Below, piece after piece: positions 1-43,645 of a stretch of DNA of 43,645 nucleotides; position 1 is the stretch's first letter; every line of letters begins with the position of its first letter. Under the pieces are notes generated by a model, which ran no database searches, had not been told where the DNA came from, and saw only the letters and a program-made list of their open reading frames with translations. The position numbers were made by a program, and so were the translations under genes. Where the stretch lies: the IMG/VR virus record IMGVR_UViG_3300036797_000080, positions 1 through 43,645 of that record; one strand, written 5' to 3'. Source of the DNA: a virus (Duplodnaviria; Caudoviricetes).

Positions 1-127
1 GCTTCCAGCCTGCGCGTTTGGCGCCGAGCATTTCAGAACCGGAACCGGAGAAGGGAATTAGTATCCGGGCATTCGGGATCGCCGGCAGGATCAAACGCGC
101 GAGGTATTCGGTCAGCTTCAGCGGTTT
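1..127. repeat. 127-bp terminal direct repeat, left copy (assembly overlap indicating a circular/complete genome)
   Basis: 1..127 is identical to 43519..43645; joining the ends restores one continuous methyltransferase ORF. Confidence 0.95.
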
Positions 128-940
128 AACGCAGGGATGATCGTTCCTGGCCGTTACCTTGAATCTGTCTCTCTGTTTGCCTTCGTCGTCAGTGGAAAAC
201 TTGCCGCCGCAGCCGGATTGAAACGTCTTTAATTCGCCGCTCAGGCCCGCGTCACGTTCCGCGCGGCTCGCTTTCGCGCAGTAGAAGAACCGCGATGCAC
301 CGCCGGAGTCGTCATGCGTCGAGCCGTTCACGACAGCAGAAGCGTTATACATGCAGCCCTTGTTCGAGTGAGCGGGCGCAGGCCTGCTCCGCGTCGTTCC
401 GCTCATTTCATCGAGCGCCGCCCCGCTGGTTTCGTCGAGCAGCACGTTCGCGGGCCAGCGGCCCAGACCGTGAGAGTTATCGACCCACGGCGTCGTGTTC
501 CGCTTGTTGAACGTACTCGTGCTGTGATTCAACCTGCCCAGCGCTGCGGATGTCTTGATCCGGCAGCCGTCGATATTCAGAACCGGCGCGGGCGCGCGTT
601 TCCGCGCCAGAATGATCGGCTCCCAGGCCGGCTTGAGGCTTCCTTTGCCTTTGGGGAATCCCTGCCCGTAGAGCCACATCAGACAATCGCGGATCTCGAA
701 ACCGGCGTCCTCGATGGCGCACGCCAGCCGGTGATGCGTCCGCGTGCCCCCGAAGGCCATAAGGAACGAACCCGGCTTCAGGACGCGCAGAACTTCCGCC
801 CATGTCTCGGCTGCCGGCACGCCGTGATCCCACTGAGCGCCCATGAATTTAAGACCGTAAGGCGGATCCGTCAGACAACCATCGAAGGTGTTAGCCTTCA
901 GCTTTTTGAGAACCGTCAGCGCGTCGCCGGTGTGAATCAT
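1..940 (-). CDS. DNA N6-adenine/N4-cytosine methyltransferase (beta class), N-terminal part; continues across the contig junction to 43454 (334 aa total)
   Basis: Absent from the ORF track; my translation from ATG 940 gives MIHTGDALTVLKKLKANTFDGCLTDPPYG (DPPY catalytic motif)...GQGFPK...KPAWEPIILARK...HPCVKP...IPFSGSGS (SAM motif). ATGA overlap with the upstream gene. Confidence 0.92.
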   Translation of the reverse strand, partial: MIHTGDALTVLKKLKANTFDGCLTDPPYGLKFMGAQWDHGVPAAETWAEVLRVLKPGSFLMAFGGTRTHHRLACAIEDAGFEIRDCLMWLYGQGFPKGKGSLKPAWEPIILARKRAPAPVLNIDGCRIKTSAALGRLNHSTSTFNKRNTTPWVDNSHGLGRWPANVLLDETSGAALDEMSGTTRSRPAPAHSNKGCMYNASAVVNGSTHDDSGGASRFFYCAKASRAERDAGLSGELKTFQSGCGGKFSTDDEGKQRDRFKVTARNDHPCVKPLKLTEYLARLILPAIPNARILIPFSGSGSEMLGAKRAGWK

Positions 941-1152
941 TCCGCGCCTTTCTCAACTGCGCCCGCCGCCAGTTCCGGCGCCAGCTCGTCCGCGGTGTCG
1001 CCGTTGTGCCAGGATTCAGCGACCAGTTTCAAAAGCTTTGCTTCCGACACGGTGATCGGGGCATTGAGGAGCTGCTTGCGGCGGATCAGATTCATAATTT
1101 CTTCAACTGTTGTGGCGAGCATCGGGCGGGCTATTTGTTCTTCCGGAACCAT
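937..1152 (-). CDS. hypothetical protein (71 aa)
   Basis: Stop is coupled by ATGA to the methyltransferase start. Confidence 0.6.
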   Translation of the reverse strand: MVPEEQIARPMLATTVEEIMNLIRRKQLLNAPITVSEAKLLKLVAESWHNGDTADELAPELAAGAVEKGAE

Positions 1153-1225
1153 CTGCAGACCGCGTCGGCGCCAATAAGCGCGCCTGTAGCGAACCAGGTC
1201 AGCGCGGCCACGACGTCAGCGACCG

Positions 1226-1666
1226 TCAGGCGGCCTTCTTTTCCGCGCGGGCAAAGATCTTGATCGTCCGGTAGCCGGAAAGCTCCTGGCTGGTCACGAG
1301 CGCGAGGGTTTCCGGGCCGCAGTGCTCTTTGATCGCGTCGAGCGTGGTGGTGGCGATTTTCCGCATCATGGCGATGCCGGCGCGCTTCCACAATTGCGGA
1401 TAGTCGATCAGAGTCTTCTTCCCTTTGGGTCCGACCAGAGCCGTGTAATCCTGGCCGAGGGCTTCATAGACTTCGGCTGCCGGCGAGGATTCATAGAGGG
1501 CTCTGAGCTGCTTACGGAGATCTTCGGCTTCTTTGATCTTCGGGAGCCATGGAGCGGTGTCTCGTTCGAGCGGGCCCAACCGGTCAACGATCTGCGAAAT
1601 CTGGGTGAGGCGCTGACGGTCTTCGGCCGAAGGCGGCCGGACTGGTTTTGAGGTTTGGGGAATCAC
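1226..1666 (-). CDS. hypothetical phage protein (146 aa, helical N-terminus)
   Basis: Protein-like ORF in operon orientation. Confidence 0.7.
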   Translation of the reverse strand: MIPQTSKPVRPPSAEDRQRLTQISQIVDRLGPLERDTAPWLPKIKEAEDLRKQLRALYESSPAAEVYEALGQDYTALVGPKGKKTLIDYPQLWKRAGIAMMRKIATTTLDAIKEHCGPETLALVTSQELSGYRTIKIFARAEKKAA

Positions 1667-1742
1667 GGGGAGGTCTGTACTCTCTTAGTCGGCAGAGACG
1701 AGAGAAAAGTGCTCACGAGTCTTTTTGTTTTCCCTGCGGCGG

Positions 1743-1844
1743 CTGGCAGCCGCCAGCCTTGCTCCAGAGTTTTTCCGAAGATGGCTAGATTGAGATGAAC
1801 CTCTGACCCCAAGCGATCTCTGGCCCAAGCCTGGCGGCTGCCAG
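1743..1844. other. long imperfect inverted repeat / structured intergenic element
   Basis: CTGGCAGCCGCCAGCCTTG (1743) pairs with CAAGCCTGGCGGCTGCCAG (ending 1844), with an inner CCAGAG/CTCTGG pair. Confidence 0.55.
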
Positions 1845-1867
1845 GCGCGGAGCAAACAAAAATAAAC

Positions 1868-2443
1868 TCACGCCCCGAGCAGCATCCGCAGCCGGTCGAG
1901 CGCGTCGTCGCGATCGCGCCGAACTGTAGCGAAGGAACAGTTGAGCTCCTTCGCAACCGCGCGGAGCGAAGGTTCGGCCGGCCCGAAGTAGAGCTCAATC
2001 AGGTGTTTCTGCCGTTCGGGCAGGCAGTCGATCGCAAGCGCCACCGCTCGGGAGCGTTTTTCGACATCGATCGTCGATTCAAAATCAGGGATTGATGCGG
2101 GTTCGTTTTCGGGATCGAGCGGCGCGCGCGTGTGTTCCGAATAGCATTTCCGCCGGACTGACTCAACGATGGCGCCGTGGACTATCGGCCACGCAAAAGC
2201 CCGGAATGGTGTCTCTCCGTGCTCACTCGGACGGTACCGGGTCGCGGCCCGCAGCAGCCAGAACCGCCCGGTTCCGATGAGGTCCGCCAGTTCGAACGAC
2301 GGGGGAAGGCCTTTGTGAACCTTGCGCGCGATCCTGTCAACCATGCGCAGATTACGCGCGACAAGGGCGTCGCGGCGGGCGAAGACTCTCGCCTGGTGAC
2401 TGCCGGAATCGATCGGGACGACAGGCGCGCGTCGGGATGGCAC
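1868..2443 (-). CDS. sigma-70 family RNA polymerase sigma factor (FliA/WhiG-like regions 2 and 4)
   Basis: LVARNLRMVDRIARKVHKGLPPSFELADLIGTG..LLRAATRY..FRAFAWPIVHGAIVESVRR (region 2); AIDCLPERQKHLIELYF..SLRAVAKELNCS (region 4 HTH). Start uncertain (GTG 2443 or up to 2503). Confidence 0.9.
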   Translation of the reverse strand: MPSRRAPVVPIDSGSHQARVFARRDALVARNLRMVDRIARKVHKGLPPSFELADLIGTGRFWLLRAATRYRPSEHGETPFRAFAWPIVHGAIVESVRRKCYSEHTRAPLDPENEPASIPDFESTIDVEKRSRAVALAIDCLPERQKHLIELYFGPAEPSLRAVAKELNCSFATVRRDRDDALDRLRMLLGA

Positions 2444-2534
2444 GGAGTCTATTATGAATGAAATGTACGAAATAGTACATATCTCACAACATAAAGATTT
2501 CACGCCACTTATCTGAATGTAATGGTTTGGTTAT

Positions 2535-2563
2535 GGGACTAAAGGGGGACAAACGCGGGACAA
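2535..2563 (+). repeat. three GGGAC direct repeats at 11-bp period in AT-rich divergent intergenic region
   Basis: GGGAC at 2535, 2546, 2557; nearby palindrome ATGTAC-N6-GTACAT at 2463-2480. Confidence 0.5.
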
Positions 2564-2729
2564 CCGAAGGCCCTTTGAGCGACGGCTGCTGAAGACCGGT
2601 GCAATGCGCTCGACAGCGCAACAGGGCGGCTTCCGGTGCGGACCCGCCGCCGCTAATTCAACAGGATTTTGAACCGGGCCGGTGGAGAAAAGCCGGAATA
2701 AAAACCTACGCCCGTTTTGGAATCACCAC

Positions 2730-3092
2730 ATGCTTGGGGTTGAAGTGACGATTCTGGTGGTCGACGATCATGCGGTCGTTCTGGGATTTCTGCGAACGCT
2801 GCTCGAGCGTGCGGGCTTCACGGTCCTTGCGGCCTCCTCGGCCGACGAGGCGATGGAGTTCGAGCGGCAGGGCTTGCCGATCGATCTGCTGCTCTCTGAC
2901 GTCGTGATGCAGGGTACGACCGGGTGGGTGCTCGCGGCCGCGCTGACGGTGCTGCGCCCCGCGCTTCCCGTCATTCTGATTTCAGGCCACCCGGCCGAGA
3001 TCGATCACCGGAGGCACTGGCGGTTTGTGGAGAAACCGTTTACCCCGGGCGTGATTCTTCTCGCGATTCAGGAAATGCTGAATCAGGCCTGA
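2730..3092 (+). CDS. stand-alone response-regulator receiver (CheY-like) protein
   Basis: ILVVDDH, LLLSDVVM (phospho-Asp), ILISG and VEKPF motifs are intact; start uncertain (2682/2730/2746). Confidence 0.9.
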   Translation: MLGVEVTILVVDDHAVVLGFLRTLLERAGFTVLAASSADEAMEFERQGLPIDLLLSDVVMQGTTGWVLAAALTVLRPALPVILISGHPAEIDHRRHWRFVEKPFTPGVILLAIQEMLNQA

Positions 3093-3376
3093 TCGGGCGG
3101 CTGCGGGTCATCATCGTGAAATACGTGGCAGTGGCCGCAGTAGTGGTTCCGGACATCATCGGGATGACGGCTGGTCAGCCGGCAAGTGACACACGTGATC
3201 GAATCTCCCCACGGAGAGATCCAATAGCGAATATCGGCATCGAGAAGGATTTCGGCCCCGAGTTTGCCAATCTCCTCGGCGGGACCCGGAAAGTAGACCG
3301 CGAAGGCCTTCGACCATGCCACGGCGAGTTTTGCAAGATGGAGCGTATCGTTGCGCGTGGCCTCTCGCGGTTTCAA
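3083..3376 (-). CDS. hypothetical protein with C-terminal Cys/His zinc-finger (CVTC...YCGHCH)
   Basis: TTG start overlapping the upstream stop (TTGA); CxxC pairs. Confidence 0.65.
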   Translation of the reverse strand: MKPREATRNDTLHLAKLAVAWSKAFAVYFPGPAEEIGKLGAEILLDADIRYWISPWGDSITCVTCRLTSRHPDDVRNHYCGHCHVFHDDDPQPPDQA

Positions 3377-3726
3377 AACAGACTCCCCTGCGCCAGCCGC
3401 AGCACCCGGCGCGGGATCTCCCAGGCCGGAAACGCCGCCCATTCCAATTCCGGTAAAAGCCAGAGCTGTCCCGCCCCTTTCGCCCGCGTGCGGCGCGCTA
3501 CGGCGAAGGAATGCCGCGCGTCGTTTTTCGAATGGCACGAGATGCAGAGGATACGGACCAGCTCCATATCCCGCGGATCGTGCGTGACGTGCGCCGCGGC
3601 GAGCTGATGCGACGGCAGTTGAGCGCCGCAAAGGGCGCAGCGGTGGCGCGCGATCGCAAGCAGTACCCGCCGGTAGTGCCGCCAGTCGGCGCCGTAGAAC
3701 TGGCGGTGCTCAGGACGGATCGGCAT
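3373..3726 (-). CDS. HNH-like endonuclease / zinc-binding protein
   Basis: MPIRPE..Y..DW..RCALCG..AAAHVTHDP..LCISCH. Confidence 0.75.
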   Translation of the reverse strand: MPIRPEHRQFYGADWRHYRRVLLAIARHRCALCGAQLPSHQLAAAHVTHDPRDMELVRILCISCHSKNDARHSFAVARRTRAKGAGQLWLLPELEWAAFPAWEIPRRVLRLAQGSLF

Positions 3727-4060
3727 TTGACTCCGGCGGCATCACCCAGTCTTTCGGATCGGCCGGGCCGCCGCGCTTGCCGGTGTGAGCGGTGCGGAAG
3801 CGGCGGAAGTCCATCAGCACTTGCATGGCGCGATCCCGGTCGAGCCCGATCTTGTCCTTGTCCTGAAGAAAATCGAGCATGAACGCGTCCTGTTCGGCGG
3901 CTTCAGCAGCTTCCGTGATTGCGCGCGCATGATCGCGGGCTTGCTCCAGGTCCATCTGCGTTATAACTTTCGTCCCCAGGATTAACTGCACGAATGGTTC
4001 TCCCTGCCGGTTCACGCCGGACTGATGCCACAGAATATCGTCCGGAAGTTTTTCGCTCAC
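3710..4060 (-). CDS. hypothetical protein
   Basis: GTG start coupled (GTGA) to the upstream stop; MSEKLPDDILWHQSGV... Confidence 0.7.
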   Translation of the reverse strand: MSEKLPDDILWHQSGVNRQGEPFVQLILGTKVITQMDLEQARDHARAITEAAEAAEQDAFMLDFLQDKDKIGLDRDRAMQVLMDFRRFRTAHTGKRGGPADPKDWVMPPESNADPS

Positions 4061-4638
4061 AGCGGGTCGATCCCTTCGTTGGTTTCCGTTGGTTCCGCCA
4101 ATTCCGCCAGCAGGTTTGCGGGACTGGCGTTTCTGCCGAACGCGAACGCTTTCAGATCCGCGGTCCGGATCCACCAGACAGTCTCGTAGCGGTAGCGTGA
4201 TTCTTCGATATAGCTGCGCTGCCGAAACCGTTCCGCCGGGAGCTGGCCCCGCCGGATGAACCGCGCGAGCATTCCCCTCGGCATTCTCGTATAGTCCGCT
4301 GCCTGATCGAGCGTCATATAGAGAACGGGCTCGGCCGACCTCAGCGAGGTCAGGGCTTCGGCCAGCCGGGCGATCGCCTGCGACATCTGATCGGGCACCG
4401 CGGGCAGGCCGGTGGCTTCATTTGATGGCGGGAGCACGATCGATTTCCGCAGTTCTCCCGCGATACGCTCGACGTCATCTTCGCGGATCCGCGGCTCCGG
4501 CCGGCGCCCCGGGATCTGGTGGTTCTCGAAGCCGAGCCGGCCCTGCTGCATCATTCGTTCCACGCTTCGGAGACTGGTCCGGAGCCTTTCGGCCGCCTGG
4601 TCCTTGGTAAGTCCGGGGGCTTGTCCGTTTGCTTCCAT
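4057..4638 (-). CDS. excisionase-like DNA-binding protein with two HTH_17-type domains
   Basis: LTKDQAAERLRTSLRSVERMMQQGRL and MTLDQAADYTRMPRGMLARFIRRGQLPA. Confidence 0.8.
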   Translation of the reverse strand: MEANGQAPGLTKDQAAERLRTSLRSVERMMQQGRLGFENHQIPGRRPEPRIREDDVERIAGELRKSIVLPPSNEATGLPAVPDQMSQAIARLAEALTSLRSAEPVLYMTLDQAADYTRMPRGMLARFIRRGQLPAERFRQRSYIEESRYRYETVWWIRTADLKAFAFGRNASPANLLAELAEPTETNEGIDPL

Positions 4639-4762
4639 GGGGCTCGTTTCGCGGGCGTTTGCAGTGCGCGCAGATCTCCGGATTACCGCTCCAAACCCCG
4701 CAATACAGGCACTCGAAGAGATCGAGCGGGAAGGTAATGATGCGTTCCGCCAGTTTCGCCAC
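4475..4762 (-). CDS. possible small zinc-ribbon protein (overlaps the HTH gene)
   Basis: CLYCG..CAHCK; TAATCT just upstream of the GTG; the long 3' overlap lowers confidence. Confidence 0.35.
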   Translation of the reverse strand: MAKLAERIITFPLDLFECLYCGVWSGNPEICAHCKRPRNEPHGSKRTSPRTYQGPGGRKAPDQSPKRGTNDAAGPARLREPPDPGAPAGAADPRR

Positions 4763-4831
4763 GTTGGCGAGATTATCCGAAGTCGGGCCGTCGCCGCAAC
4801 CCGGGATGGTGGAATTCGATACCGAAGCGGT

Positions 4832-4954
4832 TTACCCGAACTGATCGATAAACACCCAGAACGCCACAATGCCGGCAACCACGATAAGGGCGGCCGGCCA
4901 CATCCACCAGGTTCTCGAATTCCGCTGAAGTTTCCAGGGCAAACCGCTACTCAC
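4832..4954 (-). CDS. small membrane protein (40 aa)
   Basis: MSSGLPWKLQRNSRTWWMWPAALIVVAGIVAFWVFIDQFG; GAGGA SD. Confidence 0.5.
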   Translation of the reverse strand: MSSGLPWKLQRNSRTWWMWPAALIVVAGIVAFWVFIDQFG

Positions 4955-5078
4955 GTTCCTCATCTTTTCGGTTCTCCACATCCCCGATATCCAGCATGAC
5001 TCCGGCACAGAAGATGGCAGCCACGGTTAAAACAGCCACTACGAGGACACAGGCTATGGACAGTGCAACGGTCTTCAT
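4947..5078 (-). CDS. small membrane protein (43 aa)
   Basis: MKTVALSIACVLVVAVLTVAAIFCAGVMLD...; one hydrophobic helix. Confidence 0.5.
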   Translation of the reverse strand: MKTVALSIACVLVVAVLTVAAIFCAGVMLDIGDVENRKDEERE

Positions 5079-5133
5079 TGTGATTTGCCTTGCAGCGAAA
5101 CGGCAGCCGCCGTTTCTCGCGCCAGAGATTTGC

Positions 5134-5370
5134 TCATTTACCCTCCGCTTTGGCGATGGCGGCGCGCAGCTCATCTTCGAGAATGCGCGGAAAGGGAACC
5201 CGATACCCGCGCCTGGTAGATTTCGAGCGCAAATTCGCCGCCGCCCGTGTGTGTTCGTCCTGGAATTTGCGCCAACCTTCGCAATGCCCCACCGCACTCT
5301 TCAGCGCCGCGAGCAGGTCCGGCGCGGCGGCGATCAGGCGCGCTTTGCGAAATGGGTCAGGCTTCATCAT
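5134..5370 (-). CDS. phage protein with ARLIAAAPDLL motif
   Basis: ARLIAAAPDLLAALK is a recurrent motif of small early phage proteins. Confidence 0.75.
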   Translation of the reverse strand: MMKPDPFRKARLIAAAPDLLAALKSAVGHCEGWRKFQDEHTRAAANLRSKSTRRGYRVPFPRILEDELRAAIAKAEGK

Positions 5371-5524
5371 GCTCTTTCACCTTGCAGGTTCTGGTGTGGG
5401 GCGTGCCCGGCATAGCCCCGCAGTACCAGCACGAGCGCCGTTTCTGCTGCCGCTGTGCGATCGACCGGCACCAGAGATACCAGAGACCGCCTGCGAGGGC
5501 AGGGAGGGCGTAATACCACTTCAC
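5357..5524 (-). CDS. small membrane-anchored zinc-finger protein (55 aa)
   Basis: MKWYYALPALAGGLWYLWCR...CWYCGAMPGTPHTRTC; GTGA coupling. Confidence 0.55.
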   Translation of the reverse strand: MKWYYALPALAGGLWYLWCRSIAQRQQKRRSCWYCGAMPGTPHTRTCKVKEHDEA

Positions 5525-5802
5525 GGCTTCAATGCCTTCAATGCCTCTGTGAGCCCCAGGTGAGCGATTTCCAAATAACCCAGCACTGTGATGTTTCTCT
5601 TCCGTCGGACACCCAGGAAGGGATTGAACCCTCCCTCCATCAGGTTCGTGACAATTGCGAGGGCTCGGTCGAAGTCGGCGAGGGCCTGGTCGAGATCGCG
5701 TTTAATGTCGGGAATGTCGCGCCGATCGGCCGCCCTTAGCTCCTTCACCAGCTCATTGAGGGCCGGCGAGTTGGTTTCGTCCTCGAACTCAAACTGGCTC
5801 AT
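5521..5802 (-). CDS. hypothetical protein (93 aa)
   Basis: ATG 5802 overlaps the upstream TAA; MSQFEFEDETN... Confidence 0.65.
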   Translation of the reverse strand: MSQFEFEDETNSPALNELVKELRAADRRDIPDIKRDLDQALADFDRALAIVTNLMEGGFNPFLGVRRKRNITVLGYLEIAHLGLTEALKALKP

Positions 5803-6131
5803 TATTTTTTTGTTTCCCCTGCGGCGTCGGCCAGCCGGCCGACTTGCTCCAGAGATCGGCTCGGGGCGGTTATGCCTGCCCGTTCCAGCAGATATTCCGT
5901 CGTTTGCTTCTGCCAGTCCGAGAGAGCCACTGAGCATTTGTGAATCAGGTCGACCAGAGATCGCGCGTGAAACATGACCTCGATCCGCTGCCCCGGCTCG
6001 GATTGCGAATTGAGCACCAGGCGGAAGCAGTGAAACTCCGAAGCATCGGTGATTTCCACCTGAATGTTTGGATTGTGATCCTGCTGGGGCGTCACAGTGT
6101 GGCTCCTTTCGTAGTCGATTGCGTTGCTCAT
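5802..6131 (-). CDS. hypothetical protein (109 aa)
   Basis: AAGGAAGG SD, ATGA coupling; MSNAIDYERSH... Confidence 0.7.
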   Translation of the reverse strand: MSNAIDYERSHTVTPQQDHNPNIQVEITDASEFHCFRLVLNSQSEPGQRIEVMFHARSLVDLIHKCSVALSDWQKQTTEYLLERAGITAPSRSLEQVGRLADAAGETKK

Positions 6132-6337
6132 AGCGCCTTCCTTGCCGGTTCCGCTCCGGCCATCTCCGGCGGTTTGCGTTCGGGTTTCGGCCGGAGGATT
6201 CCCGGCTTGTACATGCCGCTCCCGGTTCGTTTTGGTTTCGCAGCCCGATATGAGGCCCGGTACAGGCGCAAAGCTTCCCGGCATTCGGCGCACCGGCAAT
6301 GGTGGTTCGTGTAGGTTGCAACGGTTCCGTGGGTCAT
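6128..6337 (-). CDS. small zinc-finger protein (HG..Y..CRC..C)
   Basis: MTHGTVATYTNHHCRCAECREA; ATGA coupling at both ends. Confidence 0.7.
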   Translation of the reverse strand: MTHGTVATYTNHHCRCAECREALRLYRASYRAAKPKRTGSGMYKPGILRPKPERKPPEMAGAEPARKAL

Positions 6338-6681
6338 TGGACGGTCTCGCTTTCGGGCTGGGCGGGACTCTGGCGCTCCTGACGCGGTTTCGGAGGACTC
6401 GCTGTATGGGTGACACGCTCCCAGGACTGCAGACACGTTTCGAAGTACGACTCGATGGTCCGCATCAAATCTTCGGCCGAGCGCGCCTTCCACTGGGCCG
6501 TGTGGCGGGAGCTGGGCCGGCAGAGCCAGAGTTCCGGCGACACCCGCGCCTGGTAGATTTCAAGCACAAATTCGCCGCCGAGCACTTGCTCGATCCCGAA
6601 GACGTGAATGCGGAGGTTTGTGAACCGGGCTTTGTACGTGTCCAGGTTTTTGAATTTGCCTTTCCTGGTCGGGATCACCAT
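6334..6681 (-). CDS. hypothetical protein (115 aa)
   Basis: GGAGG SD; immediately downstream of the replication gene. Confidence 0.7.
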   Translation of the reverse strand: MVIPTRKGKFKNLDTYKARFTNLRIHVFGIEQVLGGEFVLEIYQARVSPELWLCRPSSRHTAQWKARSAEDLMRTIESYFETCLQSWERVTHTASPPKPRQERQSPAQPESETVQ

Positions 6682-7787
6682 AGCCTCCGTCCTGCGGTCA
6701 TGACTTTCTGGATCGTCTGATCGGCGTAGCAGGGGTCCGGCGCTTCGCCGCCTTCATGGGAAGGTTTTGGTTTTTGGGTTTGCCTGTGGTTCCGTTTCTC
6801 TGTGGACAGTGCTGCCTTCAAGACGGTTTTCGGTATTCCGCACAGCCGGTGCGCCAGTGTGGTGACAAACCAGCCGTAGGTTTGAATGCCGCGTTTGTCG
6901 GCTTTACCCAAGGTGCGGAGGTCAGCGATCAGGACGCCAAGCGAAGCGAGGCGTAGGCATCTTGCAAGAATTTCGTCGTCTGGTGGTTGATCGTCCCATT
7001 CACGGGGATCGTGGAACTGCTGCATGTACTGGTCGAGCGCGTTGCGGAGTTTGTCGGCATCCTCGCGCTGGTGCTTTTCCACAACGTGGGTGGCTGCGAT
7101 TTCGGCTGCAAGCTCTTCGATTCGACCGAGTACAGATAAACCCTCTATCGAAGAAGAACGAACTAACACTTTCGAATTCGAGGGGATTTGAGCCTGGTTT
7201 CCAGGCAACAAGGCGTTTTGCGCAACCACAAGAGACGCTAAAGGGCTGATTCCCTGTTGTTTAGCGCCTGTGGAAAATGGGGCAGCCTGGTTTCCAGGCA
7301 AAGAATTGCCTGGTTTCTCCGCAGATTTCTGGCGACGAACCAGGCAATCCGCGAAGCGTTCACCGTTTCTTCGCCGTTTCTGCCTGGTTTGTCTTGCCTG
7401 GTTTCCAGGCTTGTGGTCATGTCTTACCCTCTTGTGGTCGTCAATTTCCACAGGATCGGAAAGTGGAGAAAACGAAAGCTGTGCGCTTGGGGGGTCCGGC
7501 AGTCGGAGCGTTTCATTACAAGGGAACGCGAACCAGTCCTCAGGTAATAGCCAGTTTGCACCGTCCGGAGAGATGTGAAGCAAAGGGGCCAGGTTGCGCG
7601 AGGCCACGCGGATCGAGTCGCGCGAGGTGCCGAACTCATCAGCCAGTCCGCTCTGTGTCGTTGCTATTCGGTTCGTCTCTTCGCGCTGGCATTTAGCAAC
7701 TGCTTTGACCAGCACCAGAAGCGCGCACGGCGGAAAACGGCTCTCGTGGCAGTCCGCCCACTGAATGAAGTTCTCAGCGGGGCTCAT
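6675..7787 (-). CDS. putative replication initiator (N-terminal winged HTH, iteron-containing linker)
   Basis: TTQSGLADEFGTSRDSIRVASRNL HTH; central low-complexity linker carrying repeated DNA palindromes, as in lambda O-type initiators. Confidence 0.7.
   Translation of the reverse strand: MSPAENFIQWADCHESRFPPCALLVLVKAVAKCQREETNRIATTQSGLADEFGTSRDSIRVASRNLAPLLHISPDGANWLLPEDWFAFPCNETLRLPDPPSAQLSFSPLSDPVEIDDHKRVRHDHKPGNQARQTRQKRRRNGERFADCLVRRQKSAEKPGNSLPGNQAAPFSTGAKQQGISPLASLVVAQNALLPGNQAQIPSNSKVLVRSSSIEGLSVLGRIEELAAEIAATHVVEKHQREDADKLRNALDQYMQQFHDPREWDDQPPDDEILARCLRLASLGVLIADLRTLGKADKRGIQTYGWFVTTLAHRLCGIPKTVLKAALSTEKRNHRQTQKPKPSHEGGEAPDPCYADQTIQKVMTAGRRLW
7192..7410. repeat. candidate replication origin: palindromic iterons GCCTGG-TTT-CCAGGC
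   Basis: Full copies at 7192-7206, 7285-7299 and 7396-7410; half sites at about 7308, 7338 (inverted) and 7382. Confidence 0.75.
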
Positions 7788-8113
7788 GGGCGAACATCCT
7801 CCGGACCGCGCTTGGTGCCAGCGTAAGGGTTGGGCGCGCGAGGGTAACGCCACGTTCCATCCGGAGTGCGCACGTCCTCCACAAGACCCTTGGCAGCGTG
7901 GAGGATTTCATCGAGTACGGCCACTCGAATGTTTAAGTCGAGCCACGCCTCATCGGACTTGTCGTCCCTAGCGGGCCTTTTCACCTCCCGCCGTACTCTC
8001 GCCGCAAGGTCCTTCGCGGTTCGATCTATTTCCTTGATCAACGCCTGTCTGTCGGCTCGAACTTCGGAGCGTTTCTTCGCTTTCGGTTTGCATGACAGTA
8101 TGTCGTCGTACAT
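7784..8113 (-). CDS. hypothetical basic protein (109 aa)
   Basis: GAGGAG SD; ATGA coupling to the initiator gene. Confidence 0.75.
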   Translation of the reverse strand: MYDDILSCKPKAKKRSEVRADRQALIKEIDRTAKDLAARVRREVKRPARDDKSDEAWLDLNIRVAVLDEILHAAKGLVEDVRTPDGTWRYPRAPNPYAGTKRGPEDVRP

Positions 8114-8218
8114 GTTTCTCCTCGTTGTGGCGAAACGTGGCAGGCCGTACGCACTAGGTCCAATTGGCTAAAGAAAGGTGCTTAGAACGAGCTTGGAAGG
8201 AGTAGAATAGAAGGCGAA

Positions 8219-8241
8219 GAGATATGTCTAAGACTTATCTC
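8219..8241. promoter_or_regulatory. 23-bp near-perfect palindrome (operator or recombinase core site candidate)
   Basis: GAGATATGTC-TAA-GACTTATCTC, one mismatch, in the intergenic region between the rep operon and the recombinase. Confidence 0.4.
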
Positions 8242-8531
8242 GTAGGTTTCTTTCCTGATTTCCGCTCGTTTGTGGTTCCATCGCTGAGACTAGGACCTGC
8301 CAAGATTCACAGACTCAGTGAGTGGAACTGAAAAGGCGGAAGGATGGGAGGTGACCTACCTCTCGGGGCAGGCGATAATTTTCCATTAGAACGACTGCGC
8401 ATTCTTAGCGGGTTACAGGCTGCCTGAATACATGCGGCCCAGTACTGGTTCGAAGCTTATCCTATTGCCGTTGTGAATATCAAGAGTGTAACATTGGGTT
8501 CGCCGTATTCGTTCAGGCGCGCGGGTCCAAA

Positions 8532-9509
8532 ATGCCGGTATCAGGCGAGCAGCTTTGGCTGTTCGAGTGCGGAGGTGTCGATTTGTCCGCTCTAAGTGAA
8601 CGCAGCGAGGTCCTACAGGCTTTTACACGCGCGCCAGCGACCGTCTATAACTACCAGTCCGACTGGAAGCAATACATCCACTGGTGCAATCTCGCGGGCC
8701 GCAACCCGCTGCCCGCTGAGCCGCAGACGGTTCAGCTTTATGTTACCTGGATGCTCGACACGATCAAGCGGAAGATCACGACAGCCGAACGGCATGTTTC
8801 CGCAATCGCTCATTTCCACCGCCTGGGTGGCTTTGCCTCGCCCGTGAGTCCTCCTCTGCGCCGCACTATCAGGGGCGTGCAGAGAGCCCGGCGTGAAAGG
8901 CCAAAGGGTAAGGCGGCGCTCAATCCCGGCGAGCTGGTCAGGATCGCAAAGAAGTTCGATGCGGGGACAGCGCTCGGTACGAGGGACCGCGCTCTTCTCG
9001 TGCTGGGCTTCGCTACGAGCCTTCGCCGGAACGAGCTGGCGCGGCTGCAGCTTTCAGATATTGTGTTCGAAGCGCGCGGCCTGGCAGTCTTTCTGCGTTA
9101 CTCCAAGCGCGATCAGGAGGGCAAGGGCCGCGTGATAGGAGTATGGGCGGGTCAGCGCGCAACAACAGACCCTGTGCGCGTACTGCGGGCCTGGATCCGA
9201 TATCGGGGCGACTGGCCCGGAGCGCTCTTCTGCAGAGTGCAGACCGGCGACGTGGTCAAGCAGAGGCCGGTTTCGGGCGAAGCTTTGAACGAGGCCGTCA
9301 AGCGTGGCGTTGCGAGCATTGGCCTCGACCCCGACAGTTATGGCACGCATTCCCTTCGCGCCGGGGCAATCACGGCTGCCGCGCGGCTTGGAAGAAGCGA
9401 TCAGGAAATCATGGAATTCTCGGGCCACAAAACAGCGAAGACAATGCGGATGTATGTCCGCAGCGCGAGATTGTTCGAGGGCCGGAATCCGCTCGCCGGT
9501 GTGCTTTGA
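8532..9509 (+). CDS. tyrosine recombinase/integrase, Cre-like (N-terminal core-binding domain, no arm-binding domain)
   Basis: T..NYQSDW..Y..WC N-domain; RDRALLVLGFATSLRRNEL, SKRDQ, HSLRAG, SGH, RMY catalytic set. Confidence 0.93.
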   Translation: MPVSGEQLWLFECGGVDLSALSERSEVLQAFTRAPATVYNYQSDWKQYIHWCNLAGRNPLPAEPQTVQLYVTWMLDTIKRKITTAERHVSAIAHFHRLGGFASPVSPPLRRTIRGVQRARRERPKGKAALNPGELVRIAKKFDAGTALGTRDRALLVLGFATSLRRNELARLQLSDIVFEARGLAVFLRYSKRDQEGKGRVIGVWAGQRATTDPVRVLRAWIRYRGDWPGALFCRVQTGDVVKQRPVSGEALNEAVKRGVASIGLDPDSYGTHSLRAGAITAAARLGRSDQEIMEFSGHKTAKTMRMYVRSARLFEGRNPLAGVL

Positions 9510-9549
9510 TAATTGTGAGCCGGATGCGATTGGACCCGCGATTCGGCTT

Positions 9550-9579
9550 GGCCCGCTCTAACAGGCGGGCCTTTGTGTT
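9550..9579 (+). terminator. intrinsic terminator after the recombinase
   Basis: GGCCCGC-TCTAACAG-GCGGGCC followed by TTTGTGTT, between convergent genes. Confidence 0.6.
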
Positions 9580-9606
9580 AGCGGTGGTTCTGGTGAGGGG
9601 TATCTA

Positions 9607-10152
9607 TTAGTCCACTCCGAAGCAGAATACTGCCTGTCCGTGCTGTCGTCCAAGCGCATACTCTCCGGGAGGAAGTTTCACGGTCAGCTTGACTGAACCT
9701 GTTCCATACCGCGAATATTGCGGTGCGATGACGCCTTCAGCGCCGCGTATCGATACGCCAACCACTGAGCCGCGGATCACAGTAGCCGTCCTGTTCTTAT
9801 GGCCGCTCTTCAGTTGGCGCAGATGATAGAGCGATTCCGGATCCGGATCACCCTCTCCCTGTTTCGGCAGACGCACTACGAATTCGACCTTGCCGGTCTG
9901 GAACCGAACAGGCGAACGCGCCCCGTCAAGTTCCAGATCGCCTTTCGTGTGCGCTGCGAGACCAGCCAACGGCACAAACAGCAGTGGACTTATCTTCACC
10001 TTGACGTTGACCGCCTGACGTTCGAGCGGAATCAGTTTCCCCTGATCCAGCCTGTAAAACACATCTGAGAATTCAGGCTCAACAACTGCCTGCCCCGAGA
10101 GTGCCCCCGCTGCGATCGCTATAAAGCCTGCAAACCGGAATAGCTTGTTCAT
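9607..10152 (-). CDS. secreted/periplasmic protein with signal peptide (181 aa)
   Basis: MNKLFRFAGFIAIAAGALSG|Q signal-like N-terminus; beta-rich body. Confidence 0.75.
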   Translation of the reverse strand: MNKLFRFAGFIAIAAGALSGQAVVEPEFSDVFYRLDQGKLIPLERQAVNVKVKISPLLFVPLAGLAAHTKGDLELDGARSPVRFQTGKVEFVVRLPKQGEGDPDPESLYHLRQLKSGHKNRTATVIRGSVVGVSIRGAEGVIAPQYSRYGTGSVKLTVKLPPGEYALGRQHGQAVFCFGVD

Positions 10153-10233
10153 TGGTCTTCCAGTGTGCAGTCAATACTCCTTCGATTGCCAGTGCTCCGG
10201 TACCAGTTCTCAAAACAACCCGAAGTACTAGGC

Positions 10234-10407
10234 CTATCCGGCTTTCTGATCCGATACGGAATGGATTTCGATCACATGTCCGCGCGTCTCGAGCGCAATC
10301 TTTGCAATTTCGAGCGCGGCGATTTTTTCTTCCAGAGGGAGCTTCGATTTCCCTACGCACTCCACGATTTCATTTGCCAGCCAGAGGATTGAAAGGATTG
10401 CATCCAT
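10234..10407 (-). CDS. hypothetical protein (57 aa)
   Basis: GAGGA SD; MDAILSILWLANEIVECVGKSKLPLEEKIAALEIAKIALE... Confidence 0.55.
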   Translation of the reverse strand: MDAILSILWLANEIVECVGKSKLPLEEKIAALEIAKIALETRGHVIEIHSVSDQKAG

Positions 10408-10473
10408 AATCGGAGTGTCCTCGAATCCGGCCCGGCCTGGTACAGATGAAATCTCTTCGCGAGGCGACGGCCT

Positions 10474-10557
10474 TCATAGGCGCCTGAATACCCAGAACGT
10501 GAACGCGATGTATGCGATGAGGGCTGCTGCGGCTATAACCAGATGTTGCTGACTCAC
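10474..10557 (-). CDS. 27-aa membrane peptide
   Basis: GGAGG SD, GTGA coupling; MSQQHLVIAAAALIAYIAFTFWVFRRL. Confidence 0.5.
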   Translation of the reverse strand: MSQQHLVIAAAALIAYIAFTFWVFRRL

Positions 10558-11066
10558 AGGGACCTCCGGTCGAGACTGATACACAGAGCGTTGGCGAAAC
10601 ATCGGACGTCCTCTCCGGTGAAGACAATCGCGAGTCCCTGTTTCCGGGCATATTCCTGCGCCTCGACGGCCGCGTCAACAGCAACACAGAGAGCTCCCAG
10701 CAATCTTGCCTGGGCTGTCATGGGAGCTGTCGTGGGAGCTGTCATGGGACCATTCGAGTGACGTAACTTCTCCAGTGGCTCAGGCGCGGCCGCCTGAACT
10801 GCCAGCGCCGCTCCGTTGAGTCCCGGGGCGGCGACCTTTTCGACTTTCCACTGCTTCTCGCCGGCGATCCTGTTAAATCCCAGCCGGAACCGTTCGCCCT
10901 TCTGGATCTCCGCCTCGATCCTGACTGCGACCGGTTCATCGACATAAAACACCCGCTCGTCCGTGGTCGAGAACAGCGCGCGTTCGCCGTAACGCTTGCC
11001 CTTTGCAAACTGCAGGGCCACTTCGACCAGCTCGCCAGGCTGAAAGGAAATCTGGGTGCGGGCCAT
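10554..11066 (-). CDS. hypothetical protein (beta-rich N-domain, linker, helical C-domain); possibly ssDNA-binding
   Basis: GGAGGG SD; the architecture is suggestive only; 3x12-bp repeat at 10714-10749 in the linker. Confidence 0.7.
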   Translation of the reverse strand: MARTQISFQPGELVEVALQFAKGKRYGERALFSTTDERVFYVDEPVAVRIEAEIQKGERFRLGFNRIAGEKQWKVEKVAAPGLNGAALAVQAAAPEPLEKLRHSNGPMTAPTTAPMTAQARLLGALCVAVDAAVEAQEYARKQGLAIVFTGEDVRCFANALCISLDRRSL

Positions 11067-11067
11067 C

Positions 11068-11211
11068 TTACTTACCCTCCGCAATCAGCAGTTCGAGCGT
11101 ATAGGCGTCCGTGCGCGGGTGGATGCCGTCGTCGTAGCGCTGGTCTTTCTCGATGGCTTCGATGGCGTCATATGCGGATTCAGCGTCACGGATGGATTCG
11201 TTTTCGTTCAT
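11068..11211 (-). CDS. acidic hypothetical protein (47 aa), first gene of a leftward operon
   Basis: GAGAGGA SD; MNENESIRDAESAYDAIEAIEKDQRYDDG... Confidence 0.65.
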   Translation of the reverse strand: MNENESIRDAESAYDAIEAIEKDQRYDDGIHPRTDAYTLELLIAEGK

Positions 11212-11236
11212 GGGACTTCCTCTCTTTAATAGAACC

Positions 11237-11293
11237 ATCATAACCTGTAGCGCTTATGGTTGTCAAGAAGCGCTTATGGTTTTGTGGTAATCT
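11237..11293. promoter_or_regulatory. divergent promoters with two tandem AGCGCTTATGGTT operator-like repeats
   Basis: Leftward TTGACA (11266-11261)...TATGAT; rightward extended -10 TG-G-TAATCT (11285-11293); repeats at 11249-11261 and 11269-11281. Confidence 0.7.
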
Positions 11294-11301
11294 TTTCTCT
11301 G

Positions 11302-11472
11302 ATGGCGAAACGAAAGAATGCGGCGGCTGTCGCACTCGGAAAACTCGGAGGAGCCGCACGGGTTCCGAAGGGGATATCGATGCTGAGCGAGGAGGAGCGG
11401 CGCGCGATTGCCATGAAGGGCGTCGCGGCCCGGATCAAAAAGGCGGGAGGGAAAAAGAAAAAGATCCCATAA
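11302..11472 (+). CDS. 56-aa basic protein (AAVALGKLGG.AR...LS.EERRAIA.K family), putative DNA-binding regulator, leaderless
   Basis: MAKRKNAAAVALGKLGGAARVPKGISMLSEEERRAIAMKGVAARIKK; ATG 8 nt after the -10 box. Confidence 0.8.
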   Translation: MAKRKNAAAVALGKLGGAARVPKGISMLSEEERRAIAMKGVAARIKKAGGKKKKIP

Positions 11473-11494
11473 CCATAAGCGGTAATGGTATAAT
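11471..11494 (+). promoter_or_regulatory. hicAB promoter (extended -10 TG-G-TATAAT) with an inverted third operator copy AACCATAAGCG
   Basis: 11471-11481 is the reverse complement of CGCTTATGGTT; TATAAT at 11489-11494, 6 nt before the GTG. Confidence 0.7.
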
Positions 11495-11500
11495 GGGGTT

Positions 11501-11698
11501 GTGAAAGTCAGGGACGTTATTGCGGAGATTGAAAACGACGGCTGGCGGTTTCACAGTCAGAAGGGTAGTCATCGCCAGTTCGTTCATCCGACGAAGGCAG
11601 GACGCGTTACGGTAGCCGGAAAGCCCGGCGAAGACATGCACCCGAAAACGGTGGCAACCGTGTTTCGGCAGGCACAGATAGACAAACCGAGGAGGTGA
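11501..11698 (+). CDS. hicA: HicA family toxin (mRNA interferase)
   Basis: MKVRDVI..IENDGW....KGSHRQFVHPTKAGRVTVAG. Confidence 0.95.
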   Translation: MKVRDVIAEIENDGWRFHSQKGSHRQFVHPTKAGRVTVAGKPGEDMHPKTVATVFRQAQIDKPRR

Positions 11699-11704
11699 AC
11701 AGCA

Positions 11705-11917
11705 ATGAAATATGCCATCGTGATCGAAAAAGTACCCGGCAGCAACTATTCCGCTTATGTGCCGGACCTTCCGGGATGCGTGGCCACCGGCGAGACGCTC
11801 GAAGAGATCACGCGTTTGATGCGGGAGGGAATCGAGTTTCACCTGGAGGGGATGCGGGAAGACGGCATTCCCGTGCCGGAGCCGCAGACGGAAGTGGCTT
11901 ACGCCGAAGTGGCGTAG
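11705..11917 (+). CDS. hicB: HicB family antitoxin (short form, no DNA-binding domain)
   Basis: YAIVIEK..YSAYVPDLPGCVATGETLEE...EGI.FHLEGMREDGIPVPEP; 70 aa. Confidence 0.95.
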   Translation: MKYAIVIEKVPGSNYSAYVPDLPGCVATGETLEEITRLMREGIEFHLEGMREDGIPVPEPQTEVAYAEVA

Positions 11918-11928
11918 ATTACGCGGGT

Positions 11929-12126
11929 ATGACGATGTGGGAGTACAAATTCGAAAGTTTCGACGTATCGGACGAAATGCTGCACACCCAGGTCCGGAAA
12001 TGCCTCTCGGCGCTGGGTTATGACGGCTGGGAACTGTGCGGCACGTTTCCCGAGCGGGACCGGGACCGATACATGCTGATCTTCAAACGCGCCACCCACC
12101 CGCGTATGCGCGATGCCATCGGGTGA
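11929..12126 (+). CDS. DUF4177-like small protein
   Basis: WEYK...L..LG.DGWEL...LIFKR pattern. Confidence 0.8.
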   Translation: MTMWEYKFESFDVSDEMLHTQVRKCLSALGYDGWELCGTFPERDRDRYMLIFKRATHPRMRDAIG

Positions 12127-12179
12127 TGCTACTACTGGTGACGCGACCCTGATCGATGCATGATAAGTAGCATCATCCG

Positions 12180-12371
12180 ATGCCGGTTCGCAGCCCCTTC
12201 TTCGAACGTTCGCTCCTGTCCGATCAGGAAATGCTCGAAGCCGAAATCTGGGCCGATATCGCCGTATCCCGGGTAAAGACAGGAGAACCGCCGATCCTGT
12301 TTGAGCCAGGGCAAGACTGGATGGAATGGGCCTACTCGCTCGGCGAACGGGAAGCGCTCACGCTGAGATGA
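12180..12371 (+). CDS. hypothetical protein (63 aa)
   Basis: TAGCAT -10 just upstream (leaderless); ends inside the 33-bp repeat. Confidence 0.6.
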   Translation: MPVRSPFFERSLLSDQEMLEAEIWADIAVSRVKTGEPPILFEPGQDWMEWAYSLGEREALTLR

Positions 12372-12380
12372 CGTTCTCTC
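12348..12380 (+). repeat. 33-bp direct repeat, copy 1
   Basis: CGGGAAGCGCTCACGCTGAGATGACGTTCTCTC. Confidence 0.95.
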
Positions 12381-12871
12381 ACTACTCGGCTTTCGAGATC
12401 TCGCGGATAGATTCGGTTGCACAGGTCGAATGGACTGAGCCGTATCCCGGTCTGACTTACCGCTTCGAAAAGCCGAAGGGGATCTGGCTTTCCGTTGATG
12501 GCGCCGACGATTGGCCGCAGTTTTGTAAAGATGCGGACTTCCGCCTGAACATGCTCAAGGTCCGGCACATCGTTACACTCCGGCCGGACGCCCGGATTCT
12601 GAAGCTCTCCACTGCCAACGATATTTACGATTTCACGCGCCGATACGACGCTCGTCTGGATCGCATTCCCGTGATCGACTGGCGGCGGGTGGCATCCGAG
12701 TGGCAGGGCATTGTCATCGCGCCCTACATTTACGAGTGCCGTATGGAAATGGCGACGTCTTGGTATTACCCCTGGGACTGCGCGAGCGGAGTCATCTGGG
12801 ACGCTGCAGCCGTGGAAAGCATTGCCGTGGATCGGAGCTGGTCCCGGCGGGAAGCGCTCACGCTGAGATGA
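12368..12871 (+). CDS. uncharacterised 167-aa protein (KPxGxWxS...WDCxSGxIW), possibly ADP-ribosyltransferase-like fold
   Basis: Start lies in repeat copy 1 and stop in copy 2; the fold assignment is inference only. Confidence 0.75.
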   Translation: MTFSHYSAFEISRIDSVAQVEWTEPYPGLTYRFEKPKGIWLSVDGADDWPQFCKDADFRLNMLKVRHIVTLRPDARILKLSTANDIYDFTRRYDARLDRIPVIDWRRVASEWQGIVIAPYIYECRMEMATSWYYPWDCASGVIWDAAAVESIAVDRSWSRREALTLR

Positions 12872-12880
12872 CGTTCTCTC
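12848..12880 (+). repeat. 33-bp direct repeat, copy 2
   Basis: Identical to 12348-12380, exactly 500 bp downstream. Confidence 0.95.
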
Positions 12881-12886
12881 TATAAA

Positions 12887-13162
12887 TTAGGGCTCGATTT
12901 TCAGGCTGACGTTCTGATAACAGCCGGCCCGCGTGTCGTAGTTCTCCCATCCGATGTGTCCGTAAGCGCTGACGGTAACGGTCTTATCAGGCCCGAACGT
13001 CTCCAGTGTCTGCCAGATCGTCTCACGGATCCTGCGGACCGTCTCTTTTTCGCCTTCATCCGCTAATCCTGCCGAACCTTCGGCCAGCGGGTTTGCGAAT
13101 TGCTTCTCCAGTTCTGCTTTTACGACGTCGCTTTTTCCCGATGCGCTGACACTCCATGACAT
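12887..13162 (-). CDS. hypothetical protein (91 aa)
   Basis: GAGGAG SD; MSWSVSASGK...VTVSAYGH. Confidence 0.75.
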   Translation of the reverse strand: MSWSVSASGKSDVVKAELEKQFANPLAEGSAGLADEGEKETVRRIRETIWQTLETFGPDKTVTVSAYGHIGWENYDTRAGCYQNVSLKIEP

Positions 13163-13176
13163 TTAAGTCTGTCTCC

Positions 13177-13584
13177 TCACGCCGCGACCGGTGCCGCCGG
13201 AATGGTCGCCGCGGCTGTAGCCAGCGCGGCCGACTGCGCGGCAATCTGATCGAGCAGGGCCTGATCGGCTGAGCTCAGCGTTCCGTTTGAATTCTGGAGG
13301 TCCTGAATCTTCTGATCGAGCGCCTGGACGCCGGTAGCGATCGTGGCAAGTGTGGCCGATTCTTTGGCGGCCCAGTCGGAAATTGCGGACATAGTTTGTT
13401 CTTCTCCTTTGGTAACGGTTGCGGTAAGCGATAAGAGCGACGTTTCGATCGAAGTCAGGCGCGAGCTGGTTGCGGTAAGCGATAAGAGCGACGTTTCGAT
13501 CGAAGTCAGGCGCGAGCTGAAAAGGTTCAGGCGCGCGCTGATAACGACATATTGGGCATAGACTGCGCTCGCCGTGATGAACAT
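13177..13584 (-). CDS. coiled-coil protein with likely second in-frame start at 13392
   Basis: Internal AAAGGAG SD before MSAISDWAAK; Ala/Gln-rich heptads. Confidence 0.7.
   Translation of the reverse strand: MFITASAVYAQYVVISARLNLFSSRLTSIETSLLSLTATSSRLTSIETSLLSLTATVTKGEEQTMSAISDWAAKESATLATIATGVQALDQKIQDLQNSNGTLSSADQALLDQIAAQSAALATAAATIPAAPVAA
13417..13518. repeat. perfect 2 x 51-bp in-frame tandem duplication
   Basis: 13417-13467 = 13468-13518; encodes SSRLTSIETSLLSLTAT twice. Confidence 0.95.
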
Positions 13585-13658
13585 CGCTTAAGCAACTCTA
13601 CCCCGCCAATCATGAAAAGTGTTTGCTTAGTCATGAAAATCACATATTCTGTTGTCAT

Positions 13659-13970
13659 ATGTCGCAAACAGAACAACCGCGAACGTATCAGCAAACCACC
13701 CGGATAATCGGCCAGCAGGTCCTGTACACCCTGCCATCGGGCGAGAACCGGCCGGCGATCATCGTGAGAGCGCTTAGTCCCGAAACGGTGGATCTGAGGC
13801 TCTTCTGTCTCAACGAGGACGCGATCCACTTCGGCGGCACCGGCGCGGATAACTACTTCAATGCCGGTTATCCCCAGATGCTTGCAGTCAACCGCGCCGA
13901 GACGCCGACGGCGATGACGTGGCACTTTCGGACCATCGGACTGGCCGCGGGAAGTTCCAACACATCGTAA
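13659..13970 (+). CDS. hypothetical phage protein (103 aa), leaderless
   Basis: IGQQVLY...RPAIIVR...VDLRLF; TTGCTT..TATTCT promoter ends 8 nt before the ATG. Confidence 0.7.
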   Translation: MSQTEQPRTYQQTTRIIGQQVLYTLPSGENRPAIIVRALSPETVDLRLFCLNEDAIHFGGTGADNYFNAGYPQMLAVNRAETPTAMTWHFRTIGLAAGSSNTS

Positions 13971-13988
13971 TTCCCGGGCCTTTAACGC

Positions 13989-14018
13989 AAAAAGGGCCGC
14001 TCAATTTCGAGCGGCCCT
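13989..14018 (-). terminator. intrinsic terminator ending the late (minus-strand) transcript
   Basis: Minus strand AGGGCCGCTC-GAAATT-GAGCGGCCCT followed by TTTT. Confidence 0.75.
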
Positions 14019-14124
14019 GGCAGTAAATGTCTAAATGTCTGCACTCCGATGGCACAAAAAACCCTTAAAAAACGGTTTTGAAGGTGAAGGCGTGAAGGCA
14101 GGTGAAGGCGTTTCCTAGAGTTTT

Positions 14125-14379
14125 TTATTTCAGAAACACCCGGATCAATGCGCTCGTCACTGCCGAGAGCGCGAATGCGCCGCCGTAGAGTTTGGCCCGC
14201 GAGAGCTGCAGGCTGTCGATGTCGTCCCTGATGGTCTTCACCTCGAGCGCATGGGCGACCTCCCGCCGGTTCCACTCGATACGATCGTTGTCCATGCTGT
14301 TACCAATGTTTCTCACCCGCTCATCGAGCGTGGCGAGCAGGACCCGGATCTGGTTGATGTCGGTGGCTAGATCGGTCAC
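14125..14379 (-). CDS. holin-like / XhlA-like protein (coiled coil plus C-terminal TM helix)
   Basis: AGGAG SD, GTGA coupling; ...AKLYGGAFALSAVTSALIRVFLK. Confidence 0.6.
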   Translation of the reverse strand: MTDLATDINQIRVLLATLDERVRNIGNSMDNDRIEWNRREVAHALEVKTIRDDIDSLQLSRAKLYGGAFALSAVTSALIRVFLK

Positions 14380-14774
14380 GTCACTCTCCTGCGCGAGGAG
14401 AACAGGAGCATGAGCAGGGTGACCTCGAAGAAGTGCAGGCAGGCCGTAATGCACTGCAGCCGGCGGGAATTGTTGGCGCGGTCGGCCTGGTCCTTGGCTG
14501 CCTTATCCTGCCCGGCAAGGCGCAGCAGCCGTCTTTGGTCGGACGCATCGGCAAGCTTCAGCAGATGAGTGATGGCATCCATCTGGGTCATCGTTTCGGC
14601 GTGCCTCAGTTCGCCCACCACGCTCGCGTGCGGCGTCGCGTCCTCGAGCACGTTGATCCGCTGCCGCAGCTCGCGGATGATCAGTTGATCGGGAGTCGGA
14701 GGCAGTGTGGCCGCGAAGGCGTTTAGACAGCAGAGGCAGGCGCAGACCAGCAGCCATTTCAGATTGGTATTCAT
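14376..14774 (-). CDS. signal-peptide, coiled-coil, C-terminal hydrophobic protein (possible spanin-like lysis accessory)
   Basis: MNTNLKWLLVCACLCCLNAFA N-terminus; hydrophobic C-terminus; position at the end of the late operon. Confidence 0.55.
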   Translation of the reverse strand: MNTNLKWLLVCACLCCLNAFAATLPPTPDQLIIRELRQRINVLEDATPHASVVGELRHAETMTQMDAITHLLKLADASDQRRLLRLAGQDKAAKDQADRANNSRRLQCITACLHFFEVTLLMLLFSSRRRVT

Positions 14775-14819
14775 TCGGTTTTCCTGGACGGGTTCTGAAC
14801 CCGTCAGCCCATCAGGAAA

Positions 14820-15053
14820 TTAAGAGACGTGTGGCTGAACGGCAAGCTCCTGCGCCAGTGCTCCGGCCAGCGCCTGCGCGACCGGGGTAGCCGCGGCGAG
14901 GACCGCCTGCCCGGTGCCTGCAGGAACGAAAGGTGCGGCAACCGCGGGCGCCAAAGTCAGCGCGGCAATGCCGAGCCGCTCGAGGAGCGCAAGCAGAAGG
15001 TGCAGTTTGGCATGGTCCTGCGCGGTGGGTGGTGCCGTTGGTGGTGTGGACAT
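14820..15053 (-). CDS. small hydrophobic protein (possible holin)
   Basis: AGGAG SD; LHLLLALLERLGIAALTLAPAVAAPFV... Confidence 0.55.
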   Translation of the reverse strand: MSTPPTAPPTAQDHAKLHLLLALLERLGIAALTLAPAVAAPFVPAGTGQAVLAAATPVAQALAGALAQELAVQPHVS

Positions 15054-15070
15054 AAGATTCTCCTGAGAGC

Positions 15071-15382
15071 TCAGAACGAGTTGCTGTATCCGCCCGGGCC
15101 GATCCGCGCCCAGTGGTTGGTCGCATAGCACCAGTAGTAATTGCCGGATGAGTCATAGGCGATCTGCCCGGTAACCCCCGTGCTTGTGGCAATCGCCGGG
15201 GTCGGGGACCAGGTGAGAAGCTGCAATCCGTTGCCGGTTCTGGCCGCGACCCGGATCTGGTCGAAGTCGATATTTCCCCGCGCTGTCGCTGGTATCGGTA
15301 TCGATGCCGCGCCGCTCGCGAACGGCCGCACCAGCGGGTTGAGCCCGACGAACTGCTGATCCAGCCCCCAGATGAGAATCAT
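15071..15382 (-). CDS. small tail-fibre-associated protein
   Basis: RGNIDFDQIR motif; STGVTGQIAYD..YYWCYATNHWAR tip-like segment. Confidence 0.7.
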   Translation of the reverse strand: MILIWGLDQQFVGLNPLVRPFASGAASIPIPATARGNIDFDQIRVAARTGNGLQLLTWSPTPAIATSTGVTGQIAYDSSGNYYWCYATNHWARIGPGGYSNSF

Positions 15383-16960
15383 TTACGCCTGCGTCAGGAT
15401 CGTGATGTAACGAGCATCTGCTCCGGTTCCGGTCAGCAGAACCGTGATCACTGTGCCGTTCAGGTCGCCCGCCGAAAAATCGAGCAGGTAGATACCGCTG
15501 GCCAGCTCTGTCGGCGTGTTCGTACAGGACCCGAAAGCCGCGCCGTCAATCGAGCGCGTGGCCGTAATTCCCGTACCTAAACCTGTCTTCGGGGTCACAT
15601 GATCCACTGAGGAAACCATCAGGAAGGCGAAGTTTGAGAGAGCAGTATTCTTCTTGACTGCCATTTCACCGGGCGCATAAGTGACCGCACCGCTCGTGAG
15701 GCTGATCTGGCCCGTCCCGGTGCCGGAGGAAAGCAGCACAGAAGCGCCGATGTCCCGCGCCGTCTGCGCCGTTCCGGCGAGCTTGGCGACGTCGACGCGC
15801 CCCGAGCCATCGATCGAAAGCGCCGAGAAGTTCGACGGGAATGTCTGGGTGAGGCTGTAGCCGGTCTTGTCGCTCACCGTGGATACGGTGTACCCGGTTT
15901 TGTCCGAGATTGTTCCGGCGGTGACCGCGCCCGAGGAAAGGCTGATCTGGCCCGTGCCTGTACCTGGAGAGAGCAGCACGCTCGCGCCCAGATCCCGCGC
16001 CGTCTGCGAAGTGCCGGAGACCTTCGAAACATCCACGCGGCCCGAGCCGTCGATCACCATGGAGGCCCAGTTCGCAGGCGCCGCTCCGATATCGTCTGTG
16101 AGACGCTTGCCGATCGAGCCGGCCGTGGTCAGCGCACTTGTGAGCGCGTCCCAGATGGCCTGAACTCCCGCCGAAGAAATATCGACGCTGCCGCCGCCAC
16201 CCGCGGCAGTGGCCCGGCTTGAGATTGCGGCGTCGATATTCGTCACCAGCAGCTTTCCGATGCTTCCGACCGTCGTCAGCGCGCTCGTCAGAGCGTCCCA
16301 TATTGCCTGGATTCCGCCCGACGACAGAGAATAGCCGGTCTTATCACTCACCGTGGATACGGTATAGCCGGTTTTGTCCGAGACCGTTCCGGCCGTCACC
16401 GCGCCCGAGGAAAGGCTGATCTGGCCCGTGCCGGTGCCCGGAGAGAGCAGCACGCTGGCCCCGAGATCGCGCGCCGTCTGCGAAGTTCCGGAGACCTTCG
16501 CCACGTCAACCCGGCCTGAACCGTCAATCGACTCGAGGTTCCAGTTAGTGGGCGGTGCGAGTGAATTGATTCCGGTTACGAAGGCTGTCGCGCTCTGGTT
16601 ATCGACTGCTGTCAATTCAATTTCGAGTACCAGCGGTGCCATATTGGCCGCGCCCCGGATCATGACGACAACCGACTTCGCCCCGCTCGCGATCGCCGCG
16701 TCGGGTATACCGAGCTGGTACACGCCGGGCATGTTGGTGCCGTCGACAACGATAAAGCCGCCTGTCGCCCATGTACCGAGCGTCATAGTGGCGAGCGTGA
16801 TCGAGGTCGCCGAGCCCGCGCCCTCGCGTAAGTAATAAGCCGCCAGGCCGGAAGTCCCGAACGCGAGACCAGTGAGCCCGCCGCCTGTCGTCGAAGTCGA
16901 ATCCTGAATAAAGACGGTGAGCAACTTGCTGGTCGTACCTTTTAGCAACGAAAGTTTCAT
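15383..16960 (-). CDS. virion fibre/structural protein with internal repeats (525 aa)
   Basis: S/T/G-rich; 3x DGSGRVDV..QTARD.GASVLLS.GTGTGQISL.SGAVT and 2x QAIWDALTSALTT.GSIGK. Confidence 0.8.
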   Translation of the reverse strand: MKLSLLKGTTSKLLTVFIQDSTSTTGGGLTGLAFGTSGLAAYYLREGAGSATSITLATMTLGTWATGGFIVVDGTNMPGVYQLGIPDAAIASGAKSVVVMIRGAANMAPLVLEIELTAVDNQSATAFVTGINSLAPPTNWNLESIDGSGRVDVAKVSGTSQTARDLGASVLLSPGTGTGQISLSSGAVTAGTVSDKTGYTVSTVSDKTGYSLSSGGIQAIWDALTSALTTVGSIGKLLVTNIDAAISSRATAAGGGGSVDISSAGVQAIWDALTSALTTAGSIGKRLTDDIGAAPANWASMVIDGSGRVDVSKVSGTSQTARDLGASVLLSPGTGTGQISLSSGAVTAGTISDKTGYTVSTVSDKTGYSLTQTFPSNFSALSIDGSGRVDVAKLAGTAQTARDIGASVLLSSGTGTGQISLTSGAVTYAPGEMAVKKNTALSNFAFLMVSSVDHVTPKTGLGTGITATRSIDGAAFGSCTNTPTELASGIYLLDFSAGDLNGTVITVLLTGTGADARYITILTQA

Positions 16961-18424
16961 CTATCCCCTCATCCCGCCCGACATACCCGGATTCACCAGC
17001 AGCCCGCCCGCCGCCCCGGCAGCAGATCCCTGCACCGCACCTATATCCGGAGCACCTGTACTTGTCGCACCGGGGAATACGCCCGGGTAGCCGGCCGCTT
17101 TACAGGCCGCGCCGCCCCCGGCTGTTGTGTTCAAAGAAAAATCGCCCGATCCTGAATTAGTGAAAGGGTTCGCCGAAAGCGTCACGTCGCCGGTCCCTGC
17201 CGGAATAATCGTTCCGGTTGAGTCCTTCCCCCGCCCGCCCTGTGTGTTGCCGCCATAGGCATTGGCGCGGGCGATCTGCCAGAGGATGACGGAGGCGTTC
17301 GTGGTGAATACGCCCCAGCCGGCGTTGCCGTAAAAAAGACAGTTCTCAATCGTCACCGTGGGAATGGTGCTGCCCTGATTGAGGCAGATGCCGGAGCCAC
17401 CGCCGACCGTCGAGCCGCCCGTGCCGGTGGCCAGCGCAAACGTGCAGGATCTTGCGATGAAGTGAACGGGCGTGGAGCCGGTCGCGAGAAGGATGTTGAC
17501 CCCGGCGTTGGCTGTTACAAGGCTGCGCTCTATCTTGAGCGTACTGACCGAGAGGCCGCCTGTAGTGATGCCTGTGCCCGCGCCGCCGTTGCCATGAATG
17601 TAGCAGTCGATAACCGAAGTGCTGCCGCTGCCGCCCAGCAGGGCGCCCCAGGTGGTGCAGCCGCTGATCTCGCAGTTCGACAGCAGGAAGTTGGCGAAGT
17701 TGCCCGACGTATTGGCGTCGATGCCCTTCGAACAGCCGGAGATCTTGCAACCGCTGATCGTAATGCCAGGACCGCCCGAGCCCGCCGCGATACCGATGCC
17801 GGGCGTTCCCGCCGAGCTGCTGAAGTTGATATTGCTCACCCAGTCCGAGAGCCCCGCCGCAAATCCCCCCGCAAGGGTCAACAGGGTGATCGAGTTGGTT
17901 GCGGTCGTCATGAGCGGCGCGGTGCCGCCGTCGTTGTGCGTGGTGCCGTAGCCAATCAGGGCGTTCTGAATCGAGCCGGCGGTCAGCGTGGCCCCGGTGG
18001 TCACGGTATAGGTGCCGCTCTTGACGTGTACCGCATTACCGGAGCCAGCGAGTGTAGCCGCCTGGCCGATTGTCAGCAGAGATCCGCCGAGGTTGCCAGT
18101 GCCGCCGGTCGACGAAGTGGTTCCGACAGCTTTGTCGCATGTTGCGGTCGTTCCTGAAACGCTCACGACCTGCACGCGCTGAACGGTAAAGCCGGTACCG
18201 CCCGTAATGTTGATGACGTTTCCCGGCGACGTCGATCCAAAAGGGTTACCCGCAGACGTGATTTTGGTGTTTGTCGTGGCATCGATAACCAGATCTGTAA
18301 ACGCTATAAACGCTGCGTCCTGCTGGCTCCGGTCGGTCCCGGTGGCAGCGGTATTGAAGCCGCCGCCGTTGGCGTCGCTGCCGGTCGTTCGCACATCCCA
18401 TTCGGTCGAAGTGTTGAATGCCAT
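16961..18424 (-). CDS. tailspike-like right-handed beta-helix (pectin-lyase-like) protein (487 aa)
   Basis: VHVKSGTY motif, parallel beta-helix repeats (ISGCKISG, IENCLFYGN), C-terminal DFSL..DIGAVQ. Confidence 0.8.
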   Translation of the reverse strand: MAFNTSTEWDVRTTGSDANGGGFNTAATGTDRSQQDAAFIAFTDLVIDATTNTKITSAGNPFGSTSPGNVINITGGTGFTVQRVQVVSVSGTTATCDKAVGTTSSTGGTGNLGGSLLTIGQAATLAGSGNAVHVKSGTYTVTTGATLTAGSIQNALIGYGTTHNDGGTAPLMTTATNSITLLTLAGGFAAGLSDWVSNINFSSSAGTPGIGIAAGSGGPGITISGCKISGCSKGIDANTSGNFANFLLSNCEISGCTTWGALLGGSGSTSVIDCYIHGNGGAGTGITTGGLSVSTLKIERSLVTANAGVNILLATGSTPVHFIARSCTFALATGTGGSTVGGGSGICLNQGSTIPTVTIENCLFYGNAGWGVFTTNASVILWQIARANAYGGNTQGGRGKDSTGTIIPAGTGDVTLSANPFTNSGSGDFSLNTTAGGGAACKAAGYPGVFPGATSTGAPDIGAVQGSAAGAAGGLLVNPGMSGGMRG

Positions 18425-18446
18425 TTATCCTCGTCAGTTGCCCTCG

Positions 18447-18836
18447 TCAGTGCGTATACTCGGCGAAAAACCAGCCTGCGTCCGATGCCTTCGGGGCGGT
18501 TACGAATGTGATCGTGGCGCCCGAGAGCGTATAGTCCGCGGTGAGCGATTGCATCACGTTCAGGAAGACCTCGAGCGAGCCTGCAGTGGGCGTGTGCGCC
18601 AGAGTGAAAACTTTGTTGGTCCCGTTCAGCGTTCCGGACGGTACTTCCCGCACCCATGTGACACCGCCGCCCGGCGCGCCGCCGTCGATCGAGCTCCCAT
18701 CCGTTCCGAAGACGAGCATGTGGCCCGCGGTGAATGCCGCAGTCGTGTCGGCCATCTGTACGACTGTCGTATCGCCCAGCCGGCATTTAAGCTTGAGCTG
18801 ATCGGCATCGAGGTTGCCGCGGACTGTTTTAGGCAT
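18447..18836 (-). CDS. small tail-fibre module protein (129 aa)
   Basis: RGNLDADQLK N-motif; EVPSGTLNGTNKVFTLAHTP...VFLN...DYTLSGATITFVTAP domain. Confidence 0.8.
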   Translation of the reverse strand: MPKTVRGNLDADQLKLKCRLGDTTVVQMADTTAAFTAGHMLVFGTDGSSIDGGAPGGGVTWVREVPSGTLNGTNKVFTLAHTPTAGSLEVFLNVMQSLTADYTLSGATITFVTAPKASDAGWFFAEYTH

Positions 18837-19422
18837 TGGTCTCGAGGAGCTTATCGATCAAAGTCAGAACGGAACTGGATATCCCCGGCAGCGCTTTGCG
18901 AAACTCTTCGGGCGTAGCGCGACGGCTGGCGATCCATGTGGCACGCGAGAGGATCAACTGCGCAGCATCTCTGGCTGTGTGCCACGCCGTGCCCATCTGC
19001 GCGTTTCGCAGCCCGGCCGCGCTCGACAGATGCCAGCCCACCATTTTCGACGAGACTGTGGCGCAGCGCATAGCGACAGCGGTATCCCGGTCTGTGGCAA
19101 CAATGCCGGGAGGAGGAGTCACGGTAAGCAGCATCGCGAGGACAGCATCGATGTCCCTGCTCGTTTGGGCAACGGACTCGCTTGAAAGTTCCTGCATGGT
19201 CGACAAGGTTCTCGCTCCGATGACGGTCGCGAGATCGAGCCACGCGGGCGCGCATTCGCGCACGATCCAGTCGAGCGAGATCCACGCGCGCGCTTCTTCC
19301 CTTGCCGCGTCGGTAACGCCGACATTCTGCGAGGACAACAGATCGAGTTTGGCGCAGAACTCCGCATCCGAGACGAGCGCTTCTTTCCAGAGCCGTACGT
19401 ATTCAGCGATGAGTGGCGACAT
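18829..19422 (-). CDS. helical hypothetical protein (197 aa) inserted among fibre genes
   Basis: EARAWISLDWIVRECAPAWLDLA; composition unlike the flanking fibres. Confidence 0.7.
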   Translation of the reverse strand: MSPLIAEYVRLWKEALVSDAEFCAKLDLLSSQNVGVTDAAREEARAWISLDWIVRECAPAWLDLATVIGARTLSTMQELSSESVAQTSRDIDAVLAMLLTVTPPPGIVATDRDTAVAMRCATVSSKMVGWHLSSAAGLRNAQMGTAWHTARDAAQLILSRATWIASRRATPEEFRKALPGISSSVLTLIDKLLETNA

Positions 19423-19427
19423 AAAAG

Positions 19428-20486
19428 TCAGGCAGGCGAGAGCGGGGTCGGCCCCCAGTAGACTTTGAGGTTCGGCTGGTCAGCCATTGGACCGCTGATC
19501 GGATCGCGGTGAATTTCGGCGTATGTAGCCGGGTCCCCGTCGTACGCCTTCTCCCCGTTAATCATGTAATTGAACGGATCATTGAGTGCCCCGCACACTC
19601 CATCAGTATTCGCTGAGACGTGGAACACCGGCCGCTGATTGACGGTCTTGCCGTTCGAGAATGTGAAGCGGATCCACACATCGTAGACGAGGAGCTGCGA
19701 GATCTGGTTCGGGTTCCCGACCCCTTCGAAGATTTCGAAATTGAGCGAAAAGACGTAACCGGCGTCCGTTGTCGCGCCATATTGATAATCCGTTCCGAGA
19801 AACGGATAAGGAACTCCGGTCAGGTCATGCGGCCCGGACGTCGTGACTGGCCAGGCAGTCGTACTCCCTGGCATGTAGCTTCCGAGGCCAAACCATGGAT
19901 TCAGGTAATCGGTCAGATCGGCAGTCTGATAAGGACTCTCATCACCCGAGGCGACGGCGAAGCCAAATGAATCGAGCACCCGATGCTCTGTGATGTGAAA
20001 CAAGTCGATCGCGGTGATGGTTGCCCCACCGCCCGAGCCTGCATCGCCCGCGAAGTACGTGGCGATCAGATAGTCGTCTGCTTTGACCGGGTAGAGCAGC
20101 GTGACAGTAAGGCCGTTGATTGCATACTCGCCTCCGCCCAGAACGAATCCCTGTTCCGCGTAAGCGAACGGCGTCAGCTCGCTTCCGTTAAGCGACAGGA
20201 TGACGATCCGGTTGCCGGTGATCGTACTGACAAGCGGGTAGTGCGAGAGCGTGAAAACCTTGTTCGATCCGTCCCTTGTCCCGGCCGGCGATTCCTGAAT
20301 CCACTGGCCGGCCCCGCCGCCTGCGCCGGCAGCTCCGCCGTCGATCAGATTGCCCTGGGACCAGATCCCGATATTTCCGTCGGCCTTCGCGCTCTCGGTG
20401 GTCGTTACGAACTCAACTGCGCGCTCCGCTCCGGAGAGATCGCCTTCGCGGATCTGGGTAAGCCTGACATTGCCCCGGTTCGGCAT
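19428..20486 (-). CDS. modular tail-fibre protein (352 aa)
   Basis: RGNVRLTQIR N-motif; ESPAGTRDGSNKVFTL domain; C-domain paralogous to the N-domain of the 1675-aa protein. Confidence 0.8.
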   Translation of the reverse strand: MPNRGNVRLTQIREGDLSGAERAVEFVTTTESAKADGNIGIWSQGNLIDGGAAGAGGGAGQWIQESPAGTRDGSNKVFTLSHYPLVSTITGNRIVILSLNGSELTPFAYAEQGFVLGGGEYAINGLTVTLLYPVKADDYLIATYFAGDAGSGGGATITAIDLFHITEHRVLDSFGFAVASGDESPYQTADLTDYLNPWFGLGSYMPGSTTAWPVTTSGPHDLTGVPYPFLGTDYQYGATTDAGYVFSLNFEIFEGVGNPNQISQLLVYDVWIRFTFSNGKTVNQRPVFHVSANTDGVCGALNDPFNYMINGEKAYDGDPATYAEIHRDPISGPMADQPNLKVYWGPTPLSPA

Positions 20487-20490
20487 GTTT

Positions 20491-23400
20491 TTACGGTCGC
20501 CCCGAGTACAGAGTGACCGCAGCACCGCCCAGGCGGTTGCCGGCGTTCAGATAAGATTTCGACACGCCTGCGCGCGTTTCCGTGATGACAGTGACGCGCA
20601 CGGAACCGGAACTCAAGCCCGCAATCGAAGACTGCGAATCGGTTTCAAAATACCCGAGGTAAGACCCAGGGCCCGGCGTCGAGTTGAACGCGCCGAGTAT
20701 TTCCGTCCGGCCGCCGCTTTCGGTCGACCAGAGCCCGAGGCCGGTGCCGCCCGCGCCGGTGCCCTCAGTCTTGTAGCCGAGACACCAGAAATCGGCCCCG
20801 ATATTGACCACCTTGGTGTTGTCGGATTCGATGTCGAATTGCCGCGCCCATGCCTGGCCTCCGCTCTGCGTGATCGTGCCCGGGATGGCTGCGTTTTCGA
20901 AAAAGACCACGAGGCCCGTGCCTGAACCGTTTCCGTATCCCGACGGATTGAAAACATCCGCAACCACCAGCGGCACGGTCGCATGATTCACAAGCGAAAT
21001 GTCTCCCAGAAACGCCAAACTGCGGAAGTCGATCGATGCGCCCGAGGTTCCTGCGAAGGTGATCGTGTGCGATCCCGCTGTATTCAGCTGCGAGTAGAGT
21101 CCGCAGATGCGCCGCACGCCGGTTGGGACTGTCAGATTGCCTGAGATCGTGTAGGCTCCGGCCTGCAAAAAAACGATCGGCTTTCCTGCATTCAGCGCGG
21201 TCTGAATGTCTGTTGTCCTGTCGCCGCCGCCAGCCGTCACAACGGCCCAGTGCGTGAAATCGTTGTCTGCCAGGAAGGCCGGTGTCTCGAGGATCGGCAG
21301 ATTGAGCGAAGTCGTGGCCGCGGGCAGAAACAGCGGGACGTATCCGAGCGAGCTGTATTCGGTTATGTTCGTGCCGCCCACGCGGGCAATGGCTGAGAAG
21401 TACCCGCTCGAGGTGATGTTGCGCGCAAACAGAAAGGCGTTGTTCAGGACCGCGCTTCCGCCCGGGGAAGCTCCGGTGAATGCGGAATCGATCAAAACCA
21501 TGTTGCCCACGCCTTCGTTCAACACTGCCTGCGCGGCCGCGGATGTAGTCACTTTCAGATCCCGCACCCAGGTGTTCTGATTGGAATTCCAGAGCCCGAT
21601 CAGATTCGGACTCGAGGATATGTTGATGTGCTCCCAGGTGATTCCGACCTCTCCGGCCCCGTTGATGATTCCGTAGTCGAAGGTCCCCGAGATGGTCAGG
21701 TTCTTGACCAGAGCCGGGCCGTTGCCGCCGCCGCCCCAGCCGCGCGATGCGTTCAGCGCCACGCGCCCCGAGCCTTTGATCGTTACGTTGCGGATGGATG
21801 CCATGTTCGAACACACCCAGTCGATGGCTTCTGCCCCGGGGTTGCCTGTTCCGGTATCGAGAGTCAGATCGTGGATGTCGTTGTAGTAACCGGCCTCACC
21901 GGCGCCAAGGGGGTTGGTCTCGGCTTCCGATGCCGTGTAGATCATGGCCTTGGCGTTGATGGCCGCGAGATCGTAAAGCGGACTGCCGGTTGCATTGCCG
22001 AATCCCGACGCGCTGTTTGCGAGCTTGATCGTGGTGGTCGACTCGTTCTGGCCCCAGAAGGCGATATAGGCCCGCCACGTTGCGCCCGCATCTTTCCAGA
22101 CGAGGGTGTCGGAAATCAGATACGTCCCGGCCGGGAAATAGATCACGTTGAGCTGATGGGCGAGCGCGTAATAAATGGCCGCCTGAATTGCCGCGGTATC
22201 GTCCGTCGTGCCATTGCCCGCTGCGCCGTGCGCCGTGACATCCACCACGCCCGACCCGGATGGAAACACCACGTCGGCAACACTCGCGACTACCGGAATC
22301 CCGACCGTCAGCACCAGAACCGTTGTGTGGCTGGTGGCTCCGCTTGACGCGCTCACAGTGAGCAGGCTGGTCGCGTCGGGCGTTCCGCTCGAGGTCACGA
22401 CGGTAAGCGTCGACGTTCCCGCGCTGGTTCTCGAGGGCGGGCTGAACGTTCCGGTGGCTCCCACGGGTAACCCCGAGACCACGAGCGCCACCGTGCCCGC
22501 GAATCCGGCGAGGAATCCGATCGATACGGTGTAGGTAGTCGTATCGGTTGCGTTGATAGTTCGCGATGCCGGCGTCGCCGAGATTGTGAACCCGTCCGAG
22601 GTATCGATCGGGATGGTGGCTTTATCTCCGGCCCAGTAAGCTGCCGAAAATTCGTCCGTAGATTCGGGCGCGACTGCCATCACGATGTGATTCGACTTCC
22701 CGGCAAGCGTGTAGCGAGGGAAGTACGGATCCTGCTCGATGCCGTTGACGAGCAGAATGAACGGTACTTCCGGAGGCGTTCCGGTCGGCGCCGTGGTCGG
22801 AACGAAGTCGAGATAGAAATCGCGGTTCACTCCGTTCCGCGTCCCGGCAGGTTCCTGTTCGTACCAGATGCCCTGCTGCCCGGGCGTGACGGTCTGCGTG
22901 CCGCCCGAGGTCGCGACCAGTCCGCCGCTGGCACCGCCGCCGGCCGATCCGCCGCCGCCGCCGAGACCTTCCCAGAAGTCGAGAAACGATCCGATCTCCT
23001 GGATGTCTACCGCTTTGATCGTGTACCTGTAATGTCCCTGGCCGTTGCCGATCCATTTTGAGACCGGAACCATTTCGGCGTCGATTTCCTCGATCACCCA
23101 GTCCCCGTTCAGCAGGTCCCGGCCTCCGATCGGATAGAGAAGATCGACCGGTAAGGCCATTCCCGCCTGCAGGCCCGGGGTGAATGTTTTCAGCTCGAGC
23201 GCTGTCGGAGCCACTTTGAAAGACTTCAGTGCTTCCTGCGCGAACTGAAGCCCGGATGCAGCGGATGTTTTGATCAGCCCGGTTGAGGATGCGTCGGTGA
23301 TCTGCTGAACCTTCCCGGTCCCGTGCGTGATTTCAGCGAAAGCATTGACGAGCGCCGTGTCCTCGACTTCGATTACGTCTCCGCCAGCGCGGGTGTATTC

Positions 23401-25518
23401 CACGTTCAGGTTCGATCCGACATTGAGCGGAGTTGCGAGCGTGATGACCGCGGATCCCGGCGTATAGGCAAGACCCGGAGATGCGACCGAGGTCCCCTGC
23501 ACGTAAACCTGCAGCGAGATCGTCGCGCCCTCGCCCGGGCCGAGCGAGCCTTGCGGGGACGTGCCACCGGTGGTGACAGGACTCGACCATGAAAAGGCGC
23601 TTGAAGTGGTCGACAGCGCGGCAATCCAGCCCGTGCCCGCGGCCTTCTCCTGCAGCGTGAAATGCGTGCCCGAAAGATTGACGGCGTTGCACAGCGCGCA
23701 CTCCCAGGTGGGCAGCGAATAGGTCACACCGGCGATCTGGGTACCGTTGAAGGTTCTCGTCGCGTTGATGGCGCTGACGAGATTTGTGCAGGTATCGGCA
23801 GCCGTCTGGTCGATCAGCACCTGGCCGAACAGGGTATTGTCGAGGTCGGTGACGAAAGTATAGGTATCGGTGCCGTTTGAAAGTCCGGAGAGTCCCTGAT
23901 CGGTCCAGATGACCGCTCCATCGATGGTCGTTCCGCCCTTGTCGTCCCAGATCGGCGGAGCAGGCCCGGGCCCGGAAAGTCCCGGCAAGGTCCCGCCGGT
24001 GATCTTCTGAACGTGCCCGGCGGAATCGATGATGGTCCCGCCCAGTGCGTAAACGTGCGTTGGAAGCCAGGTCCCGACCGGAGTGCCGATGGTGATCGTG
24101 TCTCCCGGCGCCGGCTGCCCTGCAAACGTACCTGTCGCGGTGTTCGGCGTCGACAGCGTGGCGTAAGCGTTCGTGACCTGCTCGACGGGACGCATCAGGG
24201 TAAACGTCTGCTGCCCCGCTCCGACAAAGAATTCGCCCGAATGCGCGAATGCATCCATGCTCAGCCGGATCGCCTGCCGGTTACGATAATCTGCGCCGTT
24301 CACCTTCCAGGTGATCGAGTCCCAGAGGATGGGCTGGTCCGTCAGAGGCGCGAAGGGTGCGGGTGCAGGTGCGACAGACGGTACATCGAACACCAGCTGC
24401 CTCGTCGACGGATCCACGTACCAGGTGTATTGAGAAGTGGTCGCGAGCTGCGTGAAAATCTCGCTCAGCTTTTCGTAATTCGTGTTGAAGAGCGGGATGA
24501 TCGCTCCGTCTCCGATCGCGCCGAGCGTTACCGGGCAGCCTGTTTCAAAGCGGTTGAACAGGTCTGTGACGATAAAGCCCGCAGTCTGTTCGAAATACTG
24601 CACCGGCGAGGCATACACGGTGTCGAAGACCGACTCGAGCGATACCGCGGTGAGCAGGACGAAACGGTCGCCGGCGTTGTGCCCGGTCCAGTCGTTCTCG
24701 ATGTCCTGTATCAACCCGGCGAAGACGAGGAAGAATGTCGTGTCGTCGGTCTGGTCCCAGAGGTATACAGGCGCGCCCCGGGTTGGGACGTAACGATCTC
24801 CAGCCGCGATGAAAAGGTGAATGGTCGCCTGTCCCCTCTGCCGTAACTGCTGTGAGAAGCTGTTCTGCTGCGAGTCCCCCATGTGCAGATAAGGAGTTCT
24901 GTCCGTCATACCGATGACAGGTTCATCGATTACCAGCCACGCCTGCGGCGGGGGCGGCGGAGGTGGCGGCGGAGTAAACGGCGCCGCGAATGCGCTCAGT
25001 TTCAGGCTCGGCCAGTCGGTCATCGGCCCGCTGACCGGATCCCGGTGAATCGTGGCGAACGTTGCCGGATCGCCGTCTATCGCGTTATCGGGATTGAGGA
25101 CGTAATTGTGAGCGTCGACGCCTGGAATTCCATCGAGCGGAGTCGATGCGTTGCCGACGATGTCCGACTTGGTTGGTCGGTATGTAACTGCGGTTCCGGT
25201 TGTATCGGTAACGACGACCCAGGTATCGTAAACGAGATAATCCGCGACCTGATTCGGATTGGCAACGCCCTGGAAAAGATCGAAGACCAGGAACCAGTTC
25301 GCGCCCCATCGCATCGCGGGCTCCAGGGTCTCGAGATCGATGTGAAATTCGGTTCTGCCAAACGGTGTGGAGATCGGAAGCCCGGGCGTCCAGATGGATT
25401 GCCCCAGGCTGAACCAGTTCCCGCCGTTGGCGGATATCGACGGCGTCTGCTGCGCTACCGCGGCATTGGCGTCGTATTCGAGGATGACGTGCAGAACGGC
25501 CGAAACGATCGCGCTCAT
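20491..25518 (-). CDS. large tail-tip/hub protein fused to carbohydrate-binding, Ig-like and pectate-lyase-3/GH55-like depolymerase domains (1675 aa)
   Basis: Directly follows the tape measure gene; hub-like FAGLIQDI..WYVD segment; VDVTAHGAAGNGTTDDTAAIQAAI..IYFPAGTYLISDTL beta-helix start. Confidence 0.85.
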   Translation of the reverse strand: MSAIVSAVLHVILEYDANAAVAQQTPSISANGGNWFSLGQSIWTPGLPISTPFGRTEFHIDLETLEPAMRWGANWFLVFDLFQGVANPNQVADYLVYDTWVVVTDTTGTAVTYRPTKSDIVGNASTPLDGIPGVDAHNYVLNPDNAIDGDPATFATIHRDPVSGPMTDWPSLKLSAFAAPFTPPPPPPPPPQAWLVIDEPVIGMTDRTPYLHMGDSQQNSFSQQLRQRGQATIHLFIAAGDRYVPTRGAPVYLWDQTDDTTFFLVFAGLIQDIENDWTGHNAGDRFVLLTAVSLESVFDTVYASPVQYFEQTAGFIVTDLFNRFETGCPVTLGAIGDGAIIPLFNTNYEKLSEIFTQLATTSQYTWYVDPSTRQLVFDVPSVAPAPAPFAPLTDQPILWDSITWKVNGADYRNRQAIRLSMDAFAHSGEFFVGAGQQTFTLMRPVEQVTNAYATLSTPNTATGTFAGQPAPGDTITIGTPVGTWLPTHVYALGGTIIDSAGHVQKITGGTLPGLSGPGPAPPIWDDKGGTTIDGAVIWTDQGLSGLSNGTDTYTFVTDLDNTLFGQVLIDQTAADTCTNLVSAINATRTFNGTQIAGVTYSLPTWECALCNAVNLSGTHFTLQEKAAGTGWIAALSTTSSAFSWSSPVTTGGTSPQGSLGPGEGATISLQVYVQGTSVASPGLAYTPGSAVITLATPLNVGSNLNVEYTRAGGDVIEVEDTALVNAFAEITHGTGKVQQITDASSTGLIKTSAASGLQFAQEALKSFKVAPTALELKTFTPGLQAGMALPVDLLYPIGGRDLLNGDWVIEEIDAEMVPVSKWIGNGQGHYRYTIKAVDIQEIGSFLDFWEGLGGGGGSAGGGASGGLVATSGGTQTVTPGQQGIWYEQEPAGTRNGVNRDFYLDFVPTTAPTGTPPEVPFILLVNGIEQDPYFPRYTLAGKSNHIVMAVAPESTDEFSAAYWAGDKATIPIDTSDGFTISATPASRTINATDTTTYTVSIGFLAGFAGTVALVVSGLPVGATGTFSPPSRTSAGTSTLTVVTSSGTPDATSLLTVSASSGATSHTTVLVLTVGIPVVASVADVVFPSGSGVVDVTAHGAAGNGTTDDTAAIQAAIYYALAHQLNVIYFPAGTYLISDTLVWKDAGATWRAYIAFWGQNESTTTIKLANSASGFGNATGSPLYDLAAINAKAMIYTASEAETNPLGAGEAGYYNDIHDLTLDTGTGNPGAEAIDWVCSNMASIRNVTIKGSGRVALNASRGWGGGGNGPALVKNLTISGTFDYGIINGAGEVGITWEHINISSSPNLIGLWNSNQNTWVRDLKVTTSAAAQAVLNEGVGNMVLIDSAFTGASPGGSAVLNNAFLFARNITSSGYFSAIARVGGTNITEYSSLGYVPLFLPAATTSLNLPILETPAFLADNDFTHWAVVTAGGGDRTTDIQTALNAGKPIVFLQAGAYTISGNLTVPTGVRRICGLYSQLNTAGSHTITFAGTSGASIDFRSLAFLGDISLVNHATVPLVVADVFNPSGYGNGSGTGLVVFFENAAIPGTITQSGGQAWARQFDIESDNTKVVNIGADFWCLGYKTEGTGAGGTGLGLWSTESGGRTEILGAFNSTPGPGSYLGYFETDSQSSIAGLSSGSVRVTVITETRAGVSKSYLNAGNRLGGAAVTLYSGRP

Positions 25519-25521
25519 GGG

Positions 25522-28500
25522 TTAGTGGGCGAACCTCGAGAACTGAGGACTTGCGGTCTTGAGATACTGGGCGACGGCGCGCGCCGTCTCGCGCGGGTTA
25601 TTGGCGCCTGCAATGTTGAAATTGTTGGTCTGCGATGCCGACGAGGAGGAAGACGAGATCGAGCTTGCAGAACCGCCGCTCGATGCGAAGGCCTTTAACT
25701 GGTGGTTCGGGATGATCGTTCCCAGTTGATGAGGAATGAAGAGTTCCGGGCCGCGCTCGCCGACGAGCGATGGGACGCCAAGCGGAGGCTCGCCGCCCTC
25801 GGCGAATGCGGCAGGCGCCCCGAAGCCCATGATCTGAGCAAATGTGGTGGCTGCCACGACAGGAGCTACAGCCACGTTCACGGGAAACGGAAGTGCCGCC
25901 ATGACGGATTCGAAACCCCACGCAGCGCCTTCTCCTGCCGCGCTCGTAACACTGGCTGCAGCCGCGGCCGATTCCACCGCTTTCTTTGTTGCCGCCGCCG
26001 CTGCCTGAGCGGTGGCGACTGCTCCAAATGCGGGGATCAGCTTAAGAACAGCCGCGAGAGCCGCAGTGGCCAGCGGGGTCAGTGCCTTGAGGCCCGATTC
26101 CAGCCCGATTTTTAAAGCGCTGGTCAGGGCAGAGATAGCCAGCTGTTTGCCGAGTTGACTGAATATCTGTCCCAGGCCCTTACCCTGGACAGCCGCCCGT
26201 GCCAGCGCTGAAGCGATTCCGTCGACACTGTCCTTTACAAGGTGTGCTGTGGCGACTTTCGATTTATCGAGCGCAGAGCCGTCCCCGAATTGACCCTTTA
26301 TCTGCGCACCCAGCGTTTGGTTATTCTTCTCGATGGCAAGTTTTGACTGAGCCGCGGAATCGGCATTGTTGGCCTGCGCCCTTGCCTGCGCGATCTGGTT
26401 GTAGAGTTCGGCTACGCGCTTCGCATCCGATACCTGCTTTTCGCTGCCGTCCTCGGAATCGGCCATGGCAGTGGCCGCCAGTTCCAGTTCCTTCTGCAGC
26501 CCGGCTATCTTCGCGTTGCGCGCCTGCGCGTCGAAGTCGGCGATCTGCCTTTCGAACGAGAGCCGCTCCGCCTGCGTGTGAACAACCTCGAGGCCATAGG
26601 CCCGCTCGAGCGCGATCTTGTTCGTCTGGATTGCTTCAGCGTCAGTCTGGCCTTTGCCTTTGGCCAGGATTTCCTCTGAGGCCTGGTTGGCTAATGTGTT
26701 GAATGCGCCCGGCGCTGCCTGTTGGATGAAGGTCTCACGCGCTTTCTTCTGCACCGCATTGTAACTTCGCTCCCACGCTGAGGTCACCTGATCGGCCCGT
26801 TCGCGGACAGCGGTGACGAGCGCCGCCTGATTGCGCAGTTCCGCTTCCTTCTCGGCCTGGCCGAGCGCCGTGATCTTTGCAGCCGATTCGGCCCGCGCAT
26901 CCAATACCAGCCGCTGCGCCGTAATCTGCGCCCTGCCTTTTTCCTCGGGTCCTTCCAGCGCGGATTCGGCCGCGGCGCGCTTCTCGATCCCGGCAATCTG
27001 CGCGGCCAGCTCCTGCTGGTACAGAGGCACGAGCTTCGCGACTTTCTGCTGCGCGGTGCCAAGATCTACCGCAGCAGAAGCAGCCTTCCGGTCGACGACA
27101 TCACGCATGGCGTCAAGCTGCGCCTGCTCTTCAAGCCGCGCCAGAGCGACGGCGTTTTCCGCGGTCTTCCGATCGGAATCCGATATTCGGCGGTTGGCAT
27201 CGATCTGGTTCTGTGCCAGTTCCGGTGCCTGTTTTTCGCCCCGGATCTGTTCGGTGAGTCCTCCCGCTACCGCGGACGACGATTGCTGTCTCACGGCGAG
27301 GGTGAATCGCGCCTGTTCGGTAAGCAGCGTGGGGTCGTTCGGATTCTTAAGCCTCTTCGCCTGATCCGCCTGGAGGGCCTGGAAAGCCTCGTCCGCGTCC
27401 TTTTGCGCCTTCTCCTGCGCTTTCACACGGCCCGCGAAGGTCTGCGATTTACGCGCCGCCGCGCCCTGCCCCTGCGCGAAAAGATCGTCGGCCGTGAGAC
27501 CGAGCCCGGTCGTTTGCGAGCGATCGTGTTCCTTCGCGCCCAGTGCTTCCGGCTCCGACTCCTTGCCCAGCGTTTCGCGTATCAGCGCGGGAAGGCCGCC
27601 GAGCCCGGTCATCTTGTCTACAAGGGCGGCGATCGCCCCCACGCCGCGCTTCGACATTTCGTAAAACGCCGCGCCGATTTCGAGCGCCGAGTTTTCGATC
27701 GACTGAACCCACGTTTTCTCGAGCGAAAAATCGGTGAGGATGCTTTTAAGGCTTTCGATATCGCGGTGTACGGCGTCGATCTCGGTGCGCGCCGAAGAGC
27801 TGAGCGTCGTTCCGAAGGTTTTCGCAGCCTCGGCCGCATTGACAAAAGCCGGCGTCAGTTGCGCGAGCCCCATCCCGGCGTGCTCTTTGCCGAAGAGCTC
27901 GACTGCAATCCGCGCCCGTTCAGCCGGATCGCGGATGGAATCGAAACCGGTGGCTATGCGCGCGAGCAGGTCGACCCACTGCATGCCATCCGCCTCTTCA
28001 GGCGTGATGCCCAGTGCGCCGAGGCCCGCGTTATAGGCGCGCGAGCCAGTCCGTTTTGTCGCCGCATCGATCAGGGCCTGCAGAGAGGCTTCGTCGGAGC
28101 CCGATGCATCTGCCGCGTTGTGGATGGCTTCGACTCCGCCAATCGATCGGCCCCAGACTGCCGCCATCAGCGCTTCCTGTTCGATGAGCTTGCCGCGGGT
28201 ATCGAGCAGCTTTATCGATTCTTCAATCAGAATCGAAACGCCGACAGCCGCAGCCGTGAACAGGGTGGGGGAAAGGGCAATGCGGAGCGCCCTGTAGCTG
28301 TTGGCGAGTGTGTCGGCAGTCGAGCCGGATGCCGCGGCTATGCCGGAATACTTGGCAGCAATTTCGAGCGCGCCTGCAATGGCCACGCCTGCCTCGGCTG
28401 CCGCTTTGGCTCCCCTGCCGAAGGAGTCGTATACCTTCCCGATTTCGGTGCCGGCGGAATGCCCGAAACCTTCCAGGTTCCTGACGCCTTCGGAAAGTCC

Positions 28501-28611
28501 GTCAGCAATCTGTTTTGAGAACTTCTCGGCGGCATCGGAGCCTTCCTGCATCGCGGCCTTAAAACCGTCGATGTCGCCGCCGATGCGGACTGTCAAATCA
28601 CCCAGAGGCAT
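25522..28611 (-). CDS. tail tape measure protein (1029 aa)
   Basis: LGDLTVRIGGD N-terminus; Ala-rich helices; C-terminal FAEGG..LVGERGPELFIP..GTIIPNH. Confidence 0.95.
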   Translation of the reverse strand: MPLGDLTVRIGGDIDGFKAAMQEGSDAAEKFSKQIADGLSEGVRNLEGFGHSAGTEIGKVYDSFGRGAKAAAEAGVAIAGALEIAAKYSGIAAASGSTADTLANSYRALRIALSPTLFTAAAVGVSILIEESIKLLDTRGKLIEQEALMAAVWGRSIGGVEAIHNAADASGSDEASLQALIDAATKRTGSRAYNAGLGALGITPEEADGMQWVDLLARIATGFDSIRDPAERARIAVELFGKEHAGMGLAQLTPAFVNAAEAAKTFGTTLSSSARTEIDAVHRDIESLKSILTDFSLEKTWVQSIENSALEIGAAFYEMSKRGVGAIAALVDKMTGLGGLPALIRETLGKESEPEALGAKEHDRSQTTGLGLTADDLFAQGQGAAARKSQTFAGRVKAQEKAQKDADEAFQALQADQAKRLKNPNDPTLLTEQARFTLAVRQQSSSAVAGGLTEQIRGEKQAPELAQNQIDANRRISDSDRKTAENAVALARLEEQAQLDAMRDVVDRKAASAAVDLGTAQQKVAKLVPLYQQELAAQIAGIEKRAAAESALEGPEEKGRAQITAQRLVLDARAESAAKITALGQAEKEAELRNQAALVTAVRERADQVTSAWERSYNAVQKKARETFIQQAAPGAFNTLANQASEEILAKGKGQTDAEAIQTNKIALERAYGLEVVHTQAERLSFERQIADFDAQARNAKIAGLQKELELAATAMADSEDGSEKQVSDAKRVAELYNQIAQARAQANNADSAAQSKLAIEKNNQTLGAQIKGQFGDGSALDKSKVATAHLVKDSVDGIASALARAAVQGKGLGQIFSQLGKQLAISALTSALKIGLESGLKALTPLATAALAAVLKLIPAFGAVATAQAAAAATKKAVESAAAAASVTSAAGEGAAWGFESVMAALPFPVNVAVAPVVAATTFAQIMGFGAPAAFAEGGEPPLGVPSLVGERGPELFIPHQLGTIIPNHQLKAFASSGGSASSISSSSSSASQTNNFNIAGANNPRETARAVAQYLKTASPQFSRFAH

Positions 28612-28612
28612 G

Positions 28613-28969
28613 TTATTGGGTCAGGTCCTCTCCGCCGAAGCTGGCGTTGAGCAGGCGCATGTTCGCAATGAATTCTTCACGGGTCGGTTCGTGTGATTCT
28701 TCGGGGGGGGTAATGGAAGAAGAAGGCATGAAGTCCTGCGGCGAAAACGCTTCGTGCTTGGGGTCGCGGTGACAGTTGGCGATGGTCGACGCAACTATCC
28801 CAGCGCGCAGAAAGGCAAGGTCTTCGCGCTCACGGAAGCGGTCCATGAGCGCGGAGAACTCGGCGAGCGTCAGAGCCCAGAATTCCCGGTCAGAAATTCC
28901 ATGGCTCCGCGCCCCGCTCCAGAGTTGCAGCCAGTCTATGTCGTCGGCTGGCTGCTCTGGGCGTTTGGG
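28613..28969 (-). CDS. tail assembly chaperone gpT-like frame (expressed by -1 frameshift)
   Basis: -1 frame reads KRPEQPADDIDWLQLW..GISDREFWALTLAEF..AGIVASTIAN..FSPQDFMP; slippery C CCA AAC at 28969-28963. Confidence 0.85.
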   Translation of the reverse strand, partial: PKRPEQPADDIDWLQLWSGARSHGISDREFWALTLAEFSALMDRFREREDLAFLRAGIVASTIANCHRDPKHEAFSPQDFMPSSSITPPEESHEPTREEFIANMRLLNASFGGEDLTQ

Positions 28970-29277
28970 TCCGGTGTTGGGAATGCGCCCGTAAAGGCGG
29001 CGAGGAACTGCTGAATCAGATAGGGAGTTGCAGCCGGAGGGATCATCTCCGCCAATGCTTCGGCGTCTTTGATTCCGGACTTGTCCATCAGACCTTCGAA
29101 GAGAAGCTCCGGCAGCCGGTCCTCGTCGATCGAGCGGAACAATTCCCCCGTAAGCACCGGGACGCCGAACGTCTTTCTCAGACGCCGAAGCGTGGCGAGC
29201 GTATAGCGCAGCGCCCGGTCCCTGCCGTCACCCAGATCGACGGTGACGGCTTCAGTTGGGTAAACGTATTTCTCCAT
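28936..29277 (-). CDS. tail assembly chaperone gpG-like
   Basis: Lies between tail tube and tape measure; carries the slippery heptamer near its 3' end. Confidence 0.85.
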   Translation of the reverse strand: MEKYVYPTEAVTVDLGDGRDRALRYTLATLRRLRKTFGVPVLTGELFRSIDEDRLPELLFEGLMDKSGIKDAEALAEMIPPAATPYLIQQFLAAFTGAFPTPDPNAQSSQPTT

Positions 29278-29283
29278 CGGAGA

Positions 29284-29706
29284 TTACGCGAGTACTGGCC
29301 GGCCGGATACCTTGATGGTAATTTCGGCCATCACGGCGTCCTTGATTTTGTAGGTGTGGCCGATGTCGATCACGAGGCCCGCGAAGGACCACGCGACCGG
29401 AGGGACGAAGGGCGGAACGAGTCGAAAGTTGACCGGAACGCCCGCTTCGAACGTCGCGACGAGCCCGGAATGCGTCGCATCGTTGGGATCGAAGAACAGC
29501 GGAAGCTTGATGTCTCCGCCTTCTCTCAGGCCCGCAATAAACGACTTGTAGGGGCTGGTCTGGTTGTGCGTGGTTGTATCGATGGTGTCGGACTTCTGTC
29601 CCGGCCCGGTGATATCGTGGCCGATCTGCGCAATGGTCGTATACAAGCCTGACCCGGGCGCAGTCTCCTTTTCGAGGAGCGTTCCAAACGCTGCTGTGAA
29701 TGCCAT
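29284..29706 (-). CDS. major tail tube protein
   Basis: ITGPGQKSDTIDTTTH...YKSFIAGLREGG...ITIKVSGRP. Confidence 0.92.
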   Translation of the reverse strand: MAFTAAFGTLLEKETAPGSGLYTTIAQIGHDITGPGQKSDTIDTTTHNQTSPYKSFIAGLREGGDIKLPLFFDPNDATHSGLVATFEAGVPVNFRLVPPFVPPVAWSFAGLVIDIGHTYKIKDAVMAEITIKVSGRPVLA

Positions 29707-29718
29707 ATTGTTTTCCTT

Positions 29719-29738
29719 CCGTCGTCGCGACGGTAGTT
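29719..29738 (-). promoter_or_regulatory. AACTA-CCGTC-loop-GACGG hairpin abutting the tail-tube SD
   Basis: AACTACCGTCGCGACGACGG-AAGGA; same element as before the capsid gene. Confidence 0.6.
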
Positions 29739-29761
29739 ATTCGTTGTGAGAGGGAAGCCGC

Positions 29762-30157
29762 TTATGCGTACAGCACGCGGAGGTTGAACTTTGCGTCGGT
29801 CGAGCCCGCGTTAGTCACATAGATCGCGGTGACGTCGGTCAGGAACGGGCAGGCAGTCGCATAGTCCACTCCCCAGACAAGACCGGAGGTCTTTTTGATT
29901 GAGAATGTCTCGGTCGGTGTCGTGGTCGAGTTCATCTTGACGGTGACGTCCTGATCGCAGCTCATCACGAGCGCCTTGATCGTGGCATGGGGAAAGCTGA
30001 TCGATATGGCCTGGTTGGTGGTTGCCGCGGTGACGACGGTCGAAACGCCGGCATCTTCCGTGCCGGTGTAGCTGCCGACCGGAGTGGAGACGGCTTTGCC
30101 GTTGCCCGTGTAAGTGATCGCGATAGTGTCTGTAAAGGTGTTGATGATCGTTGCCAT
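29762..30157 (-). CDS. Thr-rich beta protein, probable virion component (131 aa)
   Basis: AAGGAG SD; located just before the tail tube gene. Confidence 0.7.
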   Translation of the reverse strand: MATIINTFTDTIAITYTGNGKAVSTPVGSYTGTEDAGVSTVVTAATTNQAISISFPHATIKALVMSCDQDVTVKMNSTTTPTETFSIKKTSGLVWGVDYATACPFLTDVTAIYVTNAGSTDAKFNLRVLYA

Positions 30158-30199
30158 TGGTGTTGCTCCTTGGTTGGTTTGGAAAACTGCCGGGGGAAC

Positions 30200-30847
30200 T
30201 TAGAAACCGTTGTGAAGGCGGCGCATCGATTCCGGATCGACTTTGTGAAACGTAATCATCCGGCTGTCCGGAGTTTCAATATCGTGTTGAGTGACTGCGG
30301 GCTGATACCGATCGTCGTGATGAGCCGCTATGCCGTTCAGGGCGAGAAGCTGGCCGACGGCGAAGTCTTCCGCGCGTATGCGGGTCAGGCCTGTCGCGAC
30401 CAACAGCATCGCTTTGTGTGAGAGCCAGTAACCGGCTCCGCCCTGCGCCCACTCATAGGGGTGGCCTGATTCGAAATCGTAGTGACTGGCCATGAAGCCC
30501 GTGTAATCGTGCGCTTCGAAGCCGCTCGAGAGAAGCTTGTCCGTGCGGACGTAAGTATCGTCATCGCATTTGAAAACGTAGTCGTAGCCGTTTTTGATTG
30601 CGAACTGCGCGAGCGCAACGGTCTTGCGGTTTATGACCCACGTACGCCGGTGGCCTTCCCAGAGCGGCCCGTCTGGAATGCACAGATGGACAATGTCATC
30701 CCCAACTGCAACCTGGCTCACGGATTCCGGAACGCCCAAAAAGTACTTGTAATCCGCGCCCTTCAGATCCTTCAGCCACGTTTCGCGCTGCGCCGCCATC
30801 CGTTCTGGCTCCGAGTGCGCGCCGTGGATTGCGATAAGGACTCTCAC
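30200..30847 (-). CDS. GT-A glycosyltransferase, GT31/Fringe/galactosyltransferase-like
   Basis: YDYVFKCDDDTYV (DxD), QGGAGYWLS, AEDFAVG, ITFH motifs; GTG start coupled (GTGA) to the upstream stop. Confidence 0.88.
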   Translation of the reverse strand: MRVLIAIHGAHSEPERMAAQRETWLKDLKGADYKYFLGVPESVSQVAVGDDIVHLCIPDGPLWEGHRRTWVINRKTVALAQFAIKNGYDYVFKCDDDTYVRTDKLLSSGFEAHDYTGFMASHYDFESGHPYEWAQGGAGYWLSHKAMLLVATGLTRIRAEDFAVGQLLALNGIAAHHDDRYQPAVTQHDIETPDSRMITFHKVDPESMRRLHNGF

Positions 30848-31071
30848 GCGCGCATCGATGAGCCTGAGCTTGGCCATGAGCCTGGGCCTGGCCAAGGCGT
30901 GGAGACTGTTGTCCACGACCTGGAGGCTGGCATCTCGACGGACACATAAGGTGTGTAGGACCAGGGCGCGACGTAAGGTACTGCCTGCCTGACAGTGAGC
31001 TTGTTGCCTTCCACCGAGACCGTCACATCCCCAAGGATTTCGATTTCCAGGTCGTTGAGTTTGAGTGTCAT
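30844..31071 (-). CDS. hypothetical protein (75 aa)
   Basis: ORF fills the gap and is coupled to the glycosyltransferase start. Confidence 0.55.
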   Translation of the reverse strand: MTLKLNDLEIEILGDVTVSVEGNKLTVRQAVPYVAPWSYTPYVSVEMPASRSWTTVSTPWPGPGSWPSSGSSMRA

Positions 31072-31086
31072 AAATCCATTGCTGTT

Positions 31087-31236
31087 TTACTTGCCGACTT
31101 GGACCATGCCCTGCTGCGTCATGACCATGAGCGGTCCGGATTCCGCTTCTTCGTCTCCGAGCGATACGGCGCGGTGCAGAATCATCACCAGAGCCTCGAG
31201 CGCGACGGCGATCCGCACGCCTGTTTCGTCGGTCAT
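31087..31236 (-). CDS. hypothetical protein (49 aa)
   Basis: GGAG SD, ATGA coupling; MTDETGVRIAVALEALVMIL... Confidence 0.55.
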   Translation of the reverse strand: MTDETGVRIAVALEALVMILHRAVSLGDEEAESGPLMVMTQQGMVQVGK

Positions 31237-31598
31237 GTAAGAGTCTCCGAAATGTAGAACTCAACCAGGCTTTGCGGCAGCTTCACATGTAAATCGAGGA
31301 GCGTATGCCGCCTCTCGATCAGACAGACTTTTATTCCGTCGTCCCGGAACGGCGTCAGGAAATCGACAATTGCCTGCGTCTGCGCCTCGGCCGGAGGGTA
31401 AGTGTCGGCGTAGGATGAGAACTGGATCTGCCAGCGCTTCAGCGCTGTTACCGTTCCCTCTCCCATGGTGTGCATGGTGTCCTGCAACGCGATCTCATAG
31501 ACCGTGTACGGCGTCGGCGTTCCCGCGGGGGGAGTAACTCCATAGAGTCTGATGACAAACGGCGACAGAAGCTCGTACAGCCGCTCTTCGATCGTCAC
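31233..31598 (-). CDS. tail terminator/completion protein (DUF3168-like)
   Basis: RLY...P.GTPTPYTVY...QIQFSSYADTY; synteny. Confidence 0.8.
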   Translation of the reverse strand: MTIEERLYELLSPFVIRLYGVTPPAGTPTPYTVYEIALQDTMHTMGEGTVTALKRWQIQFSSYADTYPPAEAQTQAIVDFLTPFRDDGIKVCLIERRHTLLDLHVKLPQSLVEFYISETLT

Positions 31599-32029
31599 GC
31601 GGAGGCCTCGATCAGCGCTTTATAGCCGCCTTCCGCGATAATCGCGACCATCAGTGACCTGGTCGCGGTAAGAGCCGGGCGCATGTAAGGCTGTGCGCCT
31701 GCTTTGGCGGTTCCGTACTCGATCCAGTGCGCCTGCGGCGCCCGGTGGTAATTCACGCCCACGATCACGTAGGGTTTCGAAGGATCTCCGTAAGCCGCGA
31801 AGATGGCGGATTTCAAAGTCCCGGGAACCTGCCACGGCAGCGGATTGGGCTTGGGGATCCTGATCACCGGCGCCAGATCCCGCGCTTTGTCGCGCAATAC
31901 GAGCGCGGCTTTCATCCAGATCTTCTTGGCTTCGGGTCCCGAGGCCCGGTCGATAATCTGCGCCATTTTGGCCTGCAGCTCGGGGATTCCATCGATGCGG
32001 GCGGCATTGCCTGCCGCACTGCGCGCCAT
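31595..32029 (-). CDS. HK97 gp10-family neck protein
   Basis: IDGIPEL...ARDLAP...GTLKSAI...AHWIEYGT..AQPYMRPAL. Confidence 0.9.
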   Translation of the reverse strand: MARSAAGNAARIDGIPELQAKMAQIIDRASGPEAKKIWMKAALVLRDKARDLAPVIRIPKPNPLPWQVPGTLKSAIFAAYGDPSKPYVIVGVNYHRAPQAHWIEYGTAKAGAQPYMRPALTATRSLMVAIIAEGGYKALIEASA

Positions 32030-32386
32030 CTAAGTCGCCACCTGACAAGCCAGCTGCGTGATGCGCTGCGCACTCTCCGGGTTGGCCACGTAGAGGATGT
32101 TGTAAATCGCTCCGCTCGACAGGTTTCTTGCGCGCATTTTGGTCGTGATGTTCTTCCCCGTGCCGTAGCGGAGGTTGATCGTCAGCGGAGCCACCGCATG
32201 GTCGGGCGTAGGCTTGACTGCAAAACCAGAGATCAGCCCCACATAGGGATCGATCTGTGCAAAGCAGGTAAACTCTTCGATCCAGATATCCAAAGGCTGG
32301 CCGAAGCTGTCGACTCCCGCCGCCTGGGACTCGATAATGATCCGGCGGTTAAACTGCCCGCCTTTCGGAAACAGAAGCGTTGGCAT
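32030..32386 (-). CDS. head-closure protein (head-tail adaptor)
   Basis: GQFNRRIIIE...DSFGQP...W...INLRY...ITTKMR...YNI. Confidence 0.88.
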   Translation of the reverse strand: MPTLLFPKGGQFNRRIIIESQAAGVDSFGQPLDIWIEEFTCFAQIDPYVGLISGFAVKPTPDHAVAPLTINLRYGTGKNITTKMRARNLSSGAIYNILYVANPESAQRITQLACQVAT

Positions 32387-33015
32387 TATGCTGCCAACAG
32401 ACCTTCTGAGAATGGTCCGGAGTAGCGCAGCCGGTAAGGCACGAGCAGAGCCTTGAAGGCGTTCGGAAGCTCCACCACTGCGCTCGCCGTGCGCGAGATG
32501 TTGATCGCTTCCCGGTTTTCGTACCAGTCGGCTGTCAGGTGATACCCCGCGAGCACAATCTGCGGCGGAACCTGACTCGCATCGTCGCCATAGCCGGCGT
32601 CGTACTGAATCACGACCGGGCGCTTCGTGCTCAGTACGGCCTCGGGCCAGACCTTTCCGTAGGGGAGAACAATTTCAGCCAGCTCCGCGTAGTTGTCGAC
32701 CAGATAGTCGTCGCCTTCGGACATGGTGTGCTGGACGAGTTTCGAATCGGTGTAAATGATGCTCGTTACCGATTGCACGGGACCGCGCGGAAGCAGGATG
32801 CGGTCCGCGTAGGGAAATCCAGCGATGCCCAGCACCCAGGTCTGCGTGATCAGCGAGCGCGACAGATACTCTTCGATCGCGGCCCGCGCGGCAACCGTCA
32901 GTCCCGTTATGTAATCGTCCTCGTCCGAAAAATCGACGCGGCTATGCGCTTTGGCCTGCGTCAGATTGAGCAGTTCGGTTGCGGGCGGAGCTATTTGACG
33001 TAGAGACCAGGACAT
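32386..33015 (-). CDS. head-tail connector protein (HK97 gp6-like)
   Basis: LTQAKAHSRVD..DEDDYI..L..AAR...RSLITQTW...AGYG...WYENRE. Confidence 0.92.
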   Translation of the reverse strand: MSWSLRQIAPPATELLNLTQAKAHSRVDFSDEDDYITGLTVAARAAIEEYLSRSLITQTWVLGIAGFPYADRILLPRGPVQSVTSIIYTDSKLVQHTMSEGDDYLVDNYAELAEIVLPYGKVWPEAVLSTKRPVVIQYDAGYGDDASQVPPQIVLAGYHLTADWYENREAINISRTASAVVELPNAFKALLVPYRLRYSGPFSEGLLAA

Positions 33016-33203
33016 CAGCGTTTCTTCGCGCGCCGTTCCGGTGGCGCCGGGACTGCGATCTCGAGGTCAGAAATGACAGGAACGGCAATGCCGGAGCGGA
33101 CGAACTTCGCCGCCAGTTCTTCGTCGCGGAAATCGACGGTCTTCCCCGGCGGATGCGACCAGCCGTCGGCCGAGGAGATCGAATGCAGGAACCGGATCCG
33201 CAT
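33015..33203 (-). CDS. small head-region protein (62 aa)
   Basis: MRIRFL....PGKTVD...AAKFVRSGIAVP; typical of genes following the capsid. Confidence 0.7.
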   Translation of the reverse strand: MRIRFLHSISSADGWSHPPGKTVDFRDEELAAKFVRSGIAVPVISDLEIAVPAPPERRAKKR

Positions 33204-33658
33204 TACTGGGCCGGCCCGAACACGGTGTTGCCGAGCGTGAACGCGGCCGATACGGGCGTCCCGTTGGTATGGGTCCCGGTCAGCCGGAGATTGATCTTCA
33301 GGTAGCGCTTGCCGCCGAGATAGCCGGCTTCGTATAGCCCCGCGAGATCGGTCGCCCCGGTTGTTTTGGTTTGCAGGAACGTCCCCACCGCATGGCCTGT
33401 TCTCACAGAGCCCGTGCCTGCGAAGGTCAGGAGCGCGTTGGCAACCGCGACATAGGTGATGTTGTCGTCAGAGTCCTGGAGCTCGGCCTCCATGTAGACG
33501 GTGGCGCTTTGCGTGTCACCGAACGTCCCGATATGGACGCGGGCAATGGCGCCCTCGAAATACTGCGTGTCGCACGCGCTCGAGAGCACGGTCGTGGTCG
33601 CGACTACCGGCGCGATCGCAGCGACGGGCTTCAGTTCTTTGATGAGATTTTTGAGCAT
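33203..33658 (-). CDS. probable capsid decoration/cement protein
   Basis: Directly after the capsid gene; DTQYFEGA...LQDSDDN...GYLGGKRYLK. Confidence 0.7.
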   Translation of the reverse strand: MLKNLIKELKPVAAIAPVVATTTVLSSACDTQYFEGAIARVHIGTFGDTQSATVYMEAELQDSDDNITYVAVANALLTFAGTGSVRTGHAVGTFLQTKTTGATDLAGLYEAGYLGGKRYLKINLRLTGTHTNGTPVSAAFTLGNTVFGPAQ

Positions 33659-33683
33659 GGCTTGGGCTTTTCTCCGGATGAGG

Positions 33684-33718
33684 AAACAAAAGGGGGCGAG
33701 TGAGGAACCCGCCCCCCC
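33684..33718 (-). terminator. intrinsic terminator downstream of the major capsid gene
   Basis: Minus strand GGGGGCGGGT-TCCTC-ACTCGCCCCC followed by TTTTGTTT. Confidence 0.75.
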
Positions 33719-33742
33719 GGGTGAGGGAATTACGCGAGGGAA

Positions 33743-35014
33743 TTACGAAGCGGCGTTGATGTAGTACTGAACCGGATGCTGTCCGGCGTCGACCATCTTG
33801 CCGTCGGAACGCATGAAGGCGATGAAGCCCACCTGCCCGTTATCTGCGTACCGCTCGGTGAGCCGGAGCAGCATCATTGCCATCACGTCGCGGATCCAGT
33901 AATTCGCGAAATCGCCGTAGAGGATCGACTTCGCACTGGCGGCCATGGTCGCCACGTCATTGTTGATGATGACGGGCTGACCCAGCAAACGATCGGGCTC
34001 GCCCGACTGCAGGCTCACGTTGTAAGCCGATTCGAACAGCGGACGCGAGGAGCCGTCGACCAGCTTGAGGATCACGGCCAGCGTGGCATCGTTCATCATC
34101 CACTCGGCATTCTGCCGGTAGGCGCGATTGACGGCGTACTTCAGGTCCACCAGATCGTTGTAGATCAAAGTGCTGGTTTGACCGGAGGCGCCGGCCTTGC
34201 CGGAAGTGGCTCCGGCCACAACACCCTGGGGCTGCGATGAGCCAGTGCCGGTGGTGAAGTAGGTATTCTGCACGCGGCCCAGCCGCTCGGCCAGTCGCTC
34301 GATCAGGAATGCTTCAATGTCGACGCCCGAATCCTGCAGCAGCTCGTAAGGCACGAGCAGGCTGTCGGACGACCACTTATAGGCGTTGAGCGTGACCTGG
34401 CCGAAGGCAACGGCCGTGTTTGTGATGGCGCCGTTTTCGGCGAGCAGCCGGCCCGTGTTGCCGGTGTCATCGGTGGTCGGAATCGGCAGCGCGTTGCCCA
34501 TGGTGGTCGAGATCTTGCGCGTGCGTGCGGCTCGCATCCCGCCGTAGAACTTCATCGCCGCGATGACCTCCGCCCAGAATCCCTGCGGTACCGTGTAGCC
34601 GCCCGACGATCCGGTGCCGACCGTCTGCGCAGCCGCGCGGAAGTCGTGTGCGCCCTGATTACCGGGCAGCAGGATGGAGCTGTATTCCGGCGCGACTGAG
34701 CCGTTCATCAGATAGCTGCGGATGGCGGTAGCGCGCTGTTCTTTGATCTGATCCGGCGAGGATCCGGCGTTCTGACGTCCCCGAAGCTCGGCTTCCGATG
34801 CCGCGGACGTTGCGAGCTGCGCCTGTACGGCTGCATGGCTCTCTTCCAGTTCCGCGGTCTTGCGGAACTTCTCCGCATCCGCGAAGAGCGCGCTGTACTG
34901 CGCCTCCTCTTCGGCCGTCAGCGCCCGCTTCTCGTCGGAGGCCTTCGTCAAAATCTGCCCCGCCTGAGCGATCAGGGCGGCGCGCTGCTGCTTTAATTCG
35001 AGTACTCGGTTCAT
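33743..35014 (-). CDS. major capsid protein, HK97 fold with N-terminal delta domain
   Basis: Coiled-coil N-terminus; GGYTVPQGF, VPYELLQDS, GTGSSQPQG, LLGQPV, GDF, GQVGF..FMRSDG. Confidence 0.97.
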   Translation of the reverse strand: MNRVLELKQQRAALIAQAGQILTKASDEKRALTAEEEAQYSALFADAEKFRKTAELEESHAAVQAQLATSAASEAELRGRQNAGSSPDQIKEQRATAIRSYLMNGSVAPEYSSILLPGNQGAHDFRAAAQTVGTGSSGGYTVPQGFWAEVIAAMKFYGGMRAARTRKISTTMGNALPIPTTDDTGNTGRLLAENGAITNTAVAFGQVTLNAYKWSSDSLLVPYELLQDSGVDIEAFLIERLAERLGRVQNTYFTTGTGSSQPQGVVAGATSGKAGASGQTSTLIYNDLVDLKYAVNRAYRQNAEWMMNDATLAVILKLVDGSSRPLFESAYNVSLQSGEPDRLLGQPVIINNDVATMAASAKSILYGDFANYWIRDVMAMMLLRLTERYADNGQVGFIAFMRSDGKMVDAGQHPVQYYINAAS

Positions 35015-35025
35015 TGCGTCTCCTC

Positions 35026-35091
35026 CCGTCTCACGACGGTAGTTTTCTTTTTGAAATCCGGCCCGCTCTGTCTCACGACGGTGCAGGCCGG
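35026..35091 (-). promoter_or_regulatory. two CCGTCGTGAGAC hairpin elements in the capsid leader
   Basis: AACTACCGTCGTGAGACGG-GAGGAG (35044-35026); second copy in the loop of a CCGGCC/GGCCGG stem (35091-35058). Confidence 0.6.
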
Positions 35092-35097
35092 TCGTGC

Positions 35098-35838
35098 TTA
35101 CTTCCCGGCCAGATCCAGTCGCCGTCTGAGGACTGACAGCTGGCCTTCCCAGTCGACAGGCGTTGTTGCCTGCGGCACGGGATCGGGAAGAATCTCTGAT
35201 TCCGGTTCCGGTTCCTGCTGCTCGAATGCCGGCGCTTTGGGGTACTGCATTTTGAAGCTGGCTGCCAGTGCCCGCGCCTGCTTTGTTTCGTCAGCGCTCT
35301 GCTTGACTACGGAATCGGCGAATCCCTGCCGGACGGCTTCTTCGGCCGACATCCACGTTTCGGCGTCCATCAGAGCCTGCACTTCGGCGAGCGTCTTTCC
35401 TGTCTTCGCCGTGTAGGCTTCGGCAACCGAAGCGCACACCAGATCGAGGGTGTCCGCGATGGCGCGGAATGCGTTGGCATCGCCCGCGGCAACGGTCCAG
35501 GCGTTGTGGATCATCATCATTGCGCCCGTCCCCATCTCGATCGTGTCGCCGCACATCGCAAGAATGGAAGCCGCGGACGCCGCCACGCCATCGACCGAGA
35601 CCGCGATAGGTTTGCCCTGCGCGCGCAGCAGATTGGCAATCGCCACGCCCTCGAAAGCGCTCCCGCCCGGTGAATTGATGCGCATCGAGATCGAGGAGAA
35701 GTCGCCGGCCGCTTTGATCTGCGCCGCTACGTTTTTGGCTGTGACGCCGCCTCCGAACCAGTCTTCTCCGAGCGTTTCGTATACGAGCAGTTCGAGCGTC
35801 GTGTCTTTCTTCGCCGCGGAGAATATGCGTTTGATCAT
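35098..35838 (-). CDS. ClpP-type (S14) prohead maturation protease
   Basis: RINSPGGS, DGVAASAAS, MMIHNAW, LMDAETWMSAEEA. Confidence 0.95.
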   Translation of the reverse strand: MIKRIFSAAKKDTTLELLVYETLGEDWFGGGVTAKNVAAQIKAAGDFSSISMRINSPGGSAFEGVAIANLLRAQGKPIAVSVDGVAASAASILAMCGDTIEMGTGAMMMIHNAWTVAAGDANAFRAIADTLDLVCASVAEAYTAKTGKTLAEVQALMDAETWMSAEEAVRQGFADSVVKQSADETKQARALAASFKMQYPKAPAFEQQEPEPESEILPDPVPQATTPVDWEGQLSVLRRRLDLAGK

Positions 35839-37157
35839 GGTTTTGCGTCCTCGGTCTGTGAGTTGTCCTGCGTGGCGTTATCCATCGCCACTTCCGCGTT
35901 TTCGCCCACCTGATCGAGCTCCTGCATGTTGAGCTGCACGATGTACTTCATGCCCGGCGTGTCCGTTTCCTGCGCTGCCCGAATCGGGTTCATCCCGAGA
36001 TCTTCGCGCCCCTCATCGCCGTTGATGAATCCGTTCTGCCGCAGTATCGAGAGCCCCTCGGCCCGGGACTTGAAATCGCCCTTGAGCAATTTGGCCCGGT
36101 CGAACTCGGCGAAGACCGTCATCGCTTCCCGCTGGCTGAGGAGCGTGTGGATGGTCTCCGCTTCCCAGTTAGCGAAGTGGTCTTCCATGCAGTCCTGCAC
36201 GAACTCGAGCGCCTGCTGCTCGATGTTGTTATTCGTGGCCCGCTCGAGCGCAGCGGCCTTGTGGGGCGGCACGCCGTACCAGCGGCACACGTCGACGACC
36301 TGATGCTGCCGTGTCTGCAGGAACTGCGCGTCCTCCGGAGGGATCCCGACTTCGTGGACCTTCATCCCCTCCTCGAGCACGCCGACGCGGTGCGCGCCCT
36401 GCAGGCCCTGATGGAGCTGGTTCCACGACTTCAGCAGATTCGCGGTTGCTTTGTCGCTCAACTGCCCGGGATGCTCGAGCACCATGCCCGGCCGCCCGTT
36501 GTTCCCGAAGAATCGCGCCCCATACTCTTCGGCCGCCATTGCCAGACCGATTGCCTGCCGTGCATGGGCGATTACCGAGAGGCCGACGGCGCCGTCGAGT
36601 TCGAGGCCGCGGAGGTGAAACATGTGGGCTTCGTCAATGACCCGGGGCTGCATCCCCTGCGCCATCGGCTGGTAGATGTAGAGCAGCGAGCCGTCCTCGG
36701 CGGTCATGATACGCATCCGGTCGGGACGCATCGGCCACAAGGCGAGAATCTGGCCGCGGCCTGAGATCTCGATCTCGGCATATGCATTGCCCCAGAGCAA
36801 CTGCCACGCCTGCATCAAACGGAAGAACCGGAACGAGGACATCCGCGGATTGGCCGAACCGCAGAAAAGCTTGTGGAGGTAATGATCGGGAGCCAGCTGC
36901 TTGCCGTTCCAGGTCCTTCGGTAAATCCTGGTCGGCGTCTTGGCTGTGGCGCCCGAGATGATCGAGACGCAGCGCCACACAACGGAGGTCGTAAGCGCAC
37001 TTGTTTCGCTGACGGAACGCCCCACAAAGGTCGGCTCGGTGTCGAAGACACGCGCGAGCGAGTTGCGCGGGTTCTCCATCGACACGCCGCCCGCGCTCGA
37101 GGGCGAGATATCCATTCCCGTGGCGCGGATCGCCAGACTCGAAAGCGTCTCAATCAC
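35835..37157 (-). CDS. portal protein, HK97 family
   Basis: VWRCVSIIS, NPRMS, LLWGNAY, GLSVI, DAQFLQTR, YGVPPH, NNIEQQ. Confidence 0.97.
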   Translation of the reverse strand: MIETLSSLAIRATGMDISPSSAGGVSMENPRNSLARVFDTEPTFVGRSVSETSALTTSVVWRCVSIISGATAKTPTRIYRRTWNGKQLAPDHYLHKLFCGSANPRMSSFRFFRLMQAWQLLWGNAYAEIEISGRGQILALWPMRPDRMRIMTAEDGSLLYIYQPMAQGMQPRVIDEAHMFHLRGLELDGAVGLSVIAHARQAIGLAMAAEEYGARFFGNNGRPGMVLEHPGQLSDKATANLLKSWNQLHQGLQGAHRVGVLEEGMKVHEVGIPPEDAQFLQTRQHQVVDVCRWYGVPPHKAAALERATNNNIEQQALEFVQDCMEDHFANWEAETIHTLLSQREAMTVFAEFDRAKLLKGDFKSRAEGLSILRQNGFINGDEGREDLGMNPIRAAQETDTPGMKYIVQLNMQELDQVGENAEVAMDNATQDNSQTEDAKP

Positions 37158-38874
37158 CGAGCGTCACCATTCCGCGGCCTTCGTAAACGGATCCGCCGCT
37201 GCCGACTTTGGCCCGCGCGTGTGCCATGATGAGCGCGATCGCGGGGTCGATTTTGTTCTCGGGCCGTTCTTTTTTCGGGTACACGTTATCCTTCGCGTCG
37301 TAATGGCCGACCACGTTCGACATGGCCCAGGTGAGCACCGGGCAGCCGTCGTGCTTCACTTCGCCCGCCCGGACTGCTTTCATCAATCCTTCGGTCGCGG
37401 GACTCATCATGGCGACGGTCTGGGGGAAGGCGATCATCTTTTTCTCGTTCATTCCGCGCTTGATCAACGGGTTCGTGATCTTCAAAGCGTTATAGGGATC
37501 GAAGGCCACTTCGCGCACGTCGTAGCGGGCGAAGTCTTCCGCGAGATCGTCGATGATCCGGTCCTCGTCCGTCACATTGCCCTCGGTCCCGACGATCCGC
37601 GCCATCCGGTGCCAGCCCGAGTACTGCGAATTGCGGGATTCCGCGATCGTTTCTTCGGGCAGATAGTAGCGGCCGAAGATATGCGGAATGCCGTCACGCA
37701 TGAAGACCGTCACCACCGCGGCGATATCATCCACGAACCCGAGATCGACTCCCGTCCAGCAGGGACAATCCGCGAAGTCTTCGGCTTTCAGCTTCGGGTC
37801 CGCGCATTCCTGCCAGGCCCGCATATCGATCAGCCCTGCGTCCGACTGCACCCAGACGTTCAGGCGCTTGGTCAGGAAGTTGTTTACCGCGGCCGGCGTC
37901 TGCGACGCTTTGTGCGCCAGACGGGCGATGTCTTCCGCCAGAACCGAAACGCCGTAATTCGGGTTGGCCTTCTTCCATGCCGCCTCTGAATTCCACTCGT
38001 CCCCGTCGTCGATCGAGTAAATCAGCCCGAAGTACGTTTCGTCTTCGATCGTTCTCTCGAGAACCTTCGTCAGGTAATCCCGCTGCTCGTAACAGATCCC
38101 GGTCTTGTTCGAGCCCGCCGTCGTGATGGCCCAGATCAGAGATTGTTCTCTCGACCCGGTTGCCGTCTCGAGGACGTCCCAGACGTCGCGCGTCTTGTGC
38201 GCGTGCAGCTCGTCCACGATCGCGCAGTGGATATTGAGCCCGTCGAGAGTGTCGCCTTCGGAAGACAGCGCTTCGAACTTCGACGCCGTCCGCAGCACGT
38301 TGATCGTGTGCGCGTTGGCTTCGGCGCCGTAATGCGCCCGGAAATCGGGAGTCCTTCGGACCATCGACTGGGCGTCGCCGAAGACGATCTTCGCCTGATC
38401 CCGCGTCGTGGCAGCAGAGTAGACTTCCGCGCCCTCCTCGCCGTCCTCGGTCAGCATGTAGAGGCCGACAGCGGAAGAGAGAGTACTCTTGCCCTGCTTG
38501 CGCGGAAGCTCGTTATACGCGGTGCGAAACCGTCGGAGACCGGTCTTTTTATGGACCCAGCCGAACACCGTGCAAAAAATGAAACACTGCCACGGTTCGA
38601 GCTTTAGCGAATCGCCGCCCCACTTGCCCTTGATGTTGGGCAGGCACTCGGCGAAAGCGCACATCCGGTTTGCCCGCGCAGTGTCGTAGCGGAAATCCCA
38701 GTTCCTGCGCTTCCGATCCGCGGTCTGCCGCTCACATGCCAGACGCACCCATTTGCAGACCGGTATCCGGCCCGCGATCACATCACGGCAGTACTCGGCC
38801 GCTCTATCTGTGTGGCTGACTTCCCGAGGTGATTTGCGCGAACTTGTTTTCAGGTTTTTCTTCGGCCGGGACAT
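37150..38874 (-). CDS. terL: terminase large subunit
   Basis: LEPWQ, PRKQGKS (Walker A), IVDELH (Walker B), ITTAG, GVDL, KIDPAIALIMA. Confidence 0.97.
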   Translation of the reverse strand: MSRPKKNLKTSSRKSPREVSHTDRAAEYCRDVIAGRIPVCKWVRLACERQTADRKRRNWDFRYDTARANRMCAFAECLPNIKGKWGGDSLKLEPWQCFIFCTVFGWVHKKTGLRRFRTAYNELPRKQGKSTLSSAVGLYMLTEDGEEGAEVYSAATTRDQAKIVFGDAQSMVRRTPDFRAHYGAEANAHTINVLRTASKFEALSSEGDTLDGLNIHCAIVDELHAHKTRDVWDVLETATGSREQSLIWAITTAGSNKTGICYEQRDYLTKVLERTIEDETYFGLIYSIDDGDEWNSEAAWKKANPNYGVSVLAEDIARLAHKASQTPAAVNNFLTKRLNVWVQSDAGLIDMRAWQECADPKLKAEDFADCPCWTGVDLGFVDDIAAVVTVFMRDGIPHIFGRYYLPEETIAESRNSQYSGWHRMARIVGTEGNVTDEDRIIDDLAEDFARYDVREVAFDPYNALKITNPLIKRGMNEKKMIAFPQTVAMMSPATEGLMKAVRAGEVKHDGCPVLTWAMSNVVGHYDAKDNVYPKKERPENKIDPAIALIMAHARAKVGSGGSVYEGRGMVTLGD

Positions 38875-39235
38875 GCACTCTGACCCGGTCGGAAGGATTC
38901 ATCCCGAGTTTTCCTGCGACGTTCATATAAAGAGCCATACGGCTCGTCTGCATCGGCTTGCCTTTTTTGCCGGGGAGGAACGATTTCTCCCACTCCGCAT
39001 GCAGCCCGCAGTACAAAGCGAGCGTCGGCCGATCGGCTTCGGTCAGCGCTTTGGCGTATTTCGAGAGCGACGTGACCCGTTCCCACTCCGCGATCGCTTC
39101 AGGCGGCAGAAACGCCGGCGGCAGCAATACCGCGGGAGCGAGCGCCAGTTCGCCGCGCCGCCGCTCGAGCCGGCACTTGCGGGCGGTTCCCCGCAGCTTC
39201 AGGATGTTCGTCGGGGTCGAAGGGCGGCCGGGCAT
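38804..39235 (-). CDS. terS: terminase small subunit (P27 family)
   Basis: MPGRPSTPTNILKLRG...PPAFL..EA.AEW....LTEADR..LALYC...LGMNPSDR. Confidence 0.9.
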   Translation of the reverse strand: MPGRPSTPTNILKLRGTARKCRLERRRGELALAPAVLLPPAFLPPEAIAEWERVTSLSKYAKALTEADRPTLALYCGLHAEWEKSFLPGKKGKPMQTSRMALYMNVAGKLGMNPSDRVRVHVPAEEKPENKFAQITSGSQPHR

Positions 39236-39254
39236 GATCGAAAACTCAAAATTC

Positions 39255-39335
39255 TGATTTTGGACGCGCGTGAAAAGAGCCCCGCAGCGGTTCCCGGCGG
39301 CGAAGGCCTGGATAATTCGACCTCCCCTCCCCCTG
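39255..39335 (-). other. candidate cos packaging site
   Basis: Lies between HNH and terS as in HK97-type 3'-cos phages; G-run followed by CGCCGCCGGG (39302-39293). The exact cut cannot be determined. Confidence 0.5.
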
Positions 39336-39462
39336 AAAATTTGGAAAGCAAAAAAACTTGACAGATCTGTCAAATACTTTCGCCTTGATTTCGCCTTTCA
39401 TTCGGGTTCGGCAAGGCAGTTTTTTGTGGGGAACTAAGAGGCAAACCTCTTATTTCCCCGGA

Positions 39463-39786
39463 TCATTCGCCTGCCAAAGTTTTTCGGCTGTGGCATTGAT
39501 GGCAAAGAGCTTGCAGATTGGCCCAAACGTTCGTTCCGCCTTTTCGCCGAGCCAGTCTGTGATGAACGTCAGTCGCGGCCGCGTTGCATTTCGTTTCGTC
39601 TTCGCAGAGCGGATGCCGCGCCAAAAACATCGTTCGCAGCCGACGCCAGTTTGCGTCGTAGCCGCGGTCTGTCGCCGTACCTCGAATCTCTTCAGCGCGT
39701 CTTTGATGAGCTGCGCACTTGCCTCGGCCGGCTGACATGGAAACGCATCCGAGAATTGAGCAAGGGGTCTGAAGCGCATTCGGCAA
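39463..39786 (-). CDS. HNH endonuclease (terminase-associated, HK97 gp74-like)
   Basis: RGYDANWRRLR..FL..HPLC..C..AATDVHH...GG....NLQALCHQCHSRKT. Confidence 0.93.
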   Translation of the reverse strand: MPNALQTPCSILGCVSMSAGRGKCAAHQRRAEEIRGTATDRGYDANWRRLRTMFLARHPLCEDETKCNAAATDVHHRLARRKGGTNVWANLQALCHQCHSRKTLAGE

Positions 39787-39880
39787 GTGAAATTATTTAA
39801 GCCCAGGCGGTCACGAGCGTTGGAATCAAGCACCGGGGGCTGCCCGGGCTTTTACGCGCGTGAAGGCCTGGGAAAATCGT

Positions 39881-40024
39881 TTAATTAGTACGATCGATTT
39901 CCTCTTCAACGTTCACTGCGTCGATGCCTTTCAAGTGCAAAAGGAAGGCGCCGAGGATCCGCTCGAGGCCCGGGCGGAACTCTTCGTTTGAAAGCAAGAT
40001 GGTGACGCGGAAGTTAAAGGTCAT
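39881..40024 (-). CDS. hypothetical protein (47 aa)
   Basis: MTFNFRVTILLSNEEFRPGLERILGAFLLHLKGIDAVNVEEEIDRTN. Confidence 0.45.
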   Translation of the reverse strand: MTFNFRVTILLSNEEFRPGLERILGAFLLHLKGIDAVNVEEEIDRTN

Positions 40025-40090
40025 CGAGTGGCGTTCCATTGCGGCGACCAAACAACAAGTAACAGCAGCTCATCGGAGGTCACTTTGAAT

Positions 40091-40687
40091 TCATCCCTGT
40101 TCATACACTTTGCGAGCCGCAGTGTCGCGTTCAGCGTTTCGCATTTGCGCGTAAACCATCGTGCTGCGGATGTCGCGGTGGCCGAGCCAGTCCTTGACGT
40201 CGTAAATGCCTGCGCCTTTTGCGATCAAATGCGTGCCGAGCGAATGTTTCAGCGAGTGGGGGTGGCGCAAATGCTCGGGCAGGCCGGCTTTGATTGCGTA
40301 GTTTCGGAACAGGCTGTGAATCATTCCGCGGCCGATGCCGGGAGCTTTCTTGCCCGTCGCAGCCAGCATGAAACTCGAGCTTTGCCGGGATGTGAACATC
40401 GGACCCGCATTATTGCCGCGGACTTCTTTCCAGTCGTTCAGCGCTTTGGTCTCGTGCGGAGAAAGCGGAAATTCTCCCGAGAGCGAACTCTTGAGGCGGG
40501 AGATGTAAATCTTCTTCTTTTTCTGGTCCCAGTCCGACCAGGGAATACGCCCGATTTCAGAGGCGCGAAGCCCTCGCCAGTACGCTAAAACGAAGATTGC
40601 GCGATCCCGCGGCGTTTTTACGACGCCGAGGAACTGCTTTAACTCTTGTTCTGTCAGGTACTTGCGCTTGTCAGAAACGGCTTTCAT
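40091..40687 (-). CDS. FimB/FimE-like small tyrosine recombinase (catalytic domain only)
   Basis: RKYLTEQE, RDRAI..LAYWRGLRASE, ISRLKSS, HPHSLKHS, WLGHRDIRSTMVY. Confidence 0.92.
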   Translation of the reverse strand: MKAVSDKRKYLTEQELKQFLGVVKTPRDRAIFVLAYWRGLRASEIGRIPWSDWDQKKKKIYISRLKSSLSGEFPLSPHETKALNDWKEVRGNNAGPMFTSRQSSSFMLAATGKKAPGIGRGMIHSLFRNYAIKAGLPEHLRHPHSLKHSLGTHLIAKGAGIYDVKDWLGHRDIRSTMVYAQMRNAERDTAARKVYEQG

Positions 40688-40779
40688 GAGATGAACAAAA
40701 TGCTGAAAATGTGCAACTCGCAAGGCTCAGCAATCAAATCCAAAAGACTTACGGGCGCGAAAAACATGGCCGCCAAGCG

Positions 40780-41079
40780 TCAAATGTCTAACTCGGCCGG
40801 CAGGGCTACATGAGCTTTCTCGCGTTTTACGCGAGGTTTCGGGAAAGCCTTTGCGAGCGTGGTGCGCCGCATTTCGACGATGTTCATCTTGGGAATGGTC
40901 AACCAGAAACGTGCCTCGAGGCCATCGCCAGGTGATTCGGTGCCGAGCGTCAGCGTGTGGTCCGATTCCTTCAGCAGGAAGCCAACTTCGTGAAGCTCGG
41001 CGAGATCGCCCAGTGAAGAAATCGCATGCTGAGAATTCGAGTTGACGGCGTCGCGCCAGCGTACGTAGATCAGGGTCAC
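40780..41079 (-). CDS. hypothetical phage protein (99 aa)
   Basis: IYVRWRDA...VGFLLKE...TIPK.NI pattern; GTGA coupling. Confidence 0.75.
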   Translation of the reverse strand: MTLIYVRWRDAVNSNSQHAISSLGDLAELHEVGFLLKESDHTLTLGTESPGDGLEARFWLTIPKMNIVEMRRTTLAKAFPKPRVKREKAHVALPAELDI

Positions 41080-41270
41080 GGTTTCTCGTGGGGAGGACAG
41101 CCTTCTTTTTTGTGCTCAATGAGGCAGATCGAGCAAAGCGGTTTCACGCAGACTCCGCAGAACAGCTCGCGATGGCTGATTTTGCAACGAACGCATGGCC
41201 CCTGAAATAATACGGGCTCGCGTTTTTCCTTTTCCCACACGCCGGCCGGGATGGGATCCGATTCATTCAT
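41076..41270 (-). CDS. small B-box-like zinc-finger protein (64 aa)
   Basis: CVRC...FCGVCVKPLCSICLIEH; ATGA coupling. Confidence 0.7.
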   Translation of the reverse strand: MNESDPIPAGVWEKEKREPVLFQGPCVRCKISHRELFCGVCVKPLCSICLIEHKKEGCPPHEKP

Positions 41271-41785
41271 GCGGCCTTCAAAGAAGCGTGGTCTATTTCA
41301 ACGGCGCACGATCTCTGCAGGATCTCGATCGAGACGACCAGTTTCGTCGAGCCTTTTGTCCTGACCACGATTCCTTCGCATCCTGCAAGCGGCCCTGAAT
41401 CCAGGATGACTTTCGACCCGATCACATACGGATGCGGGCTCACAGTCAATCTGGAATCAAGGGCTGTCCTGAGATTCCGGATCTCACGATCGGGAATCTC
41501 GGAAGGGTTGAGGGAGGAGGGCAATATCTGGACTACGCCTTGCGTGGCGACGACTTCGGCGAATCGGGTCTGCTCGGTTTGTATGAAAAGGTATCCGGGG
41601 AAAAATGGTCGGTGTATGACTTTGATCCGGTCGGACCAGCGATTCGTTTCTTTGTAAAAGGGTAAAAAACAGATGAAGCCGCGGCGCCCGAGAGTTTCCG
41701 CTACCTTGAAATCCTGATTCGAGCGAAGCCGCAGGGCGAACCATGAAGGGGCTGCTGCAGAGGAGGGAGGACAGGCTTCCGCCAT
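41267..41785 (-). CDS. NusG-paralog transcription antiterminator (UpxY/RfaH-like, NGN + KOW)
   Basis: WFALRLRSNQD..FLP...RWSDR.K....PFFPGYLF; KOW GSKV....GPLAG.EGIV; start 41785 or 41830. Confidence 0.92.
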   Translation of the reverse strand: MAEACPPSSAAAPSWFALRLRSNQDFKVAETLGRRGFICFLPFYKETNRWSDRIKVIHRPFFPGYLFIQTEQTRFAEVVATQGVVQILPSSLNPSEIPDREIRNLRTALDSRLTVSPHPYVIGSKVILDSGPLAGCEGIVVRTKGSTKLVVSIEILQRSCAVEIDHASLKAA

Positions 41786-41862
41786 ATCAGTCACAGTTCG
41801 CCTTCGGAGAAAAACTGCGGCCTCCTGCACTTACTTAGTCGGCACGGCGCGGGAAAAAGTGC

Positions 41863-43011
41863 TCATGCGGCCGCTCTCAGGCTGCTTTCCGGGAGGGCTT
41901 CGCATCGCGCCCAGGCAGCTCGCGCAAGCGTGCGGAATGCGTATGCAGCCACAAGCGGTACGACGCCGTTGCCAAGGGCGCGCAGTCGCTCCACCCGCGC
42001 GGAAATCCCATCAGACTCTCGACAAAGACCGGGTTCAAGCGTCGGATCGCGTCTGAGGATTTCGTGCCATCGGTCGAGGTCGGCAGGTCCGGGCGGAAAC
42101 AAACAGCGATCCACGGTAAATGCGTCTGATTGCCTCCCTTGGTTGTTCGTCCGTTGTGCGGGCCATCGTCGGCTTTTGGCGTCGGCCACGCCATCGCCTG
42201 TTTCGCAAATTCCCCGCCCCCGCCCGCCGTCTTGCCGAAGCGATCCGTATTCCCCATGCCGTGAAGCGTCTTCCAGTTCCGCGTCGCTCCCGTCAGCGAA
42301 TCCGTCGTGCCCGGATGGTTCCCGCACGATTCGGAATCCTCGCTGCGCGGCGTCGGCCAGTTCTGTACCGTATCGACCAGCGATCCGCCTCCCCGTATTC
42401 CGCTTTTCGCTCCCGTGTGCTGGACCTTGCCCGATGGCATCACAATCACCGGTCGCCGGATTCCATCGAAGTCGGCATTCGATGCCTGCGCGGTAGGCCA
42501 GGACGAAGAGCCGTTTTCTGAGGTGAGGCGCGCCGACTTCCTCCGCTGTAAAGATTCCCGCCTCAAGTTCGTAACCCATGCTTCGTAGCTCTTTTGCGAC
42601 CGCGTGAAATCCGATGCGCAGATGGTTCTCGACGTTTTCGAGGAAGACGACGGGCGGCTGAACTTCGCGGATGATCCGTGCGACATCAGGCCAGAGATGA
42701 CGCGGATCTTTTTCGCCGCGCTGTTTTCCGGCACAACTGAACGGCTGGCAGGGATAACCGGCAGTGAGGATATCCACGCGGCCGCGCCACGGTTGGCCGC
42801 GGAAGGTTTTAACATCCGTCCAAACAGGCGCATCTTCAAGGGAGCCGTCTTCCATGCGCGCGACCAGCTTGTCGCAGACCGTTGCTTCGTGCTCCACGTA
42901 ACAGACTGTGCGCACCGCTTCCAGAGCGAGCTTGAGTCCGAGGTCGATGCCCGCGATTCCGGCGCACAGAGAGAGGACGGCAGGTGTATCCACATTCAAA
43001 ATTCCTTTCAT
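41863..43011 (-). CDS. DNA cytosine-5 methyltransferase, alpha polypeptide (motifs I-VIII and X)
   Basis: LSLCAGIAGID (I), AGYPCQPFS (IV), FLENV (VI), HLRKRLF (VIII), RLRALGNGVVP (X); no motif IX in this frame. Confidence 0.93.
   Translation of the reverse strand: MKGILNVDTPAVLSLCAGIAGIDLGLKLALEAVRTVCYVEHEATVCDKLVARMEDGSLEDAPVWTDVKTFRGQPWRGRVDILTAGYPCQPFSCAGKQRGEKDPRHLWPDVARIIREVQPPVVFLENVENHLRIGFHAVAKELRSMGYELEAGIFTAEEVGAPHLRKRLFVLAYRAGIECRLRWNPATGDCDAIGQGPAHGSEKRNTGRRIAGRYGTELADAAQRGFRIVREPSGHDGFADGSDAELEDASRHGEYGSLRQDGGRGRGICETGDGVADAKSRRWPAQRTNNQGRQSDAFTVDRCLFPPGPADLDRWHEILRRDPTLEPGLCRESDGISARVERLRALGNGVVPLVAAYAFRTLARAAWARCEALPESSLRAAA
41877..42995 (-). CDS. overlapping alternative-frame polypeptide (putative MTase beta subunit: WPTP repeats plus motif IX)
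   Basis: 372-codon open frame nested in the MTase; WPTA/WPTP/WKTL/WPTP repeats; RRLNPVFVESLMGFPRGW resembles motif IX; AAGGA SD 7 nt before the ATG. Confidence 0.75.
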   Translation of the reverse strand: MWIHLPSSLCAPESRASTSDSSSLWKRCAQSVTWSTKQRSATSWSRAWKTAPLKMRLFGRMLKPSAANRGAAAWISSLPVIPASRSVVPENSAAKKIRVISGLMSHGSSAKFSRPSSSSKTSRTICASDFTRSQKSYEAWVTNLRRESLQRRKSARLTSENGSSSWPTAQASNADFDGIRRPVIVMPSGKVQHTGAKSGIRGGGSLVDTVQNWPTPRSEDSESCGNHPGTTDSLTGATRNWKTLHGMGNTDRFGKTAGGGGEFAKQAMAWPTPKADDGPHNGRTTKGGNQTHLPWIAVCFRPDLPTSTDGTKSSDAIRRLNPVFVESLMGFPRGWSDCAPLATASYRLWLHTHSARLRELPGRDAKPSRKAA

Positions 43012-43457
43012 GCGCGTCCGGTCGCAATCATTTGGGCGAGGCGTTTCGCGCGCTCTCCGGTCTCGCGATACCAGGCGGAGTTTTCCATCGCTTTCGAAGC
43101 GAGGCCGAACTGATGCCGGCCGATAAAATCGAGGGTCTGGTGAAAAGTGTCGAGTCCCGCGACGCCGAGGTTGAACGCCATATTGGCCACGACTCTCTGT
43201 CTCACGTCATCGAGCCATGGAAACCAGGCGTAGTTTTTAACGAGAGCCGCTGTAATGGCATCGATGTCGTTCGAGCATAAATACTCCGCTTCCGCTTCCG
43301 TGATTCCGTGGACGTCTAGAGCGCGCCCGATGCCGATCGACGGATGTCCGACTACGGTCGAGAATTTGACGATGTTTTTCCCGGTCGCGTCGTCATAGGC
43401 GAAAAGTTTCAGGCCCTCGTCACGGCGCAGTTCTGCGATCAGCAGCGGTTTCGTCAT
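43008..43457 (-). CDS. phage lysozyme/endolysin (T4-like GH24)
   Basis: LRRDEGL.L..YDD..G...SIGIGR...LD.VRQRV..NMAFNLG...AS.AM.NS.WY...G.RA.RL. Confidence 0.92.
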   Translation of the reverse strand: MTKPLLIAELRRDEGLKLFAYDDATGKNIVKFSTVVGHPSIGIGRALDVHGITEAEAEYLCSNDIDAITAALVKNYAWFPWLDDVRQRVVANMAFNLGVAGLDTFHQTLDFIGRHQFGLASKAMENSAWYRETGERAKRLAQMIATGRA

Positions 43458-43645
43458 GCGGCCATCCGCTGCGCGCCGATATTCACGTATGCCGGATTCA
43501 TTTCGATTCCGTCTATGCGCTTCCAGCCTGCGCGTTTGGCGCCGAGCATTTCAGAACCGGAACCGGAGAAGGGAATTAGTATCCGGGCATTCGGGATCGC
43601 CGGCAGGATCAAACGCGCGAGGTATTCGGTCAGCTTCAGCGGTTT
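43454..43645 (-). CDS. C-terminal part of the junction-spanning N6/N4 methyltransferase
   Basis: Reads ...FSGSGSEMLGAKRAGWKRIDGIEMNPAYVNIGAQRMAA*; stop overlaps the lysozyme ATG (ATGA). Confidence 0.9.
   Translation of the reverse strand, partial: KPLKLTEYLARLILPAIPNARILIPFSGSGSEMLGAKRAGWKRIDGIEMNPAYVNIGAQRMAA
43519..43645. repeat. 127-bp terminal direct repeat, right copy
   Basis: Exact copy of 1..127. Confidence 0.95.

Follow-up and report, generated by a model that had tools for sequence, protein, structure and literature searches.

The window (43,645 nt) comprises an entire virus record bounded by direct terminal repeats, and it carries the gene set of a temperate tailed phage (portal, terminase, Clp protease, capsid and two tyrosine recombinases). 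On the minus strand, genes for an N6/N4 methyltransferase, a lysozyme, a C5 methyltransferase and a NusG-like protein follow one another, and then come HNH and terminase genes. Inspection of the adjoining genes revealed no restriction endonuclease beside the C5 methyltransferase gene, which is flanked by the lysozyme gene and the NusG-like gene. The N6/N4-type enzyme (PF01555), a second DNA methyltransferase encoded upstream of the lysozyme, occupies 43454-43645 joined across the record ends to 2-940 (minus strand); the alignment to G001 reaches 43457 and leaves out most of this gene. The NusG-like antiterminator (41267-41830, minus strand) lies directly after the C5 methyltransferase, ahead of the packaging genes, and a 64-aa Cys/His-rich frame at 41076-41270 (minus strand) has a weak match to a B-box zinc finger (E 0.006). 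One tyrosine recombinase is encoded at 8532-9509 (plus strand); the other (40091-40723, minus strand; 210 aa) consists of the catalytic domain only and sits before the HNH and terminase genes. The phage also encodes a sigma-70-family factor with regions 2 and 4 (1868-2503, minus strand) and, at 15383-25518 (minus strand), several large proteins of the tail region, whose domains are beta-helix or pectate-lyase-like. The G001 alignment further contains a 198-nt repeat between 15858-16055 and 16332-16529.

At the C5 methyltransferase gene, two frames of the same strand are open over about 1.1 kb, as a sequence-only reading had noted: alpha from 43011 to 41863 and beta from 42995 to 41877. Alpha encodes 382 aa from an ATG at 43011, or 376 aa from a GTG at 42993 (chain at 41863-42993), and matches phrog_363 (PHROG 363; E 6e-60) as well as Pfam PF00145, the latter within residues 12-177 only. 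Among the PF00145-type features, it holds the SAM-binding motif I (42969), the catalytic Pro-Cys of motif IV (GYPCQ, 42759), the ENV of motif VI (42645), motif VIII (42525) and motif X (41941-41985), and a pattern search of the whole alpha frame found no IX-like pattern; the claim of five motifs without IX was thus borne out. The catalytic motifs are invariant across relatives. The structural model of alpha, whose closest structural matches are M.HaeIII and M.HhaI, was confident over the core and motif X and fell below pLDDT 50 at residues 193-304. The alpha linker at 42100-42495, a shadow of the module array carried by beta, is neutral in sequence, predicted to be disordered and interrupted by stops in two relatives; the LADA, LEDA and VADA segments that had earlier been taken as signs of such a shadow occur at residues 218, 246 and 275. 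A motif IX and a recognition-bearing variable region on the same chain are not present in alpha, and an IX-like segment and a selected variable region are found on beta.

The beta chain (41877-42995, minus strand; 372 aa) is nested in alpha in the +1 frame and matches phrog_1008 (E 2.6e-18). Its leader (residues 1-165; 42501-42995) lies beneath alpha motifs I-VIII and is stop-free and moderately constrained, with predicted helices at residues 21-50 and 134-153. Beta had no Pfam family, Foldseek or PDB profile match, and its model, folded alone, was poor (pLDDT 60, pTM 0.26); Atlas placed it nearest to PF00145 clusters (0.93), but out-of-frame translations of genuine genes can reach such scores, and this result was set aside. 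In the 11 other long genes of the window, the +1 frame contained 8-52 stops, with a longest open stretch of 41-126 codons, as compared with 372 here. For the window alone, the probability of a core without stops was 0.001 with the codon usage of neighbouring genes and 0.15 when its own codons were shuffled, and the proof of beta therefore rests on the gene family.

The relatives examined comprised 85 loci from viruses, 12 from genomes and 9 from phage records with annotation. Of these 106 relatives and the window, 85 had motifs I, IV and X in a single closed frame, and the 22 loci that were dropped were truncated, frameshifted or missed by the motif patterns; most of the dropped loci listed carry the same +1 frame with motif IX, as read by eye. 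After reduction to 57 non-redundant loci (<90% identity), the +1 frame stayed open in 55, from upstream of motif I to motif IX inclusive, so that homologs do keep both frames open, as the earlier reading had proposed to check; the exceptions, L095 and L101, have an internal beta start. Synonymous resampling of the 50 loci with enough neighbouring genes predicted 322 core stops in the +1 frame, of which 6 were seen, all in L095 and L101, and the strictest null, in which each gene's own codons are shuffled, predicted 143 in the 57 loci; these counts cover related loci and are not independent events. When the alpha alignment was used for a second scan, 80 loci were recovered out of the approximately 3800 stretches estimated to hold the patterns, with a core +1 stop in 0 of 79 scored loci and a module-region stop in 1 of 79. 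A protein search with beta gave 243 matches. Five loci (L021, L087, L137, L163 and L178) have shifts of one base that fall within the module array or close to it and displace both frames; these are either assembly errors or dead copies.

Frame-specific selection was examined by a substitution test on 20 disjoint locus pairs. In the variable region, change per site was 0.320 where only beta stays silent, 0.077 where only alpha stays silent and 0.066 where neither does, a contrast that was unchanged when the pairs were aligned by alpha; beta is therefore the protein in this region and alpha the passenger. In the core the rates were 0.42 (both silent, 64 sites only), 0.14 (alpha-only silent), 0.055 and 0.032, and both frames are constrained there, with alpha dominant. 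Four-fold sites of the alpha core diverged by 0.072, as compared with 0.243 in flanking genes, and were lower in all 15 pairs with enough flank, pairs that had been chosen for core similarity, which biases this comparison. The two-frame openness of the gene is thus confirmed as real and kept under selection.

In two relatives the alpha linker is itself interrupted, with 4 stops in 230 linker codons in L091 (alpha at L091:2447-3778) and 8 in 332 in L139 (L139:1440-3050), showing that the alpha linker sequence is dispensable. The core and beta are free of stops in both relatives, as are the final 67-68 codons ahead of motif X, and in both a separate, ATG-led motif X frame is preceded by a GAGG or an AAGG/AGGT site; on this arrangement, the two would be candidate three-chain enzymes. 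The L091 genome additionally holds an intact copy. A recoded genetic code for L091 was considered and rejected, the alpha stops there being TGA, TAA, TGA and TGA.

The two frames begin at a paired start (42991-43007, minus strand) in which, as had been described, one AAGGA ribosome-binding site (43007-43003) precedes an overlapping ATGTG that offers ATG to beta (42995) and GTG to alpha (42993), 2 nt apart; the AAGGA lies 7 nt ahead of the ATG and 9 nt ahead of the GTG. Examining the relatives revealed [A/G/T]TGTG in 53 of 57 loci (39 A, 13 G, 1 T and 0 C, the first base being free for alpha), and in 25 of these 53 the GTG is, by hand count, the first possible alpha start after the upstream stop. 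No Shine-Dalgarno match was found in 9 of the 53. The window's spacing is 13/15, and 25 of the 53 loci stand at 12 or 13. Dual initiation at AUGUG and GUGUG has been demonstrated in E. coli reporters, which at 13/15 spacing favoured AUG and made little use of GUG, according to the accessible text of Kohl et al. (PMC9841429), and beta therefore probably takes most of the starts led by the Shine-Dalgarno. An in-frame alpha ATG at 43011, which went unmentioned in the sequence-only reading, overlaps the lysozyme stop as ATGA (43008-43011, minus strand) and is an alternative start with possible translational coupling; alpha may depend on this ATG, or such coupling may top up its supply. The same ATGA overlap is present in L001.

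Another start geometry was found in 19 of 29 non-redundant loci of the second scan, a second clade, and in 18 of these 19 it reads [A/G/T]TG-N-ATG by eye, with the alpha start 4 nt before the beta ATG. Both the AUGUG-type and the AUGGAUG-type geometry thus occur in this methyltransferase family. Similar cases, with two out-of-frame starts under one Shine-Dalgarno, are E. coli pqiA and tamA (AUGUG) and Thermus rnpA-rpmH (AUGGAUG), the last named as an earlier ambiguous-start case in the accessible part of PMC9841429, a paper from which the word 'methyl' is absent. The alternative frames of pqiA and tamA are described in that same part as 10-15 residue peptides of unknown use, whereas each frame in the methyltransferase family is long and under selection, and the two products are predicted to belong to a single enzyme.

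Just ahead of motif X, beta carries RRLNPVFVESLMGFP at 42044, where a motif IX segment had been proposed, and this IX-like segment (41985-42044, minus strand) runs up to the first base of the alpha motif X core. The window's IX fragment alone matched no Pfam family. Two relatives depart from this architecture. In L101 (Mycobacterium phage Estave1, 1189-2292), of a single-chain type, the main frame contains motif IX together with two PTP-like anchors, the anchors between VIII and IX, a position that supports the reading of the modules as recognition units; a shorter +1 frame with an internal start is retained. In L107 (Streptomyces platensis plasmid NZ_CP108975, 568-1539), motif IX is in the main frame while the +1 frame still encodes a leader followed by two LPTP modules and ends ahead of IX, so that the array, rather than IX, may be the main cargo of beta. 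Among 119 beta homologs, one has a spurious motif IV pattern and one enters motif X after an apparent one-base shift, and a look through 146 candidates for module regions in a longer, fused form revealed none, which is weak evidence.

Between the leader and motif IX, the window's beta chain carries four modules on the minus strand: module 1 (42360-42500; 47 aa, WPTA anchor), with which no relative clustered; module 2 (42276-42359; 28 aa, WPTP), of a type with 72 members in our sample; module 3 (42189-42275; 29 aa, WKTL), of a type with 55 members; and module 4 (42045-42188; WPTP, including the spacer to motif IX), of a type with 3 members. The four WPT(P) repeats of the sequence-only reading are hence present as anchors, but the units differ in sequence and are not tandem copies; outside the anchor they are mutually unrelated, and a search for DNA repeats detected no more than one 14-nt pair, which connects two of the four. 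The sample, which is biased towards the window's own module types, comprised 153 beta chains from 53 loci and from the 106 of 118 protein matches with the IX pattern. These contained 636 modules (1-8 per chain, mostly 26-50 aa), grouped into 43 types with at least 3 members and forming 131 distinct arrays. The same type occurred twice in 1-2 of the 153 chains, as compared with 25-28 in shuffles (shuffle minimum 14), and 62 type pairs were found in both orders under a slightly looser boundary rule. A model of tandem copies was rejected on these grounds, the sequences being different and a type almost never recurring within a chain.

Judged by their sequences, the modules are therefore distinct types that have been exchanged and reordered. 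Module number does vary among homologs, a point that the sequence-only reading had put forward as a check, yet what varies is a shuffled library of distinct modules and not an expanding repeat. The core of L001 is 98.8% identical to the window, but its array is different and 36 codons shorter, and a near-identical phage departs from the window chiefly in this region. In a contig of run X2, too, the sequence at this position has been replaced. Since the alpha copy of the array is only a linker, any gain, loss or exchange of modules that comes in multiples of three bases could be accommodated. The anchor threonine was present in 94% of modules, preceded by P in 58% and followed by P in 77% and by V or A in 22%. 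The last anchor lay a median of 52 aa before IX (within 10-60 aa in 119 of 153 chains). Attempts to guess a target were uninformative: C/T differences between the window and G001 (175 sites; ACG 21 vs 10.5 expected) were rejected as confounded with codon position, and genome k-mer depletion revealed generic palindrome avoidance only.

The nearest precedent is M.EcoHK31I, an E. coli two-chain C5 methyltransferase recognizing YGGCCR (PMC2836561 and PMC3404938, as far as their accessible text goes), the alpha chain of which is reported in the accessible part of PMC2836561 to be inactive alone. As comparator we used L110, a gene that matches a primer published in the available portion of the PMC2836561 supplement and occurs in 81 of 5426 E. 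coli genomes, its identity with M.EcoHK31I being inferred from primer match, lengths and ends. In M.EcoHK31I as in the phage gene, alpha holds I-VIII and X, and a +1-nested beta holds motif IX. The IX of the phage beta family is in the same frame and place as that of the M.EcoHK31I-like beta, which matches PF00145 positions 234-298, though the similarity between the two is weak (hhalign probability 13%, E 0.002). The M.EcoHK31I beta, in contrast, has 176 aa and an internal start 310 nt into alpha, with +1 stops upstream of it; the gene lacks a module array and adjoins a restriction endonuclease, and its predicted recognition domain is placed on alpha in the accessible parts of PMC2836561 and PMC3404938. 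In the phage gene, the internal beta start, the recognition domain on alpha and the neighbouring endonuclease are all missing: beta spans the whole gene from a shared start, carries the selected variable region, and belongs to an orphan enzyme. The analogy drawn earlier therefore stands for motif IX on a +1-nested second chain and fails for the recognition domain, and the features that set the phage gene apart from M.EcoHK31I are the full-length nesting, the shared start and a probable recognition region on beta. M.AquI is likewise a natural two-chain split, in which, according to the accessible text of PMC3404938, the genes are consecutive, I-VIII first and then a distal variable region with IX-X, so that X goes with IX.

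Taken together, the locus most likely encodes an orphan phage two-chain C5 methyltransferase of the M.EcoHK31I kind, in which alpha is the predicted catalytic chain and beta the predicted supplier of motif IX and of the recognition modules. Depletion of stops, frame-specific selection and conserved paired starts all speak for the proposal of a two-chain enzyme whose IX and variable region are located on beta. In this model, ribosomes would very probably start at the ATG for beta and at the GTG or the lysozyme-coupled ATG 43011 for alpha, coupling the supply of both chains, and by analogy with M.EcoHK31I we would strongly expect the two chains to form a heterodimer. Methylation would probably protect the phage DNA from several host restriction enzymes. 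By analogy with multispecific Bacillus phage enzymes, we lean slightly towards each W-x-T-P module being a target-recognition unit built round a TL-like threonine and used singly, so that this four-module enzyme would methylate several sequences. More tentatively, the family could be a very large one among phages, of fully dual-coding two-chain methyltransferases with a single ambiguous start, in which the hidden chain would be a combinatorial assembly of specificity modules, each 26-50 residues long and taken from a common stock with over 40 types.

The explanation that high G+C content and codon bias, or an assembly artefact, account for the open +1 frame would accommodate the window alone, given the value of 0.15 under the own-codon shuffle at its 62% G+C, but it is refuted by openness across relatives at 45-66% G+C, by beta-specific selection and by a second assembly that agrees base for base. 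The latter is a Logan contig (depth 65) identical to the window over 41300-43600, the run of which may be the window's own source; no RNA run was listed among the sequencing runs matched to the locus. A single polypeptide made through two programmed frameshifts, reading alpha I-VIII, then the beta modules and IX, and then alpha X, would restore the canonical motif order and finds in-frame arrangements in relatives (L101, phrog_116). We consider it very improbable, because beta begins at a conserved start codon of its own and runs through the entire core without a stop, slippery-type sites occur after VIII in 6 of 53 loci and before X in 3 of 53, none of them shared, and the alpha linker, needless for a shift, is open in nearly all loci. 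Also against frameshifting, IX abuts the X core, the IX-to-X distance being 65 nt in 42 of 52 loci as compared with 96 nt in L101 and L107 (hand count).

It is also improbable, if less so, that beta is a real protein outside the enzyme (an inhibitor, a regulator or an anti-restriction protein) and that alpha works alone or is inactive. The absence of a structural match for beta would agree with such a role, as would L107, where modules persist in the +1 frame even though alpha is equipped with a motif IX. However, alpha has neither IX nor a selected variable region and is thus without the small domain, which makes the specific contacts in C5 methyltransferases (accessible text of PMC3404938), yet its catalytic motifs are invariant. 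In addition, P0121, a member of the beta family, weakly matches PF00145 positions 197-295 (E 0.014). A two-chain enzyme of single or relaxed specificity, in which the last module or none contacts bases and the others are spare cassettes, affinity boosters or protein-binding motifs, is a more serious alternative, albeit one that we regard as rather unlikely. Some types do occur mostly at the end of the array (25 of 32 members in one and 22 of 24 in another), the modules are short and poorly folded in the model, and relaxed specificity is known from some characterised phage m5C enzymes of other, larger families (PMC5537653, accessible part). Internal modules, on the other hand, are under amino-acid selection, keeping 19-22 of 25-28 residues between proteins with leaders about 50% identical, and the avoidance of duplicates fits non-redundant functions. 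We thus retain the two-chain enzyme with recognition modules on beta as the preferred reading.

Multispecific C5 methyltransferases of Bacillus phages, and M.BssHII (Trautner), carry tandem, non-identical, exchangeable units before motif IX, each built around a conserved threonine, in single-chain enzymes; the recognition domains of the Bacillus phage enzymes measure 38-57 aa. The phage gene resembles these in its array of non-identical exchangeable modules before motif IX. Its modules (mostly 26-50 aa) are often shorter, however, and the array is placed on a separate chain read in a different frame; the anchors are of the form W-x-T-P instead of T-L, and any multispecificity is putative. The published TL consensus, PT(I/L/V) in the accessible part of PMC2413257, fits the anchor only partly, as P follows T in 77% of modules where I, L or V is expected. 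The phage layout is not described in the literature searched, a body of text mostly outside subscription journals and outside REBASE, and no account of it occurs in the accessible parts of PMC5537653, PMC6536676, PMC12707154, PMC11855218, PMC2884959, PMC3706429 and PMC4081073.

If this reading holds, the gene would be the first case of AUGUG-type dual initiation yielding two long subunits of one enzyme, and a natural programmable methyltransferase with a readable code from module to DNA motif. Were the modules recognition units, they would form a large natural library from which C5 methyltransferase specificity could be decoded and recombined, and the exchange of 80-150 bp cassettes would let a temperate phage readjust how it is shielded from restriction. 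The conserved paired starts offer a direct natural test of ambiguous initiation, hitherto studied mostly with reporters, and a 1.1-kb same-strand overlap in which constraint shifts between frames along the gene is a clean model of overlapping-gene evolution. Annotation of one frame also has practical consequences: a clone in which the start was changed or codons were recoded would no longer make beta and would seem inactive, and specificity predictions made from the annotated frame would read the wrong one. PHROG 363 (alpha) and PHROG 1008 (beta) are both labelled DNA methyltransferase, labels that carry no mechanism. The record of Synechococcus phage Sc-Yong805-2 (L105:1232-2161) annotates the beta frame only, as hypothetical, and misses the catalytic frame; among the nine GenBank phage records compared, one, Xanthomonas phage PhiXhv-5, is annotated with both frames.
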